Shown here: positions 1-64,000 of the stretch, in pieces | How the letters are laid out: each line of letters begins with the position of its first letter | Position numbering within the stretch: the first letter of the stretch is position 1 | Origin: Candidatus Saccharimonadota bacterium | Lineage (GTDB): Bacteria; Patescibacteriota; Saccharimonadia; Saccharimonadales; AQU-01 | Assembly: GCA_037137935.1 (NCBI GenBank) | Contig: JBAXJI010000001.1 | Span: forward strand, 1,771 to 65,770 | Length of the DNA: 64,000 nucleotides | Reading direction: 5' to 3' | Position numbers and translations under genes: made by a program | Notes under the pieces: generated by a model | What the model saw: only the letters and a program-made list of their open reading frames with translations | The model's database searches: none | What the model was told of the DNA's origin: nothing

Positions 1-2081
1 GTTCCGGAAGTCATTCTAATCCAGCGCAGTTCATCTTTGTCGTCTAGATTTATGGCTATCAAGCCGGAGTTACGAACGTTCTTGTATTGCTCAAATGGAG
101 TCTTCTTGACAACGCCTCGGACAGTACACATAAACAAGTAACCGTCTTTGTCGCCCTTACTGACATTGATGATCGAGCTAACACGCTCCTCAGGCTGTAA
201 CTGTAGCAAGTTAACTAGTGCAACACCTTTGGCGTTTAGGCCGACGGCTGGTACTTCGTATGTCTTGAGGCGGAAAACGCGACCACGGTTTGTGAAGAAC
301 AAGATGTAGTCATGAGTAGAGGCGTTAACAACGTGCTCGATAACGTCTTCTTCTCTTGTAGCCATACCTCGTCTGCCCTTGCCGCCGCGACCTTGGCGCT
401 TATATTCGGCTAACGGACTACGCTTTATGTAGTTAGCTGATGTAAGAGTTACAGCAACTTGTTCGTCAGGAATCAGATCTTCATCGCTCAATTTACCTAG
501 CTCACTATCAACAATCTTAGTGCGTCGTTCGTCACCAAACTGCTTCTTCATTTCTATTAATTCAGTCTTGATGATTTTTAGAATTTCTTGCTCGCTAGCC
601 AAAATACCTTCTAGTTTTGCAATAATCTTCAATAATTCGGCTAATTCGTCTTCGATTTTTTGACGCTCAAGGCCAGTTAGCGTGCGTAGCTGCATCGCCA
701 AAATAGCTTTTGCCTGAATCTCTGATAGCTTAAACTTAGCTATTAAACTCGTCTGGGCTTCGTCTGCGCTCTTGCTGGCACGAATCGTCTTAATGACTTC
801 ATCAATGTGATCAAGGGCTATCTTGAGGCCTTCTAGGATGTGAGCGCGCTCCTGCGCTTTGCGAAGTTCGTACTCGGTGCGACGACGTACAACAACTTGC
901 CGGTGCTTTAGGTATTCCTGAAGAATATCTTGCAGGCCAAGCACGCGAGGCTGGATGCCATCAACTAGCGCCAACATATTGTAGTGGAAGCTAGTCTGTA
1001 ATGGAGTCAATTTATAGAGTTGGTTTAGGATCTTCTTCGGGTAGGCGTCCTTCTTGAGGTCGATCACCATACGAACAGCGCCACGAGCGGTTTCGTCGCG
1101 AATATCACTAATGCCAACAATCTTCTTTTCGTGGACTAGATCGGCAATCTTAAGAATCAAACTCTCTTTGTTGAGGGCGTAAGGAATTTCGCTGATTATA
1201 ATCTGATGACGACCTTTGGCGTTCTCTTCGATATTAGCAACACCACGGACGACAACACCACCACGACCGGTAGCAAAAGCAGTTCGAATAGAGTCGCGGC
1301 CATAGACAATACCGCCTGTTGGGAAGTCAGGACCCTTAACGTGCACTAGCAAATCATCTAATGTAGCGTCAGGCTTGTCGATAATAGTGATTATCGCGTC
1401 GACGATTTCGTTCAAGTTGTGAGGCGGAATGTTAGTGGCCATACCTACGGCGATACCAACTTGACCGTTTAGTAGAAGGTTTGGCAATTTAGCTGGCAAG
1501 ACCTCTGGTTCTTGACGAGTACCATCGTAGTTATCGCGGAAAGGTACTGTTTCTTTTTCGATATCGGCAAGCATAGCTTCGGCATGAGATGTCATTTTGG
1601 CTTCAGTATATCGATAGGCAGCCGCTGGGTCGCCGTCCATAGAACCGAAGTTACCCTGACCATTAACTAGCATATAGCGCATAGCCCAAGGCTGAGCCAT
1701 ACGGACCATTGATTCATAAATCGCGCTGTCGCCGTGCGGGTGATATTTACCCATAACTTCACCGACGATCTGAGCGCTCTTAACAGTCTTGCCGCCAGGC
1801 GTAATGCCCATTCGGTTCATGACATACAAAATACGACGATGGACCGGTTTTAGACCGTCACGAACGTCTGGCAAAGCGCGCGCTACGATAACGCTCATAG
1901 AATAACGCAAGTAGCTGTCTTCCATGACATCTTCAACCTTGCGGCGTTCAACAACTCTTGAGTGACTGGTGTCTAATACATCGTCGTCTTCGTAACGACC
2001 AGACTCTACGACTTCTACATCGTTAGCTTCAATTGGTACTAATTCGTCTTTAATTTCATCATCCATATCGTTATTTACCAT
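1..2081 (-). CDS. gyrA: DNA gyrase subunit A, N-terminal part; gene continues past window start
   Basis: Reverse-strand translation from ATG at 2081-2079 gives MVNNDMDDE...YSMSVIVARALPDVRDGLKPVHRRILYVM..., the canonical GyrA N-terminus with the active-site region. The ORF runs uninterrupted to position 1. It is absent from the ORF track, probably because it is truncated by the window edge. Confidence 0.9.
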   Translation of the reverse strand, partial: MVNNDMDDEIKDELVPIEANDVEVVESGRYEDDDVLDTSHSRVVERRKVEDVMEDSYLRYSMSVIVARALPDVRDGLKPVHRRILYVMNRMGITPGGKTVKSAQIVGEVMGKYHPHGDSAIYESMVRMAQPWAMRYMLVNGQGNFGSMDGDPAAAYRYTEAKMTSHAEAMLADIEKETVPFRDNYDGTRQEPEVLPAKLPNLLLNGQVGIAVGMATNIPPHNLNEIVDAIITIIDKPDATLDDLLVHVKGPDFPTGGIVYGRDSIRTAFATGRGGVVVRGVANIEENAKGRHQIIISEIPYALNKESLILKIADLVHEKKIVGISDIRDETARGAVRMVIDLKKDAYPKKILNQLYKLTPLQTSFHYNMLALVDGIQPRVLGLQDILQEYLKHRQVVVRRRTEYELRKAQERAHILEGLKIALDHIDEVIKTIRASKSADEAQTSLIAKFKLSEIQAKAILAMQLRTLTGLERQKIEDELAELLKIIAKLEGILASEQEILKIIKTELIEMKKQFGDERRTKIVDSELGKLSDEDLIPDEQVAVTLTSANYIKRSPLAEYKRQGRGGKGRRGMATREEDVIEHVVNASTHDYILFFTNRGRVFRLKTYEVPAVGLNAKGVALVNLLQLQPEERVSSIINVSKGDKDGYLFMCTVRGVVKKTPFEQYKNVRNSGLIAINLDDKDELRWIRMTSG

Positions 2082-2204
2082 TTACCATTCTACATTTATC
2101 ATTTATTTCGCATTTACCATTTAGCTCCAAAAGACCAGCCGTCTGATCAATGTTCAATGACAAATAAATGCCAAATGCCAAATGTTCAATGCTAAATTGG
2201 CGGC

Positions 2205-4208
<2,004 letters not shown>

Positions 4209-4413
4209 TTAATTTCCAAGATATTTAGATACGCCCACTGCTTGCATCGATTATAGATTATCCGGACTGGTATGGCAACTATTTACAGAGTAAGAAAAAC
4301 AATGCTTCTTTAATAGCCTCCTGATATTACATATTAGCTGAATCTTATTGTGACTAATGGCAGCTTATGCTTAAATACTTACAGAATAACTCCTGTTTAG
4401 TGAGAGTAAAATA

Positions 4414-5868
4414 ATGTTCAAGAAGTTGCTATCTAATTTACCTTATAGTCCAGGCCTTATTGATGAGGTCGCTTTTTATGCCAAGCGTCTTCGTAGGGAG
4501 ACTATTGTGCGTCGAACCGGATTTATCTTGATCATCCTTACCGTGTTTATACAGATGTTCGCCTTAATTAGCCCTCCACAAGCATCATTAGCGCAGTCCA
4601 ATAATGACTTGATTAACGGAGGCGTAAGATCGGCTGAAGATGCTATCAACAACTGTCGCTCTAGTAGCTCTGACTACGCTGATATACTGGCGAACTTTAA
4701 TATTGATTGTGCTGACTTGGCGAATGCCAAAGATGTTAAGCTCGACTCCAAAGACTTTCACGGCGAACTCTATACCACCGGCCGCCTAGCTTACGGTAAA
4801 GCCGGCGAAACTCCGCTAAATATTAAGGCAAAGACTTACTGGTTGCGCAAATTATCTGATTACGACAACGGCTCAACCAAACACGATGCCCTTCTCGTCA
4901 CCAACAAAGACGGTCAGAAGTTTTATATAGTTAAAGATTGTGGTGGTGGCCTGACATTCGTCGGCATTCCACCCACTCCAAAAGCAAAATGCGAATGGTC
5001 TGCGTCTCTGTTATCTACCGACCCTAAATGCTCCGAGCCCTGCCCTATTGCCAGCAAAAAAAACATAGCCAAGACTAGTTCTGAATGTTACGAGGCTTGT
5101 CCGGTCAAAGGTAAATCTAATATAAAGTCCAATAATGTCGCTTGTTTCGAGCCCTGCCCTTATAGAAGCAAAGAGGCTTACGCCAAAAACTCCAGCAGCT
5201 GTTTCGAGCCTTGCACATACAACAGCTCACTCACAGCCACTAGTAGCGACTGTAAGCCATGTAAGAGCTCTCAGACGCGTGAAGATAAAACATCCTGCCT
5301 GAGACTCGGCAAGACGGTCAAAAACGACACCAGCAAGCTAAATAACGCCAACGGATCTACCGCTAAGCCTAATGACGTGCTCACCTACACTTTATCCGTC
5401 ACCAACGACGGTGACTCGTCCATCAAAAACTTCGTTGTCCAAGAAAATATAAGCGACATACTCGACTACTCCGACATCTCACAGACTAGCGGCGGAATAA
5501 TCAATAAAAATATTATTAGTTGGCCAGCCGAGGATATTGGTGGTGGCAAAACCTTGGTCAAGAATTTTAGCGTCAAGATAAAGAACGCACTTCCTGCAAC
5601 GCCTGTTTCGGCTAGTGATCCAAATCATTATGATTTAAAGATGACAAACGTGTATGGAACTTCTGTGACCGTAAAACTACCTCCCTCAGTCATCAAAAAT
5701 ATCGAAATAACGACCAAAATACTACCCAACACTGGCGTCAAAGGCAGCTTAGCTATTTGCTTCGTATTACTGGTCTTGGCCGGCTACTTCTTCGCTCGAT
5801 CACGCTTAATGTTGAGAGAACTAGCAATAATTAAAGCCGACCATCATGACGGCGGGGAGTCTTACTGA
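4414..5868 (+). CDS. Sortase-anchored (LPNTG) cysteine-rich surface protein with a DUF11-like repeat domain
   Basis: N-terminal TM/signal segment. Central about 20-aa Cys repeats (C-x-EPCP...). The segment NDVLTYTLSVTNDGDSS resembles the conserved DUF11 repeat. C-terminal LPNTG is followed by a hydrophobic stretch and an RSR tail. Confidence 0.6.
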   Translation: MFKKLLSNLPYSPGLIDEVAFYAKRLRRETIVRRTGFILIILTVFIQMFALISPPQASLAQSNNDLINGGVRSAEDAINNCRSSSSDYADILANFNIDCADLANAKDVKLDSKDFHGELYTTGRLAYGKAGETPLNIKAKTYWLRKLSDYDNGSTKHDALLVTNKDGQKFYIVKDCGGGLTFVGIPPTPKAKCEWSASLLSTDPKCSEPCPIASKKNIAKTSSECYEACPVKGKSNIKSNNVACFEPCPYRSKEAYAKNSSSCFEPCTYNSSLTATSSDCKPCKSSQTREDKTSCLRLGKTVKNDTSKLNNANGSTAKPNDVLTYTLSVTNDGDSSIKNFVVQENISDILDYSDISQTSGGIINKNIISWPAEDIGGGKTLVKNFSVKIKNALPATPVSASDPNHYDLKMTNVYGTSVTVKLPPSVIKNIEITTKILPNTGVKGSLAICFVLLVLAGYFFARSRLMLRELAIIKADHHDGGESY

Positions 5869-6424
5869 TATGGGCGAACAGCACCCTGGAAAAATTAGCG
5901 AAAAGCCTACTGGCAAAGACGATTATTTAGATTTACTCAAACCAAGTGTCGCCGAGACAACAGATACCGACTATGAAGCCGCTAGATTAAGCTCTCTAGA
6001 GCAATCTCGTCAATTAGTAGAACAAAGCGCTACCAGTTCTGAATTAATGAACAAGGCCGAAAAGACCCCAGAAATAGTACCCGAGATTCAAGTCACAACT
6101 AGCCTTAAAAAAGACGGTTTTGACAGAGTAATTATTCGCACAAGAAAGCAATTACCACTTACCGGACGAATACTAAGCAAGGTTATCCATCAGCCAATAA
6201 TCGACTTCATAAGTGATGCTGGCGAGAATACCATTGCCCGACCGTCAGGATTACTAGGCGGAGGCATAGTCTCCCTACTAGGTAGCGGCGTAATACTCTA
6301 CACTGCAAAGAACTACGGTTTTCGCTATAATTTATTAGCTTTTTTCCTATTGTTTTTGGCAGGATTCATCATCGGCCTAATCATAGAGAAGCTATTGCAC
6401 TATGCTCTTAAACTCCGAAAATAA
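5846..6424 (+). CDS. Hypothetical membrane protein (C-terminal TM helices)
   Basis: 192-aa ORF overlapping the upstream gene by 23 bp. Hydrophobic C-terminus. No recognisable motif. Confidence 0.4.
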   Translation: MTAGSLTDMGEQHPGKISEKPTGKDDYLDLLKPSVAETTDTDYEAARLSSLEQSRQLVEQSATSSELMNKAEKTPEIVPEIQVTTSLKKDGFDRVIIRTRKQLPLTGRILSKVIHQPIIDFISDAGENTIARPSGLLGGGIVSLLGSGVILYTAKNYGFRYNLLAFFLLFLAGFIIGLIIEKLLHYALKLRK

Positions 6425-6430
6425 TATCTA

Positions 6431-9400
6431 CTAGTTGTTTCGATCGATATTGATGACATGCTCTGTGTGCGTTGATGCAGGAGTAGTTTTGCCTAGATGA
6501 AGTTCGCCGTTATGGACTGGCTCTGGACTAACTTGGGCTGGAACAGGTTGAGCGGCGTTATGGTTTAGGCTCTCTCGCAATTCGGCGGCAACACCTGCTA
6601 TCTCCTTATCCTCAAGCTGAGAACTGGAGATATTAGTTGTTGTGGTGGCTGGGTGCGTAGTTTCTGTAAAAGGAAGCCTATGGGCGCTGTCACGGGTCAA
6701 AGACTCGCTATCATCTTGATCAGTAGCTATGAATTTGGAATCATGGCGATCAATTTGAGGTGAAATAGTCGCAGTGTCTGGGGTGGCGGCTGGAATATTA
6801 TTGGCTGCAACGACTGGACTATTGCTGGCCACAGGCGCTACCGGTAATGGTGTTGGTGCTATCGGCGGTTGAGGCTGACTGGCCTGTGGCGCAACAGATG
6901 GCTTGGCAGGCTGCCCAGCGCCTGCAGGAGTGACTGTTTGACGCTTAGTTAACCAATCATCCAAAAACGACGGTGCAGGAGCTCCAGGCGCTCTTGGAGG
7001 CGCGGTAGGGGCTGGACTAGCTGGCCTTTGACCACCAACTGAAGCAGCGGGCGTTGGAGCCTCTACGGTTTTAAGTCTGGCAAATATTTCTTTCTCTATC
7101 TGATCCTTAGCTCGCCCAAATTTTGCTGCCGACAATTGTTTAAGCGCCTTACCTAGTTCTAAATTAGCTGACCCTAGTGGAGGCAAAGTAGCCATGCTGA
7201 AGGATTGCGTCGGAATACCGCCAATCAACATCTGTGTAATAGTGTTAAAGTTTGGAATACGCAACACATCCTCGCGTTCAAAAATTGGCGAAAACTTCTT
7301 GCTCAAACTGTCAGCATCAGCATCCGACCCGACACGGAAAGACACAGTCGTACCAACGTTACCAAATACGGCATCACGAATCTCATCTGTTAACTGAGTA
7401 GTGAATTGGTTGGCAACGATCAAGTTAAGGCGATACTTTCTGGCCTCTGACATGATTGTGGCAAAAGAATCTGTGGCAAAGTTCTGGAACTCATCAACAT
7501 ATAGACAAAAATCTTGTCGATCGTCCTCATAAATATCGGCTCGGCTCATGGCGGCAGCTTGGAACTTCATAACAAAAATCATACCCAACAGTTTTGAGTT
7601 CAACTCTCCTGTACGCCCCTTAGACAAGTTAACGAATAGGATCTTTTTATTATCCATAATGTCTCTAAGGTTGAATGAGCTCTTCTGCTGACCGATGATA
7701 TTACGCATCATCTCGTTAGACAAAAACGCACCGAACTTACTCACAACCCAGCTTGTGACCTCACCTGCCTCGTTTGACTTCTGTGAGTTCGGCCACTCTT
7801 TGGTCCAGAAATCTAACACGTTACGATCGGTCACGTACTGCAACTTAGCTTTCATAAACTCTGAATCAATCAGTAGTTTTGGAATATCGACGAAGGTTCC
7901 ACCCTTAGGATCAGCCATTAGAAGTAAGGCGCTATTGGTGAATATACGCTCAAACCTAGGCCCAATTATTCCCTGCTTTTGTGGGTCATACAATTTATAA
8001 AGCATGTTGATGGATTCTTGAATCAAAAAGTCCTTCTGCTCAGGAGCGTAGAACTCAAACAGGTTTAGACCCATTGGGAAATCCATGTCGGATGGGTTGA
8101 AGTAGACAATATCCTCGGTGCGTTCCTTCGGAACCATAGACATAAGGTTGTCTACTGTGTCACCGTGAGGATCAACAAAAGCGAACCCCCTACCCGCTAG
8201 CATGTCCTGAAGTGCCAAATTTTCTAGAAACACCGACTTTCCTGTACCCGTCTGTCCAACTACATACATGTGGCGACGGCGGTCCTCTAGACTCAACCGT
8301 ATAGGCTTTTTGACGCCACGAAACACATTGTAGCCAAGCATCAGGCCGTTTTCGGGCATATTGCGTGGACCATCAACCTGCTTAGAGGCTTGACGAGCAA
8401 GCTGTGTAGTAGGTATATTCTTGTGATCTGGGAAGTGAAATAGCGTAGCTAATTCAACAGAGTTTAGAATATTCTTATTATTCTCTTGCGGGAAAAATCT
8501 CATAATAAATGCTGTGGCAAAACTTTCTATATCTGCAGCGTCAGTGTATTTGAAACCGTTTTTGCCAGGCGCATCAAATAAAGAAAACGCAGCCACCATA
8601 CTGCTCTTAATAGCTTGTGCCTTTTGCGGATTATTAGAAGATGCAATGACACGAATCAAGACTTCAAATCCAGGGTGCCTTGTCTTGTCATCTATGGCGT
8701 CAACTATCTGCTGATCAAGAGCTGACAACTGTTTTGTCTGAGACTTTTCACTAGTACCACCGACATGCTCGGGAGGTCGCCAAAGTGCTGCTGGAACTTG
8801 GCGCCACCAACCAATCGTAGAACTGTTAAATTTAGTTTTACTGCTCTCGCCACCGCGCTTCTCAGAAGAAACAGATTGCGACTGCTTGCGCCAATCGTCA
8901 TGCGCTGGCCTCATCAATAGCTGGATTCCCGCTCCGTCGTCCTTATCTAATGTAGACAACGAGTTCAAAATCGACTGCATGGCGTCGCGCTTTAGCTCTT
9001 GATAAGTAGCAATTGGATAAGCAAAATTCTCTTTTAATGTAAGCTCACCGCCAGCAGTCCCACTAATCTTACCGATTGGACTAAATATATTGTGTTCAGC
9101 AACTTCTTCTAGCTGAGCGGTCGGGTAAGCACTGTTTACAGCCTGCTTCACGACCTCAACTAACGCTATCGGCACAGCGGCGTAAAAGCTAACAATTCCC
9201 TTGCTCGCTATGATTTCAAAGCCAAAATGACGCTGTCCGTAAAACTTATTCTTGAACGAGGCCTTCTGGATTGTGCTAGCAATAATGCCATAAAGAACCT
9301 GAGATTTAGATATATTCTCGTCAATCAAATCGCGCACATCGCGGCCGTTTTCGTGATTATCTTCACTAAGTGGCGGCAAGTGTATAAGCATCGGGACGAC

Positions 9401-9532
9401 CTTTAGCCCTCTCTCGAAGTTCTTCTGCTCACGAAATACTTTTTTGGAATGAGAATACCAAATAGCCCCAATGGCTGGAATAATCACAAAAACTACAACC
9501 AATATCACTAGAATTATAGACATAGCTGGCAA
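6431..9532 (-). CDS. TraD/TrwB/VirD4-family (type IV coupling protein-like) P-loop ATPase with an N-terminal TM anchor and a Pro/Ala-rich C-terminal tail
   Basis: Walker A VGQTGTGKS followed by FVDPHGD (matches the TrwB/TraD IVDPNGD motif). Walker B LYVDEF. N-terminal TM helix. About 400-aa unknown domain before the ATPase. About 250-aa low-complexity P/A/T-rich C-terminus. Confidence 0.55.
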   Translation of the reverse strand: MPAMSIILVILVVVFVIIPAIGAIWYSHSKKVFREQKNFERGLKVVPMLIHLPPLSEDNHENGRDVRDLIDENISKSQVLYGIIASTIQKASFKNKFYGQRHFGFEIIASKGIVSFYAAVPIALVEVVKQAVNSAYPTAQLEEVAEHNIFSPIGKISGTAGGELTLKENFAYPIATYQELKRDAMQSILNSLSTLDKDDGAGIQLLMRPAHDDWRKQSQSVSSEKRGGESSKTKFNSSTIGWWRQVPAALWRPPEHVGGTSEKSQTKQLSALDQQIVDAIDDKTRHPGFEVLIRVIASSNNPQKAQAIKSSMVAAFSLFDAPGKNGFKYTDAADIESFATAFIMRFFPQENNKNILNSVELATLFHFPDHKNIPTTQLARQASKQVDGPRNMPENGLMLGYNVFRGVKKPIRLSLEDRRRHMYVVGQTGTGKSVFLENLALQDMLAGRGFAFVDPHGDTVDNLMSMVPKERTEDIVYFNPSDMDFPMGLNLFEFYAPEQKDFLIQESINMLYKLYDPQKQGIIGPRFERIFTNSALLLMADPKGGTFVDIPKLLIDSEFMKAKLQYVTDRNVLDFWTKEWPNSQKSNEAGEVTSWVVSKFGAFLSNEMMRNIIGQQKSSFNLRDIMDNKKILFVNLSKGRTGELNSKLLGMIFVMKFQAAAMSRADIYEDDRQDFCLYVDEFQNFATDSFATIMSEARKYRLNLIVANQFTTQLTDEIRDAVFGNVGTTVSFRVGSDADADSLSKKFSPIFEREDVLRIPNFNTITQMLIGGIPTQSFSMATLPPLGSANLELGKALKQLSAAKFGRAKDQIEKEIFARLKTVEAPTPAASVGGQRPASPAPTAPPRAPGAPAPSFLDDWLTKRQTVTPAGAGQPAKPSVAPQASQPQPPIAPTPLPVAPVASNSPVVAANNIPAATPDTATISPQIDRHDSKFIATDQDDSESLTRDSAHRLPFTETTHPATTTTNISSSQLEDKEIAGVAAELRESLNHNAAQPVPAQVSPEPVHNGELHLGKTTPASTHTEHVINIDRNN

Positions 9533-9538
9533 CTTTTC

Positions 9539-10006
9539 TTAAGATTCATCGACTTTAATCTCACGCTTATATCGCTTACCGATGTAATCTGCCTTGAATT
9601 TGTTTATCTCTTTATTCTGCAGGTAAGGATCATCATGAGTCCGCTCGACAATTGCCTTTGCTTTATGCACCCACTCTTGTTCTATCAAGTCGTTATCGTC
9701 TGCCACCGCTGGACTGTCTGGATGATAGGAAGATCCAGGGACTTTTGTCGCTAAATCGTTGGTATTCTTTGTGGAATTCGTCTGAATCTCGTCGTTAACC
9801 TTATCAACAAGATCGTTTGCCTCTTGAGTCTTATTAGGCTCAACCCCTGCCTCAACAACAGTTTCCGGAGTTTGGTGTATAGCGGAAGCCGCCTGTGCCT
9901 TTATAGCCATAACCTCTGGTAGGTTAGTTAGCGAGTCCTCATCCGCCTGATTAGGGTCTTGTGTCGGGTCCATATGGCTTAAATTATAGCAGAAGCATGT
10001 CGTCAA
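9539..10006 (-). CDS. Hypothetical protein
   Basis: 155-aa ORF. Acidic N-terminus. No motif recognised. Confidence 0.35.
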   Translation of the reverse strand: MTTCFCYNLSHMDPTQDPNQADEDSLTNLPEVMAIKAQAASAIHQTPETVVEAGVEPNKTQEANDLVDKVNDEIQTNSTKNTNDLATKVPGSSYHPDSPAVADDNDLIEQEWVHKAKAIVERTHDDPYLQNKEINKFKADYIGKRYKREIKVDES

Positions 10007-10050
10007 ACCGACATAAATAGGCTAATTTTGTATATATGTAGACAAAAGCA

Positions 10051-10404
10051 CTAGCTTAAACGCAAATCAAGCTTAGAAACATAGAAATATCCAACAAGTC
10101 CAAAAACAAAAACAAGCATGACATCCCTCAAGGTTAACTGGCTAATTGAGTCCAGCAACAACACTAAAGTAGGTAATCCAGCGCAAAATACAGACAAAAT
10201 AATAGTTCTCGGTGATTTATCCCGATGCATTATTTCTGTAAACAATTTAATAAAAGACCAAAGCAAGGTTATGAATATCCATAAAAATGGAAGTATTAAC
10301 CATCCGATGGCAAGTTTGGACGGATCAGTACTAAACATAAACAAAACAATGCCGCCGTAAAGCAGCACTGGTATTGTTAACTTTTTGACTATTCTTCGTT
10401 TCAA
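10051..10404 (-). CDS. Small integral membrane protein (3-4 TM)
   Basis: 117-aa ORF, strongly hydrophobic. Confidence 0.4.
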   Translation of the reverse strand: MKRRIVKKLTIPVLLYGGIVLFMFSTDPSKLAIGWLILPFLWIFITLLWSFIKLFTEIMHRDKSPRTIILSVFCAGLPTLVLLLDSISQLTLRDVMLVFVFGLVGYFYVSKLDLRLS

Positions 10405-11701
10405 CTCTTAACCCTCCCCTTTTCTACTGTTCTTGTATGTTCCGCTGTGCCTCCCGATAAGGCAAATGTATTGCTGCAGTCCTCACAAACTATCAAAATT
10501 GTCGACGAACAAAATAACTACCCCGAAAAACTCTGGCCTTAAAATCGTCTATTTGTGATCGTGTGTTCGTTGATAAAATCTTGATGTTTTGATTTATGTG
10601 TAGACATATTTTTCTCGCTTTTTTGTTTTACTTTTTGCGGACAATTCATACTACGAGATGCGTTATAAAATCTTGGAAGCCGGACGGTAAATCCGCCCAA
10701 TATAAAATGTATGGCAGTTACCGTCCTTTGGCTTTTTTGACTGACCGCTCTTTATGCTTTTCAGCACTCGGAGCGAGGTGTAACTGGAGCAGTTACTTTT
10801 GGTAATATTCTCGTAAATTACCTCACCTACAGTACTAAATTATTACGCTTATGTCAATACGATTATAATGTAATTATAACAACTATACAGTGTGGGAAGA
10901 TGTTCTGAATAAATGAAATATAGGCAATTTAATGTTATCAATATGACAACGATAATTCTCAAAATAAATGCACATAATACGAACATAGCCTGAACACAGA
11001 CCCAAGCGTTAAGAGTTACTGCAGCTTGGATTCAGGCGCCGTGAAAATGGATTTAAGACGCATAATTTGGTGATTAATGCCTGGTATTGGGCCCTAAAAA
11101 TGAAAAATTTATCTAATATTTATCGCTCCCATGGGCTTGAATTTACGTATTTTTAGACTTGATGAATAGCCATTTAATCCAGTGAATAATTGGCCAAAAC
11201 TGGACCATTCTGGCTGCTAATTTTGCCTTTAGATTCTGCATAAATAAACCTCATGTGATGTATGGCGCAGCCGTAAATGTTTACTAGCTAAGGCTGGATA
11301 TCTACATAGATCATTCGTATCAATAATCTTAGGCAATGCACTCATAATATGCTCATAAGCGATTAACTAGGTCATTATTGACGCTAAAACGCGGTATAGG
11401 GGCTTAAAATCGCTCTAACAGATACTGGAGCATCTGCTTAGGATCTATTGACCAGCAGATGATCTAATCCCCCACCCGCCAACCATACCGTCTATTAATA
11501 ATTTGCGACCTGTTTAGCCATTTCAGCAACAATAATAATTTAAAATTGCTAAAAATCATTAAAAACGGCTTTTTTAGGTGAATTTATCGACTGTTACTAA
11601 TATTTCGCCAAAACCTAATGATTGTGACTATATTTTTAGCCAATTCTCACCCCTGTTAATATAGTTATGCACAGCTTTATTTACTATTTTAACCACAAAC
11701 A

Positions 11702-11735
11702 TGTTGACAGCTAAAAAGACAATGTATAGGATATA
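11702..11735 (+). promoter_or_regulatory. Sigma70-like promoter (TTGACA - 17 bp - TAGGAT/ATAAAT)
   Basis: TTGACAgctaaaaagacaatgtaTAGGATATAAAT lies in an otherwise ORF-free region, upstream of a structured segment that ends in a terminator. Confidence 0.4.
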
Positions 11736-11903
11736 AATAGCACTGAATAAAAAAGGTGCTCAAAAACAAAAACGTCTTCAGTAACAACGGCTTATCGCAA
11801 GCCGTTGTTCCATAAAAACAATTAGTTCTAATAACAAAATCAAACACACACCAAAACTCATCACCCAAGAAAACCCCGCCACAAATAGGCGGGTTTTTCT
11901 TTG
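11736..11903 (+). ncRNA. Candidate small RNA (about 150-170 nt) bounded by promoter and intrinsic terminator
   Basis: Downstream of the promoter are two hairpins (agcac...gtgct; AACAACGGCTT-atcgc-AAGCCGTTGTT). A GC-rich hairpin CCCCGCC-acaaatag-GGCGGG followed by TTTTTCTTT lies at 11872-11903. No ORF of 60 aa or more. Confidence 0.3.
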
Positions 11904-11998
11904 TAGAGATCAACACCCCGCCGATAACTTTGTAATCTTTTATTCATAATTTTTTAGCCCACACTGCCCTACACTATTCAATTAGAAATGAGGCCAAC

Positions 11999-13525
11999 AT
12001 GAGTGCGACCGTACAAAGCGTTATCGAATCGGGTTCTGCGGGCGTAATAATAGATGTGGAGTGCCATTTATCTAACGGCCTGCCCAGTATTATCATCGTC
12101 GGACTGGCCAACAAAGCGGTCGATGAAGCCAAGGAGAGGTTGCGCGGCGCATTTACTAATGCTGAGCTCAAGCTACCAAAGAAGCGCATTACTGTTAATC
12201 TAGCTCCCGCAGATATTCCAAAAGACAGCACAAGCTTCGATCTAGCTATAGCCACGGCAATCTTAATCGCCGGCAGCCAGACTAGCCAAGCTCTTGGCGA
12301 CAATACTTTAATGGTTGGAGAGCTCGCACTTAACGGTAGCGTTCGCCCAGTCCGAGGTATTATCGGTAAATTACTAGCCGGGCGTGAGTTGGGATTCGAT
12401 ACATTTTATATTCCCTACGGCAACGCTCGCCAAGCTCTACTAGTACCAAATATAACCATTATCCCCGTTCAGAATATCCGTGATGTTTATTTACACCTAA
12501 ATAATACTGTCAGCTTAAAATCTATCGCCACCAATAACGGAACCACCGGACGTGCTAAATCGTCGCCGGGAGATAGTACTAGCAGCGACTTTAAGTATGT
12601 TGTGGGCCAACACAGAGCCAAGCGTGCGCTCGAAATAGCTGCCGCCGGCTCACACAATGTTCTACTTAACGGACCGCCAGGCACCGGGAAAAGCATGCTA
12701 GCAAAAGCCTTGCCGACCATCCTGCCTGCGCTCAGCCCAGAAGAAATGCTCGAAGTAACTCATCTTCACAGCCTAGCCAGCAAACAATACGACGTGATTA
12801 TTCATAACAGACCGTTTCGTTCACCACATCATAGTGCGAGCGATATATCTATAATTGGTGGCGGGCAGTATCCTCGCCCTGGCGAAATTAGCTTAGCTCA
12901 CAGAGGTATATTATTCTTGGATGAGTTGCCAGAATTTGGTAGAGCTACAATTGAAGCTCTACGACAACCACTCGAAGACAAAATAATAAGCGTGGCGCGA
13001 GCGCGTGATAGCCTTGTCTTTCCGGCCCATTTTATCCTAGTTGCAACCGCCAACCCCTGCCCCTGCGGATATTACGGCACCAGCCATGAATGTAGCTGCA
13101 TGCCTCACCAAATAACCAACTACCAACGCAAATTATCTGGGCCAATTATCGATCGAATTGATATGTATGTAGATGTTGATGAAGTGGTTCACGCCAAGTT
13201 GCTAACCAGCGACGACCAAGAATCCAGCGCTGAAATTGCCGATCGGGTAGTTTTAGCCCGAGCTCGGCAGACTGAACGATTCCAGACTACTACCAAAACT
13301 AACAGCGATATGACTAATCAAGATATTAAAAAGATCGGCCTACTCTCTTCTGAGGCACAGGAACTGCTCAATCAGGCGGCTTCGCGGCTGCAGATTTCGG
13401 CTCGGCATTATATGAAGTCTATCAAGGTGGCTCGGACTATTGCTGATTTGGAAGGCTCAGAACAGATTACTCCGGCTCATATGGCGGAGGCCTTACAATA
13501 CCGCAAACGGACTATCACTTTTTAA
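11999..13525 (+). CDS. comM: Mg-chelatase-like AAA+ ATPase, competence protein ComM (YifB family)
   Basis: 508 aa. N-terminal Lon-like domain. Walker A LLNGPPGTGKS, Walker B FLDELPEF. C-terminal ChlI/YifB region with CPCGY Zn motif. Confidence 0.9.
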   Translation: MSATVQSVIESGSAGVIIDVECHLSNGLPSIIIVGLANKAVDEAKERLRGAFTNAELKLPKKRITVNLAPADIPKDSTSFDLAIATAILIAGSQTSQALGDNTLMVGELALNGSVRPVRGIIGKLLAGRELGFDTFYIPYGNARQALLVPNITIIPVQNIRDVYLHLNNTVSLKSIATNNGTTGRAKSSPGDSTSSDFKYVVGQHRAKRALEIAAAGSHNVLLNGPPGTGKSMLAKALPTILPALSPEEMLEVTHLHSLASKQYDVIIHNRPFRSPHHSASDISIIGGGQYPRPGEISLAHRGILFLDELPEFGRATIEALRQPLEDKIISVARARDSLVFPAHFILVATANPCPCGYYGTSHECSCMPHQITNYQRKLSGPIIDRIDMYVDVDEVVHAKLLTSDDQESSAEIADRVVLARARQTERFQTTTKTNSDMTNQDIKKIGLLSSEAQELLNQAASRLQISARHYMKSIKVARTIADLEGSEQITPAHMAEALQYRKRTITF

Positions 13526-13544
13526 TTAAAATCTATTTCTTTAT

Positions 13545-13790
13545 GCCACTTTTGGTTCGGCAAAAGATGGCGCAAAACCGAGGGGCGGTGTCTACTTCTT
13601 GATACAGTCTCCAGTCAAGCCTGACAACTGCCTGCGGAACTAGGCCCGCTCTATTACTTTGGGAGGGCGGGCCGTCAAACAGTCCTCGGCTAATAGTAGT
13701 CAGTTTGACGAGACATGTATCAGGAAGCAGTCAAGCCCCGTAAAAGACCATGGATGCCCGCTGGAGGCGGGCTATTTTTTACGGATCAGT
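13545..13790 (+). repeat. Conserved structured element, copy A, ending in an intrinsic terminator (gcccgctggaggcgggc + TATTTTTT)
   Basis: Shares ordered sequence blocks (cttttg..caaaag hairpin; cgcaaaaccgaggggcggtg; cggaactag; gtcaaacagtcctcgg; caagcccc; ggatgcccgctggaggcgggc) with the reverse complement of 14456-14690. Confidence 0.55.
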
Positions 13791-13818
13791 CATTATTTGT
13801 TAGTGTATAATCTCTCTT

Positions 13819-14454
13819 ATGAAATATGAAGTTCCTTTTGTTGCTAATACATCTGATGACTTGCACTGTTTACAGGCGGCTTACATGATGATTACAAAGT
13901 TTTTCCAGAAAGACTTCGATATATGTATGGACGAATGGTCACAACTTACCGGTTTTGAAACAGATAAAGGCACCTGGGCCAATGCGGGATTATTATGGTT
14001 TATGGACAATGGGTATGATGTCAGCCACATTTCCCTTTTTGATTACAAATCTTTCGTGAATAGCCCCGAAGACTACCTTGTTAAGCTCACAGGTGAAAAG
14101 GTTGGAGCTTGGCAGATAGCGCACACCAATATCCCTGCCGAAGTCAGTAGGGTTAAAAAGTTATTGGAATCTGGAGTAATAGAGAGACGCGAACCAACCA
14201 TCGAAGATATTAAGAACTTACTTGATGATGGATATTTAGTCCGAGTCATGGTCAACTCCTCTAGACTTAATGGCACGGACGGCTATATTGGCCATGCCGT
14301 ACCAATTATAGGGTATGATGAAGAGAATATAATTTTCCATGATCCAGGCCTTCCACCACTAGAAAATCGTAGAATAAGCATCAATGACTTCGAAAAAGCC
14401 TGGGCCGACCCCAACCCCGAATCAAAAGAACTCGACGCCATCAAACTCGTATAA
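13819..14454 (+). CDS. Papain-fold cysteine peptidase, peptidase C39-like domain protein
   Basis: 211 aa. Cys in DDLHCLQAAYMMI and His in GHAVPIIGYDEEN-IIFHDP are spaced as in C39/BtrH-like peptidases. Confidence 0.5.
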   Translation: MKYEVPFVANTSDDLHCLQAAYMMITKFFQKDFDICMDEWSQLTGFETDKGTWANAGLLWFMDNGYDVSHISLFDYKSFVNSPEDYLVKLTGEKVGAWQIAHTNIPAEVSRVKKLLESGVIERREPTIEDIKNLLDDGYLVRVMVNSSRLNGTDGYIGHAVPIIGYDEENIIFHDPGLPPLENRRISINDFEKAWADPNPESKELDAIKLV

Positions 14455-14455
14455 T

Positions 14456-14690
14456 TATTGCCCGCCTCCAGCGGGCATCCTTGGGCTTAGTGGGGCTTGG
14501 CGACGACCCGAGATAGATTCCTGCAAAAAGACAACAAACTTCTCCCCGAGGACTTGTTTGACGCTGCGGAGTAGCTAGTTCCGGAGGGCGTGTTGTCTTT
14601 TTGTTAGGAAGCTATATCAAGTTGGCGCCACCGCCCCTCGGTTTTTGCGTTACTTTTGCCGAGACAAAAGTAACAAGATGAAGTTGACCT
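14456..14690 (-). repeat. Conserved structured element, copy B (inverted relative to copy A)
   Basis: The reverse complement contains the same ordered blocks as 13545-13790, including cttttg..caaaag, cgcaaaaaccgaggggcggtg and the terminal ggatgcccgctggaggcgggc hairpin. Confidence 0.55.
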
Positions 14691-14712
14691 CTGATGTTCT
14701 CTCTGTTATAAT
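14684..14712 (+). promoter_or_regulatory. Sigma70-type promoter for the infC-rpmI-rplT operon
   Basis: TTGACC (14684-14689), 17-bp spacer, TATAAT (14707-14712). Confidence 0.6.
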
Positions 14713-14748
14713 GGGACGAACCTAAATGATAGCAAGGAGAACGAACTT

Positions 14749-15303
14749 ATCGCTAAACCGACTCGTCTGAACCATCTTATTCAGGCGTCACAACTACGTG
14801 TAGTGGACGAAGACGGCAAATTACTTGGCGTCATGTCGAAAGGTGAAGCTTTACGTTTGGCAGAAGAAGCAGGACTGGATTTGGTGGAGATTTCACCGGA
14901 CGCCAGCCCACCAGTAGCTAAAATTGTCGATTGGGGCAAGTTTAACTACCAGCGCACAAAGCAGCTTCAGAAGAATAAACGCAACGTCAAAGTGGTTGAG
15001 ATAAAGCAAATGCGCTTCGGTCTCAAGATTGGCGAAAACGATTTAGCCGTCAAATTGCGCAAGGTTACAAGCTTCTTGGAAGCTGGTCACAAGGTTAAAA
15101 TCGGAGTTTGGTACAAGGGCCGCGAAATGGCTCACCAGGAACTAGGTTATAAACTTGCGGCTAAAGTGATCGAGATGTTCGGGGACAGCATAGTGGTTGA
15201 ACAATCACCATCACTCGCCGGACGACAATTATCATTCGTAATAAGAGGTACAGGCAAAGCCTTACCTAACCTAAACCAGGAGAAGAAAAATGCCAAAGCT
15301 TAA
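14749..15303 (+). CDS. infC: Translation initiation factor IF-3, probably with a non-AUG start (ATC/ATT)
   Basis: Sequence ...RLNHLIQASQLRVVDEDGKLLGVMSKGEALRLAEEAGLDLVEISPDA matches IF-3. The reading frame is open upstream to a stop at 14692-14694. RBS AAGGAGA at 14734-14740 lies 8 nt before ATC at 14749. IF-3 genes classically use AUU/AUC starts. The ORF-track start (GTG at 14803) would truncate the conserved N-terminal segment. Confidence 0.85.
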   Translation: MAKPTRLNHLIQASQLRVVDEDGKLLGVMSKGEALRLAEEAGLDLVEISPDASPPVAKIVDWGKFNYQRTKQLQKNKRNVKVVEIKQMRFGLKIGENDLAVKLRKVTSFLEAGHKVKIGVWYKGREMAHQELGYKLAAKVIEMFGDSIVVEQSPSLAGRQLSFVIRGTGKALPNLNQEKKNAKA

Positions 15304-15484
15304 GTCACACAGCGGCACAAAAGACCGCATCAAAATCACCAAGAACGGCAAAGTACTACGCCGTCATTCGATGCGCAGTCACTTCTTGCAGAAGAAGAGT
15401 GCAGCTCGTAAGCGTAAATTAGCTGGCACCGAACAGATCGTCGGTAAATTTGCACGAAATATCAAGACAAGAATGGGAGTATAG
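15290..15484 (+). CDS. rpmI: 50S ribosomal protein L35
   Basis: MPKLKSHSGTKDRIKITKNGKVLRR... typical bL35. Overlaps the infC stop. Confidence 0.9.
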   Translation: MPKLKSHSGTKDRIKITKNGKVLRRHSMRSHFLQKKSAARKRKLAGTEQIVGKFARNIKTRMGV

Positions 15485-15829
15485 ATGAGAGTTAAACGAG
15501 GCGTCACCAGTCACGCCAGACACCAGAAGATTCGCAAAGCTACTAAGGGCTTCACTAGAGGCAACCGTAGCAGTATTAAAAGAGGCCGCCAAGCTGTTAC
15601 AAAGTCATTGCAGCACGCTTATCGCGACCGACGCAACCGCAAGCGAACATTCCGACAAGTATGGAATGCTCGTATTAATGCAGCTGCTCGCTTACACGAC
15701 ACTACTTACAGCCGATTAATTGCTGCCCTAAAAACTGCTAACATCATTCTAGATCGCAAGATCCTAGCTGAACTAGCTGTTAATGAGCCAAAATCTTTTG
15801 AAGCAGTAGTCAAAGCTACCAACAAATAG
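15485..15829 (+). CDS. rplT: 50S ribosomal protein L20
   Basis: MRVKRGVTSHARHQKIRKATKGFTRGNR... typical bL20. Confidence 0.9.
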   Translation: MRVKRGVTSHARHQKIRKATKGFTRGNRSSIKRGRQAVTKSLQHAYRDRRNRKRTFRQVWNARINAAARLHDTTYSRLIAALKTANIILDRKILAELAVNEPKSFEAVVKATNK

Positions 15830-15868
15830 ACCCATTCATAAATTAATAGCATTGAAGTCTTAAGAAAA

Positions 15869-15899
15869 ACACCGCCTTTTAGGGGCGGTGTTTTTATAT
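15869..15899. terminator. Bidirectional intrinsic terminator between convergent rplT and rnpB
   Basis: ACACCGCC-tttta-GGGGCGGTGT is flanked by an A-run upstream and TTTTTAT downstream, so both strands have U-tracts. Confidence 0.65.
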
Positions 15900-15901
15900 A
15901 T

Positions 15902-16270
15902 GCCAGATGATCTGTAAGCCGGGTTCTGTCCTCGTTTGCACGAGTTCTGATCATCTATCTAGGCCTAAAATTGCTCTTAGGCTCGAGCGGGTTTTGTGAA
16001 TTGCCTCGGCGGGACGCCTTATATGAGACATATCTCCTTGCAACGTACTGGGTTTACCTTCGTCTCATGTCACCATGAGATGCTGTGAGCTCTTACCTCA
16101 CTCGTTTCATCCTTACCGTCAGTCTTTCGACTGCTTAGGCGGTTTAGTTTCTGTGGCACTTTCCCTAGGGTTGCCCCCGGTCGCCGTTAGCGACAGTACT
16201 TCCCTGTGTTGCCCGGACTTTCCTACCGACCATTGTTGCCAATAGTCCGTCGATCAGTCGATTATCTGGC
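15902..16270 (-). ncRNA. rnpB: RNase P RNA (bacterial type A)
   Basis: The reverse complement contains GGAAAGTCCGGGC (P4 5' strand), GGGAAAGTGCCACAGAAA, GGTAAGAGCTCAC and the 3' ACAGAACCCGGCTTA (P4 3' strand). The terminal P1 pairs GCCAGAT with ATCTGGC. Confidence 0.85.
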
Positions 16271-16313
16271 TAATACATTATCCCACTTTTAAACCTAAAG
16301 CGCAATAGATATA

Positions 16314-17024
16314 TTAAACGGCTTTTAGGTCAGTATCATTCAAAATATCGTTAACCATACGGTCAGCTAACTGATTAAACTCTCTCGGTACATGAGTAAA
16401 ATTAACCTTTTTGAAGTTTTTAAGCTGATCAACAATAGCTTGGTGTATCGGCCATAAATCACGGTTTTTAATCTTAAATATGCCCTTCATTTGGTTGATT
16501 ACTAAGAGGCTGTCGAGAAACACATGCACCTCTTGAGCGCCCCGTTTATGCGCCTCATCTAGGCCAAGCTTTAGAGCCTGGTATTCTGCCTGATTATTAG
16601 TGGTAACTCCCAGATATAAACCGTTCTTAAAGATAACTTCGTCGTGCATATCTAATAAGACAAAACCGGCCGCAGAGGGACCAGGATTACCCCTAGAACC
16701 ACCGTCTGCATACAATTTAATTTCAATATCCTTGCCGATTTCAGCTGGCGATAACGTTGTGTTTTGCTCAACGAATTTTGTCTGAATCAATCTGTTATAA
16801 GCTGCGTCAATTGTCTCAGCAAGATGATGATCTTTGTTGGTAATAGTATCGCCAGCTTCGTGAGTAGATAACCAGATACCGACCTTATTCCATTCATTCT
16901 GCAATTTCGGATGGTGTTGCTGCTGCTCAGCCAGCTCAGCTACGGCCTCCATAAACTTAAAGGCCTCACGAAAGTTCTTAAAGCTAAATTCTTTGTATAA
17001 TTGATTGTTATCTATTTCCCACAT
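16314..17024 (-). CDS. rnhA: Fusion protein: N-terminal pterin-4a-carbinolamine dehydratase (PCD/PhhB) domain + C-terminal ribonuclease HI
   Basis: Residues 1-95 (FKNFREAFKFMEAVAELAEQQQHHPKLQNEWNKVGIWLSTHEAGD) match the PCD fold. Residues about 125-236 (IKLYADGGSRGNPGPSAAGFVL...NNQAEYQALKLGL...VHVFLDSLLVINQMKG) are RNase HI with DEDD catalytic positions. Confidence 0.7.
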   Translation of the reverse strand: MWEIDNNQLYKEFSFKNFREAFKFMEAVAELAEQQQHHPKLQNEWNKVGIWLSTHEAGDTITNKDHHLAETIDAAYNRLIQTKFVEQNTTLSPAEIGKDIEIKLYADGGSRGNPGPSAAGFVLLDMHDEVIFKNGLYLGVTTNNQAEYQALKLGLDEAHKRGAQEVHVFLDSLLVINQMKGIFKIKNRDLWPIHQAIVDQLKNFKKVNFTHVPREFNQLADRMVNDILNDTDLKAV

Positions 17025-17116
17025 ACGCTTATGTTAGCAGATGAGGCCGTTATCTAACAGTAGCCAAGATGTTATTTGTTATGAGCTGGCAATATTAAGG
17101 TGTAAAATAGGTCAGT

Positions 17117-18169
17117 ATGAAAATTAGCGACTACACCTACGATTTGCCCGATGAACGAATTGCTCAATTTCCGCCAGAAGTACGCGGCAGTAGCAGATTA
17201 CTGGTCTTAGACAAAGCATCCGGATCCGTCAGCCATCATCACTATTATGACCTACACGAATTCATCGAACCTGGCGATTTAGTAATCCTGAACGATACCA
17301 GAGTAATCAAAGCACGGCTATTAGCAGTCAACACTAACGGCCAGCCGCGTGAACTACTATTACTTGAGGAACACGCTGGTAGCGACCCATATAAGCGCCG
17401 AGTAATGTACCGAGGCGCTGTCCATAAAGACGAGCAGTTATCTGTCGGCAAAACAAAAATAACAATATCTGATATCTTGGACGGTGGACTCGCGATAATA
17501 ACCAGCGAGCACGACTTGCTGGCTTTAGCTGAGTTAACGGGTAAAGTTCCACTGCCTCCTTATATGCGCCGCGATGCCACCAAAAACGATACTGAACGCT
17601 ACCAAACCGTATTTGCTAATTTGCCTGGCTCGGTCGCCGCTCCAACCGCTTCACTTAATTTTACATACGAGCTAGAAAAGAAAATTATCGCAAAGGGCGG
17701 AAAGATCGCCTACCTAACTCTACATGTTGGGCTTGGAACATTTCTGCCAATTCGAGCCGACAATATCGAAGACCACATTATGCATAGTGAGTATTTCGAG
17801 ATTCCAAAGTCTACAGTAATGGCTATTCGTCAGGCCAAAAATTCGGGTCGTAAAATATTAGCCGTTGGCACAACTGTCGCCCGCACACTTGAGTACGTAG
17901 CCAAATCACAAAACTCCCCCCTGTTAAGGGTTAAACCCTTAACAGATGAGGAAAATGTGATTTCTGGCGAAGCCAATATTTTTATTTATCCCGGCTACGA
18001 ATTTAAAATTGTTGATACTCTGCTAACGAACTTCCACGCCCCCAAATCAACCGTCCTAATGTTAACCGCTGCCTTCGCCGGTTGGCAAAACTTAGAAAAA
18101 GCCTACAAAACTGCCATCCAAGAAGAATACGCCTTCCTATCCTACGGCGACTCAATGCTAATTAAATAA
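17117..18169 (+). CDS. queA: S-adenosylmethionine:tRNA ribosyltransferase-isomerase
   Basis: 350 aa. MKISDYTYDLPDERIAQFP..., LAVGTTVARTLE and other QueA hallmarks. Confidence 0.9.
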   Translation: MKISDYTYDLPDERIAQFPPEVRGSSRLLVLDKASGSVSHHHYYDLHEFIEPGDLVILNDTRVIKARLLAVNTNGQPRELLLLEEHAGSDPYKRRVMYRGAVHKDEQLSVGKTKITISDILDGGLAIITSEHDLLALAELTGKVPLPPYMRRDATKNDTERYQTVFANLPGSVAAPTASLNFTYELEKKIIAKGGKIAYLTLHVGLGTFLPIRADNIEDHIMHSEYFEIPKSTVMAIRQAKNSGRKILAVGTTVARTLEYVAKSQNSPLLRVKPLTDEENVISGEANIFIYPGYEFKIVDTLLTNFHAPKSTVLMLTAAFAGWQNLEKAYKTAIQEEYAFLSYGDSMLIK

Positions 18170-18224
18170 AACCTAGCAGGGAGTCTCCCTGCAGTTAAGT
18201 ACTACCACCGTTTAGGCCTAAATT

Positions 18225-18255
18225 AAAAACACCAAGCATGCTTGGTGTTTTTATT
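18225..18255 (+). terminator. Intrinsic terminator after queA
   Basis: ACACCAAGCATGCTTGGTGT palindrome followed by TTTTTATT. Confidence 0.7.
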
Positions 18256-18467
18256 AGACTGAGATGCCAACTTGATTAACTCTTGTTATCAAGGTGGGTA
18301 TCCTCACGCATCAACCACGGCTGATGCAAATATTAGATTCCCGTCAAATGAATATTGAGTAAATCATTTGATTGGCTGAAGGTATAAGCCCTCGGTTCCC
18401 AGCCTGCTTATATTATACCCCTACCCTCGCCTAATTAACATAAATAAATTATGAATTTTCGCGCGGG

Positions 18468-19118
18468 CTAGCCCAGCAATAATCTGATTACGCTGTTGTC
18501 TATTCTGACGATAATCTCACCCAATCCACTCGACATAAAAATCACCATAAAAATAATTATTATCATGAAACCGCTCGATTCCAGGCTAGCCATTAATCGC
18601 TGCAAAGGTTCTGGCGCAAAAGCATAGAGCAATCTCGAGCCATCAAGCGGTGGAAACGGAATCATATTAAAAACTGCTAGCGAAACGTTAACTATCACCA
18701 CAGTCAGCAGTATCTGAACCATGGTGCCAGAACCCAATATTACGGGTAATTTTAATAATATGGCTGCAATGATAGCTAAACTAATATTCGTTAGTGGGCC
18801 GGTGACTCCAATAATTGCTACACCAAATTCGTCATATTTAACTCTGGAGGGGTTAAATGGAACCGGTTTGGCAACAAAGAACGGCGGCAAGTGCGATAGG
18901 ACCAAAACTAATGGCAAAATTATAGAAGTGTAGAGATCCAGATGCTTCAACGGGTTTAACGTCAGTCTTCCCTGTTCTTGAGCAGTAGAATCGCCCAACC
19001 AATGTGCAGCAAAACCGTGCATGGCCTCATGTATACCAACCGAAAACAGTAAAACTGGTATAAAAATTATAATATTTATCGAACTGAAAAAATCATTCAT
19101 ACCAATAAAGTATAACAT
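18468..19118 (-). CDS. Membrane zinc metalloprotease, peptidase M50 (site-2 protease) family
   Basis: HEAMH (HExxH) lies within the first TM segments. Multiple TM helices. 216 aa. Confidence 0.65.
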   Translation of the reverse strand: MLYFIGMNDFFSSINIIIFIPVLLFSVGIHEAMHGFAAHWLGDSTAQEQGRLTLNPLKHLDLYTSIILPLVLVLSHLPPFFVAKPVPFNPSRVKYDEFGVAIIGVTGPLTNISLAIIAAILLKLPVILGSGTMVQILLTVVIVNVSLAVFNMIPFPPLDGSRLLYAFAPEPLQRLMASLESSGFMIIIIFMVIFMSSGLGEIIVRIDNSVIRLLLG

Positions 19119-19167
19119 CTATCGGCACTGTTGACCTTGCCGTCATTTTCCTGTAGAATAACACCTT

Positions 19168-19392
19168 ATGCAAGTATGTGATATTACCGGAAAAGGCAAA
19201 CAGTATGGAAACAATGTTAGCTTTTCGCAAAGACACACCAAAAAAGTATGGAAGCCTAACCTCCAGACTAAGACTGTTGTTGTTGACGGCAAAAAAGTTC
19301 GATTGAAAGTTAGCGCTCAGGGTATCCGTATCCTAAGAAAGCGCGGCATCATCGTTAACGAATACGCCCCAGTTAAACCAACAGCAGAATAA
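19168..19392 (+). CDS. rpmB: 50S ribosomal protein L28
   Basis: MQVCDITGKGKQYGNNVSFSQRHTKKVWKPNLQ...LKVSAQGIRILRK matches bL28. Confidence 0.85.
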   Translation: MQVCDITGKGKQYGNNVSFSQRHTKKVWKPNLQTKTVVVDGKKVRLKVSAQGIRILRKRGIIVNEYAPVKPTAE

Positions 19393-19406
19393 TCAAAGCA
19401 ACAAAC

Positions 19407-19440
19407 AAAATAACTCCGATAACTCGGAGTTATTTTTTTG
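19407..19440 (+). terminator. Intrinsic terminator after rpmB
   Basis: AACTCCGA-taa-CTCGGAGTT followed by TTTTTTTG. Confidence 0.7.
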
Positions 19441-19512
19441 ATGTAAGATAACTACCAATAAATTAGACGCATCAAAACAATTACGAACAAAGTTGATACC
19501 GTCGAGCAAATG

Positions 19513-20142
19513 CTACTGACGGCTCAAAACGACTAATTGCGTAGTGTCGCTAATGAAGTCGCTAGACTTGAGCTTTAGCTTCTCGACAGTCTCGCGTGGC
19601 TCCATGGCCAATTCTTTGATTGCCACCTCTAATTCCTGCTGAGGAACTGGGAAGTTGATATCGGCATCAGCGTAATGAGTTGGAATAACTAATTTAGGCT
19701 CAATCTTCTTGATCAACTTAAGCGCACCAATCGGGTCAAGCGTGTAACCGTTACCGCCGACCGGTATAAGCAAAACATCTACCATTCCTATAGCCTCAAG
19801 CTGCTCGTCTGCTAGTTCTGGATAGATGTGACCAAGGCTAACTAAGCTAATGTCATCCAAAATAATCTTGAATATAGTAGCCGAAGTCTTGCCTGGCTCG
19901 TCCATATGACTACGCGCAACAACTCCCTGAATAGACACATCAGAAACTTCATATTCACCTGGCTGATCGATTGCTACCTTAACATCTTGTGTTGGCAGTG
20001 GATGCTCGGTGCTAAAAATAGCGATATCACCAGCTTTAGTCACAGACTTTAGGCCCAAATCGACCAAGTTATCATCAATTGTAATAACGGCCTTCTTGCC
20101 TGTTATCTTGACACAGTTTGCACCAAAAAATTGTAAATCCAT
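19513..20142 (-). CDS. MBL-fold metal-dependent hydrolase (Lactamase_B_3-like)
   Basis: 209 aa. LLIPVGGNGYTLDPIGALKLIKKIEPKLVIPTHY resembles the YtkL/Lactamase_B_3 family. Confidence 0.45.
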   Translation of the reverse strand: MDLQFFGANCVKITGKKAVITIDDNLVDLGLKSVTKAGDIAIFSTEHPLPTQDVKVAIDQPGEYEVSDVSIQGVVARSHMDEPGKTSATIFKIILDDISLVSLGHIYPELADEQLEAIGMVDVLLIPVGGNGYTLDPIGALKLIKKIEPKLVIPTHYADADINFPVPQQELEVAIKELAMEPRETVEKLKLKSSDFISDTTQLVVLSRQ

Positions 20143-20147
20143 TTATA

Positions 20148-20768
20148 TTACTCCTTATCTTTTTTGTTTACGGGCGTTATCTTGTCGATTATTATTTGTT
20201 TCTTGGACGACAATACATCAGATAAAAAGCGGTCTTTGACTTCTTGACGGTAGTAAAAGTCAGCCAAAGTCATCGCGGTGAAGCGGAGCTCTTTGCCCTC
20301 TTTTGCTTCAAGTTCTGTAATAAATTTGCTTAGCTTAGTCTGATTAATATCACCAACGATTAGCACGTCCGTTCCGCTAGTATTATCGCGGGTCAGTACA
20401 CCGGTGTAAATGGCGTATTCGACATTACCAATCGACGTAATATCACCCTCTTGTTCTGCCGCACCACTTACTTTGGACTGTTTCTTGGAGCCAGCAGTAC
20501 CAAAAATCGCCGACAAAGCCGCGTAATAATCGTATTCTTGGTCGACTTCATAATATAGTCGATTATTTGTGCTATCAGATGTGATAATACCGACGCTTAG
20601 TAAGTTAGCGAGTTCTCGCCTTACTGAGTTAATTTGTTCATCAATTTTACGAGTGATCTCGCGAACATAAAATGCCCGATTCGGATTACCATAAAATAAA
20701 TGGAGTAGCTTAACGCGCGTCTTTGACCCAAATAGTTGCTCAATCATGCCCTTATTGTAGCAGACCAA
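20148..20768 (-). CDS. Winged-helix DNA-binding domain protein (putative transcriptional regulator)
   Basis: The N-terminal segment KTRVKLLHLFYGNPNRAFYVREITRKIDEQINSVRRELANLLSVGII is wHTH-like (ArsR/MarR-like). The C-terminal domain is unrecognised. Confidence 0.4.
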   Translation of the reverse strand: MVCYNKGMIEQLFGSKTRVKLLHLFYGNPNRAFYVREITRKIDEQINSVRRELANLLSVGIITSDSTNNRLYYEVDQEYDYYAALSAIFGTAGSKKQSKVSGAAEQEGDITSIGNVEYAIYTGVLTRDNTSGTDVLIVGDINQTKLSKFITELEAKEGKELRFTAMTLADFYYRQEVKDRFLSDVLSSKKQIIIDKITPVNKKDKE

Positions 20769-20778
20769 TAGGCTAATA

Positions 20779-21696
20779 CTATCGACTTTTGTTCAATAGT
20801 GTTGTCACAATATCAACAGCTTGACTGGGGTCAGTCAGCCATTGAATACTAGAGTTGCGCTTAAACCAAGTGCGTTGTTTTTTGGCGAGGCCGATTGTCG
20901 CTAAAATGATACGATCTTTGGTCTGCTGTAGACTTTGGTCGCCCGCAAAGTAATCTTCAAACTCACGATAACCTACTCCCTTCATAGCTTCAACACGCCA
21001 ATTGTTGTGATCAGCTAGCTGGCGCACTTCCTGCTCCAACCCGTGACTAAACATACTCTCAACCCGTGATTTTATGCGCTCTTTTAGTAAATCTATAGGT
21101 GTTGTGAGGCCGATTATTTTGGTGTTCGCCCTAAGTTCGTGACGAGCTGGAACTTGGCCAGATGTTTCGATCGTTCGACTTAAATGACGAGGATTGCGTA
21201 GATTATTAGGCATTTGTAGGCCCTTTGATTTAATTTCCGCCTGGAGCTCTTCAACCGTCATACTAGTCAAACGCTCACGCTCAGCAGAATCAACCGACGG
21301 CATAAACTGATAATCATAAATCACCGCGTCAATATATAACCCACTGCCGCCTACCAATATTGGCAATTTACCACGCGCCGTAATGTCGGTAATTGCCTGA
21401 TCTGCCAGGCTCTTAAAGTCCGCTACATTAAATAACTGCCCGGGCTCAACCACATCCAATCCATAATGCTTAATCTTGGTCTGGTCTGCGCGACTAGGTT
21501 TTGCAGTGCCGATATCCATGCCCTTATATGCCGTTCGCGAATCAGCACAAATAATCTCACCATTAAACTGCTCAGCCAACTCCATAGCTAGCGCCGACTT
21601 GCCCGAGGCGGTCTCGCCAACTATCACTAGTAATGGAGAACCACTCAACTCATTTATTTGATCGGTTACTGGCAAATCTTCAGCTATCATCATCAC
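20779..21696 (-). CDS. miaA: tRNA dimethylallyltransferase
   Basis: P-loop GETASGKSALAMELA. Overall MiaA architecture. 305 aa. Confidence 0.9.
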   Translation of the reverse strand: MMMIAEDLPVTDQINELSGSPLLVIVGETASGKSALAMELAEQFNGEIICADSRTAYKGMDIGTAKPSRADQTKIKHYGLDVVEPGQLFNVADFKSLADQAITDITARGKLPILVGGSGLYIDAVIYDYQFMPSVDSAERERLTSMTVEELQAEIKSKGLQMPNNLRNPRHLSRTIETSGQVPARHELRANTKIIGLTTPIDLLKERIKSRVESMFSHGLEQEVRQLADHNNWRVEAMKGVGYREFEDYFAGDQSLQQTKDRIILATIGLAKKQRTWFKRNSSIQWLTDPSQAVDIVTTLLNKSR

Positions 21697-21700
21697 CTAT

Positions 21701-23548
21701 CTAGAACGAGGTTTTACTGACTCGAGATTTTGCTTCGTTGGCAACGGTATTCAAAAACTCTTCAATAGTTACTGCTTTGTGTTCTGGTTGGACTTCGAGG
21801 TCTTTACGAATTCTTGGCATTAAATCGTTACCAGCCATTTCCTTCTCACCTATAACTACCGTATATGGAACCTTCATGAGCTCAGCAGCCCGGATTTTTT
21901 TACCGACTGACTCATTACTATTGTCTACCTCGGCTCGAACTCCGAGCTCGACAGCCCGGTCAAGCATCTTCTGGGCAAAAGCCAAAGTCGCATCCTCTTG
22001 ATTAACCGTAATTAGTCTCACCTGCTCAGGCGCCAACCAAACTGGAAATTTCCCAGCTAAATGTTCAATTAGTATTCCTATAAAACGCTCTAGTGAGCCA
22101 TAAATTACCCTATGGATCGTTATGGGCGTCTTTTCGCTACCATCCTGTGCGGCATACTTCAGCCCAAAACGTAACGGCTGCTGGAAATCAAGCTGAATCG
22201 TGCCCATCTGCCACGGCCTGTTTAGGCAGTCCTTCATTACGATATCGATCTTGGGTCCATAAAACGCCCCATCCCCTTCTTCGACAGCGTATTCCTTACC
22301 GCTCTCTTCAAGTATTTCTTTCAGTGTCTGCTCAGCACTGTCCCATAGACTCTCATCCCCCATATATTTATCCGGTCTAGTGCCCAAACGAAACGAATAC
22401 TCAATGTTGAAGATGGAATAAAACAGTTCCGTTATCTCAAAGATGCGCTTATATTCGTCTTTAATTTGTTCCTCCGATACGAAAACATGTGCGTCATCTT
22501 GCCGGAACTCACGAACACGGAATAACCCATTAAGAGTCCCTGACATTTCATACCTATGTAGCGTATCCGTATCTGATAATCGTAGCGGTAAGTCACGGTA
22601 CGAGCGAGTTGTATATTTAAAAACAACCATGGCATTCGGGCAATTCATCGGCTTAACGCCGTAGCTCTCTTCATCACTTTCGATAGTGAACATATCTTCC
22701 CAATAGTGATCATAATGTCCTGAGGTTTGATAAAGTTCTTTTTTGTTAATCAGTGGTGAGACTATCTCTTGGTAGCCCCTTACTCTATGCTCTTCGCGCC
22801 AAAAACGGATAAGCTCATTGTACAAAACTACCCCATTGGGCAGCCAATAAGGCATCCCTGGTGCTGTATCATGGAAAAAGAACAGATCCAGCTCCTGCCC
22901 TAATTTACGGTGATCACGCTTCTTAGCTTCTTCCAGCATTTCAAGGTGTATTCTTAGTTCTTTTTCGGTATTAAAGGCTACGCCATAGAGCCGCTGCATT
23001 TGGGCGTTTTTCTCGTCGCCGCGCCAGTAAGCCCCAGAAACGCGCATTAGCCGAAAGGCGCCAACTTTACCAGTCGACTCGACATGCGGGCCTCTGCATA
23101 GGTCTGTGAAGTCACCATTGCTATAAAACGATACGCTTCCAACCTCTGCTATGCCTGAGCTAGCCCCAACTGTACCAGCTGGCAATCCCATCATAGCCTT
23201 AGTCAGCTCGTTCGCCTTAGTTGTACCCTCACGCTTTAAATCATTAAGTAATTCGACTTTATAAGGTTGATTAGCTTGCTTGGCCCAGTCAATTGCCTCA
23301 TCTATTGGCTTTTCACTTCTTTCAAATGTTTGATTGTCGGCAATAACCTTGCGCATTTCAGCGTCAATTTTTGGTAAATCGTCTTCTGATATCTTGATAT
23401 CACCAAGATCAATATCGTAATAAAAGCCATTATCAACAACTGGACCAACGCCAAATTTAGCTTCCGGCCAGATATGCTGAACAGCTGTAGCGGTAATATG
23501 CGCCAACGAATGTCGCATAGCTTCTAGATTATCAATTTTGTCGGACAT
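21701..23548 (-). CDS. thrS: Threonyl-tRNA synthetase
   Basis: 615 aa. HSLAHITATAV... editing domain. Class II motifs FRLMRVSGAYWRGDE... and a C-terminal anticodon-binding domain. Confidence 0.9.
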   Translation of the reverse strand: MSDKIDNLEAMRHSLAHITATAVQHIWPEAKFGVGPVVDNGFYYDIDLGDIKISEDDLPKIDAEMRKVIADNQTFERSEKPIDEAIDWAKQANQPYKVELLNDLKREGTTKANELTKAMMGLPAGTVGASSGIAEVGSVSFYSNGDFTDLCRGPHVESTGKVGAFRLMRVSGAYWRGDEKNAQMQRLYGVAFNTEKELRIHLEMLEEAKKRDHRKLGQELDLFFFHDTAPGMPYWLPNGVVLYNELIRFWREEHRVRGYQEIVSPLINKKELYQTSGHYDHYWEDMFTIESDEESYGVKPMNCPNAMVVFKYTTRSYRDLPLRLSDTDTLHRYEMSGTLNGLFRVREFRQDDAHVFVSEEQIKDEYKRIFEITELFYSIFNIEYSFRLGTRPDKYMGDESLWDSAEQTLKEILEESGKEYAVEEGDGAFYGPKIDIVMKDCLNRPWQMGTIQLDFQQPLRFGLKYAAQDGSEKTPITIHRVIYGSLERFIGILIEHLAGKFPVWLAPEQVRLITVNQEDATLAFAQKMLDRAVELGVRAEVDNSNESVGKKIRAAELMKVPYTVVIGEKEMAGNDLMPRIRKDLEVQPEHKAVTIEEFLNTVANEAKSRVSKTSF

Positions 23549-23809
23549 TTGGCTCTCCTGACTTAGGGCTTAATAAATAAAAATCGCGCCATCGGAAGAT
23601 GTTAATAGCTAACTATCTTCTTAATGCGCGTCTCGGTCCCGCTATTTGCAGGAGGTTCCACCGGACATTTTACTCATAAGACCGTGTTATCGCACACCGT
23701 CATCTCTATGCGGAGCTCCGTAGTTGGTAGCTACTTCATCACTCTCTAACAGTTTAACACCCTATCAACCCCTAGCCTATACCTATCAGTACACACCCAT
23801 CTAGCGCAT

Positions 23810-23995
23810 CTAGAAGGGAGACTCTTACAGGGAGACTCCCTGCTAGATAGGCATTTGCAAGGTTGTCCTTTGCAAGGTGAAACCTTGCAACACTAGAAGG
23901 GAGACTCTTACAGGGAGACTCCCTGCTAGATAGTCCTTTGCAAGGTTGTCCTTTGCAAGGTGAAACCTTGCAACAAGGAGTCTCCCTGCTAGATA
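23810..23995. repeat. Tandem repeat of two about 83-bp units plus a partial third; members of a CCTTGCAAGG / CAGGGAGACTCCCTG palindrome family
   Basis: Units start at 23810 and 23893 (ctagaagggagactcttacagggagactccctgctagata...tttgcaaggttgtcctttgcaaggtgaaaccttgcaaca). Internal hairpins are ttgcaagg-tgaaa-ccttgcaa and cagggagactccctg. Confidence 0.7.
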
Positions 23996-24046
23996 AGATA
24001 CTTCTGACTCTGTTAAACGAATAGACAAATTGCTTATAAATAAAAA

Positions 24047-24100
24047 ACTGGTTGAAAGTTCTCGCAATTACTTTCAACCAGTTAGTTTTCGTTTACTACC
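24047..24100. terminator. 13-bp perfect hairpin with U/A tracts on both sides (bidirectional terminator-like)
   Basis: AACTGGTTGAAAG-ttctcgcaattac-TTTCAACCAGTT is preceded by AAATAAAAAA and followed by AGTTTTCGTTT. Confidence 0.45.
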
Positions 24101-24498
24101 CCTGTCTAGAGGGTGCAAAACACATCTGCAAAACTTCACCTTCAAATATCTTATCAGCATTAGTACTATAAGGCTAGTACAATTGTGTTGTTTTTTATGC
24201 ATTAAAGCCTGTGTATATTTTATATCATATATGGCAAACTGTATTATCCGGCCACGCTGCTTATGGTATATATTGGTTCCCTTTTGTTTTATTGTTCAGC
24301 ATCAAAATTGCGACAGTTTGTTCGCTTTTTTATACATTAACCTTGATGATAAGGGGTAAATCAGGTATATTTAATCTGTCCGAGAAATCGGGCGATTAGC
24401 TCATTTGGAGTGGCAAAGCCACAAAATCAAAATAGTGCGCATAGCGCTCGAGCCAAACGAATTAACAACCTGTTTTATAGCCCTTACCGGATTACCCC

Positions 24499-24575
24499 GG
24501 GCGATTAGCTCATTTGGCTAGAGCGCCACATTGACGTTGTGGAGGTGAAAGGTTCGAATCCTTTATCGCCCACCA
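24499..24575 (+). tRNA. tRNA-Val (anticodon GAC), CCA encoded
   Basis: Acceptor GGGCGAT/ATCGCCC. D-stem GCTC/GAGC. Anticodon stem CCACA/TGTGG with loop TTGACGT. T-arm AAAGG-TTCGAAT-CCTTT. 3' ACCA. Confidence 0.8.
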
Positions 24576-24595
24576 GATTAGATTTTCATATTTAT

Positions 24596-25336
24596 ATGCC
24601 CTCTATTGAACACGATTCATTTACTGCTACAACTGTTAATACTCATTATGGCCGCGCAATTGCTACCGCCGATGCCGCACGAGACTTTATTGGTAGCGAC
24701 ATTTTATTAATGCAAGAAGTTTTAGATATTGACGAAAAAACTATTGCCAGAAATTTAGGCAGCATTGGCCTGTCAATTGTCTCGATTAACCCAACTACTG
24801 GTCTAGCGATTGCTGTGTCGGAGCGTTTTAAGCCTACCGGTAGTCAACAATACAGTCTTAAACCACAGAGTAAACTAGCTGGCGTCACAAATGCAGTCGG
24901 CCTGAAGCCTAGGTTTCGTAAGCGCGGGGTGATAGTCGCTAGTCTTGAGACTGACGGCCAATCGCTGGCAGTCGCTACAGCATCGCCAATTGTGGCCGCT
25001 CGACCAATCAGTCGTAGCCAGCAAATTAATAAAATGTCAGATTTAATTGCTGAAAATTTTGCCTCAGGACCACTGATTCTCGGTGCTGATATGAACCACT
25101 ACCCAGCCCCTAATAAAGTCGACAAACAAATGGCCAATCGGTTGCAGCTCAAATATGTCGATAACACCGATCCAACTTATTTTTTGAATGGCACAAAACA
25201 CGCTTGGCTAAAACATTTAGGCCTACCGGATGGTCGACTCGACGCCCTACTTTATCGAAATTTAACAGAGATAAACAGCTCAACTAAAACCGTTAAATCA
25301 GATCACGACGCACTCAGTGGAACTTTCGAATTTTAA
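24596..25336 (+). CDS. Endonuclease/exonuclease/phosphatase (EEP) family protein
   Basis: Motifs LLMQEV, LILGADMNH and SDHDALSGTF match the EEP catalytic signature. The ORF-track start at 24539 overlaps the tRNA, so ATG at 24596 (MPSIEHD...) is preferred. Confidence 0.6.
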   Translation: MPSIEHDSFTATTVNTHYGRAIATADAARDFIGSDILLMQEVLDIDEKTIARNLGSIGLSIVSINPTTGLAIAVSERFKPTGSQQYSLKPQSKLAGVTNAVGLKPRFRKRGVIVASLETDGQSLAVATASPIVAARPISRSQQINKMSDLIAENFASGPLILGADMNHYPAPNKVDKQMANRLQLKYVDNTDPTYFLNGTKHAWLKHLGLPDGRLDALLYRNLTEINSSTKTVKSDHDALSGTFEF

Positions 25337-25374
25337 TAATTTAACGAGATGTTCTGGAACGCATAAGTCTTTCC

Positions 25375-26520
25375 CTAATTCGAACTACGCAGGTTGTTGT
25401 AGGTGTCGATAATAATTGGTTGACTATCACTACCTTCGCTACTAAAACTTAATTTTAAGAATATAGCACTGCAGTTGTCTTGGTTTAATAAAACATAGTT
25501 CGTACAGATAAAACTGACAATTTCTGACTTAACTCTCAGGTTACCGATCAGAGTCTGTTTGGTTTGTTTAGAAAAGATTTCTTTTGCAGAGTAATTTATA
25601 TTACCAATTCCGTAGGCCGTAACTAGTTTTATTGGCCAGATTGAGTCACTTCTAAATGATTCCAGACCAGAAGCTAAGCTTAACTCACCAGATACTATTT
25701 GCATACGAGCTTGTGAAAATGTCACATTAATTACTGGCTCTTCAGCATTATTAGTCACTGTAACCCCACTGCTCGCCTCGTATTCGCTAAACAACCGCGA
25801 GAATGGCTTGAGAGTTTTGGTTGGAGCTGTAGCCTGAAGGCTAGTGATTTTGATTGCGCAGTCCGTATAATACAATCCCATGATATTTTGATGACTAATT
25901 GGGTCCTGCTTCAAGTCAGTTTTTTTGGCATTGCAAAAATTTAAGGCTCTAACCTTAAAATAGTAGCCCTTATGATAGAAAGCGAACTGGCCAGAAATTG
26001 GTATGGTCTTAGATTGGTTAAACTTACTAATTAAATCCGGGTCGCTAAAAACTAAATCGAGGTGGTCTTTGGTGATGTCATCAAACTGAATAATAGTTTC
26101 GTCTGCTAGAGCATAACGCTCGCCACGGTTGACTACCAGCGTCCGCTCTTTACCAAGTGCCAACTTTTGTAACTCGGTATTTACTGTTGTGGTGCTAGTT
26201 TGTTGTGGAGAATTAGTTCCATTATTTATCGAGTCAATTTTTGAAATTATAGTAGAGAAGTTCACGCTTTTTAAGGAAAAATGAAAAATGTACGAACCCA
26301 AAATTATTAAAATAATAACCGCAGCCACAGTATTTACTTTAGCCTTAAAAGACCACCACTTATGTTTTATTTTTTGCTCGACGATTATTTGGCTAGATAT
26401 ATCAGGTTGCGAAACTGAATAAAGATTATCGGTTACGTTAGTAGGCTGACTGTCTAGTGGTGATATTTCATCTTCATCTTCATTTTGATAATCGGCCAAC
26501 GCTCTCGGTTGCTCGCTCAT
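25375..26520 (-). CDS. Hypothetical membrane-anchored protein
   Basis: 381 aa. A single TM helix near residue 60, then an extracytoplasmic domain. No motif recognised. Confidence 0.35.
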   Translation of the reverse strand: MSEQPRALADYQNEDEDEISPLDSQPTNVTDNLYSVSQPDISSQIIVEQKIKHKWWSFKAKVNTVAAVIILIILGSYIFHFSLKSVNFSTIISKIDSINNGTNSPQQTSTTTVNTELQKLALGKERTLVVNRGERYALADETIIQFDDITKDHLDLVFSDPDLISKFNQSKTIPISGQFAFYHKGYYFKVRALNFCNAKKTDLKQDPISHQNIMGLYYTDCAIKITSLQATAPTKTLKPFSRLFSEYEASSGVTVTNNAEEPVINVTFSQARMQIVSGELSLASGLESFRSDSIWPIKLVTAYGIGNINYSAKEIFSKQTKQTLIGNLRVKSEIVSFICTNYVLLNQDNCSAIFLKLSFSSEGSDSQPIIIDTYNNLRSSN

Positions 26521-26687
26521 AGTTCAAATTGTAGCATAACCACAAATCAGAAAATTCCTTGTCATACTGATCGATAGTATATATTCTTCACGATCCTACG
26601 TTAAGCAGCGCTTCATTAACGAAGAAACAAAATTGAGACCATGTGCCCTAGATTTCTGGACAATAACTCTTTCCGGGCTGAAAGATT

Positions 26688-27632
26688 TTATTTGATAATT
26701 TGATCTTTAATATAGATGTCGCTAATTATTTCGAGAACTTTTTCGCTATGGTTAGTATCAATTAGACCAATTAAGCTATAAATTAACCTAGCTTTTAGTA
26801 GCATCAATAGAGACGACTCAACCTCTGCTATCAATTTTGGCTGATTGATTTCGATAATAAGTTTCTTTAGGTACCCAGATCTAACTAGATTCAAGCCTTT
26901 TGTGTCAATATTTAACATTACTGTCATCACCATATCTTCCAAAAGATAGCTGTATCTATAGTCATCAAAATCCAGTAAATAAAGCTGACCAGAATCTGAA
27001 ACAATCATGTTTTGCAGCTTAATATCGCCATGTATATAGCCTTTTGTTAGTTTAGGTATAGCGTGACTCGATATCTTAACTTCCTGATATAGTTTATGAA
27101 TAACAGAGGCGATTTGATCATCTTGGTGGTTAGTCGATAATAAGTAGCGTTGATAGCGTTCTTCGGCGCGTGACACTATATCTAGCCCCTCCGTCATTGA
27201 TTCAACTTTAAAATATGAAGACATAGTAAAAATTTTACCTAAAACATCAGCCAACTTGGCAATTAAATTGTCGTCGAAAGTTGTAGGATTTGCCCCAGAA
27301 ATAAACCTCATTATCACCAAAAAACTAAAGTTATCTTCTTGAAGTGCAACATAGTATTGCCCTAGCCTGTTCTTAACAACATCTGGAACATATATCCCTT
27401 TCTGCATTTCTGTCATAAACTTGAGTTCATTTTTTATGGATGAGGCGTCACGAATACCTTTTGCAGAATGAGTTTTACCGTATAATCGCGCTACGAACGT
27501 TGTGTCAAAAGATTTAAAAAGATAATTCTTGTTTTCAGCCCCACCTTTCAACTCAACGAATGTCGCAACATCGGAATCTATGTCAAAACTTTTTAGGATG
27601 ATTTGTTTTAATTTATTCTTGTCCATTTGCAA
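26688..27632 (-). CDS. Phosphotransferase enzyme family protein (APH/choline-kinase-like kinase)
   Basis: HGDIKLQNMIV (Brenner HGDxxxxN motif) and LLDFDD (DFD) motifs. Confidence 0.6.
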   Translation of the reverse strand: MQMDKNKLKQIILKSFDIDSDVATFVELKGGAENKNYLFKSFDTTFVARLYGKTHSAKGIRDASSIKNELKFMTEMQKGIYVPDVVKNRLGQYYVALQEDNFSFLVIMRFISGANPTTFDDNLIAKLADVLGKIFTMSSYFKVESMTEGLDIVSRAEERYQRYLLSTNHQDDQIASVIHKLYQEVKISSHAIPKLTKGYIHGDIKLQNMIVSDSGQLYLLDFDDYRYSYLLEDMVMTVMLNIDTKGLNLVRSGYLKKLIIEINQPKLIAEVESSLLMLLKARLIYSLIGLIDTNHSEKVLEIISDIYIKDQIIK

Positions 27633-28725
27633 GCAAATTCCTTTTGTCTTCTGCGATTCTAGTTAGGTAACGTAAATTGTGGATTGAGGCTAGTGTACCG
27701 GCCAAAGGTTCGCCGACTTTGAATTGGTGACGCAGGAAGGCTTTTGAGAAGCCACTGGCGCAGGCATAACAGTCGCAACCAACTTGTATTGGCTCAGGAT
27801 CGTCTGTGTATTTAGCATTTGTTAGATGAATTTTCTCATCATTAGCTGTCCAAACTGTAGCGTGGCGAGCATTGCGGGTCGGCAAAACGCAGTCAGCCAT
27901 ATCGATACCATGTTCGTATGCAAAGCGAAGATCTGATGGAGTACCAACCCCAAGCAAGAAATGCGGCCTTTCAGGGTCATATAACGGTGCCAGAGCCTTG
28001 AGAACCTTAAACATCTCCTCTTGTGGCTCGCCGACCGATAAGCCACCAATGGCGATACCATCAACATCTGTTGCCTGGACCAGTTCTAGACTTCGCTTAC
28101 GTAGTTCTAGATCCAAACCACCTTGCACGACTCCAAATAATAGTGGACGTTCCTCGTCGCTCATTCCGTCCGTTAAACGCTTAAACTCAACAATGCACCT
28201 GTCTAGCCAGCGGTGCGTGCGCTCAAATGCATCCAATACATCACCAGGCTTAGCGTCGTCTAGGCCAATTAAGTGGTCAAAAGCCACAAACATATCTGAC
28301 CCCAGTTCAAACTGGATCTGCATCGATTTTTCAGGTGTAATTGTCCGAATTTCACCGCTGATGGGATGTTTAAAGGTTACACCTTCTTCAGTAACTTTAC
28401 TGTGCTTGCTAAGCGAAAAAACCTGAAAACCGCCAGAATCGGTCAAGATAGGACCTGTCCACTTGCCGAAACCATGTACCCCACCGAGGCTGTTAACAAC
28501 CGCTTCACCAGGCTGTAAATGCAAATGATAAGTGTTATTTAGGATAACTTGGATACCGGTCGAAGCCACCTGCTCCGGCGTCATTGACTTGACGGCACCA
28601 CGGGTCGCATCGGGCATAAAAGTCGGCGTCGCAAAGCTACCAGCCCGTGTATTAAATACACCAATACGGCCGTAAGCACTAGTTTTTTGATAAGCGAAGC
28701 GTTGATTAGATTTATCCACTGTCAT
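27613..28725 (-). CDS. tgt: Queuine tRNA-ribosyltransferase
   Basis: 370 aa. VATPTFMPDATRGAVK, LVQATDVDGIAIGGLSVGE and the Zn-binding CxCxxC...H region. Confidence 0.9.
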   Translation of the reverse strand: MTVDKSNQRFAYQKTSAYGRIGVFNTRAGSFATPTFMPDATRGAVKSMTPEQVASTGIQVILNNTYHLHLQPGEAVVNSLGGVHGFGKWTGPILTDSGGFQVFSLSKHSKVTEEGVTFKHPISGEIRTITPEKSMQIQFELGSDMFVAFDHLIGLDDAKPGDVLDAFERTHRWLDRCIVEFKRLTDGMSDEERPLLFGVVQGGLDLELRKRSLELVQATDVDGIAIGGLSVGEPQEEMFKVLKALAPLYDPERPHFLLGVGTPSDLRFAYEHGIDMADCVLPTRNARHATVWTANDEKIHLTNAKYTDDPEPIQVGCDCYACASGFSKAFLRHQFKVGEPLAGTLASIHNLRYLTRIAEDKRNLLANGQE

Positions 28726-29076
28726 GCCATATATTGTACACTAAAACAGATGTAAGCATTGACCTTTTGTTGTAAATATGTTAACATAAGCAGGTTAAAA
28801 GGGAGGCGCTCAAGTTTGAGTACCAATTCAAAACCGCTTGAAGGGTTTAAGCTTTTCTACGAAGAGCTCAAATCGGCCAAGCCAGCCAGTCGTATACGAC
28901 GCGTTCGTCCTGCTACGACCTCTGTCAAATAGAGTGACAGCAAGACGAATCTCTGCCCGACCATCAGTAATGTTGGTCGGGTTTTTCATTTAAGAAGAGG
29001 TATTTACGTGCAGTTATCCTCACAATCGTAAACTTATCCACTAGCATAATAAACAGCCATATGACAATATATAGTC

Positions 29077-29508
29077 ATGGTATGCATATATTGTCAGGCA
29101 GATACAAAAGTAGTTAATTCCCGTTTACAGAGGCGAGCTAACCAAGTTTGGCGTCGTCGTCAGTGCTTGGACTGCAAAAGTATCTTTTCTAGCATTGAGG
29201 CTGTCGATTTATCTTTAGCCCTGTCATTCCGTACGTCGCAAAATAGTACAGTTAAACACCCTGTTAATACAGCTCTAGAGCCCTTCCAGAGAGACGTACT
29301 ATTCACTAGCATCCTTGAGTCATGTAAACACCGTAAAACAGCTATAAGCGACGCTACGGCACTCACAAGCACTATTCTGAGTCGACTTAGACCCCATATG
29401 AAAGGCGCTGTCATTGACCGCGATCAACTAGTAACTACCGCACAACAAATATTGAAGCGCTTCGACAAAGCAGCCTCTGTTCACTACTCGGCTTATCACC
29501 GCCTATAA
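29077..29508 (+). CDS. nrdR: Transcriptional repressor NrdR (zinc ribbon + ATP-cone)
   Basis: N-terminal CIYCQADTKVVNSRLQRRANQVWRRRQCLDCKSIFSSIEAV matches the NrdR Zn-ribbon. About 143 aa. Confidence 0.7.
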   Translation: MVCIYCQADTKVVNSRLQRRANQVWRRRQCLDCKSIFSSIEAVDLSLALSFRTSQNSTVKHPVNTALEPFQRDVLFTSILESCKHRKTAISDATALTSTILSRLRPHMKGAVIDRDQLVTTAQQILKRFDKAASVHYSAYHRL

Positions 29509-31119
29509 AATTGTTTTATTATCTTCAGTTCGTACGGCTTTTTCGGTAACGTCAAACTTATCTAAATACTTGCCAAACATTAATCTAGTCTGTGAGTATA
29601 GCGCCGATGCGCCACTGTAAACTATGGTTGTGACTGGCAAATACACCCATTGAATAATCATAAAGAAGGTTCGTCGCCTCTTATAGCGAGCTGGTTTTGG
29701 CGGCAAAATCTTAAGACTAAAATATAACGTGACGAAAATTCCAGCCAGGGCGATAGTCTCTATACGACTAGCGGTGATTGGTAGCAAATTAGAGCTTAGA
29801 TCTTTGGGATTAAATAAGGCTGGTATCAAGGCTCCAAAAGCTATCAACAGAGCTGATGTCGCCCAAGAAACGTGGCCTTCCATTAGACGCAGCCACTTTG
29901 CCCAAACGTCAAACCTAGAGATAGTGTTGGGAGTAAAGAAGCCCTTCTCTGCCACATAAGCGATGTCGGACGCACCCCACGCCCAGCGACGCATTTGTAT
30001 AAATTGAGCCTTCAGCGTCTTCCAATAACCACCTGCAAAAACAGCATCCTGAAATATTGGCAAAAAGATTGGATAAACTTCGTGTTTACCTTCGTAGCGG
30101 AAGTATGTTCGCCAGAACTGGTGGCCATCCTCTACGATAGTACGAACACTCCAGTAGTCAGTATCGATGAGTGTTTGCATGCTCTGAGCGTGTGCAGAAA
30201 AGTTGCGCAAAATATGTGGTCGAAGCATCATTAAGGTCATCCAAAACGAGTTGCCTGTTGCTACTACGCGCATCGGCGCTGGCGCATCCCATATATTATT
30301 AGTAAAAATAGGAATAGGCTGGAAAGAAATATATTGTGGTTCTGGACAGATACAGTAAGTATAAGAAACCGACGCCAAGTACCAAGGATGAGGTCGATTA
30401 TCTGAGTCAAGAGTCGTAACAACTACACGAATAGGGTCAATGGCGCGTGCCTTTAAATATTTTTCTAGTTCACGGCCTGCAAAAGTGATATTGCCGCCCT
30501 TCCCTCTGACTTCGCCGGGCATATTATCGGGATGCTTAACGGCCAAAGCGCCCATAAACTTATCTTTATAATCAGCAACTAATTGATTGGCTCTAACTTC
30601 GGTATCTGGTCCTCCCCTCTCTTCAAAAGCTAAGACTAATATAACTTTACTCATGTCATATTTAGAATCTAAAACAGCCTGAATAGTCGGCTCGAGCACT
30701 TCTCGACTCTCTTTGTATGTAGCAATGATAATAGCGTGTATTAAATCACTGGGTTTTACTGGCGCCGGCGCTATAGCTAATCTGTCTATGTTGCGTTTAT
30801 GCCAATCTGGATACATTTTTTGACTATGATGAATCTTGCCCGCTTCGAGGTCGTCAATCATATCTGTCCAGTTTAGCTTCTTATAAAGCTCCATTTTCTT
30901 ATAGCCCTGAATAGCTCGAACATCCATGCCGATAGACTTTACAAACCAAAGCAACAGATATGCAATTATAAAAAATATAACTACTTTTGGCACGAAAGTG
31001 CTTAAAACAAATGGCAGAATCAGAACCGACCAACTAGTAGCACCTGGCAGTATCTCGAAGAATCTATAGCGACGGCCACGATCTTTTTCGTATGGAATCT
31101 CTATATCTTTTACGTTCAT
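29503..31119 (-). CDS. Family 2 glycosyltransferase, processive type (cellulose/chitin-synthase-like), integral membrane
   Basis: The QxxRW motif (FIQMRRWAWG) follows a cytoplasmic GT domain with DSD. TM helices at both ends. Confidence 0.55.
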   Translation of the reverse strand: MNVKDIEIPYEKDRGRRYRFFEILPGATSWSVLILPFVLSTFVPKVVIFFIIAYLLLWFVKSIGMDVRAIQGYKKMELYKKLNWTDMIDDLEAGKIHHSQKMYPDWHKRNIDRLAIAPAPVKPSDLIHAIIIATYKESREVLEPTIQAVLDSKYDMSKVILVLAFEERGGPDTEVRANQLVADYKDKFMGALAVKHPDNMPGEVRGKGGNITFAGRELEKYLKARAIDPIRVVVTTLDSDNRPHPWYLASVSYTYCICPEPQYISFQPIPIFTNNIWDAPAPMRVVATGNSFWMTLMMLRPHILRNFSAHAQSMQTLIDTDYWSVRTIVEDGHQFWRTYFRYEGKHEVYPIFLPIFQDAVFAGGYWKTLKAQFIQMRRWAWGASDIAYVAEKGFFTPNTISRFDVWAKWLRLMEGHVSWATSALLIAFGALIPALFNPKDLSSNLLPITASRIETIALAGIFVTLYFSLKILPPKPARYKRRRTFFMIIQWVYLPVTTIVYSGASALYSQTRLMFGKYLDKFDVTEKAVRTEDNKTIL

Positions 31120-31128
31120 TTGTACCTT

Positions 31129-31488
31129 TTAACCCTGCACAAGCAAGGCGTTACTAACAATAACTGCGGCAGAAGTCAGGATTAGTCCGAGACCAAGTAC
31201 AGCAACAGCATACTGGCGATGATGCTTATAGATTCGATAACTTAGCAAAGTAGTAATTAACAATGTGGCAACCATGAATAGCGCAAAGGCTTGGATCTCG
31301 TATGCGCTACCCATTTTGAAGGCACTAATACCTAAGTTGGCACGCCATTCTACTGTATAACTTTGACTACGACCACTGTCGATACGCAACAAAGTCATCA
31401 TTCCACCAAGTAGCGTCAAGAAACTACTAATACTGATAATCAGTAGTACTGTCCTGTCGTGAAAATATTTTTGCTCTAAGCTAGCCAT
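31129..31488 (-). CDS. Small integral membrane protein
   Basis: 119 aa, 3-4 TM helices. Adjacent to the GT2 gene. Confidence 0.35.
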   Translation of the reverse strand: MASLEQKYFHDRTVLLIISISSFLTLLGGMMTLLRIDSGRSQSYTVEWRANLGISAFKMGSAYEIQAFALFMVATLLITTLLSYRIYKHHRQYAVAVLGLGLILTSAAVIVSNALLVQG

Positions 31489-31546
31489 TACACTATATTC
31501 TACACTGTTTTATAGGCTGAGTAGAAATAATTTATCCACTTGCCCG

Positions 31547-31852
31547 CTAACTCTGCTTCGACTGAGTCTGATTACGACGAGCTTGAGTACTTAGCGCTTC
31601 AAAAGTTAGCGCCATAGTCTCGCTCATCAAACGGCGCACTGATATATCCTCACTAGAAGACATAATAAAACCACCAAGAACTCTCAAAAGTTCTGGTTGA
31701 GTATCGCGCATACCTTCGTGAGACAGTTTAATCAATGCTGGCAAATCAGAGTTCATGCCTTCAAAAATCTCCACAGCAACAGGAGCTTCCACTATTGGAA
31801 GATGATGTGGTCTAGGATGATTAGTCGGGCGCTCTTGAGGATTAGGCAACAT
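31547..31852 (-). CDS. Hypothetical protein
   Basis: 101-aa ORF. Confidence 0.3.
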   Translation of the reverse strand: MLPNPQERPTNHPRPHHLPIVEAPVAVEIFEGMNSDLPALIKLSHEGMRDTQPELLRVLGGFIMSSSEDISVRRLMSETMALTFEALSTQARRNQTQSKQS

Positions 31853-32010
31853 ATTACATAAATAATATCACCTTAATACTATAAGGGTCAAGATTATGCT
31901 TTAGTAGTATTATTTGCGGGGCTCGAGCGGATAGCGTTAAGTAAACTTTCGCAACCTCAAAACTAGTCTTGAGGTTGGTTTTAACATCAACATAATTTAG
32001 AAGTATGGGC

Positions 32011-32775
32011 CTATTTTATTACTGAGGGAGTTATACCGGCAATATCTTCTTTATCTAAATGTGATCCTTGTTCCTTCAATTTTAGGGCTTGGGCAATACG
32101 GTTATAAGCCACAACTCGCGCCATCTTATCTTCTAGTGCCTCCACAGATGACAATATAGTCTCAATATCTTCAGTACCTGTTAGCGTCTCGCTAACCAGT
32201 GCATCTATCGTTTGTTCGTCCTCTTCCCCGACCTGCACAACAAACATCGGGGTATCTAGATCAGCCTCAGGGCGTTCTTCAGAAAAACGGGTCTGCATAT
32301 GCTCTATTAATGCATCTTTCGATATCTTCTCGTCATCAATCCCTTCCAAAAGCTCCATAAGATACCCTTCAGCACCAATTTTACGTGCTGTATCACAAAG
32401 CTTGTCTATGCTATTCAATGCGACTTTTTCGGCAGGATCACGATATTTACGACCATAACTGCCCATTGAATCAGCATTTAAGATATTGCCTTTTACGGCT
32501 TGTAATTGGGCATCTAGGTACTTTGGGTCACCAGAAACCAACGCTAAGACACGAGCGGCGTTTGATTGGCCATGATCCAATCTTTCGTGAAGTTCGCTCG
32601 ATGCACGTTCATTTCCGTTTACGACTAAATATCCCAAGATCTCATTGCCACCAGGTTCGTAATCTTTTTCCGAAATACTATGCACGGCAAGCCATTCGGC
32701 ATTATCAATAGGGTTCATAGGCTCTGCTAGAGCTTCATCTAGTGGTTTTTCTTGACTATCTGTAATACTTTCCAT
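32011..32775 (-). CDS. Hypothetical acidic protein (cassette 1 of tRNA-Asp array)
   Basis: 254 aa. Bounded by the degenerate core at 31915 and the repeat at 32819. Confidence 0.4.
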   Translation of the reverse strand: MESITDSQEKPLDEALAEPMNPIDNAEWLAVHSISEKDYEPGGNEILGYLVVNGNERASSELHERLDHGQSNAARVLALVSGDPKYLDAQLQAVKGNILNADSMGSYGRKYRDPAEKVALNSIDKLCDTARKIGAEGYLMELLEGIDDEKISKDALIEHMQTRFSEERPEADLDTPMFVVQVGEEDEQTIDALVSETLTGTEDIETILSSVEALEDKMARVVAYNRIAQALKLKEQGSHLDKEDIAGITPSVIK

Positions 32776-32818
32776 GAGGTAAATAATAGCACTACCTTAA
32801 TAAAAGTCAAAACAATGC

Positions 32819-32895
32819 TCGACCGGATAGCGTCGGGCTTGCTCGCAGGCTAACCAGCCTGCGGCTTCCGCAAAAGCATCCTAGGTCGCAAATGT
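32819..32895 (-). repeat. tRNA-Asp 3'-end-derived att-like repeat + conserved arm
   Basis: ctcgaccggatagcgtcgggc...gcaggctaaccagcctgcggcttccgca. Confidence 0.7.
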
Positions 32896-32910
32896 TTTTA
32901 GTAAGTTACA

Positions 32911-34101
32911 TTAGAATTTATTCTTGTAGCAGAGCTCACCAGCGTCATGACGATTATAACTCTCATAAGCTGAGTAGCCATCAGTATCAATATTATTGAC
33001 CGAATAGTATGCGACATTAAAGTCTTTACTTTTCTTCTTGTAGTCCACACATAGTTTGTAATAGTAATTGTAAACAGGAACTTGTGGATTAGTGTCGTTA
33101 AATATTCTATAGGTATTAGTAGTACTAGAGGTATTAGTAGTACTAGTTATTTTGGATGGAGTGCCGTTACTATTTGGAGTATAACGCACCAGATTTCTGT
33201 CTATAATACTCTTCACATCACCTTGAGCATCCATTTGGCTCAATGTTTCAGGCAGTTTATTATTTTTACGTATGTAGACTTTTATTGCGGCATCGACACC
33301 CGTAAGATTTGATTCTAATAATTTATCATCACGCGTTAACCTAGCATTTGCCATTGGGCCAAAAATTCCTAATAAACAGATGATACCGACTGTTACCGCA
33401 ATAAATATCAAAAATGCCCGACGAACCCAAGGGAATTTGACTGGATTTAGTGTTCTCAAAAACACTGAAGCATAAATGACGGCAATGATTATCGAACTAA
33501 ACAGTGTAATTTGGGCGCCTGTTTTGTCGCCGCTAGACGTAAACATCTGAACCATAGAGAATGCTGCGCCAATTATCGCTCCAATACCAAATAGTGCAAA
33601 TATAACTGCGTGAATAATCATGACCGCCATGGCAGCACCAGTTTTCTTGACCTCTTCACGTTTGGTGAATAGTACATCGCAAATTACCGATATTGGAAGC
33701 AGCACGAGTACTGCAGCGATACCGTAAGGCGTGAAGCCGTCAGTACTCACATCTCCAATAAAAGTGGCAATAATAGTACTAACAAGTACGGATAGCGCCA
33801 ATACTGTCCATCCCCAAAAAGCATACGTAAGCCATTCGAGCACAATAATTCCTGCACCTGCAGATTCCTTTGCGAGAACTTGCTGAGGAACGTTTGTGGC
33901 AGACTGCTGGCTTGATAAGCCTTGCGATGGCTGCGCTACTAGTGGTTGAGGCGTCGCGATCGGGCTACTTACTGGTGCTACAACTTCAGCTGCTTGGTAG
34001 CTATTTAGAGTTTCGATTGATGGCGCGGGATTTGTCTGGTCAATATTAGGCGGCGCGGCAGGTTCTAGCGAATGAGGAATCGGATTTATGTCCATAAGCA
34101 C
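32911..34101 (-). CDS. Hypothetical polytopic membrane protein with Pro/Ser-rich N-terminus (cassette 2)
   Basis: 396 aa. At least 6 TM helices. Thr-rich C-terminal extracellular domain. Confidence 0.4.
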   Translation of the reverse strand: MLMDINPIPHSLEPAAPPNIDQTNPAPSIETLNSYQAAEVVAPVSSPIATPQPLVAQPSQGLSSQQSATNVPQQVLAKESAGAGIIVLEWLTYAFWGWTVLALSVLVSTIIATFIGDVSTDGFTPYGIAAVLVLLPISVICDVLFTKREEVKKTGAAMAVMIIHAVIFALFGIGAIIGAAFSMVQMFTSSGDKTGAQITLFSSIIIAVIYASVFLRTLNPVKFPWVRRAFLIFIAVTVGIICLLGIFGPMANARLTRDDKLLESNLTGVDAAIKVYIRKNNKLPETLSQMDAQGDVKSIIDRNLVRYTPNSNGTPSKITSTTNTSSTTNTYRIFNDTNPQVPVYNYYYKLCVDYKKKSKDFNVAYYSVNNIDTDGYSAYESYNRHDAGELCYKNKF

Positions 34102-34185
34102 AAGTATAATACACCTTAGGTTAAATAGACATTACATTAATTTTAAAACTTACCAAATCCAGAAACAATATTCAGGTCGTAAATA

Positions 34186-34300
34186 CCTGCCCGGATAGCG
34201 TCTGGCCTATGGCGCCGGCTAACCAGCCTGCGGCTTCCGCAAATTAGCTTAAGCCCCAACCGCCGGTTCAGCCTTTTTAGAAACTCGACCGGATAGCGTC
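34186..34300 (-). repeat. Two adjacent att-like repeat copies (one degenerate)
   Basis: ctgcccggatagcgtctggcc...ggctaaccagcctgcggcttccgca... then ctcgaccggatagcgtcggtagc. Confidence 0.65.
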
Positions 34301-34347
34301 GGTAGCTATTTTTTAGTCAACTCTCACACAATAGTCTTAGATGCAAT

Positions 34348-34824
34348 TTAGCTTCCAAACACCTGTTGTGCAATCACTACTTGATAAATATCTTTTTTTT
34401 GTTCAGCAGGAGGCAATTGGTCGAACGGAACATCAAGTTCACCGCCCTTAGCCCACTCGTTACGTGACATCCATGCGTCGTGAATAATAGAACCCACACT
34501 ACTGCGTTGTTCAGGGTTTTTAAGATCAATTTGAGCGTCTTTGTCCATCATCATACCTACCACAACTTCAGACGCGGCCTTGTTTTCTGCCTGCCAATCA
34601 CTAGGTAAGCTGTCGTATGCTGTATTTGCAATATCTACTTGGTCAGTACCATTTGCCGCAATCCATGCTTCATCCTTAGTGGACTTAACTCTAGGCTCAA
34701 ACGATCCATCTTCCTGTAGACGTGTTTTACGCCAATCTTCGTGCAAGGCCCCTGCTAGCTTATAAACTGCTGCTGCAACTACTTCTAACGGATCTGCACT
34801 TTGTGGTTCTTTTTCATCATTCAT
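34348..34824 (-). CDS. Hypothetical protein with two RyR-domain-like repeats (cassette 3)
   Basis: HEDWRKTRLQEDG... and IHDAWMSRNEWAKGGELDVPFDQLPPAEQKKD resemble the bacterial/phage RyR domain signature (W..GW/ lvpydeLpe.eK). Confidence 0.35.
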   Translation of the reverse strand: MNDEKEPQSADPLEVVAAAVYKLAGALHEDWRKTRLQEDGSFEPRVKSTKDEAWIAANGTDQVDIANTAYDSLPSDWQAENKAASEVVVGMMMDKDAQIDLKNPEQRSSVGSIIHDAWMSRNEWAKGGELDVPFDQLPPAEQKKDIYQVVIAQQVFGS

Positions 34825-34917
34825 CTTATGAATTTTCCTCTATGGTTAATTTTATTAAACTTAGTCTAATATTAGCCTAATGCTTATGTATTTCAAATCC
34901 CAGTGTTTGATGTGAGT

Positions 34918-35080
34918 TCGACCAGATAGCGTCTGGCCTTCGGCGCAGGCTAACCAGCCTGCGGCTTCCGCATATTAGCGGAACCGCAGCCGCCAGTTCA
35001 AATCACTGGCGACCCTGCCCAAAGTAAAAGACCAGTCATTCGACTGGTCTTTTACTTTGGCGGGCCGTAGCGGGAGCTGT
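34918..35080 (-). repeat. att-like repeat (ttcgaccagatagcgtctggcc...) plus an 18-bp perfect hairpin terminator
   Basis: Conserved arm gcaggctaaccagcctgcggcttccgcatattagcggaaccgcagccgccagttcaaatcactgg. Hairpin AAAGTAAAAGACCAGTC-attc-GACTGGTCTTTTACTTTG. Confidence 0.65.
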
Positions 35081-35086
35081 CCGGAA

Positions 35087-35410
35087 CTACTTCTCAGGTT
35101 CTGTACTAGAGAAAGAAGCGTTCAATGCGTCAGCGCCTGCCTGGCGTTCTAATAGAACCAGTGTTCCCACTAGCACTTCAAACATTGGTTGATGAAGCTC
35201 GCTAGGGTACTTGCCGACTTGCATTTCAATAAAAGCAACGAGATTAGGGTTGGTTGCCATAACCTTATTTTGCATCTCAGTTAATCGTTCACCCCAAGCC
35301 TGACCATCACCGTTATTATTTGTATACTGACTTTTTAGGGCTTCTAATGTTTCGCCAGATATAACTGGGATACTAGCCTCGTCTGATGGCTGTTTTTCAG
35401 AATTATCCAC
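35087..35410 (-). CDS. Hypothetical protein (cassette 4, distal gene)
   Basis: 107 aa. Overlaps the upstream ORF by 8 bp. Confidence 0.35.
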   Translation of the reverse strand: MDNSEKQPSDEASIPVISGETLEALKSQYTNNNGDGQAWGERLTEMQNKVMATNPNLVAFIEMQVGKYPSELHQPMFEVLVGTLVLLERQAGADALNASFSSTEPEK

Positions 35411-36149
35411 GGCTAACTACCCCTTTCAAAAGACTTTTGACAGTGCGCTTAGGTGGAATGGCTTGCGAGATTTCTGGCGTACCAGAACCAAGCTGAACGG
35501 TACCGTCAGACATTCGACGACGGATATCTACAGCCATTTCCTTGGCTTCGGCAATCTGTTCTTCACTCATACCACGCTGACGTTGAGCTTCAACAATGTC
35601 TCCGATATTCCAAGCAGGCAAACCACGAGCAAAAGCTACAGCAAGCTGGTGAGTATTGAGGCCTTGCAACGTACCAGCCTTGTTGGCTACAAGATGATGG
35701 TCGTGTGACACGGCGGCGTCTATAAGGGTTCCTGAAAGCTGAACACCACGACTGCCAGCTTCTTCAATATCTTGAACTGGTTCATACCACATCTCCCAAT
35801 CCTTTGGCACTTGACCGCTAAAGTGCTGCTTCCAGGCAAGCTCCCAACGCTTCGAAACAATGTCACGACTAAGTGAGCCACGGGTTCGGTCCTCATCCCA
35901 ATGCGGGTTGTTCTTGTACCATTCAGCTCTACTCGCAATATCATCTTCAGCAACAGAGTGTTCTGTTGACGGATCAAATATGTATACGCCATCCGTAAAC
36001 ATACTGCGCTCTAAATCGCTAACATTAGGATTGGCAAGAGTTTCTTTTACTGGCGAGGCCAGAACTAGCTCTAGGTTTTCTGATTTAGGTTTTTGTGTTT
36101 CAGGCAATGTCATAGTTTGTATACTAGCATAAGCTTGTTGATTTGTCAA
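35403..36149 (-). CDS. Hypothetical protein (cassette 4, proximal gene)
   Basis: 248 aa. Confidence 0.4.
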   Translation of the reverse strand: MTNQQAYASIQTMTLPETQKPKSENLELVLASPVKETLANPNVSDLERSMFTDGVYIFDPSTEHSVAEDDIASRAEWYKNNPHWDEDRTRGSLSRDIVSKRWELAWKQHFSGQVPKDWEMWYEPVQDIEEAGSRGVQLSGTLIDAAVSHDHHLVANKAGTLQGLNTHQLAVAFARGLPAWNIGDIVEAQRQRGMSEEQIAEAKEMAVDIRRRMSDGTVQLGSGTPEISQAIPPKRTVKSLLKGVVSRG

Positions 36150-36320
36150 TCTGATGCGCGCCGGCTAACCAGCCTGCGGCTTCCGCAAAGTTAGCCTAAG
36201 CCGCAGCCGCCGGTTCAGTATTCTTAGAAACTCGACCGGATAGCGTCGGGCTAGCGCGCCGGCTAACCAGCCTGCGGCTTCCGCAAAATAGCGGAACCGC
36301 AGCCGCCGGTTCAAATCCGA
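36150..36320 (-). repeat. Two tandem copies of the conserved arm with a central att-like core (ctcgaccggatagcgtcgggc)
   Basis: gcgcgccggctaaccagcctgcggcttccgcaaa... occurs twice. The second copy ends gccgccggttcaaatccg, identical to the tRNA-Asp T-arm. Confidence 0.7.
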
Positions 36321-36439
36321 AGAGACGCGTGCAAGAAAAAAGCCCCAAACCCTTCGGGGTTGAGACTTTTATCTTGGCGGGGCATGGAGTCGGATTTTAG
36401 AACTAAATTGTTAGAAAATTAGTCATCTTCACTGTGAGT

Positions 36440-37372
36440 TTATTTGAAGCTATCTGGATCTTCATATATACCAAGCTTTTCAAGCTCTTTTCTAGCTTCT
36501 ACTGGATCGACTATTTCCTCTACAATCCTACGTGCTAAACGATTAAACCATTCTTTTGTGCGTTCACTAAGTTCTAGCTTGTATACTCCTTGCTCTACAA
36601 GCGCTTCAGTAATCATAGTTCTCGTTATTTTACTAAGCAGTGGGGTCATGTCAGACGGCACGTCTAAAGAACTTTCTTCTTTAAAATTATTTTCCCTGCG
36701 CTCTTGTGTAATATCTGATTCTGTTAAAATTGGGTACTCGTCGCTTACGGCATTCGGGGCATTTATGTTGTTTAAGGCTCCAGATCGAATATGAACAGTA
36801 ATAGATAAATCAAATGGTCGACGGCTATCTTCTGATGGCTTCTCGGCGAATAATTCATATCTTATTCCGTTTAAAGAATTGCTATCGGCGTACACCTCCA
36901 CCCAAGAGAAATCTGGGTGATCGACCTCTCCAGAATAGCTGATGAATCTACCACTATGATTGCCGTAAATTGCATCTTGAAGGTCTTGAACGTAGAATAA
37001 TCGTTCCAATTCATCTGTTCTGTGCTTCATTGCATCTAAGGTTGTAGGTTCGGGATCGGCAAAGTTTGAACTAATAGGCCATATACTTCGTACAAGATCA
37101 CGCCCAGTTAAACCGTCTTTTGAATTTCGCTCAAGACGACTGACAAGTCCTTCACGTACTGCTGCAATGGCCTCGTCTGAACCACCAACTAAACCAGCTG
37201 ATCTGAATGTATGTGATTCTGGTTCAAACAGTCTGCCCATGACTTCATCTACGCTGGCAGGTAAATCTACGTCAATGTTTTCGGGACTCGACTGACTAAT
37301 TGCATTGAGCCTAGACTCGATGCTAAGTGGAGCTTGATCTTGATCGGGGTTCGAGTCGTTGGGTACGCTCAT
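36440..37372 (-). CDS. Hypothetical protein (cassette 5)
   Basis: 310 aa. An intrinsic terminator (AACCC-cgaa-GGGTT GGGGC TTTTTT on the minus strand) lies at about 36335-36360. Confidence 0.4.
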   Translation of the reverse strand: MSVPNDSNPDQDQAPLSIESRLNAISQSSPENIDVDLPASVDEVMGRLFEPESHTFRSAGLVGGSDEAIAAVREGLVSRLERNSKDGLTGRDLVRSIWPISSNFADPEPTTLDAMKHRTDELERLFYVQDLQDAIYGNHSGRFISYSGEVDHPDFSWVEVYADSNSLNGIRYELFAEKPSEDSRRPFDLSITVHIRSGALNNINAPNAVSDEYPILTESDITQERRENNFKEESSLDVPSDMTPLLSKITRTMITEALVEQGVYKLELSERTKEWFNRLARRIVEEIVDPVEARKELEKLGIYEDPDSFK

Positions 37373-37502
37373 TTTTACCTTTTTTATTTTTTAATTTAAT
37401 TATTAGTCTAGTTATTATCTTAGCATTAAAGTTTGTATATGTCAAGTACGTGTGGTTGTTAGGAGACAAGAAGAAAAACACTTCTTAAAAGAAGTGCTTA
37501 TG

Positions 37503-37610
37503 CTTGGCGGGCTCGACCGGATAGCGTCTGGCTTGCTCGCAGGCTAACCAGCCTGCGGCTTCCGCATATTAGCTTAAGCCGCAGCCACCGGTTCAAATCG
37601 CTGGCGACCC
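37503..37610 (-). repeat. att-like repeat with a perfect 19-bp tRNA-Asp 3' core (ttggcgggctcgaccggat) + conserved arm
   Basis: ttggcgggctcgaccggatagcgtctggcttgctcgcaggctaaccagcctgcggcttccgcatattagcttaagccgcagccaccggttcaaatcgctgg. Confidence 0.75.
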
Positions 37611-37670
37611 TGTCCACAACAAAATAACCGCCCATAATGTGAGCGGTTATTAAGTTGAGGAATCTGGTTA

Positions 37671-37994
37671 CTAGAGACCTTTGACTTTGTCGTAAATCTC
37701 AGCAGCCTGTCCAGCCTGATTGTCAGCTTCTGTCCGTGCAGCCTGTGCTTGCTCGGCTTGCTGAGTAGATGCGCGTACTGGACCTCTGTTTTCAATATCT
37801 CGGAATCTCGTATTGCCGATATTGCTTGCGGCTTCTAAGGCAAGACCACGGGCATGAACAACTGCTTCTTCTGCAGCCTTAGAGGCATAAGCCATAATCT
37901 CAGCTTTATGTGGGTCTACTACGGCGTTAGGGTGTTCCTGCAGGTAGTCTACTGGCTGTTCTGGCTGTTGAGAAATTGGTTCTTGTTCGCTCAT
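37671..37994 (-). CDS. Hypothetical protein (cassette 6)
   Basis: 107 aa. A terminator hairpin AATAACCGC...GCGGTTATT lies downstream at about 37615-37650. Confidence 0.35.
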   Translation of the reverse strand: MSEQEPISQQPEQPVDYLQEHPNAVVDPHKAEIMAYASKAAEEAVVHARGLALEAASNIGNTRFRDIENRGPVRASTQQAEQAQAARTEADNQAGQAAEIYDKVKGL

Positions 37995-38134
37995 TGTTAT
38001 AATTCCTTACTTAAATTATTATTTATTATTTGTTTTAGGTTATTGAACCTTAGCAACATACTAGCATGACCATGTTGATTTGTCAATAATTCTTAGCGCT
38101 TACAAGAAGCACATCTTTCAGAATTATTATGCTT

Positions 38135-38282
38135 GGCGGGCTCGACCGGATAGCGTCTGGCCTCTGGCGCAGGCTAACCGGGCCGTGACCTCGGCAAAAT
38201 TAGCCGAGTCACTTGCGCCGGTTCAAATCGCAAGTCAAAGACTTGCCCAAACAAAAAGCCCCATCAAAGATGGGACATTTTG
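38135..38282 (-). repeat. att-like repeat (perfect 19-bp core) + divergent arm + terminator of tRNA-Asp
   Basis: ttggcgggctcgaccggatagcgtctggcc...ccggttcaaatcgcaag... then minus-strand CCCATC-tttg-ATGGGG CTTTTTGTTT immediately 3' of tRNA-Asp. Confidence 0.7.
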
Positions 38283-38284
38283 TT

Positions 38285-38360
38285 TGGCGGGCTCGACCGG
38301 ATTTGAACCGGCGATCTCCTCCGTGACAGGGAGGCATGTTAACCACTACACCACGAGCCC
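38285..38360 (-). tRNA. tRNA-Asp (anticodon GTC), CCA encoded
   Basis: The reverse complement is GGGCTCG TG GTGT-AGTGGTTA-ACAT G CCTCC-CTGTCAC-GGAGG AGATC GCCGG-TTCAAAT-CCGGT CGAGCCC G CCA. Confidence 0.85.
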
Positions 38361-38489
38361 GTATTTGTTTAGACGTTAGTTCAAGCAAATACGCCTGTCA
38401 CTACGTTCATGTTATATTAGCAAATCTAAAGAGTTTATGCAATCATCTTCATCTGTTAGAATAATCAAGTCATCAGAGTTTTTCAGCGC

Positions 38490-38564
38490 GCCGAAGTAGC
38501 TCAGTGGTAGAGCAGTACTTTCGTAAAGTAAAGGTCGCGGGTCCAACTCCCGCCTTCGGCTCCA
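38490..38564 (+). tRNA. tRNA-Thr (anticodon CGT), CCA encoded
   Basis: Acceptor GCCGAAG/CTTCGGC. D-arm GCTC-AGTGGTA-GAGC. Anticodon stem TACT/AGTA with loop TTCGTAA. T-arm GCGGG-TCCAACT-CCCGC. The T-loop is slightly non-canonical, so the call should be verified with tRNAscan-SE. Confidence 0.6.
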
Positions 38565-38604
38565 AAAATCACAAAATGTATACATTATTGACGAGCGGGT
38601 ATGG

Positions 38605-38678
38605 TTTAGTGGTAAAACGTATCCTTCCCAAGGATGAATCGAGAGTTCGATTCTCTCTACCCGCACCATTTACGGATA
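38605..38678 (+). tRNA. tRNA-Gly (anticodon CCC), CCA encoded
   Basis: Acceptor GCGGGTA/TACCCGC. D-arm GTTT-AGTGGTA-AAAC. Anticodon stem TATCC/GGATG with loop TTCCCAA. T-arm GAGAG-TTCGATT-CTCTC. Confidence 0.75.
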
Positions 38679-38708
38679 AACTTGCTATACTGAAGCTTAT
38701 GATTAAAG

Positions 38709-39097
38709 CAGTGGTGTTCGATTACGGTGGTGTCATTTACAAAAACCTACATTGGCACAATGACATGTTTAAATTGGCTGGTGATTTGCGCGCTAATGAT
38801 TATAAGACTGCTATTTTGTCGAATATGATAGCTCCCCTGGCCTGGATGGCTAACCGCTTTCCGTCCACCAAAGACTTCTCGCCAGTAGTGATATCGGCAG
38901 ATGTTGGCCACTCTAAACCCAAACCAGAAATCTACCACATACTCTTAGAAAAGATTGGGCTAAATGCTAACGAATGCTTGTTTATAGACGATCGTCCAGA
39001 AAATCTGGCTACAGCAAAAACTATAGGCTTCGAAACTATGCTAGTCAAAAAACCGGCAACAACTGTTAAAGATATTCGCCAACTACTTAGAATATAA
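38709..39097 (+). CDS. HAD-superfamily hydrolase (subfamily IA-like)
   Basis: MIKAVVFDYGGVIY (motif I) and FIDDRPENL (motif IV). The ORF-track start at 38504 overlaps two tRNAs, so ATG at 38709 is preferred. Confidence 0.6.
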
Positions 39098-39101
39098 TTT
39101 A

Positions 39102-39449
39102 TTAAAAGGAACGCTTATTGAGGGGTTTTTGATCGTTTTCTTTTATCGCCTCAGATATTTCGGGATTATCTACGACCAAACTAGCCAATGCTAAGCCCAA
39201 ATTTTCAGCTCTTGCCGCAATAATTGCACCTTTATAAAACTCTACTAACGGATCAGCCTTACCCGGTTCAACCTCAAAAGGGCCATAGACTTCCCCGGCC
39301 AATGAAGCTATCATGTCAAGTTTTCGTAAATCGTCCGCAGGTGTCATGCTTGGAAGGACTTCGGAGCTTAACACGTCGTATTCATACGCAAAATCTCTGG
39401 TTATATCACCAAGACTGTTTGAACCAAACATCTCTTCATTCATACGCAT
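39102..39449 (-). CDS. Hypothetical protein
   Basis: 115-aa ORF. Confidence 0.3.
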   Translation of the reverse strand: MRMNEEMFGSNSLGDITRDFAYEYDVLSSEVLPSMTPADDLRKLDMIASLAGEVYGPFEVEPGKADPLVEFYKGAIIAARAENLGLALASLVVDNPEISEAIKENDQKPLNKRSF

Positions 39450-39577
39450 ATTCTATCATAATATGACATAATATGCAATTGCTTATGTTTGTTAGCGCAA
39501 TACTTACAAATACGGCATAGGGTTTTCACGGTAACTAAATAGCGATATAATGCATTTATACTTAACTGAGGTACCAC

Positions 39578-40864
39578 ATGAAGATTATAGATATTCACGC
39601 ACGACAAATATTAGATAGCCGCGGCAATCCGACCATCGAAGCCGATGTGCGACTTAGCGACGACACCATCGGGCGAGCAGCCGTACCGTCTGGAGCGAGT
39701 ACTGGTAGCCACGAAGCTATCGAATTACGAGATGGCGAATCGGCCTATGGAGGAAAAGGCGTCACAAAAGCAGTCGCCTACATTAATGGCGAAATTAGGT
39801 CTGCCTTGATAGCCGCAGAAGACCTCGACCAAGCCAGCGTAGATAAGATTATGATTGAATTAGACGGCACAAATAACAAGGGTCGATTAGGCGCGAATGC
39901 CGTATTGGCAGTGTCACTTGCCTTCGCTAAAGCTGCCGCACTCAGCCGTAAACAACCACTCTATGTATATGTAGCAGATTTAGCTGGAAATCAAACATTC
40001 ACCCTGCCCTTGCCAATGATGAACATTATAAACGGTGGAGCTCATGCCGCAGGAAGTACAGATATTCAAGAATTTATGATTATGCCGGTGGGCGCTAAAA
40101 GTTTTAGTCACTGTATACAAATTGGTGCCGAAATATTCCACAGTCTAGCCAAAGTTCTAAACAGCCATGGATACTCAACTACTGTTGGCGACGAAGGCGG
40201 CTACGCTCCAGCCGTCAAAAATGGCAACGCTGAAGCATTGGAACTAATTGCAGAGGCCACTAAAAACGCTGGCTACACTCTAGGAACTGATGTCGTTTTG
40301 GCCTTAGATGTAGCGGCTAGTGAACTAATAGAAAACGGCAAATATAACCTAAAGACAGAGGCCAAACAACTTACTAGCGACGACATGATTAACTTCTACC
40401 GAGATATCACTTCTCGCTTCCCTGTTGTTTCGATCGAAGACGGATTAGCCGAAGACGATTGGACAGGCTGGCAGTCATTAACTGAACAACTTGGCGACAA
40501 GATTCAGTTAGTTGGCGATGATTTACTTGTCACTAATACTGATTTTCTAAAGCGTGGAATTACCGAGAAATCGGCCAATGCGATTTTGATAAAAGTTAAT
40601 CAAATTGGCACTCTAACAGAGACAATAAATGCAGTAACAATGGCTCACAAAGCTGGATGGAAAGCAGTAATATCTCATCGTTCTGGTGAAACCGAGGACA
40701 CTACAATCGCCCACCTAGCAGTAGGACTAAATACTGGGCAAATCAAAACTGGCAGTTTGAGTCGAAGTGATAGAGTTGCCAAATACAACGAACTTATGCG
40801 CATCGAAGAAGAACTAGGTGAAGGTGCAGTATTTATGGGCAAGAATGCCTTGGGAGTGCAATAA
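39578..40864 (+). CDS. eno: Enolase
   Basis: 428 aa. [24 protein letters not shown]...[13 protein letters not shown]... canonical enolase. Confidence 0.95.
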
Positions 40865-41488
40865 ATGGCCTACTTAGTACTCGTACGACACGGGCAATCC
40901 GAATGGAACGCGCTTGGCCTTTGGACAGGCTGGCACGACACACCGTTAACCGCCAAAGGTCGCGAAGAAGCACGTCAAGCTGCAGAATATTTACAAGACT
41001 TCAAACTACATAAAGCTCACACATCAAACTTAGTTAGAGCTCAACAAACATTAGATGAAATAAAGTCAGAGCTCAACCATCAAAATCTAGAAACTGTGAA
41101 TCACGCCGCTTTAGACGAACGTCATTACGGCGATTATACAGGCAAGAATAAATGGCAGGTCAAAGATGAAATTGGCGAGGTTGAATTCAATAAATTACGC
41201 CGCGAGTGGAATTATCCTGTACCAAATGGTGAAACTTTAAAAGATGTTCATGATCGCGCTATTCCCTACTATCAAGAGCACATCATAAATGACTTAAAGG
41301 ATGGCAAAAACATAATAATCGCTGGGCACGGTAATACTCTGCGAGCACTCATGAAACACCTAGAGGAAGTCGACGACAACGATGTTCACACACTAGAAAT
41401 CGGCACAGGACAAGTGCTTGTTTACGAGATAAATAACGACGGCAAGATGATAAGCAAGCAAATCCGTTCTTCGGGCGGAAAAGCTTAA
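40865..41488 (+). CDS. gpmA: 2,3-bisphosphoglycerate-dependent phosphoglycerate mutase
   Basis: LVRHGQSEWN catalytic His motif. 207 aa. Start codon abuts the eno stop. Confidence 0.85.
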   Translation: MAYLVLVRHGQSEWNALGLWTGWHDTPLTAKGREEARQAAEYLQDFKLHKAHTSNLVRAQQTLDEIKSELNHQNLETVNHAALDERHYGDYTGKNKWQVKDEIGEVEFNKLRREWNYPVPNGETLKDVHDRAIPYYQEHIINDLKDGKNIIIAGHGNTLRALMKHLEEVDDNDVHTLEIGTGQVLVYEINNDGKMISKQIRSSGGKA

Positions 41489-42591
41489 AGCTTGATGTAG
41501 GTTGTGGTTTTTTGCTTTAGGTTTAGATCGCTGATATACGAGTTAATATCTTTTAGTTTGAATACTATATGTGCGGAACGAATTTTATCACCCTGTATTT
41601 CTATGGCTTTAACGATTTCTAAAGAGTAACCGGTATTAACTATGCCGGATATTTGCCCGTTGGATAATTTGAACAACTCATTTGTCAGCTGTGGCGGAAC
41701 ATCACGATTAGATTTATCGATAGCTATGCCATAGTCACCGCCATTGTTTTTTGAGCCTAGGTCGTCTGAGTATTTTGCGGCTACTGCTGCAAAGTCGGCT
41801 CCGGCATTTAATTCTGCCAATGCAGCTTTGGCTCGAGCGTTAGTTGCGACATCAAGTACGGCCACAACTTTTTGTGCTAATAGTTGCTGTTTAAGCTCTC
41901 GTTTAAAGTCCGCTACAGACCAACCAAAGTTGTCTTGAAGAACATCCTGAAAGCCCTTTTCGTTAGCGCCCAATCGATTCTGATTACGAACAAGTGTATA
42001 GAGGTCATTTAGTTCGCGGTCACTTACAGAGACCTTGTTTTTTGCTGCCAGCTGTCTTACTGCCGCGTTATTAATTACTTCCTGAAGAGCTCGACGCTTG
42101 TAATCAGTAATCTGTTGTTTGCCTAGTCCAGCAGTAAAGTCTGTTTTTTGCTGTGTTTCATAGTAGTGAACATAGTGGCGCAAATCGAATAGATAATTCT
42201 CGTAAGATACATAACTACCGCCAACTTTGGCTACTGGAAACGGAATCACCCTAGTCACCCCATAAAGAAAATCAGAAGAAGATTTATGACCATAAAGCTC
42301 AACTAAACTAAAAGTCGTAAAACTAGCTATTGCCAAGACGAATATTATCGTCGAGACCACCACAATCTTGTGCTTGGAGTGTTGCAGAGGTAAAACAAAT
42401 TTACGCGCGCTAGACAACACTTCTTCGCGGTGTTCGGCTACATTCTCGTTAGTCATTCTCAATAAATCACTGACCTGTTCTCGCTTAGATTTGCGACGCA
42501 AGATCTTAGACTTAAATTTTTTGGCTAGAGGCTTAATCTTCTTCGGTAATATCTTCATCGTCAATTTTTCCCTTAAACGCTGGCAATGCAC
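41485..42591 (-). CDS. Parvulin-type peptidyl-prolyl cis-trans isomerase (PrsA/SurA-like) with N-terminal membrane anchor
   Basis: FAAVAAKYSDDLGSKNNGGDYGI PpiC-type rotamase motif. N-terminal TM. SurA-N-like helical region. Confidence 0.65.
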   Translation of the reverse strand: MHCQRLREKLTMKILPKKIKPLAKKFKSKILRRKSKREQVSDLLRMTNENVAEHREEVLSSARKFVLPLQHSKHKIVVVSTIIFVLAIASFTTFSLVELYGHKSSSDFLYGVTRVIPFPVAKVGGSYVSYENYLFDLRHYVHYYETQQKTDFTAGLGKQQITDYKRRALQEVINNAAVRQLAAKNKVSVSDRELNDLYTLVRNQNRLGANEKGFQDVLQDNFGWSVADFKRELKQQLLAQKVVAVLDVATNARAKAALAELNAGADFAAVAAKYSDDLGSKNNGGDYGIAIDKSNRDVPPQLTNELFKLSNGQISGIVNTGYSLEIVKAIEIQGDKIRSAHIVFKLKDINSYISDLNLKQKTTTYIKL

Positions 42592-43102
42592 TGGTAGTTA
42601 TGCCCTTATCGCGCAATATCTTTAAAATTTTCTTGGATATCTCGGCAGGATGATGAACATCGTGTATAACCAAGTCGCCGACATAAGTCTGCATCATTAT
42701 TGTACCAAATCCCAGCAATGTTTCCTGAAATCCGGCTATCTGATAGTTGACCATTTGAATCTGAGCTAGCGTCAAATCAACTACTGTACGATGAAAAAGG
42801 CCTTTTTGGGTAATCTGGATAAGCCGTTGGTCTGTAACGATAAAGACGCTGTAATACCAGGCTACCCATGCAGGAAAGAATATTATAATTCCGAGCAATA
42901 GACCGCCCAATAAACCACCAAAAAAATAAATATATTCGGGCTTAATAAGTGAAGGCAGAGTACCAACTAGCAGAGCTAACATGCCAAATATTAGACCCTT
43001 TCGCATGACTATCGGGTGCTTGCGAAACAAGAATAATACTTCTTCGTCGTCGAACTGGTCTTCGAAATGTTTAGGTGCGGTATTTTTGTCTTTCTTTGCC
43101 AT
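42533..43102 (-). CDS. Membrane protein with bacterial PH (bPH_2/YdbS-like) domain
   Basis: 189 aa. Two TM helices followed by a region resembling bPH_2. Confidence 0.4.
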   Translation of the reverse strand: MAKKDKNTAPKHFEDQFDDEEVLFLFRKHPIVMRKGLIFGMLALLVGTLPSLIKPEYIYFFGGLLGGLLLGIIIFFPAWVAWYYSVFIVTDQRLIQITQKGLFHRTVVDLTLAQIQMVNYQIAGFQETLLGFGTIMMQTYVGDLVIHDVHHPAEISKKILKILRDKGITTSALPAFKGKIDDEDITEED

Positions 43103-43290
43103 ATTAGTTCTATTTTAACACTTTAATTCTTATTAGCCTTAAACCTGTCTTTGGTGCCCCCACCAGGAGTATTGCTTCGAGCCTTGGCGTAAAATACGCC
43201 TAGGTCTCTTCATATAGCCGTCCAGTAAAGAAAATTACTTTACTGTTCCGTTATCGAACTAGAGCTTCTCCTTCTTTAGGCCAGCAATTT

Positions 43291-43365
43291 TGGTGCCTCC
43301 GAGAGGATTCGAACCTCTAGCTTCTCCTTAGGACGGAGTTATTTTATCCATTGAACTACGGAGAC
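43291..43365 (-). tRNA. tRNA-Arg (anticodon CCT), CCA encoded
   Basis: The reverse complement is GTCTCCG TA GTTC-AATGGATAAAAT-AAC...CTCC-GTCCTAA-GGAG...AGAGG-TTCGAAT-CCTCT CGGAGGC A CCA. The D-stem is weak. Confidence 0.65.
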
Positions 43366-43370
43366 AAAAT

Positions 43371-43415
43371 TTGCTGGCGGACGGAGCTATTTTATCCATT
43401 GAACTATGGGGGCCT
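43371..43415 (-). pseudogene. tRNA 5'-half fragment (pseudo-tRNA) immediately upstream of tRNA-Arg
   Basis: The reverse complement GGCCCCCATAGTTCAATGGATAAAATAGCTCCGTCC parallels the first about 35 nt of the adjacent tRNA-Arg (different acceptor strand) but lacks a matching 3' half. Confidence 0.4.
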
Positions 43416-43451
43416 AACCCCTATATTCTACCACTTAACGGGGCTAGAGGC

Positions 43452-43964
43452 CTACTTCTTACGAGCTTTTGCCTGAGTGTAGACTTCGTGAACAGTTTGA
43501 TAGTCGAATAATTCATTATCGTTAAACCAGTGTTTGATCTCGGCAGCTGCCTCTGTTTCGTCACCTGAAGCATGCAAGATATTTGGTATGCCAATCCCCT
43601 CTTTGTCGGCGTGTCCATAACTCATATGAGCATAGTCACCTCTTATAGTACCCGGTAGTGCCGACTTAGGCTCAGTAGTACCAATCATCTTGCGGACAAG
43701 ACTGACAGCCTCAACACCTTCAAGCACCATAGCAATAACAGGGCTTTCCTGCATCATACCAAGCGTAACGTCAAAAACCTTCTGACCACGACGAGACACA
43801 AGGTTACTGATACCTTCATAGTGATGATGAAAATGAGCTTCATCAGGTCGAACCATCTTAGAACCAACTACTTTAAGCCCTACTTTCTCAAAACGACTTA
43901 GTATTTCTCCGACTAATCCGCGCTTTATTGAGTCTGGTTTGAATATAATAAGTGTTCGTTCCAT
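43452..43964 (-). CDS. ndk: Nucleoside diphosphate kinase
   Basis: MERTLIIFKPDSIKRGLVGEILSRFE... and active-site NILHASGD (His). 170 aa. Confidence 0.9.
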   Translation of the reverse strand: MERTLIIFKPDSIKRGLVGEILSRFEKVGLKVVGSKMVRPDEAHFHHHYEGISNLVSRRGQKVFDVTLGMMQESPVIAMVLEGVEAVSLVRKMIGTTEPKSALPGTIRGDYAHMSYGHADKEGIGIPNILHASGDETEAAAEIKHWFNDNELFDYQTVHEVYTQAKARKK

Positions 43965-44054
43965 AGATTCCTTTGTGATTAAGATAAGTCTATTTTAACA
44001 GATGAAGCGGCAAAGTTCTAACCTTTTAAATCTCCTACCCTCTATGATGCAGCG

Positions 44055-44097
44055 AGCTCCTAGACATTGCAAGGTCTCACCTTGCAACAAGGTGAGA
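44055..44097. repeat. 15-bp perfect palindrome of the CCTTGCAAGG family
   Basis: ttgcaaggtctcaccttg-caa-caaggtgagaccttgga. Confidence 0.6.
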
Positions 44098-44191
44098 CCT
44101 TGGAGTGCCTTGCGGTAAAAAGTATTTTTTGCTGTTATGTGGCTATCACTTTGGTTTGTGTCGTACAATAAGGTTATGTTAATGAGTAAAT

Positions 44192-45109
44192 GTGATGTTA
44201 TTTAGCAAAGCAAAGACTGATTATTTGGAATATCTTGAGATTGAGCAAAATCGATCCCAGAAGACTATAGCCAATTATGATCATTATCTGACACGCTTAA
44301 TAGATTTTGCCGGAGAGATAAAAATAAGTGAAATCGATGCTGAACTTATTCGTAAATGGCGTCTCTGGCTAAATAGACTCGGCACCAACACCTCTGACGA
44401 ATTACAAAAATCGACACAGAACTATCATCTTATAGCTTTAAGAAGTTTTTTGAAGTACTGCGCTAAGCGTGACATCCCTGCCCTTACGGCTGACAAAATC
44501 GAACTCGCCCGAACCGTCCGTAAACAAGTAACATTCTTGAACGAAGACGAGCTAGACCGTCTATTTGCCCAACCCGATATCAGCAAGTTGTCTGGCATTC
44601 GTGATCGAGCAATCCTAGAGCTACTCTTTAGTAGTGGTCTGCGCGTATCGGAGCTTGTTGGGCTCGACAAAGACCATATCAACCTGAAGCGACGCGAGTT
44701 TATGGTTAGAGGTAAGGGCCAGAAAGATCGTCCTATCTTTATTAGTCCAGCAGCCGCTAAGTGGCTAAGCCACTACTTAGAAAAACGCGAAGATAATGTT
44801 AAGCCGCTATTCGTCCGTTATAGTGGCAGCAAAAAAGTTGACCTATCTGGCGACTTTCACAGATTGACTGCGCGTAGTGTCCAACGATTAGTCGCCCGTT
44901 ACGCCCTGCTAGCCGGAATAACCAAACATGTCAGCCCACACACACTCAGACACAGCTTTGCTACCGACCTAATCATGAACGGCGGTGATTTACGCGCCGT
45001 ACAAGCCATGCTAGGCCACAGCAATATCGCCACAACGCAAATCTACACCCACGTTACCGACCCTCACCTTCGTGCTATCCACGAAAAGTTTCACCGCAAA
45101 GACAACTAG
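44192..45109 (+). CDS. xerC: Tyrosine site-specific recombinase, XerC/XerD family
   Basis: N-terminal SAM-like core-binding domain (YLEYLEIEQNRSQKTIANYDHYL). The catalytic C-terminus has R...HxxR...Y (LRHSFATDLIMNGGDLRAVQAMLGHSNIATTQIYTHV). Confidence 0.8.
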   Translation: MMLFSKAKTDYLEYLEIEQNRSQKTIANYDHYLTRLIDFAGEIKISEIDAELIRKWRLWLNRLGTNTSDELQKSTQNYHLIALRSFLKYCAKRDIPALTADKIELARTVRKQVTFLNEDELDRLFAQPDISKLSGIRDRAILELLFSSGLRVSELVGLDKDHINLKRREFMVRGKGQKDRPIFISPAAAKWLSHYLEKREDNVKPLFVRYSGSKKVDLSGDFHRLTARSVQRLVARYALLAGITKHVSPHTLRHSFATDLIMNGGDLRAVQAMLGHSNIATTQIYTHVTDPHLRAIHEKFHRKDN

Positions 45110-46227
45110 TTAATACCCTTCGCATTGCCACTGCCGCTCAAACAATCAGTATCAATAGCTCCAATAGCATTGATTTTGATCTTCTTGCAAATCTCTGTAG
45201 CTGAATCAATCGAAAAGCTAGGTGTTAGATTTTTGAGGGTGAACGATCTTCTGGCACTAATACGCTTTGTGATGCCGCCAACCTTAGTAGTAACATCTAT
45301 AACTGTCTGAGATTCACTCAAGGAAATACTACTACTCGTAGAATCCTGAGCAATTATAGATACTGTGGCGGCAGAATATATAGGACGAACCCTGACATAG
45401 AAATCTTTGCCCGGCACAACATACATTGTGGCTCGACAAAATTTAGGAGAATTACTTGCCGAACATTTACCGCTAACAATCTCGCCCTTAGAGTCTCCGC
45501 CTTCCACACTATAACCAGTACCGGTGCCATCAGTCGGATACAAATAAAAAGCCTGACTGCTATCAAGCAAGGATTGGGCAGTATTACTCGCCCCCCAAGG
45601 CACTATATCTACCTTTAACACTGGCGGATATGAACTAGACCATTCGGCTAGCTTAGTAAAGCCAGAACCCACTGGAGGTGTGGATGTCGCGGGATTTGTG
45701 CCGTCCCAGCCAACCTCAATTCGTGAGATATCAGTAGCCCCCCTTGTGATAATGTGGATACTCTGTGAATTATCCTTCTCAACAGAATCATAGACTAATG
45801 AATTCTCATCTCGATTTATCAATAAGCAAGTTACGGCCCCTGAACTAATTCCGGTCGGCAATACTATAGGGGGGAAGGCATTTTTCATTTTATATATAGA
45901 GCTGTCTGGCCCAGAACATTTGTTTCCCGAGATACTAGCGACAGTATATGCATTATTGTCTACCGCAGAAATAATAGTGTTTATGGTGGCCTCTCCTGTG
46001 TAGTAAGCCTGGCTATTGAGTTGACGATCTATAGTTTGACGCTGCTCCCGGTTAATGACTTGCGAGTAGGTCATAACTATAATGGTTATTAAAACCATCG
46101 TTATAAGAGTGACTATTATAGACACTATACCCTTTTGATTACTATGTATTTTTGAGCGCTTAGGCATAATCCTTATAGTCATTATAGTCGATTCTGAACT
46201 ATTGTAGTTAATTCGGATACTGCACAA
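45106..46227 (-). CDS. Pilus-associated protein / putative minor pilin (distal gene of T4P operon)
   Basis: 373 aa. N-terminal hydrophobic helix. Lies with three prepilin-like genes. Confidence 0.35.
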   Translation of the reverse strand: MCSIRINYNSSESTIMTIRIMPKRSKIHSNQKGIVSIIVTLITMVLITIIVMTYSQVINREQRQTIDRQLNSQAYYTGEATINTIISAVDNNAYTVASISGNKCSGPDSSIYKMKNAFPPIVLPTGISSGAVTCLLINRDENSLVYDSVEKDNSQSIHIITRGATDISRIEVGWDGTNPATSTPPVGSGFTKLAEWSSSYPPVLKVDIVPWGASNTAQSLLDSSQAFYLYPTDGTGTGYSVEGGDSKGEIVSGKCSASNSPKFCRATMYVVPGKDFYVRVRPIYSAATVSIIAQDSTSSSISLSESQTVIDVTTKVGGITKRISARRSFTLKNLTPSFSIDSATEICKKIKINAIGAIDTDCLSGSGNAKGIN

Positions 46228-46853
46228 AATTCAGTACCGACATTTTTGCCGTCACGACAACGAATATCACCCTTGAGCGGAGCGAGCCCCGCGGTAATAA
46301 CAGATGAAGTGCTAGTACAGTCACCAACTATACTTGGACTACACAACAAGACTGCCTCACCATAAACTAGCCTAACTTTTACTTCATAAACTCCTAATAC
46401 CTGCGTAACAGACAGTGCGACTAAACGTGCGCCTGGTGGAACTAGCTCTCGTTGAGACGCATAATCAAATGAGGTGAGGTCAGCTGGCCCCGTACATGCT
46501 GAAGGGCTGTCTCTAACTAAGACATGCGAAACCTTATCCCCTCCAGCCGTCACTTCTGCCGTCTTGTCAGTTAATCGCTTGCCCAAAACATATGTATATC
46601 GAGCTTCACCAGTACAAAAATAATTTGCTCCAGCAGCAACTCCGCCACTGCCAAACCTTACAGAACCCGTAATCTCTGCACTTATTTCGCGCACAGCTTC
46701 TTGAGTTCTTGTCTGTAGAATACCCTTATAATACATACGTCCGATTCGAATCGTCATAGTCGATACTATAGTCAAAAAAACAGACATAATCGTCGTAGCA
46801 ATCAATAACTCTATGAGTGTAAAGCCGCTTTGATGTTCGTTATATTTTTTCAT
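46182..46853 (-). CDS. Prepilin-type N-terminal cleavage/methylation domain protein (minor pilin)
   Basis: N-terminus MKKYNEHQSG|FTLIELLIATTIMSV is a class III signal (G/FTLIE). Confidence 0.7.
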   Translation of the reverse strand: MKKYNEHQSGFTLIELLIATTIMSVFLTIVSTMTIRIGRMYYKGILQTRTQEAVREISAEITGSVRFGSGGVAAGANYFCTGEARYTYVLGKRLTDKTAEVTAGGDKVSHVLVRDSPSACTGPADLTSFDYASQRELVPPGARLVALSVTQVLGVYEVKVRLVYGEAVLLCSPSIVGDCTSTSSVITAGLAPLKGDIRCRDGKNVGTEFCAVSELTTIVQNRL

Positions 46854-46856
46854 AAT

Positions 46857-47342
46857 TTAATACACAGAGTAGTTCAGGACTACCTCCCCTTTGCCGTTTC
46901 CTCCGGCTTGCCACCATCTAACACGAATTACAAAATCCTTGCTACCTCCGCTTGATCTATTAATAAGCGTGTAGTAAGTAGTATTACTGTTAGTGATGCA
47001 TTTTAGTGGGTAATTCGTTAGAGTGTCGCTATTAAAAGAAGTAGGAGGAAGTGGGTTGACAAAATTAACCACCTCAACAGTGGGCGGATCGGCTATGCTA
47101 TCAACTTTTAAGCAAAAATTAGTAGCAGATGTTGCTGTGAATCCTATGATGGACGAAAAAGCTCTTAGCTCGTCGGCCTGCGACTCTGCCACCTTAAGTG
47201 CCCCCGCTCTCTCCTGTGACCTATAAACACTCGTTAGATTACTTACGACCGTCCTATATGCCATTGTTAAGATCATACTGGTAATTGTCAGCGAAAACAT
47301 GACCTCTATAAGCGTATCTCCGTAATTATCAAGCTTTTTCAT
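46857..47342 (-). CDS. Prepilin-like minor pilin
   Basis: N-terminus ...GDTLIEVMFSLTITSMIL is a degenerate prepilin motif. Confidence 0.55.
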   Translation of the reverse strand: MKKLDNYGDTLIEVMFSLTITSMILTMAYRTVVSNLTSVYRSQERAGALKVAESQADELRAFSSIIGFTATSATNFCLKVDSIADPPTVEVVNFVNPLPPTSFNSDTLTNYPLKCITNSNTTYYTLINRSSGGSKDFVIRVRWWQAGGNGKGEVVLNYSVY

Positions 47343-48214
47343 AGACAGGCCCCATCTGCAAACTGAACCGTAACACTTGACTGACGACCATTGCCACCGA
47401 TAGTAACATATGCGTGTCTATCTGGTCCTGTTTCTGAATTTTCTAAACAAATCTTAATTCCACTGCTTGGATTTTTAGTCGAATCTCTGCCTGAAGAAGC
47501 GTCCAACGTCTTGCGCCACTCGCCATAAGGAAAAAGACTCGTAGTACCAGTCCCAAAAGGGTCCCATATAATTGGCTCCGCAGGGATTATGTCGGTTTGA
47601 GCATCGCCAGACACTAAACTAGCGCCTGAAGAATTAGCGAAGGTCGTGGTAAACCCCAGACCATTAAGTGGTGTATACGCCCCGCTCAAATTAATATAAG
47701 AAACACTGTGCACAACAACACCATAGGACAGTCTTTCAGATATACTACCAAGATTATTGACATCAATGATTGGCCAAGTTTGAGCCTCGTAAAGGCTTTT
47801 TGCAGGTCTTTTAACTCCACTAATGTCAGTATCTTTCTTTCCGACCAATGCAAAAACATCATAACGGGGACTCCCTTCAGTGAACTGCATTCCTATGCCA
47901 ACAAATAGACACCCCTCGCTAGTGCCGCGTCTGTCTGAAGCTGTTGGCGGAGCGTAATCAATAATCACAGCGTTCGCAGCAGTGCCGTCATGGGTACAAA
48001 CGTAGTTCGTGCTAGTTGGATTATTTCCGGTAGCAACGTCATTAGCTATATCCATAAGTCGGGACTGAAAGGCGTTTACAGATTGAACAAACTCCGTTTT
48101 TGATTGCTGTCCATTAATAATGGTTGCGAGCATTCCGAACAAACCCATTGAAATAGATAGCGTAAGCATTACTTCAATTAAGGTAAACGCTCGTGAATTT
48201 AACCCTGTTCTCAT
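47339..48214 (-). CDS. Prepilin-like minor pilin
   Basis: N-terminus ...RAFTLIEVMLTLSISMGLF. Confidence 0.6.
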   Translation of the reverse strand: MRTGLNSRAFTLIEVMLTLSISMGLFGMLATIINGQQSKTEFVQSVNAFQSRLMDIANDVATGNNPTSTNYVCTHDGTAANAVIIDYAPPTASDRRGTSEGCLFVGIGMQFTEGSPRYDVFALVGKKDTDISGVKRPAKSLYEAQTWPIIDVNNLGSISERLSYGVVVHSVSYINLSGAYTPLNGLGFTTTFANSSGASLVSGDAQTDIIPAEPIIWDPFGTGTTSLFPYGEWRKTLDASSGRDSTKNPSSGIKICLENSETGPDRHAYVTIGGNGRQSSVTVQFADGACL

Positions 48215-48285
48215 CTATTAAATTATAGCATAACCACGATCACCTAAATCAGTCACGACCTGCTATATTATCTTGCCGATAATAG

Positions 48286-49182
48286 CTAACCTATCATTAG
48301 TAGCTTTTTATACCAGGCAATAATGCTAGAACCGAACAAATATACAATAATCGTAGCAGCAATTAGAAAAGGACCAAACGGTATCTTACTACCCCTATTA
48401 GCCTTCCCTGTGATCAACAAAGGCAACGAGAACAGTGAGCCAAGGCAGGATGCCATAAAAAGAAGTAAAAGTGCTGGCCAAGGACCACCAACAAGCAAGC
48501 CCAGCACAGCACCGAGCTTAACGTCCCCGCCACCTATCAACTCTTTTCCAGGTACATGAAATAACACAAAAAATATGCCTCCACCTATAAGCAAACCATA
48601 TACAGCGCCAAGAATAGCACTGACGCCCCCGTGATAAATTGTACCCATAATAAAAACATGAACCAGTGATAAAAAGAATAAAGGTACAACTATGCGGTTC
48701 GGCAGCAGCAACCATCTAATGTCATAAATTACAAGCGCAACAAAACTAACAACAAAAATTAACCAAATCACAAACAACAAGACGCTACTATAATTCCAAG
48801 CAAGAGGCCAATATATATAAGAAATGACAAATAGTAAGGGAGTGACGATCTCAGTGACGGGCGTATCCTCGTAAGTAGCGTGACAATACCGGCATTTACC
48901 TCGTAGCTGCAACCAACTTAATATGGGTATTAAATCAATAGCTGATAATTGGTGTCTACAATTAGGACACATAGATCGACCACTGACAATGGACATTTCT
49001 TTTGATTTAACACTGGATGGCGAATATTTTAGAGAACTGGTAGATTTGTGTTTCTTGAAACTGCTAGTATAGACAGTATTTTGCTGCTCATGTATACGCC
49101 AAACCAAGGCATTAATAAAGCTGCCGAAACATATCCCAGTAATTAAAAGATAAACCATAATCATGTTAACCCATAATACCAT
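48286..49182 (-). CDS. pilD: Prepilin peptidase (peptidase A24)
   Basis: Zn-binding CPNC...CRYC. Polytopic membrane protein. Catalytic GGGDVKLGAVLGLLVG motif. Confidence 0.8.
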   Translation of the reverse strand: MVLWVNMIMVYLLITGICFGSFINALVWRIHEQQNTVYTSSFKKHKSTSSLKYSPSSVKSKEMSIVSGRSMCPNCRHQLSAIDLIPILSWLQLRGKCRYCHATYEDTPVTEIVTPLLFVISYIYWPLAWNYSSVLLFVIWLIFVVSFVALVIYDIRWLLLPNRIVVPLFFLSLVHVFIMGTIYHGGVSAILGAVYGLLIGGGIFFVLFHVPGKELIGGGDVKLGAVLGLLVGGPWPALLLLFMASCLGSLFSLPLLITGKANRGSKIPFGPFLIAATIIVYLFGSSIIAWYKKLLMIG

Positions 49183-49237
49183 GTAGCCAATAAAAAAACG
49201 GGGCGAAGTGCCCCGTTTTAATAATTACAGATTTATA

Positions 49238-49759
49238 CTAGTTTGCCTGTACGCAATATGGTGTAGCCGTACCATTTGTTTCTAGTAGGTACTGGATAGC
49301 TACTTTTGTATTTGAGGCATCGTAAGAAACCGCGCCAGCTGCACCGCATGTGCCATTTTGGAATAATGCTAATGCTGTCAAGTTAGCGTTAGCGGCTCCT
49401 GTTACCATTGCTGCTGCGCCTATAGCTGGTGTCTGTGAAATCGTTAACGTGTTAGCGCCAACTGCAGCACCGTAAGCTAATCCATTGTATTGCGCAAGTG
49501 ACCCAGTGGCGTTAACCAAACTTAGACCACTGGTTGCTGGTGCTGTAGCGATTGCACTCCCTGGATTATTAGCATACCAGTCTATTACTGCTGCCCCTAC
49601 TCTTGCTATATCATTTTTCCTAGCCGTATTACGTTGACTTCTCTGTAAGCCAGGTACAGCCAAGAAAACTATTAACATGATAAGTCCGGCTATCGCTAGC
49701 ACTATCATTGCTTCAATGATAGTGAACCCTTCAGATCGCTTTTTTAAGTTTTTGAACAT
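49238..49759 (-). CDS. pilA: Type IV major pilin
   Basis: MFKNLKKRSEG|FTIIEAMIVLAIAGLIMLIV prepilin signal. 173 aa with C-terminal Cys pair. Confidence 0.75.
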   Translation of the reverse strand: MFKNLKKRSEGFTIIEAMIVLAIAGLIMLIVFLAVPGLQRSQRNTARKNDIARVGAAVIDWYANNPGSAIATAPATSGLSLVNATGSLAQYNGLAYGAAVGANTLTISQTPAIGAAAMVTGAANANLTALALFQNGTCGAAGAVSYDASNTKVAIQYLLETNGTATPYCVQAN

Positions 49760-49911
49760 ATAATACGCCCCCCCTAGAAATTATTAATTATGCTTATGTT
49801 TTTAATGATACGTTTATCTTAAATAAAAAGCAATACTATTTATATACTTTATGGCGAATACCGCTATGTCGTATTCGATCTCTATTAAGCCCTTCTCTTA
49901 TGGGCCATTTA

Positions 49912-51132
49912 CTAAATAACTGTGGACTGGCCTGCTAGGTTATATATAGGTAGAAGTACTGCCGCCACAATAATAAATGCCATAACACCAAGTACCACCA
50001 TTAACAGCGGCTCGATTATTAATGACAGGCTCTTTACCTGTTCGTCAACTTCCTTCTCGTAGTATTCGGCTGTCTTTTCTAACATCTTCTCTATTGCACC
50101 GGACTTCTCTCCAATATTTAACATATTTGATACTAGGGGCAAGAAATTATTGTCACCCTTAATTGCTTCAGATAACGGCTTTCCGCCTCTAACTTTTTCT
50201 ATGGCAGCACTGAGTGATTTTGCTATATGGACATTATTAATGGCCTGAGAGGTGATCTCGAGGACTTTTATTAATGACACCCCGCTAGATACTAATGTGG
50301 TGGCCGTGCGGGCGAATCTAGCCATATACAACTTCATAAACAACGGACCTATCGGCCAAGCCTTCATCTTAATATTGTCAAATAAACTCTTACCGACGAC
50401 GCCTCTTGCCCAGCGCGACACTGCAAATCCGCCAAAACCTACCATAATCAATACTAACCACCAAAATTTCGAAATTATATGGGATATATCCAGTAATATT
50501 ACTGTCACGAAAGGTAACTTTGCGCCTTTCATTCCTGCGTACAACACCTCAACCTGAGGCAAAACCTTTACTATCATAAAAGACATAACCGCAATCATTA
50601 CTACGACCACAATCATCGGATAGATTAATGCACCCCTTACTTTACGAATAATCTCAGCATCCTTCTCTTGTTGGTAAGCCAGCCTCTCTAGCGCTTTGTC
50701 CAAAGTACCCGATGTCTCGCCAGCCTGCACCAAACTCACATATACCTGATTAAATACCATCGGATGCCTGCCCAAAGAGTCTGACAAGGTAGAGCCAGCC
50801 TCTATATCGGCTATGATTACGCTGCCGATGTTTTTGAGAGGCTTACTGGCTGACTGCTCAATTACTGTGATTAACGCCTGAATAAGCGGCAGCCCGGCGT
50901 TAATAAGCGTAGAGAGCTGTCGTGAGAACAAAACCTTGTCTTTTCCTGAAACCTTCTTCTTAAACCTGCCAACACTAAGGCCACCTTCAGTCTTTAAAAC
51001 TTTTATGTCTATAGGAGAAAATCCTGCCTTAAAAATAAGATTAGCAGCAGTTTGCTCGTCATCTGCCTGGACTTCTGACTTTACCTTTTGGCCTGTAGCT
51101 GGGTCGTGAGCAGTGTATTTATAGGTCAGCAT
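49912..51132 (-). CDS. pilC: Type IV pilus platform protein PilC (GspF family)
   Basis: 406 aa. Duplicated T2SS-F domains and three TM segments. Confidence 0.8.
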   Translation of the reverse strand: MLTYKYTAHDPATGQKVKSEVQADDEQTAANLIFKAGFSPIDIKVLKTEGGLSVGRFKKKVSGKDKVLFSRQLSTLINAGLPLIQALITVIEQSASKPLKNIGSVIIADIEAGSTLSDSLGRHPMVFNQVYVSLVQAGETSGTLDKALERLAYQQEKDAEIIRKVRGALIYPMIVVVVMIAVMSFMIVKVLPQVEVLYAGMKGAKLPFVTVILLDISHIISKFWWLVLIMVGFGGFAVSRWARGVVGKSLFDNIKMKAWPIGPLFMKLYMARFARTATTLVSSGVSLIKVLEITSQAINNVHIAKSLSAAIEKVRGGKPLSEAIKGDNNFLPLVSNMLNIGEKSGAIEKMLEKTAEYYEKEVDEQVKSLSLIIEPLLMVVLGVMAFIIVAAVLLPIYNLAGQSTVI

Positions 51133-51227
51133 ACGAGCTCCGCCACACTGTCGTCACTAACAGATTCATGAAGTGATATGATTACTAAATCTATATTTAT
51201 CATACGGTCAATTACCTCTGTTATAAA

Positions 51228-52295
51228 CTAAGCCCTCATTAAACGATCGAGCTCCTCGACATCAACCGCGTAGGTGCGGGCATCGTCATAACTAATCGCG
51301 CCGCTATGTATTAGGCCAATCAAGGTCTTGTCCATAGATTGCATACCAAACTCAGCCCCGGTCTGAATTACAGCTTCCAGTTGATGGCTCTTACCCTCTC
51401 GGATAATATTACGAACTGCTGGCGTGACAACTAGTATTTCGGCCGCCACCGTACGACCACCACCAATAGTTGGGATTAGTCGCTGAGAACAGATTGCCAT
51501 TAAAATGTTAGACAACTGTGACCTAATTTGCGGTTGTTGATGCGGCGGGAAAACATCGACCATGCGGTCAATACTTTGTGAAGCTGAGTTTGTGTGCAGA
51601 GTCGTCAAGACAAGATGGCCAGTTTCGGCAATGGTGATCGCTGAGGAAATAGTCTCAAGGTCTCTCATTTCTCCAATAAGCACAACATCTGGATCTTCAC
51701 GTAGTGCTGAGCGAAGAGCTGCCGAGAAGGAGTAAGTGTCATAGTGAACTTCTCGTTGAACAATTACAGAACGCTTCGACTTATGCGTGAACTCAATCGG
51801 GTCTTCGATAGTCAAAATATGAGCCGGTCGCTCTTCGTTAATCTTATTAATAATCGCAGCTTGCGTGGTGGACTTACCAGATCCAGTTGGGCCAGTAACT
51901 AGCACTAACCCTCTTGGATAATTTGCAAAAGTACTGACAATTGCTGGCAGACCCAGTTCTTCTATTGTTTTGATCTGATTCGGAATCAAACGAAGTGCTG
52001 CAGCCAAGTTGCCTCGCTCGTGAAAAGCATTAACGCGGAATCTACCTAGATCACCAAATGCAAAACTAAAATCAAACTCTTTATCCTTGAGCAGAATCTG
52101 TTTCTGGTCTTCGTCTAATATAGAAAAAATCAGCAACTCAACTGTTTCCTCGGTCAGAGGAGCAACACTCGGCACAGGCACAATAGAGCCATCGATGCGT
52201 AACATTGGAGCGACTCCAACCTGTAAATGTAGATCAGAAGCCTTCTTTTTGATGACTTCTTCTAGCAACTCTTCAATTTTTACATGTCCTTGCAT
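51228..52295 (-). CDS. pilT: Twitching motility retraction ATPase PilT
   Basis: 355 aa. Walker A LVTGPTGSGKSTT. Asp box, Walker B and His box as in PilT. Confidence 0.85.
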   Translation of the reverse strand: MQGHVKIEELLEEVIKKKASDLHLQVGVAPMLRIDGSIVPVPSVAPLTEETVELLIFSILDEDQKQILLKDKEFDFSFAFGDLGRFRVNAFHERGNLAAALRLIPNQIKTIEELGLPAIVSTFANYPRGLVLVTGPTGSGKSTTQAAIINKINEERPAHILTIEDPIEFTHKSKRSVIVQREVHYDTYSFSAALRSALREDPDVVLIGEMRDLETISSAITIAETGHLVLTTLHTNSASQSIDRMVDVFPPHQQPQIRSQLSNILMAICSQRLIPTIGGGRTVAAEILVVTPAVRNIIREGKSHQLEAVIQTGAEFGMQSMDKTLIGLIHSGAISYDDARTYAVDVEELDRLMRA

Positions 52296-52443
52296 TATAG
52301 TTGCCCCCTAAACCCTTTAATCAGCAATGAGTAGTATGCAGGAACTAACTTCGCGCTTAATAAGCTTGTAGGCCTTTTATGTATCGCTCTGCTTATTTCT
52401 GACATTTCCCCACCCTTCTATTAACTACTAAATAATTTCTCAT

Positions 52444-54240
52444 TTAATTAAACTCTGACCCTGCTACTCGATTGACTTCTGCCAACGTCGTATAGCCTGC
52501 TAGAGCCTTCAAGACACCGTCTTGACGCATAGTTACCATTCCCTGCTCGGCTTCTGCGGCTTTCTGAATTTCTGTACTGGTCGACCTTTTTAAGATCAAA
52601 TCCTGAATGCTTTCGGTTACTTCGAAAACTTCGTACAGACCCATTCGCCCCTTATAGCCACCAGGCGTCTCTGGACTATCCTTGCCCTTATATAAAGTAT
52701 AAGCGCTATCACCCTTAAGTGGCAAGTTTTCGTAGCCAAGATCGGCCGCAACTTCAGCTTTGACCGATTCATTTTCCGGCAACAAGTCGCCAATTGCCGT
52801 TTTTACAGCCTCTGATTCTAGTTTATCTGACAAGTAAGGATCTTTGCTGTCACTAATTCGACGCACCAGTCTTTGACCAATAATAGTGCGTACTGTACTT
52901 GCTATCAAAAACGGCTCTATGCCCATATCTAGTAGACGAGGCAAAATGCCGGCGGCTGAATTGGTGTGCAGTGTGGAGAAAACAAGGTGACCTGTTAGTG
53001 CGGCCTGAACAGCCAAAGTAGCAGTCTCTTTGTCACGGATTTCACCCACCATTATTACATTAGGATCTTGGCGCAGAATTGAGCGTAAACCTGAGGAAAA
53101 AGTTAATCCAACCTCACTGTTAACTTGAATTTGATTTATGCCCTCCATCTTATATTCGACAGGATCTTCTAGGGTAACTATGTTTATGGCGTCATTTTTT
53201 ATCTCCTGAATTAGGGCATATAACGAAGTCGACTTGCCCGATCCGGTTGGACCACTAGTCAGAATCATACCGCTAGTTTGCTTTAGCCCTTCCCTAATAG
53301 TTCTGAGCGCTCTGCCATGATAACCCATATCTTCAAGGTGGAGATCAGTACCAGTCTTGTCCAGCAAACGAATAACTACCTGCTCTCCCCAAACTACAGG
53401 CGAAATGGCGATACGTAAATCAATATCTTTGCCGCCGGTCTTGATGCTAAACTGTCCATCTTGAGGTATTCGATGCTCATCGATTTTTAAATTAGATAAA
53501 ATCTTGATTCTGGATACGAGGGGCGGCTCAGTTGACTTGGGCAATTTCATAATCTCTCTTAATACTCCATCAATCCTAGCCCGAATTTTTAATTCCTTTT
53601 CGAGCGGTTCGATGTGTATATCGCTGGCTCGATTTTTTGCGGCAAACTCAAGAATCGCAGACAAAGCCTTACTAATTGGCGAATCCTGAACAATAGTTTT
53701 TATATTTTTAGTTTTTAATTGCGAGTTATCTACTGCTTCTTCGTTTTCCACCTGCTTAACTGGACCATCTAATGCGCCCATGACGTCGTTGTTTAGGTCC
53801 TTTTTATACTGCTGCAAAACATTACGGACACCTTCTTCACTGGCCGCATAGACCTTAAGCGGTCTACCTATCTTATTCGACAAAAAATCAACAGCCTGCA
53901 CATTGTCTGCATCTAGCATGGCAACCACTAGTCTGTTCTGCATCTCACCTAAAGGTACGGACATGTAACGCTCAGCTATGTCCTCTGGCAAAAGCGCCAA
54001 GATAGACGGATTAATTTTGGCCTTTGTCAGATTCACATAAGGCATGTTAGTAACCTCTGCTATAGTCTTTGTAAGCGCCTCGTTAGTAACCTTTCCGTCG
54101 ACGGTCATGACACTAAAAACTGGCGTTTTGATTTGTTGTGCGCGCAATTTAAGTTCTGATAGCTGATTATCGGTAATTAAACCATTAGCAACTAGCTTAT
54201 CTTCGACCTGTTTCTGGACGGATGCAGATAAAACACTCAC
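52444..54240 (-). CDS. pilB: Type IV pilus assembly ATPase PilB (GspE family)
   Basis: 598 aa. N-terminal GSPII domains. Walker A ILTSGPTGSGKSTSLYA. Tetracysteine-less variant. Confidence 0.85.
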   Translation of the reverse strand: MSVLSASVQKQVEDKLVANGLITDNQLSELKLRAQQIKTPVFSVMTVDGKVTNEALTKTIAEVTNMPYVNLTKAKINPSILALLPEDIAERYMSVPLGEMQNRLVVAMLDADNVQAVDFLSNKIGRPLKVYAASEEGVRNVLQQYKKDLNNDVMGALDGPVKQVENEEAVDNSQLKTKNIKTIVQDSPISKALSAILEFAAKNRASDIHIEPLEKELKIRARIDGVLREIMKLPKSTEPPLVSRIKILSNLKIDEHRIPQDGQFSIKTGGKDIDLRIAISPVVWGEQVVIRLLDKTGTDLHLEDMGYHGRALRTIREGLKQTSGMILTSGPTGSGKSTSLYALIQEIKNDAINIVTLEDPVEYKMEGINQIQVNSEVGLTFSSGLRSILRQDPNVIMVGEIRDKETATLAVQAALTGHLVFSTLHTNSAAGILPRLLDMGIEPFLIASTVRTIIGQRLVRRISDSKDPYLSDKLESEAVKTAIGDLLPENESVKAEVAADLGYENLPLKGDSAYTLYKGKDSPETPGGYKGRMGLYEVFEVTESIQDLILKRSTSTEIQKAAEAEQGMVTMRQDGVLKALAGYTTLAEVNRVAGSEFN

Positions 54241-54311
54241 GAGATACCACCCAATAATTGGCCAGCTGCAGTTTGGTTAGGCTGAACAGTCAATAACATT
54301 AAACCTACTCC

Positions 54312-54560
54312 TTAGTTAGTGCCGCCGAAAGGCTGAGGATTAGTGTTGTCACCGATTCTAATAATCTTGGTCGGATTGATTGAATCAGCATTAAAATACC
54401 TGCTATCAGGTCGTTTAAACTCAGGGCTTATTAATTCAACAACCTCCACCTTCTCCTGCCTATTCTTGGGTGCTGTAATGAAAAGATTAGATAATACCAA
54501 AGACAAAATTCCTGATATCGTCGCTATAACTACAATAATTAATATATCTTTTCGCTTCAT
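54312..54560 (-). CDS. Small membrane protein in T4P operon
   Basis: 82 aa, single TM. Confidence 0.35.
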   Translation of the reverse strand: MKRKDILIIVVIATISGILSLVLSNLFITAPKNRQEKVEVVELISPEFKRPDSRYFNADSINPTKIIRIGDNTNPQPFGGTN

Positions 54561-55228
54561 TTTATAACCTCAGTTTTTGCTGATCTTACAATTCCTGGCT
54601 GGTAATAAGTTTTTGCCGTCACACTCATAGTCATCTGATCATCGCTGCCACCAAGCTGCAAAGCAGTTATTTTTATTGGACGAATAGACCGCTGAAGAGT
54701 GTCTAGCGCTGCCAGGATTGATTTATGATTACCGCTAAAACTCATACTAAAATTCATATCAACTGGAGCAACCTTAGGAGATGTCTTAACTCCCAATTGA
54801 CCAATTTCATCATCTGTTCCACCGCCGAACGACTCAAGTTTAAATAGAGGCGAGGAATAATATACCTTCTCTATACTGGAGGCAAAAGCAGGAAAATCAT
54901 ACTTACTTGGCAGTGCGTCGAGCACAATCTTGGCATTGTCCCCGTCATTACTGCCCACACCAACTGCTTTTCCTCCAATGACATTCACATCATCATTTTG
55001 AAAAGAAGTGTATGCGGTCTTTAGTTTAGCAACAGCATCTACATTCTTTTTGATTTGAACTAAAGCTTTGGATTTTTTATCAATTACTCTTCCTTGGTAA
55101 GACTGCTGATTAAGTAGAGCTCTTGACGCTATTAGCGAGAATGACGCTATAGCAACGGCTCCAGAAATTATAATAATTACTTGGGTATTAGCTTTTATTA
55201 CCAGTAGTCTTTTTGTGGAAAATTTCAT
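54557..55228 (-). CDS. pilO: PilO-like pilus assembly protein
   Basis: 223 aa. N-terminal TM. Sits between pilN and pilB as in pilMNO clusters. Confidence 0.5.
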   Translation of the reverse strand: MKFSTKRLLVIKANTQVIIIISGAVAIASFSLIASRALLNQQSYQGRVIDKKSKALVQIKKNVDAVAKLKTAYTSFQNDDVNVIGGKAVGVGSNDGDNAKIVLDALPSKYDFPAFASSIEKVYYSSPLFKLESFGGGTDDEIGQLGVKTSPKVAPVDMNFSMSFSGNHKSILAALDTLQRSIRPIKITALQLGGSDDQMTMSVTAKTYYQPGIVRSAKTEVIK

Positions 55229-55908
55229 GGCGATACCTTTACGTTGTCTTGTTGCTGAAACAAAGCATCTGGCTTCTCTGTTTCACTTCTAGTACTTATT
55301 ACTTTTGGCACCGTTAGGCTCAATTTAGTATTTGCATCAAATATTAAGGGGTCAAAAATTGTAGATACACTGTAGGTGCTGTTTTTAGTTGTTTTAGCGA
55401 AGCTGCTCAATACAGTAGACGAAAATACTTTCTTGCTAGTAGTCTGGCCGTCAATAGTATAGGTGGTGAACTTTATAGTATCGACAAATTTATTGACCGT
55501 ACTAAGAGCGTCTGCAGTACCGCCAACAGTTAAAGCTCCGCTCGCGAAATCAATAGATAAAGTACTCAAACTAACATTTGCTGGGGTTATTAAATTCATA
55601 TAACCGAATAATCTGCTGGCTACTGGTTTTCCATCATGTAGAGCTGTTAGGCTATTAAGCTGGTTCTGTATGGTCAGAATCTTGTCTAGGTCTTTAGTCC
55701 CTTTTATCTTATTTTCGTTTGATGCTATATTTTTTGAAATATCAGACAGGTGCTTCTTTTGAGCAACATTAACAAAAATAAATAATAGTATTACCGCCGC
55801 CAAAGATACAGTAGTAACGCTTGCTGCTCCAACCATAACTAGTCGTTTTAATTTGCGCGCCTTAATAAAAGCTAGTTTTACGTCTGGTAGTAGGTTGAAT
55901 TGGATCAT
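55225..55908 (-). CDS. pilN: Type IV pilus assembly protein PilN
   Basis: N-terminus MIQFNLLPD (INLLP motif), then a TM helix. Confidence 0.7.
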   Translation of the reverse strand: MIQFNLLPDVKLAFIKARKLKRLVMVGAASVTTVSLAAVILLFIFVNVAQKKHLSDISKNIASNENKIKGTKDLDKILTIQNQLNSLTALHDGKPVASRLFGYMNLITPANVSLSTLSIDFASGALTVGGTADALSTVNKFVDTIKFTTYTIDGQTTSKKVFSSTVLSSFAKTTKNSTYSVSTIFDPLIFDANTKLSLTVPKVISTRSETEKPDALFQQQDNVKVSP

Positions 55909-56948
55909 TCTACTCGCTCCGCAAGCCCAGCAGCAACACCAAAGTGGTTAGATACTGCCAAAAGTTCGTTTTGTCTGTTTATCGGAAAGGCTACATTGCG
56001 CCACGAGTTGCCAATTTCCGCACTAATGCCAAACTTATTGGCAATATATAGCGGAAACTCTGGCAAAACTGATGCAGCTCCAGTAACAATAATTCTTTCG
56101 AGCTTAGCAGATTCTCCATATCGACTCACAAAGAACTTTATAGACTTTTCAATTTCTGTAACTAAAATATCTACAGTGCCTATTAATGCGTTATAGACCT
56201 GCCCTTCAAGCTTATCCCTATTTAGGCCAAATTTGAATACGAACTGTTGTGCTTGCTTGTCGTCAATGTTGAGGTTCTGTGCGGCAGTATGCACCATCGC
56301 CTCTGCTCCAGTAGGTATAGACCTCGTCAATCTTGGACCACCTTGCACACTAATAACGATGTCGGTTGTTTTGTTGCCGATATCAATAACCATCTGAGGA
56401 GCAGTAGCACCAGCCGGTATCAATGCTCTTGCTAGCGCCAGATTGTCTGGCTCAAATGCTATAACATTTAATCCGCTAGCCTCTAGCAGATCTAGTCTTT
56501 GTTCTATGAAATCATTTGGCACGCTAGACAATAATATCTCCACCTTGCCCTTTTCTTTGGGGGAATCGCCCATTAGTGCCCAGTCTAGTTTTGATTGCGC
56601 CAATGGTGTAGGTATTAATGAGTCAGCTTGGTACTTTATAGATTTAGCAAGATCTTTGGTGGAAAGTTTGTCTACATCAACTACGGTAGTAAATACGCGC
56701 TGAGAAGGAATACCGACGGCTACATTCTTGGTAGTAACCCTTGCCTGCCCTAGTAATTCATGAACGGCTTGTATTACCTTTAGCTGATCTGGCTTGGAGT
56801 CACTCATCGCCAGCCGACTATCGAGAGGTATATAACCATATTTAGCCAAATGCTTGACGGGTCCATTGCCTTTTAATTGAACCAGACGAATAGCAGTCGT
56901 ACCGATGTCAAGACCAAAGAATTCTGATACTCCACTCAAGATGCTCAT
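55905..56948 (-). CDS. pilM: Type IV pilus assembly protein PilM (actin-like ATPase)
   Basis: GLDIGTTAIRLV phosphate-1 motif. 347 aa. Confidence 0.8.
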   Translation of the reverse strand: MSILSGVSEFFGLDIGTTAIRLVQLKGNGPVKHLAKYGYIPLDSRLAMSDSKPDQLKVIQAVHELLGQARVTTKNVAVGIPSQRVFTTVVDVDKLSTKDLAKSIKYQADSLIPTPLAQSKLDWALMGDSPKEKGKVEILLSSVPNDFIEQRLDLLEASGLNVIAFEPDNLALARALIPAGATAPQMVIDIGNKTTDIVISVQGGPRLTRSIPTGAEAMVHTAAQNLNIDDKQAQQFVFKFGLNRDKLEGQVYNALIGTVDILVTEIEKSIKFFVSRYGESAKLERIIVTGAASVLPEFPLYIANKFGISAEIGNSWRNVAFPINRQNELLAVSNHFGVAAGLAERVE

Positions 56949-57024
56949 ATTACCTCGATTATACCATAAGCACTATCTATAAATGCAATACAGTTAGCTG
57001 TGGCGAGTTTGCAATAAACGCTGA

Positions 57025-60000
57025 TTAAAATATAGACGGGAGACCTGAAATACCGTCAAGCTTAAGAGTTCCAGATCCTGACCCTCCAGAACCTTGAAGT
57101 GGCGACGAAATCCAATTTGAAGGATCTGTCACAAATACTTCAGCAGTATTAGCGCTAAGACTTGATTCATTAAGAACTCTAGCCCCATAACTACCTTGTG
57201 TTCTTTGGAATTTAATCCTTTCAGCACTAAAACTACCTCTAACAGTTAGTTTAGTACTACAATCAGTCTTTAATTGAATGGCGATGATTTCGGCGAATCT
57301 ATTCATACAGGTACGGATAACTCCTCCTGGATCGCTTTCAGCTTCTGCAGCAGGAAGACAGACTTTTCGAGGAATAGCAACATACCACCCTGTAATTTCC
57401 GTAACACTCTTGTCGATATATATATTTCCACAGACGACAATAGTCAAGTTAGGTATGTCGTCTACACTACTCCACGCACCAGAATAGACAATATTACCCA
57501 TAATGCTTAAGTTGCCGTCCACAAAAATAGTCTGCTTTGAGGTAACTACAGTTGGCAAAGGCCCTCCAACGACATGGCAAGTATCTCCTGACTTCTTGTA
57601 TGCATTGTCAGTACCACACCCCAAGGTGCCATAATGAGGGTATTCCCAGTAACCTGGAGTACTCAGACTTACTAACCTGTCTGCACCAGTGTTTATAGAC
57701 TTTCCTCGCAATGCTGCCCAGTAATTTGGCTGGCATCCAACAGGACCAAAGTTGCCAGAGGTAACTGTAGAATCGATTTTAGCGAAAAATAGGCTTTGCC
57801 TTTGTAGGGGTGCCCTTAGATCTGCGGTAGAAAATTGACTAGCTGGAATAGGACCACGCGCCATTGCACCATACTGCGTAGACGAACCTGAGCCGTCAAG
57901 TAAATTGCCCCACCCATAAATTCCGCCTGTTCCAGTAGTAGCACAGGCTGGCGCAAAAGCTGCACCTGCCCTTACATCACCACCAAAGACCTTGATATAA
58001 GGCCTGGATACTTTAGGTATTGATTTTGAGCATTGTAGTATATCGGGGGGAGCGTTGCCACCACTAAAGCTATAAGAAACATAAAATGAATCCATTGATG
58101 TGTTGGAAGTCGCAGTTATTGTCGCTCCAATTGCGCTTCCAAGCGAAGGTAGCGGCGAAGGAGTATATGCAATATTTGCATAATAATGATAGGTCGAAAA
58201 ACTGAAACCATCCATAGTGAATACATTTAGCTGAGCACCATTTAAAGCCCCAAGTCCGGTATTAGTAAATTTAGGAATTATGTCTACGATTTGCCCTGGT
58301 TCAATTTCTGTAGGCAGATTAGCCATATCGCACTTAATTATTGGCACAGGGTCTCGTACATTAATAGTAGCTTTACATATATTATTTCCCCAACCATGCC
58401 CCGCATCAACAAAGCCCCAGTTGAATTCATAGCTTCCGGCGACCAAAGGCGAGCGTATATCCACTAAGTTTATTAAGGGAGCTCCATAGCTCGGCTCGTC
58501 CTGATAGGATATTTGTGTGAGCGAGAGAGTCTGGGGACCATCTCCAACTATTCTACTACTGGCCCTAGCATATTTACTCTGTGCGGGCGACGCCGGAGAA
58601 TCATTTGCCAGATAATTTATTATATCCGTAGTAGGCGAGCCAGGATCAGGTCCTTTTATTTCAGGCCCCCAGCTCGGGCCATTTACACCTATCTGATAAC
58701 CATTAGCATTAGTGACGGGCACAGTAAATCTAAGCGGGTGATCCGTTAATAAATCAGGCGAGCCAGTGACCGCGTCCGTGACCGACATAGCTGCAGTACA
58801 GCTAGGCATCTTATTGCAATCACTAGACGGTGTGCCTCCACCTGGTAAAACATAATTAACAAAAATCTGAAGGGTGTTAGTGCGTGTTAAATTATTGATT
58901 TCTAGAGTGTATGTATGCCCTTGCTTGAAAGAGTACATAGCCAATAGATTTGTTGAGTCAGGAAGAATCAAATGACCATTATTGCCATTGGCGGGGGCCC
59001 ACAAAATATCATTCGAAAGGTTGGCTCCAGCGGAATCCGGAATGTATGTAGTGACTCCATCAGTACCGATATCTATAATCCTGGCTCTAATATTATTCTG
59101 ACCATAAATATTAGCATCAAGATCATAAATATCTATTTGGCCCAACATATCCACGTGGCATGGAGGCAAAACAATATGCTGATTGAATAAACCTCCGTTC
59201 GGGTCTGCAGATGGGACTTGGGAGAAGCTAGAGTATCCTACAGAAGCAAAAGGATTCAAAGGAGATACTGATGGACAAGAAAATACATAACTACCCGGAT
59301 CAGGACAAATAAAAGAAGTCTCTGATACACCTATTCTTAGTCTAGGCGACAACGCTCCCAGTCTGTACCTATTATATGCATATATTCCGTCAGTATTACC
59401 CGGTCCAATCATGTCAGCCGTAAAATAATATTTATAGTAATCTCCTTGCCTGCCTGATGAATTAGCCAGCGTAGGGGTAAAGATCATACTGAGGTCATGA
59501 AGACCAGATAAACAAATGATATTTTCGGTATCAATGGTTGACGTTGGACTATTCTTTATACTAAAAATTGACTTCGTGAGATTAGACTTGTCTATATTGG
59601 AGCTGGGATTATTGTCGCATCCATCAATAATTGTTATAACCTGCACAGTACCAAGCATATCTGAAGGCACATAAATTACTGCAGCCGTAATTTTGCCGGG
59701 CATACAATCAACTGCACTTGGACAGAGTTCATTAATCATATACGTGCATGGAGCACCAGCATCTGAAGTTTCAGGAAAAACATTACTTGGCGCTGCAGGT
59801 AAATATGTTACAGGAGATGGTGCCACATTATCAACGCATGGAGTAGTTGCAGTAGCCGCACACCTATGAGGGAGCTCCCAGGTAACTTTATCTTGACAAG
59901 TGACAGACTGACACACATAGCCGGGTGCATGTTGCACGAAGGCCGGTCCGTTCGGGCAAAACACATTTGGTGGTGGCGGGGGCGGCACAATACCCCCTCC

Positions 60001-60141
60001 AGTATTGGCGTAGGCTCGGCTAGTAAAAACTAAACTAGCAAATACGGCCATCGTTACGGTAACAAAAATCATACTGAGCAATCTTAGAGTAAAGTCCCGT
60101 CTTTTAGCTAAGATTTCTGAGTTACGCACTAGGCGCTCCAT
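57025..60141 (-). CDS. Large secreted Cys-rich protein heading the T4P operon (putative pilus-associated adhesin)
   Basis: 1038 aa. N-terminal signal/TM. A PPPPPNVFCPNG segment and many Cys. No enzymatic motif recognised. Confidence 0.4.
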   Translation of the reverse strand: MERLVRNSEILAKRRDFTLRLLSMIFVTVTMAVFASLVFTSRAYANTGGGIVPPPPPPNVFCPNGPAFVQHAPGYVCQSVTCQDKVTWELPHRCAATATTPCVDNVAPSPVTYLPAAPSNVFPETSDAGAPCTYMINELCPSAVDCMPGKITAAVIYVPSDMLGTVQVITIIDGCDNNPSSNIDKSNLTKSIFSIKNSPTSTIDTENIICLSGLHDLSMIFTPTLANSSGRQGDYYKYYFTADMIGPGNTDGIYAYNRYRLGALSPRLRIGVSETSFICPDPGSYVFSCPSVSPLNPFASVGYSSFSQVPSADPNGGLFNQHIVLPPCHVDMLGQIDIYDLDANIYGQNNIRARIIDIGTDGVTTYIPDSAGANLSNDILWAPANGNNGHLILPDSTNLLAMYSFKQGHTYTLEINNLTRTNTLQIFVNYVLPGGGTPSSDCNKMPSCTAAMSVTDAVTGSPDLLTDHPLRFTVPVTNANGYQIGVNGPSWGPEIKGPDPGSPTTDIINYLANDSPASPAQSKYARASSRIVGDGPQTLSLTQISYQDEPSYGAPLINLVDIRSPLVAGSYEFNWGFVDAGHGWGNNICKATINVRDPVPIIKCDMANLPTEIEPGQIVDIIPKFTNTGLGALNGAQLNVFTMDGFSFSTYHYYANIAYTPSPLPSLGSAIGATITATSNTSMDSFYVSYSFSGGNAPPDILQCSKSIPKVSRPYIKVFGGDVRAGAAFAPACATTGTGGIYGWGNLLDGSGSSTQYGAMARGPIPASQFSTADLRAPLQRQSLFFAKIDSTVTSGNFGPVGCQPNYWAALRGKSINTGADRLVSLSTPGYWEYPHYGTLGCGTDNAYKKSGDTCHVVGGPLPTVVTSKQTIFVDGNLSIMGNIVYSGAWSSVDDIPNLTIVVCGNIYIDKSVTEITGWYVAIPRKVCLPAAEAESDPGGVIRTCMNRFAEIIAIQLKTDCSTKLTVRGSFSAERIKFQRTQGSYGARVLNESSLSANTAEVFVTDPSNWISSPLQGSGGSGSGTLKLDGISGLPSIF

Positions 60142-60616
60142 TCTTTAGCTCAGCGGGATATGCTGCATGCTTTGATATAGTGTCAAATGTCTTCTTAGCC
60201 AGATCTCTGCTGTCTTCGGGGAGCAAAAGAATTACTCCGTCCGCTTTTTCGCCACACAAAACAACTGACGCACTATCATTTACGATACTCGCGGCATAAA
60301 CGCACTCGCCGTATGCAGAAATCCGCAAAATAATGCCATTCTTTTCTACCTCACCATAAGCTATCGCCTTAGCGACTACCTCAGACCATTTCTTATTATC
60401 TACTAGTGATTTTATGCTATTGTAATCTTTTACAGATGAGTCTTGATCGACTTCTATAACTTTAGGACTGACTTTCTTGTCAACATAAACCACTCCTGGC
60501 AACTTCCTGTGCTTAATCTTGTTATACTGACTTTTAATAACTAGGCCGGTCAGCAAACCAAATGCTAGTGCTAAAGTTACAGCCCCAAAGACTATTAAAC
60601 GCTTACGCTTTTTCAT
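60122..60616 (-). CDS. Membrane-anchored hypothetical protein
   Basis: 164 aa. N-terminal TM. The stop overlaps the start of the 1038-aa ORF. Confidence 0.35.
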   Translation of the reverse strand: MKKRKRLIVFGAVTLALAFGLLTGLVIKSQYNKIKHRKLPGVVYVDKKVSPKVIEVDQDSSVKDYNSIKSLVDNKKWSEVVAKAIAYGEVEKNGIILRISAYGECVYAASIVNDSASVVLCGEKADGVILLLPEDSRDLAKKTFDTISKHAAYPAELKNGAPSA

Positions 60617-60679
60617 TATTATAAGTATATAGGATATTCTCTGATTGGAGCAAATATCGACTATCTTGCCAGCTAATTT

Positions 60680-61594
60680 TTACCGCTGATGACGGCGACG
60701 AGAAGCACCAAAAACTATAAGACCACCAACAACTAGCATGCCGGCTGCGGTTTCTAATATTTTATCGGTGGAACTAGAACCATCCTCCGGCGTGCTATTA
60801 CTTAGTACTGTCTCAATTGTTGACGTGGTGGTTTCATTTTGTGTGGTCTGTGTAGTAGTCTGCGGTGATGATACAGTAACAGCCTCTATTGATGTAGTAG
60901 TTGGAGTGGTGGTAGTGGTTGGCGTCATGACTTCAACTCCATAGGCAGCAAAGTTAGTAGTCATCTCCGCCCACTTATCTTGAGCAGTAGATAAAGCTAT
61001 CTGAATATCTAGACTGCCCTGTTCAGTAGCAGGGTCAACATTAATACCCATCGCTTCTGCCACGGCAACGCCTGCTATACCAGCACCGGCACTATTGTCA
61101 TCTATATCTTTTAGGCTAGGGTTGTCAGTATTAGCCAAAAAGCCGTCGCTATCTACATCGTTATTAATTGTCGTAGTAGTAACTATTGGCTTTGGACTTT
61201 TTGGCTTTTTAGGCAAAGATACGGATGTTATTATTGGATTATAGTCGTTTGGATTATAGCCCTCGTAGAGGACATCAGGCACACACGCAGTGAAATACGT
61301 AACAACAGTTACAGGAATATCTGGGACAAAAGGATGATATCCCCCAGGACAGCCATTAATACACCCCTCTCCCAAACAGTTTTCGGGCTTGTTTATAACT
61401 AAATATTCCTCGCTCATCCCTGCGGCTTGGGCATCAACATTACCAGTCTCAAAACTCGCTATAGCAGGCGCCACAACAGACGCCAGAGCAACCGCAGCAC
61501 CTATACCCATACGACCAAGGCGTCCAATATTCTTTTCTGGCGATTCGTTCTGTACCTCACCGGAAACACTTATAATCTGCTCAGATCGTCTCAC
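60680..61594 (-). CDS. Secreted Thr-rich surface protein with C-terminal TM anchor and basic tail
   Basis: Signal peptide, poly-Thr linker, and C-terminal LVVGGLIVFGASRRRHQR. Confidence 0.45.
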   Translation of the reverse strand: MRRSEQIISVSGEVQNESPEKNIGRLGRMGIGAAVALASVVAPAIASFETGNVDAQAAGMSEEYLVINKPENCLGEGCINGCPGGYHPFVPDIPVTVVTYFTACVPDVLYEGYNPNDYNPIITSVSLPKKPKSPKPIVTTTTINNDVDSDGFLANTDNPSLKDIDDNSAGAGIAGVAVAEAMGINVDPATEQGSLDIQIALSTAQDKWAEMTTNFAAYGVEVMTPTTTTTPTTTSIEAVTVSSPQTTTQTTQNETTTSTIETVLSNSTPEDGSSSTDKILETAAGMLVVGGLIVFGASRRRHQR

Positions 61595-61718
61595 AACATT
61601 TGTCCTATTCTCTGACTCGTTAATGCAAAACTACATTCTACGATCTAAGAATACGCCTGAGAAGGTTTATATTCAAGAAGCTATCGATGTCTAAAAATAA
61701 TTGTGCCTATCGGTCAAA

Positions 61719-62642
61719 CTACATAATGTCTAACTCTACGCCAGATTTAGATCTTTCATCCAAATTAATGGCAGAAGGTTTTAAGGGCGTCACAGCTACA
61801 GAATCAGACATATCAGTGCTGATCGGCCTGTTTGGAGTCGATGATAAACCTAAATACGTTTGCTCGTATAGTTCTGGCCCGGTCATTGTTCCTGTCGCAT
61901 GCTCAACAAAATTGTTGGCAATAAATTTAGTCGAACCAGCCTGATGAACTAACACAGGCTCATTGATCACAATTTCACTTTTGCCCTTCATCATATCAAG
62001 AAATAACTCTACTCTTGCCGTGGCTGCTTGCCTTGGGTCAACATCTACAGTGCCCACTTTTTCGTCTAATGCCCTAGTCATAGCTGGCGGCGGCGAATCA
62101 TAAATAGCCATTAACTCACCATCATATACTGGGTACTTCCCAATTGTGGCACTCATTTCCAGGTCAAAAATCTCGTCACCCCTCTGATTGCCAAATTCTA
62201 CCAAATAATGCATCGCCCTTCCGCTACGACCATTGCCGTTTTCGTATGGATGAATATAGTTAATCGCTCCTGCTATCGTTAGCCCGGCTCGTCGTAAGGC
62301 AATTTCATCATTACTATCTTTATCGCTTAATATGTTTCTAACTGCCTCAAAGCTCTCATCCATCAACTTTTCTTTGTCTTCTAAGGAAGGTGTGGCAATA
62401 AATCCCAGCTTACCGTCAGCATAATCATCACTAACCTTTTCGCCTCGTGTAATAGAGTTGATGTAGCCAATGTACTTCTTATATTCATCATTAGACATGG
62501 AGGCAAACAAAGCTCTACGCTGATCCGGTTCGCGTAGTGATTCTTTTATTCCCAATAATTCAAGGCGCCTGGTGCCATTACCATCAGCGGCTACTTCCGG
62601 AAAATGATCTGCTTCGATTGTGCGCTGGATAGTTTCAGACAT
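61719..62642 (-). CDS. Fic/Doc family protein (putative AMPylator)
   Basis: HPYENGNGRSGR matches the Fic core motif HPFx[DE]GNGR. Confidence 0.7.
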   Translation of the reverse strand: MSETIQRTIEADHFPEVAADGNGTRRLELLGIKESLREPDQRRALFASMSNDEYKKYIGYINSITRGEKVSDDYADGKLGFIATPSLEDKEKLMDESFEAVRNILSDKDSNDEIALRRAGLTIAGAINYIHPYENGNGRSGRAMHYLVEFGNQRGDEIFDLEMSATIGKYPVYDGELMAIYDSPPPAMTRALDEKVGTVDVDPRQAATARVELFLDMMKGKSEIVINEPVLVHQAGSTKFIANNFVEHATGTMTGPELYEQTYLGLSSTPNRPISTDMSDSVAVTPLKPSAINLDERSKSGVELDIM

Positions 62643-62735
62643 ATTTTTGATGTTTTTGTTTTATTTTATTAACTAGCTTTATATTAGCACATTTTTGCAT
62701 TTCTGACAATAGCCATAACCTGTTATAATGGAGCT

Positions 62736-63824
62736 ATGAGTTCACTTTCTATTGGTATTGTTGGTTTGCCGAATGTCGGCAAGAGCACGCTTTTTAACGC
62801 ATTGACGAACAATAACGTCTTAGCGGCTAATTATCCTTTTGCGACGATTGAACCAAACACCGGTATCGTACCGATCCCAGACATTAGATTAACTGAATTA
62901 TGTAAGCTATATAACGCCAAAAAAATAGTACCAGCAACTGTTACTTTCGTAGATATAGCTGGGCTAGTTGCAGGCGCATCCACTGGTGAAGGTCTTGGTA
63001 ACCAGTTCTTGAGCCACATTCGTAGCACTAACGCTATTGTTCATGTGGTACGAGCTTTTAGCGACGCAAATGTACTGCACGTAGACGAACAACACGACCC
63101 AAAGAAAGATATCGACGTGATAAATACCGAGCTTATCCTGGCCGACTTGCAAACTGTCGAAAAGCGACTTCCCCGTCTAGAAAAGGAAGCTCGGTTAAAT
63201 CCAAAACTAAAGCCAGCCTACGAATCACTCATCGAGATAATTAAAGTATTAAACGACGGCCAACTTATTTCTTCTCAGCCTGAACTATTAACAAGCTACG
63301 GACTACTATTATCTGACCTGCAATTAATCACTGCCAAATCCGTAATATATGTATTCAATGTTGACGAAGATACTCTTATTGATCAGGCCAAACGTAGCGA
63401 ATTAACAGAGTTGGTAGCCCCTGCTAGATCAATTTTTATCTGCGCCAAATTAGAGAGCGAATTAAACGGACTAGACGATGCTGACCGCGTAGAACTACTC
63501 GAAAGCTACGGCCAACATGAGTCAGGCCTCGTCCAACTAATTCATGCCGCATACGAAATACTTGGATTACAAAGCTACCTAACGGCTGGCGAACAAGAAA
63601 TTAGAGCCTGGACTATTCATCAGGGAGACACTGCCCCACAAGCCGCTGGCGTTATTCACGGCGATTTTGAACGAGGCTTTATTGCCGCCCAAATCATAGA
63701 CTATAACGACCTGATGACAGCTGGCTCCGAACAAGCAGCAAAACTAGCAGGTAAAATTGCTACCGTCGGCAAAACATATGTCATGAAACCCGACGATGTC
63801 GTCGAATTCCGCTTCAACGTCTAA
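62736..63824 (+). CDS. ychF: Ribosome-binding ATPase YchF (Obg-family GTPase)
   Basis: 362 aa. G1 IVGLPNVGKST. C-terminal TGS domain. Confidence 0.9.
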   Translation: MSSLSIGIVGLPNVGKSTLFNALTNNNVLAANYPFATIEPNTGIVPIPDIRLTELCKLYNAKKIVPATVTFVDIAGLVAGASTGEGLGNQFLSHIRSTNAIVHVVRAFSDANVLHVDEQHDPKKDIDVINTELILADLQTVEKRLPRLEKEARLNPKLKPAYESLIEIIKVLNDGQLISSQPELLTSYGLLLSDLQLITAKSVIYVFNVDEDTLIDQAKRSELTELVAPARSIFICAKLESELNGLDDADRVELLESYGQHESGLVQLIHAAYEILGLQSYLTAGEQEIRAWTIHQGDTAPQAAGVIHGDFERGFIAAQIIDYNDLMTAGSEQAAKLAGKIATVGKTYVMKPDDVVEFRFNV

Positions 63825-63841
63825 AATACTCCTCAGAAACC

Positions 63842-63910
63842 CCTTTGCAAGGTCTCTCCTTGCTCCAAGGAGAGACCTTGCAAGTCGTCCTTGCAAGTCT
63901 TGCAAGACAG
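63842..63910. repeat. CCTTGCAAGG-family palindromic repeat (15-bp perfect stem plus CTTGCAAG palindromes)
   Basis: caaggtctctccttg-ctc-caaggagagaccttg, then gtccttgcaagtcttgcaagac. Confidence 0.6.
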
Positions 63911-64000
63911 TACGGTCATGAATATCAGTTGCAGTACGTAAGACGTAAACGAATATATGCCATTAGAGTTAATTTATATTCGGCAGCTAGGTACTCAAAG

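Follow-up and report, generated by a model that had tools for sequence, protein, structure and literature searches.

A structured tRNA-Asp-derived spacer between swappable single-gene cassettes in Saccharibacteria, at an integron-like locus without an integrase of its own

The tRNA-Asp locus and its cassettes

The window, that is, the whole 64,000-nt stretch of Saccharibacteria (TM7) DNA that was analysed, contains eight copies of a spacer module between 31915 and 38284, adjoining the 3' end of a tRNA-Asp(GTC) gene and with six cassettes in between (Table 1). The repeat flagged at 36150-36320 is one of these spacers, a structured, tRNA-Asp-derived sequence between small, swappable single-gene cassettes, and the locus resembles an integron, but without an integrase of its own. 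The flagged arm is real and recurs throughout the eight-copy family: a search of the window with GCCGGCTAACCAGCCTGCGGCTTCCGC returned six matches at up to three mismatches against none expected, and a further, divergent arm copy (the seventh) lies at 38134. The repeated att core corresponds to the last 18 nt of tRNA-Asp (TGGCGGGCTCGACCGGAT on the + strand), and copies of either TGGCGGGCTCGACCGGAT or CTCGACCGGAT lie at 31915, 32818, 34284, 34918, 36231, 37505, 38134 and 38285, the core at 34918 having diverged to TCGACCAGAT. The location at a tRNA 3' end, together with partial-tRNA direct repeats that bound the inserted units, is that of a tRNA-targeted island; islands seeded at tRNAs, in which integrations follow one another and partial tRNAs lie scattered, are well established (bioRxiv 10.1101/2020.12.28.424599).

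Table 1. Modules, cassettes and associated genes of the tRNA-Asp array, with positions in the window
Feature	Position	Strand	Description
Distal-most remnant	31915..31937	+	Degenerate core and first 7 nt of the arm (TGCGGGGCTCGAGCGGATAGCGT)
Cassette c18	31938..32817	-	ORF 32011-32775, 254 aa, ORFan; own promoter 32810-32783
U1	32818..32875	+	Core CTCGACCGGAT and arm cut within the long-hairpin loop (...CTTCCGCAAAA); linked to c5
Cassette c5	32876..34185	-	ORF 32911-34101, 396 aa; five hydrophobic segments
U2	34186..34302	+	Module 34186-34270 ending GGTTCA, linker GCCTTTTTAGAAA, core-only copy
Cassette c2	34303..34917	-	ORF 34348-34824, 158 aa; 186 homologues
U3	34918..35065	+	Best preserved; core, arm, inverted pseudo tRNA-Asp 3' end CGCCAGTTCAAATCACTGGCGACCCTGCC, bidirectional terminator, TGGCGGGC
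Cassette c8	35066..36155	-	ORFs 35087-35410 and 35403-36113; promoter TTGACA-17-TAGTAT at 36149-36121
U4a	36156..36217	+	First arm; 5'-truncated, coreless, starts GCGCGCCGGCTAACC, ends GGTTCA; nhmmer profile positions 33-104
Linker	36218..36230	+	13 nt, GTATTCTTAGAAA, from the truncated arm to the next core; from sequence
U4b	36231..36381	+	Second arm; core, arm, inverted T-arm copy, terminator, TGGCGGG
Cassette c10	36382..37504	-	ORF 36440-37372, 310 aa
U5	37505..37616	+	Full 18-nt core TGGCGGGCTCGACCGGAT, arm, inverted pseudo tRNA 3' end
Cassette c6	37617..38133	-	ORF 37671-37994, 107 aa; own terminator 37651-37623, promoter 38086-38058
U6	38134..38284	+	Full core, divergent arm (variant 2), tRNA-Asp terminator; directly abuts tRNA-Asp
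tRNA-Asp(GTC)	38285..38360	-	Array anchor; ARAGORN, Rfam tRNA (68.2 bits) and sequence
Xer-like tyrosine recombinase	44192..45109	+	Core gene in conserved synteny; candidate trans-acting enzyme, putatively involved

The cassettes are single-gene units of 0.5-1.4 kb, and a sigma-70-like promoter (9-10 of 12 matches) is found in five of the six, while terminators were flagged 3' of tRNA-Asp and of two cassette genes. The cassette proteins match no family in Pfam, PHROG or PADLOC. The ends of c2 are identical in three left and three right contexts, and its flanks carry a core direct repeat of ~20 bp, (C)TCGACCGG[A/C]TAGCGTC[G/T]GG; c10 starts with a degenerate tRNA-3'-like core (GCATGGAGTCGGATTTTAGAAC) and has the direct repeat TGGCGGG on both flanks.

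Architecture of the module

At full length the module is a junction unit of 115-150 bp. Read on the + strand, it opens with the final 11-18 nt of tRNA-Asp in reverse complement, (TGGCGGG)CTCGACCGGAT, which is the att core, and continues through a conserved stretch (AGCGTCKGGC..GCMGGCTAACC) into a 9-12 bp hairpin maintained via compensatory changes. It then runs into the tRNA-Asp 3' end again, as a pseudo-copy in the opposite orientation (14-29 nt; T-stem, T-loop, acceptor and CCA), and a palindromic bidirectional terminator. The conserved middle between core and pseudo-copy measures ~65 nt. In the better preserved copies (34918 and 37505) the pseudo-copy covers ~29 nt from the T-stem to CCA, with 23/29 identity.

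The flagged segment was originally described as two arms around one core, and this is borne out as a direct tandem in which the first arm (U4a, with a variant 1b-like long hairpin) is truncated at its 5' end. The type of linker junction that follows it recurs at 34271-34283 and in L016, L011 and L017. In the second arm (U4b) the core CTCGACCGGAT occupies 36231-36241 and the full arm extends to 36319, with a long hairpin of CTGCGGCTTCCGC-AAAATA-GCGGAACCGCAG, a terminator at ~36336-36374 (called at 36359-36343 on the - strand) and TGGCGGG at 36375-36381. The inverted tRNA-Asp T-arm noted at the far end of the arm is likewise present, as GCCGCCGGTTCAAATCCG (36302-36319) on the opposite strand from the tRNA (16/16 nt for CGCCGGTTCAAATCCG), and the homology is longer than had been claimed. 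The unit is, as was suspected, more than a duplicated tRNA tail, its tRNA-derived core leading into a conserved, structured arm with an inverted pseudo-copy of tRNA-Asp at the end.

Other copies mark the edges of individual cassettes. The distal-most remnant adjoins a conserved flanking gene (31547-31852), and in the ‘empty’ strains L004 and L040 a complete module stands at its position. The U1 junction is also present in L023, L041 and L019, and the core-only copy of U2, CTCGACCGGATAGCGTCGG (34284-34302), forms the left boundary of c2.

Folding and covariation

The flagged region folds better than shuffled sequence, with DNA z-scores of -3.25 (+ strand) and -4.19 (- strand), and the RNA fold of U3 gives z-scores of -4.2 and -4.1. 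Compensatory changes that preserve the hairpins, named in the original prediction as a check, are present in the long hairpin and essentially absent from the 7-bp hairpin. The latter had been ascribed to every arm; both flagged copies read gccggct/agcctgc, with a C.T mismatch, and it is absent at 38134. Among 26 distinct units it is perfect in 7, with pair 33-47 unpaired in 18 and pair 35-45 broken in 8. It also competes with the long hairpin: CTGC belongs both to its 3' strand and to the 5' strand of the long hairpin, so that the two cannot form in full together. In the long imperfect hairpin, by contrast with the 7-bp one, 3-4 pairs have undergone double compensatory changes when the four sequence variants and species L050 are compared, and the long hairpin of U6, GTGAC[C]TCGGC / GCCGAGTCAC, differs from variant 1 by compensated changes. 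Since the covariation set comprises only ~4 hairpin haplotypes of related, recombining sequences, the shuffle-based significance of these changes is inflated.

A second helix (GTCKG/CMGGC) shows T-A in 13 units, G-C in 8 and C-G in 1, and is broken in 4. The closing helix formed by the two tRNA-derived ends (GACCGG/CCGGTT) varies too little to be informative; in the 34918 unit, the sole one with changes there, the helix is broken and the local hairpins are improved. A GGCTAAC...GTTAGCC pair occurs in a minority of copies (36160-36199 in the window, and as GCTAAC/GTTAGC in variant-3 units). The attC-like single-hairpin fold, put forward originally as something to check, is ruled out by the predicted structure, which is multibranched, with 3-4 local hairpins and ends that pair over only 6 bp. 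Two further candidates were set aside. On the - strand the module resembles a class-II tRNA (5' GGGCAGG ... CGAGCCC GCCA) because of the inverted tRNA pseudo-copy, and with an acceptor pairing of 4-5/7 it is not a functional tRNA. A - strand promoter within the arm, TTGAAC-17/18-TAnnnT, running from the inverted T-loop to the hairpin loop, reaches ~8/12 matches, which is below the scan threshold, and remains a weak idea.

Variation among strains and species

Strains with 96-100% identical enolase carry between 0 and 6 cassettes of at least 12 families, in differing order. Arrays of L004, L040, L042 and L046-48 hold no cassette and two empty modules only, those of L002, L030, L041 and L045 hold 1-3, and that of the window holds 6. 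The modules bound discrete cassettes that are gained, lost and reordered among strains, as an att-type recombination site, the role first proposed for them, would do; a classical attP is not supported, there being no integrase to go with an attP/attL/attR set. A complete module beside tRNA-Asp is kept even in the ‘empty’ arrays.

The module is restricted to the tRNA-Asp locus in the window and in whole MAGs of two Saccharimonas species (GTDB scan), and its first ~40 nt are near-identical between species whose enolases are only 78% identical. The palindromic layout of tRNA 3' end, terminator and inverted pseudo-copy is also found in two other species, and the inverted copy of L180 has TTCGAAT, as in its own tRNA-Asp. 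In L180 and L181, which were found via c2 homologues, the cassette arrays at tRNA-Asp do without this arm, so cassettes can accumulate in its absence; in L182, c2 lies outside an array. A scan of the L180, L181 and L182 loci with a covariance model of the module yielded no additional copies. Among distant relatives compared by enolase synteny, the locus is kept in L050 only, L052, L054 and L056-58 not being syntenic. Three pattern scans of viral contigs gave chance matches only, as judged by an nhmmer profile check, and no phage or plasmid with the arm. One of the viral pattern matches is a genuine phage tRNA-Lys.

Candidate recombinase and proposed mechanism

The Xer-like tyrosine recombinase encoded ~6 kb from the array is the sole recombinase found in the window, where the remaining ORFs are housekeeping genes. 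It scores 255 bits against XerC (below the cut-off of 335), 228.6 bits against XerA_Arch (cut-off 220) and 133 bits against the integron integrase model TIGR02249 (below the cut-off of 265). No integrase was found in or beside the array in any of ~40 related contigs, and the modules contain no dif-like consensus. They do contain T-arm-like sites, ACCGG-ATAGCGT-CTGGC and CCGGT-TCAAATC-ACTGG, which alternate in orientation.

On a reading to which we give an even chance, the modules are att-type junction sites of a chromosomal, integrase-less cassette array at the 3' end of tRNA-Asp(GTC). Cassettes, each a gene usually with its own promoter and terminator, would recombine in and out at the tRNA-derived, T-arm-like core, and every such event would duplicate the core. 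The module would serve as attL/attR or as an attC-like site, and would also place a terminator beside the abutting (pseudo-)tRNA end and insulate neighbouring cassettes. The recombinase would act in trans, the nearby core Xer-like enzyme being the sole candidate seen, and homologous recombination between near-identical modules would add further cassette reshuffling and generate mosaic modules. The site-specific recombination, the enzyme responsible and any folded single-stranded intermediate are our inference, and the part given to the Xer-like gene is purely inferred. The assembled arrays, in which circles and tandem copies look alike, yielded neither excised circles nor empty/filled site pairs with nucleotide-exact reciprocity.

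A more specific form of this scheme, which we consider distinctly unlikely, is that Saccharibacteria capture genes in an integron-like but integrase-less manner, with self-expressed cassettes and a tRNA-Asp-derived att site that must fold and that is recombined at the tRNA-Asp 3' end by the housekeeping Xer-like recombinase, possibly on single-stranded DNA from natural transformation. A need to fold would account for the compensated hairpin and for the + strand wobble bias described below. If this were true, the array would be a dedicated accessory-gene sampling locus for ultra-small epibionts.

Homologous recombination and module mosaicism

Rather unlikely, in our judgement, is that homologous recombination does all of the work, with the modules acting as homology anchors and transcriptional insulators and no site-specific recombinase taking part. 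Natural transformation followed by RecA double crossover in flanking modules would exchange cassettes, unequal crossing-over between the direct repeats would lose or duplicate them, and the tRNA pieces would be ancient scars. The lack of an integrase in the array and the type IV pilus or competence-type genes nearby are consistent with this, as is the mosaic make-up of the modules, which combine different left, hairpin and tail variants and switch between them in GGCTAACC, in the hairpin loop and in the tail; mosaics with such arm-internal breakpoints could arise by homologous recombination alone. In L023, for example, a U3-type module supplies the left part and the c5 module the right part, and in L019 and L020 the hairpin is chimeric and for that reason broken. 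No single crossover point emerged when breakpoints were mapped by all-against-all BLAST. The left ends of the homology blocks cluster at module positions 2-12, which favours the att-type reading. Cassette/module junctions, which speak against it, lie at module positions ~19, 27, 33, 63 and >106 on one side and at ~2, 8-10, 13 and 34 on the other.

Three observations argue against exchange by homology alone. In L041 and L045, the module sequence that bounds c2 and c7 amounts to only ~20-26 bp, which is short for RecA-dependent exchange. Conservation of the module has a sharp onset at CTCGACC, whereas the adjoining TGGCGGG decays. The conservation of the first 40 nt across species, together with the compensatory changes in the hairpin, points to constraint beyond mere homology.

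Other explanations for the conserved arm

The arm could instead be a structured non-coding RNA, degenerate and tRNA-like, on the + strand, convergent with tRNA-Asp and ending at the common bidirectional terminator. Its conservation would then reflect RNA function rather than recombination, and its copies would have been multiplied passively with the cassettes. We consider this very unlikely. The + strand does have tRNA order and spacing, with a GGCT-AACC-AGCC hairpin, 1 nt, the long hairpin (6-7 nt loop), 4-5 nt and a T-arm-like hairpin with TTCAAAT. Terminator-like hairpins follow on the + strand as well, and compensatory pairs lie in the long hairpin. G.T wobbles on this strand far exceed A.C mismatches in the candidate helices (25 vs 3 in P1, 26 vs 0 in P2, 16 vs 0 in P0 and 37 vs 15 in P4), but a few invariant columns account for this excess. 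The modules match no Rfam family at the gathering threshold, nor any Rfam or tRNA model at E up to 10 over 31800-38300, where the hits (P26, ctRNA) are at chance level, and ARAGORN calls no tRNA there. By inspection the acceptor helix is absent, and the T-stem is broken in type-2 tails (75% paired). Ahead of the modules there is no + strand promoter conserved across contexts, and many truncated copies are retained at cassette boundaries.

Functionless debris, in the form of decaying tRNA-Asp tails or pseudo-tRNAs left by old integrations of lost elements, is highly unlikely. It would fit the many truncated or chimeric copies and the arrays of related species that do without the arm, but not the ~40 nt that stay near-identical at 78% enolase identity, the hairpin held by compensatory substitutions or the complete module retained beside tRNA-Asp in ‘empty’ arrays.

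The MITE-like element of the original prediction, taken here as a non-autonomous transposable unit that has multiplied locally, is scarcely tenable: the module is small (~115 nt) and structured and has imperfect terminal inverted repeats of ~18-29 nt from the tRNA-Asp 3' end in both orientations (the reverse-complement 18 nt on the left, the sense pseudo-copy, 23/29, on the right), but it is not MITE-like, because every copy has the same orientation and belongs to a single array at the tRNA-Asp locus (window and whole Saccharimonas MAGs), target-site duplications are absent, the flanks being palindromic terminator halves, and the window contains no transposase.

Significance and comparison with known systems

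Saccharibacteria and other Patescibacteria have genomes of ~1 Mb with very few recognised mobile elements, and their accessory-gene turnover is poorly understood. The locus is a compact hotspot at which single genes, most of them self-promoted, are swapped between near-identical strains. Should the module be a true site for a host recombinase, it would represent a new and minimal way to capture genes, comparable to integrons or pdif modules, and as a true recombination site it would provide genetic tools with a ready landing pad in a hard-to-manipulate phylum. On a conservative reading, the array marks a pool of ORFans in rapid turnover, and on this reading too it is because of the array that assemblies break at tRNA-Asp.

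The array shares several features with tRNA-seeded islands (the tycheposons of Prochlorococcus, and tyrosine-integrase integration at tRNAs), including the anchor at a tRNA 3' end, units flanked by partial tRNA 3' direct repeats, newer and older insertions stacked in tandem, content that varies among close strains, and the breaking of assemblies at that point. Unlike those islands, its units lack integrase and replication genes and are single-gene cassettes rather than multi-kb insertions, and its repeated site goes beyond a partial tRNA, being a 115-150 bp module with a conserved structured middle, an inverted pseudo-copy and a terminator.

Integron arrays, and CALINs (attC clusters without an integrase), are likewise tandem series of small, mostly ORFan, co-oriented cassettes, each bounded by a structured ~100-nt repeat whose ends are inverted and core-like and whose stem is kept by structure over sequence. 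As in those systems, cassettes are shuffled among strains, and the nearest candidate enzyme is an Xer-related tyrosine recombinase. By contrast, the array has no IntI, attI or Pc, and a promoter was detected in most of its cassettes, whereas integron cassettes are promoterless. The module is not one long imperfect hairpin like attC and lacks the RYYYAAC/GTTRRRY cores, its site is tRNA-derived, and its junction positions vary, unlike the single fixed crossover of integrons.

With the pdif modules of Acinetobacter plasmids and with IMEX at dif, the locus has in common small gene modules without a recombinase of their own and short, partly palindromic sites that alternate in orientation, presumed in those systems to be moved by host Xer. 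It differs in having no recognisable 28-bp dif-like site, the sites being T-arm-like (5-7 bp arms around 7 nt), and in its chromosomal location at a tRNA and a role of Xer that is here only putative. Mosaic short palindromic motifs 3' of genes and near terminators are also characteristic of BIME/REP elements, which are dispersed genome-wide, whereas the module is found at one locus and is tied to cassette boundaries.

Module structure and tRNA origin

The segment at 36150-36320 is best read as a junction module of a cassette array that is anchored at tRNA-Asp and lacks an integrase. It had been predicted to hold two arms back to back around one core, and its sequence is indeed a direct tandem of two arms with a single core between them, the arm being the part of the module that follows the core. 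The repeat family is far above chance expectation in the window, with 6 matches to an arm 27-mer (up to 3 mismatches; 0 expected) and 4 matches to a T-arm 18-mer (0.01 expected). The module copy at 38134 directly abuts tRNA-Asp.

Coordinates of the array and of associated features in the window
Feature	Position	Strand	Details
Arm without left part	36156-36217	+	begins GCGCGCCGGCTAACC, finishes GGTTCA
13-nt linker	36218-36230	+	GTATTCTTAGAAA
Core	36231-36241	+	CTCGACCGGAT; reverse complement of tRNA-Asp just upstream of GCCA end
Complete arm	36242-36319	+	finishes GCCGCCGGTTCAAATCCG; then terminator hairpin and TGGCGGG
Module copies or remnants (starts)	31915, 32818, 34186, 34918, 36156, 36231, 37505, 38134		
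Core-only copy	34284		accompanies module at 34186
tRNA-Asp(GTC)	38285-38360	-	adjoins tRNA-Thr and tRNA-Gly
Xer-like tyrosine recombinase	44192-45109		conserved; sole recombinase among window ORFs scanned
Outer inverted-repeat pair	13574-13612 / 14607-14645		39 nt, 79% complementary; around ORF 13819-14454
Inner inverted-repeat pair	13744-13775 / 14457-14488		32 nt, 91% complementary; around ORF 13819-14454

The best preserved modules (34918-35065 and 37505-37616) have four parts. The first is the final 18 nt of tRNA-Asp in reverse complement (TGGCGGGCTCGACCGGAT), within which only CTCGACCGGAT is kept in every copy, the TGGCGGG half having decayed in many (TGCGGGG, TGAAGGG, AAATG, TTGAG, TTAAG or AGAAA). 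The second is a sequence-conserved AGCGTCKGGC-N7-9-GCMGGCTAACC, the third a long hairpin, and the fourth the 3' end of tRNA-Asp as a pseudo-copy in opposite orientation, followed by a palindromic terminator. Because the terminator is palindromic, tRNA-Asp, terminator and inverted pseudo-copy form one large imperfect palindrome. The original prediction that both ends derive from tRNA-Asp in inverted orientation is correct and even understated, as the pseudo-copy is 23/29 identical in the best copies (e.g. CGCCAGTTCAAATCACTGGCGACCCTGCC versus CGCCGGTTCAAATC-CGGTCGAGCCCGCC) and the flagged copy, with just 16 nt of it left, is identical at 16/16.

Cassettes and strain variation

The modules separate six cassettes, all on the tRNA-Asp strand, each with one ORF except c8, which has two. 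Five of the six carry a sigma-70-like promoter (9-10/12 matches), four of these with an extended -10, and terminator-like hairpins lie downstream of c6, c10 and tRNA-Asp. None of the ORFan cassette products falls in a Pfam, PHROG or PADLOC family; five hydrophobic segments occur in one of them, and cassette G+C resembles that of the genome. Whichever of three left or three right contexts it occupies, c2 has unchanged ends; the core flanks it as a ~20-bp direct repeat, (C)TCGACCGG[A/C]TAGCGTC[G/T]GG, and c10 is flanked by a direct repeat TGGCGGG and starts with degenerate tRNA-3'-like sequence. Most of the 186 homologues of the c2 family are on short contigs; a 64%-identical member (L182 7001-7495) lies in ordinary chromosomal context away from tRNA-Asp, flanked by Peptidase_M48 and RNase T genes.

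Strains with 96-100% identical enolase share their flanks and differ in array content, ranging from empty arrays of two modules only (L004, L040, L042, L046-48) through one to three cassettes (L002, L030, L041, L045) to the six of the window, with at least 12 cassette families among the strains compared. Cassette order is c18-c5-c2-c8-c10-c6 in the window, c2-c7-c5 in L041, c10-c5 in L020 and c6-c13-c11 in L026. Many metagenomic contigs of this species stop just right of tRNA-Asp (starts of L035, L036, L039, L044 and L049), and a run of N interrupts the array in one scaffold (L030 8026-8139); evidently, this hypervariable locus is a point where assemblies break.

Proposed mechanism of recombination

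In the most economical mechanism, self-contained cassettes would recombine at the T-arm-like core of tRNA origin, which would be duplicated at each event; the module would provide a terminator for the adjoining tRNA or pseudo-tRNA end and insulate the cassettes, and RecA-type exchange between modules would add mosaicism. A serious rival is that purely homologous exchange explains the array. The modules are mosaic, with interchangeable left, hairpin and tail segments and some chimeric broken hairpins, and homology-block ends are scattered across the module, the left ends alone clustering at positions 2-12; a contribution of homologous recombination between modules is therefore certain.

No integrase was found in or beside any array in the window or the related contigs. 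The gene for the Xer-like recombinase keeps its place beside ndk and the pilus genes in all relatives. The protein falls short of the cut-offs for XerC (255 bits) and integron integrase (133 bits; cut-off 265) and passes that for archaeal-type XerA (228.6 bits; cut-off 220). We infer that it may take part in array recombination.

In function the array resembles integron/CALIN arrays and pdif modules, but it shows neither the integrase and attC fold that define integrons nor a dif-like consensus. The literature searched describes no such array in Saccharibacteria; its nearest parallel there is the tRNA-seeded island (tycheposons; bioRxiv 10.1101/2020.12.28.424599), in which integrations are serial and partial tRNAs are scattered. 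Notable here are the organism, the structured site of tRNA origin and the lack of an integrase.

Secondary structure and covariation

A total of 36 distinct module sequences were gathered from the window and related genomic and metagenomic contigs, and the 26 full-length ones were aligned. Compensatory changes were expected to preserve both hairpins of the arm, and do so for the long one only. The long hairpin has four sequence versions in the aligned units (CTGCGG[C]TTCCGC / GCGGAACCGCAG, CTGCGGCTT / AAGCCGCAG, GTGAC[C]TCGGC / GCCGAGTCAC and GCGATTTCGC / GCGAAATCGC) and a fifth in another species, L050 (GCGAC[C]TTTGC / GCGAAGTCGC), and is upheld by double changes across them, at pairs 49-75 (CG 19, UA 6), 51-73 (GC 15, AU 10) and 56-69 (CG 8, GC 7). 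The covariation is real, but its statistics are not strong, because the units are related and recombining, with only about four hairpin haplotypes. By contrast, the 7-bp hairpin gcaggct/agcctgc, supposedly present in every arm, has a C.T mismatch in both flagged copies; among the 26 aligned units, pair 33-47 is standard in 8 only, pair 35-45 is broken in 8, and compensatory changes are essentially absent. Its 3' strand overlaps the long hairpin, and a further helix, GTCKG/CMGGC, competes with it (T-A 13, G-C 8, C-G 1, broken 4).

Candidate helices read on the + strand contain far more G.T wobbles than A.C mismatches, which hints, from counts resting on few invariant columns, that this is the folding strand. 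Predicted whole-module folds are multibranched with no single long stem, so that the suggested likeness to integron attC folding is not borne out. The + strand elements lie in tRNA order (short hairpin, 1 nt, long hairpin with 6-7 nt loop, 4-5 nt, T-arm-like hairpin), as would suit expression of the arm as a tRNA-like RNA; this is possible but unsupported, since the layout has no acceptor helix and the module matches no tRNA or Rfam model. A phage-contig tRNA-Lys (L179 4751-4825) was a chance match to the arm pattern owing to its D-arm, GGCT-AACCAGGAA-AGCC, which suggested that the arm hairpin GGCT-AACC-AGCC is D-arm-like.

Distribution in other genomes

When 185,579 GTDB species genomes were scanned for the module pattern, the arm was found in two Candidatus Saccharimonas MAGs, at the tRNA-Asp locus only. 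Of the proposed att-type site or MITE-like element, as opposed to a simple tRNA tail, the att-type junction is partly supported, and a MITE is essentially excluded by the confinement of copies to this locus. The scan also matched a divergent copy in cassette-like context on one contig (L003) of a MAG labelled Burkholderiaceae, and we guess this contig to be mis-binned; four other genome matches were due to chance. No arm was found on phage or plasmid-like contigs.

In the second species, L050 (78% enolase identity), a single complete module adjoins tRNA-Asp, with the first 40 nt near-identical and the hairpin compensated. Two further species found via c2 homologues (L180, L181) have tRNA-Asp-anchored cassettes and partial tRNA repeats without this arm; L180 shares the palindromic layout, its inverted pseudo-copy having TTCGAAT, as in its own tRNA-Asp. 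Upstream of enolase in a different Saccharibacteria species (L056 1-8100), a repeated terminator-plus-promoter motif (57 nt, 3 copies) separates some 12 small ORFans of one orientation, with no tRNA there; this may represent a cassette-like array of another kind.

Genomic context

The window comes from the chromosome of a Candidatus Saccharibacteria (TM7) MAG and has 43% G+C; it contains RNase P RNA, five tRNAs, type IV pilus genes and housekeeping genes (gyrB, thrS, IF3, enolase, tgt, queA). An NCBI ‘Candidatus Saccharibacteria bacterium’ protein from a 105.8-kb contig matches the enolase of the window at 100% identity. Beside RNase P RNA (15899-16269), the ORF at 16314-17024 (- strand) fuses a pterin-4a-carbinolamine dehydratase domain to RNase H / RVT_3, an unusual pairing. 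The ORF at 13819-14454 (Peptidase_C39-like) is bracketed by two nested inverted-repeat pairs, and the bracketed segment could be invertible or hairpin-bounded.

In the interval from the PPIase-side genes to ndk and the Xer-like recombinase, a 31-nt piece of the 5' half of tRNA-Arg(CCT) (43291-43365, - strand) is duplicated 48 nt away at 43379-43409 (94% identity). This may be a further scar of tRNA-linked recombination; in L050, extra genes occupy the site. A nested-palindrome family at 23810-23992, 44064-44106 and 63842-63884 (TTGCAAGGT-N3-5-ACCTTGCAA and CAAGGTGAGACCTTG) has among its members an 83-nt tandem duplication (upstream of tRNA-Val) and one copy situated ~90 nt upstream of the gene for the Xer-like recombinase, and may be a REP-like element or operator.
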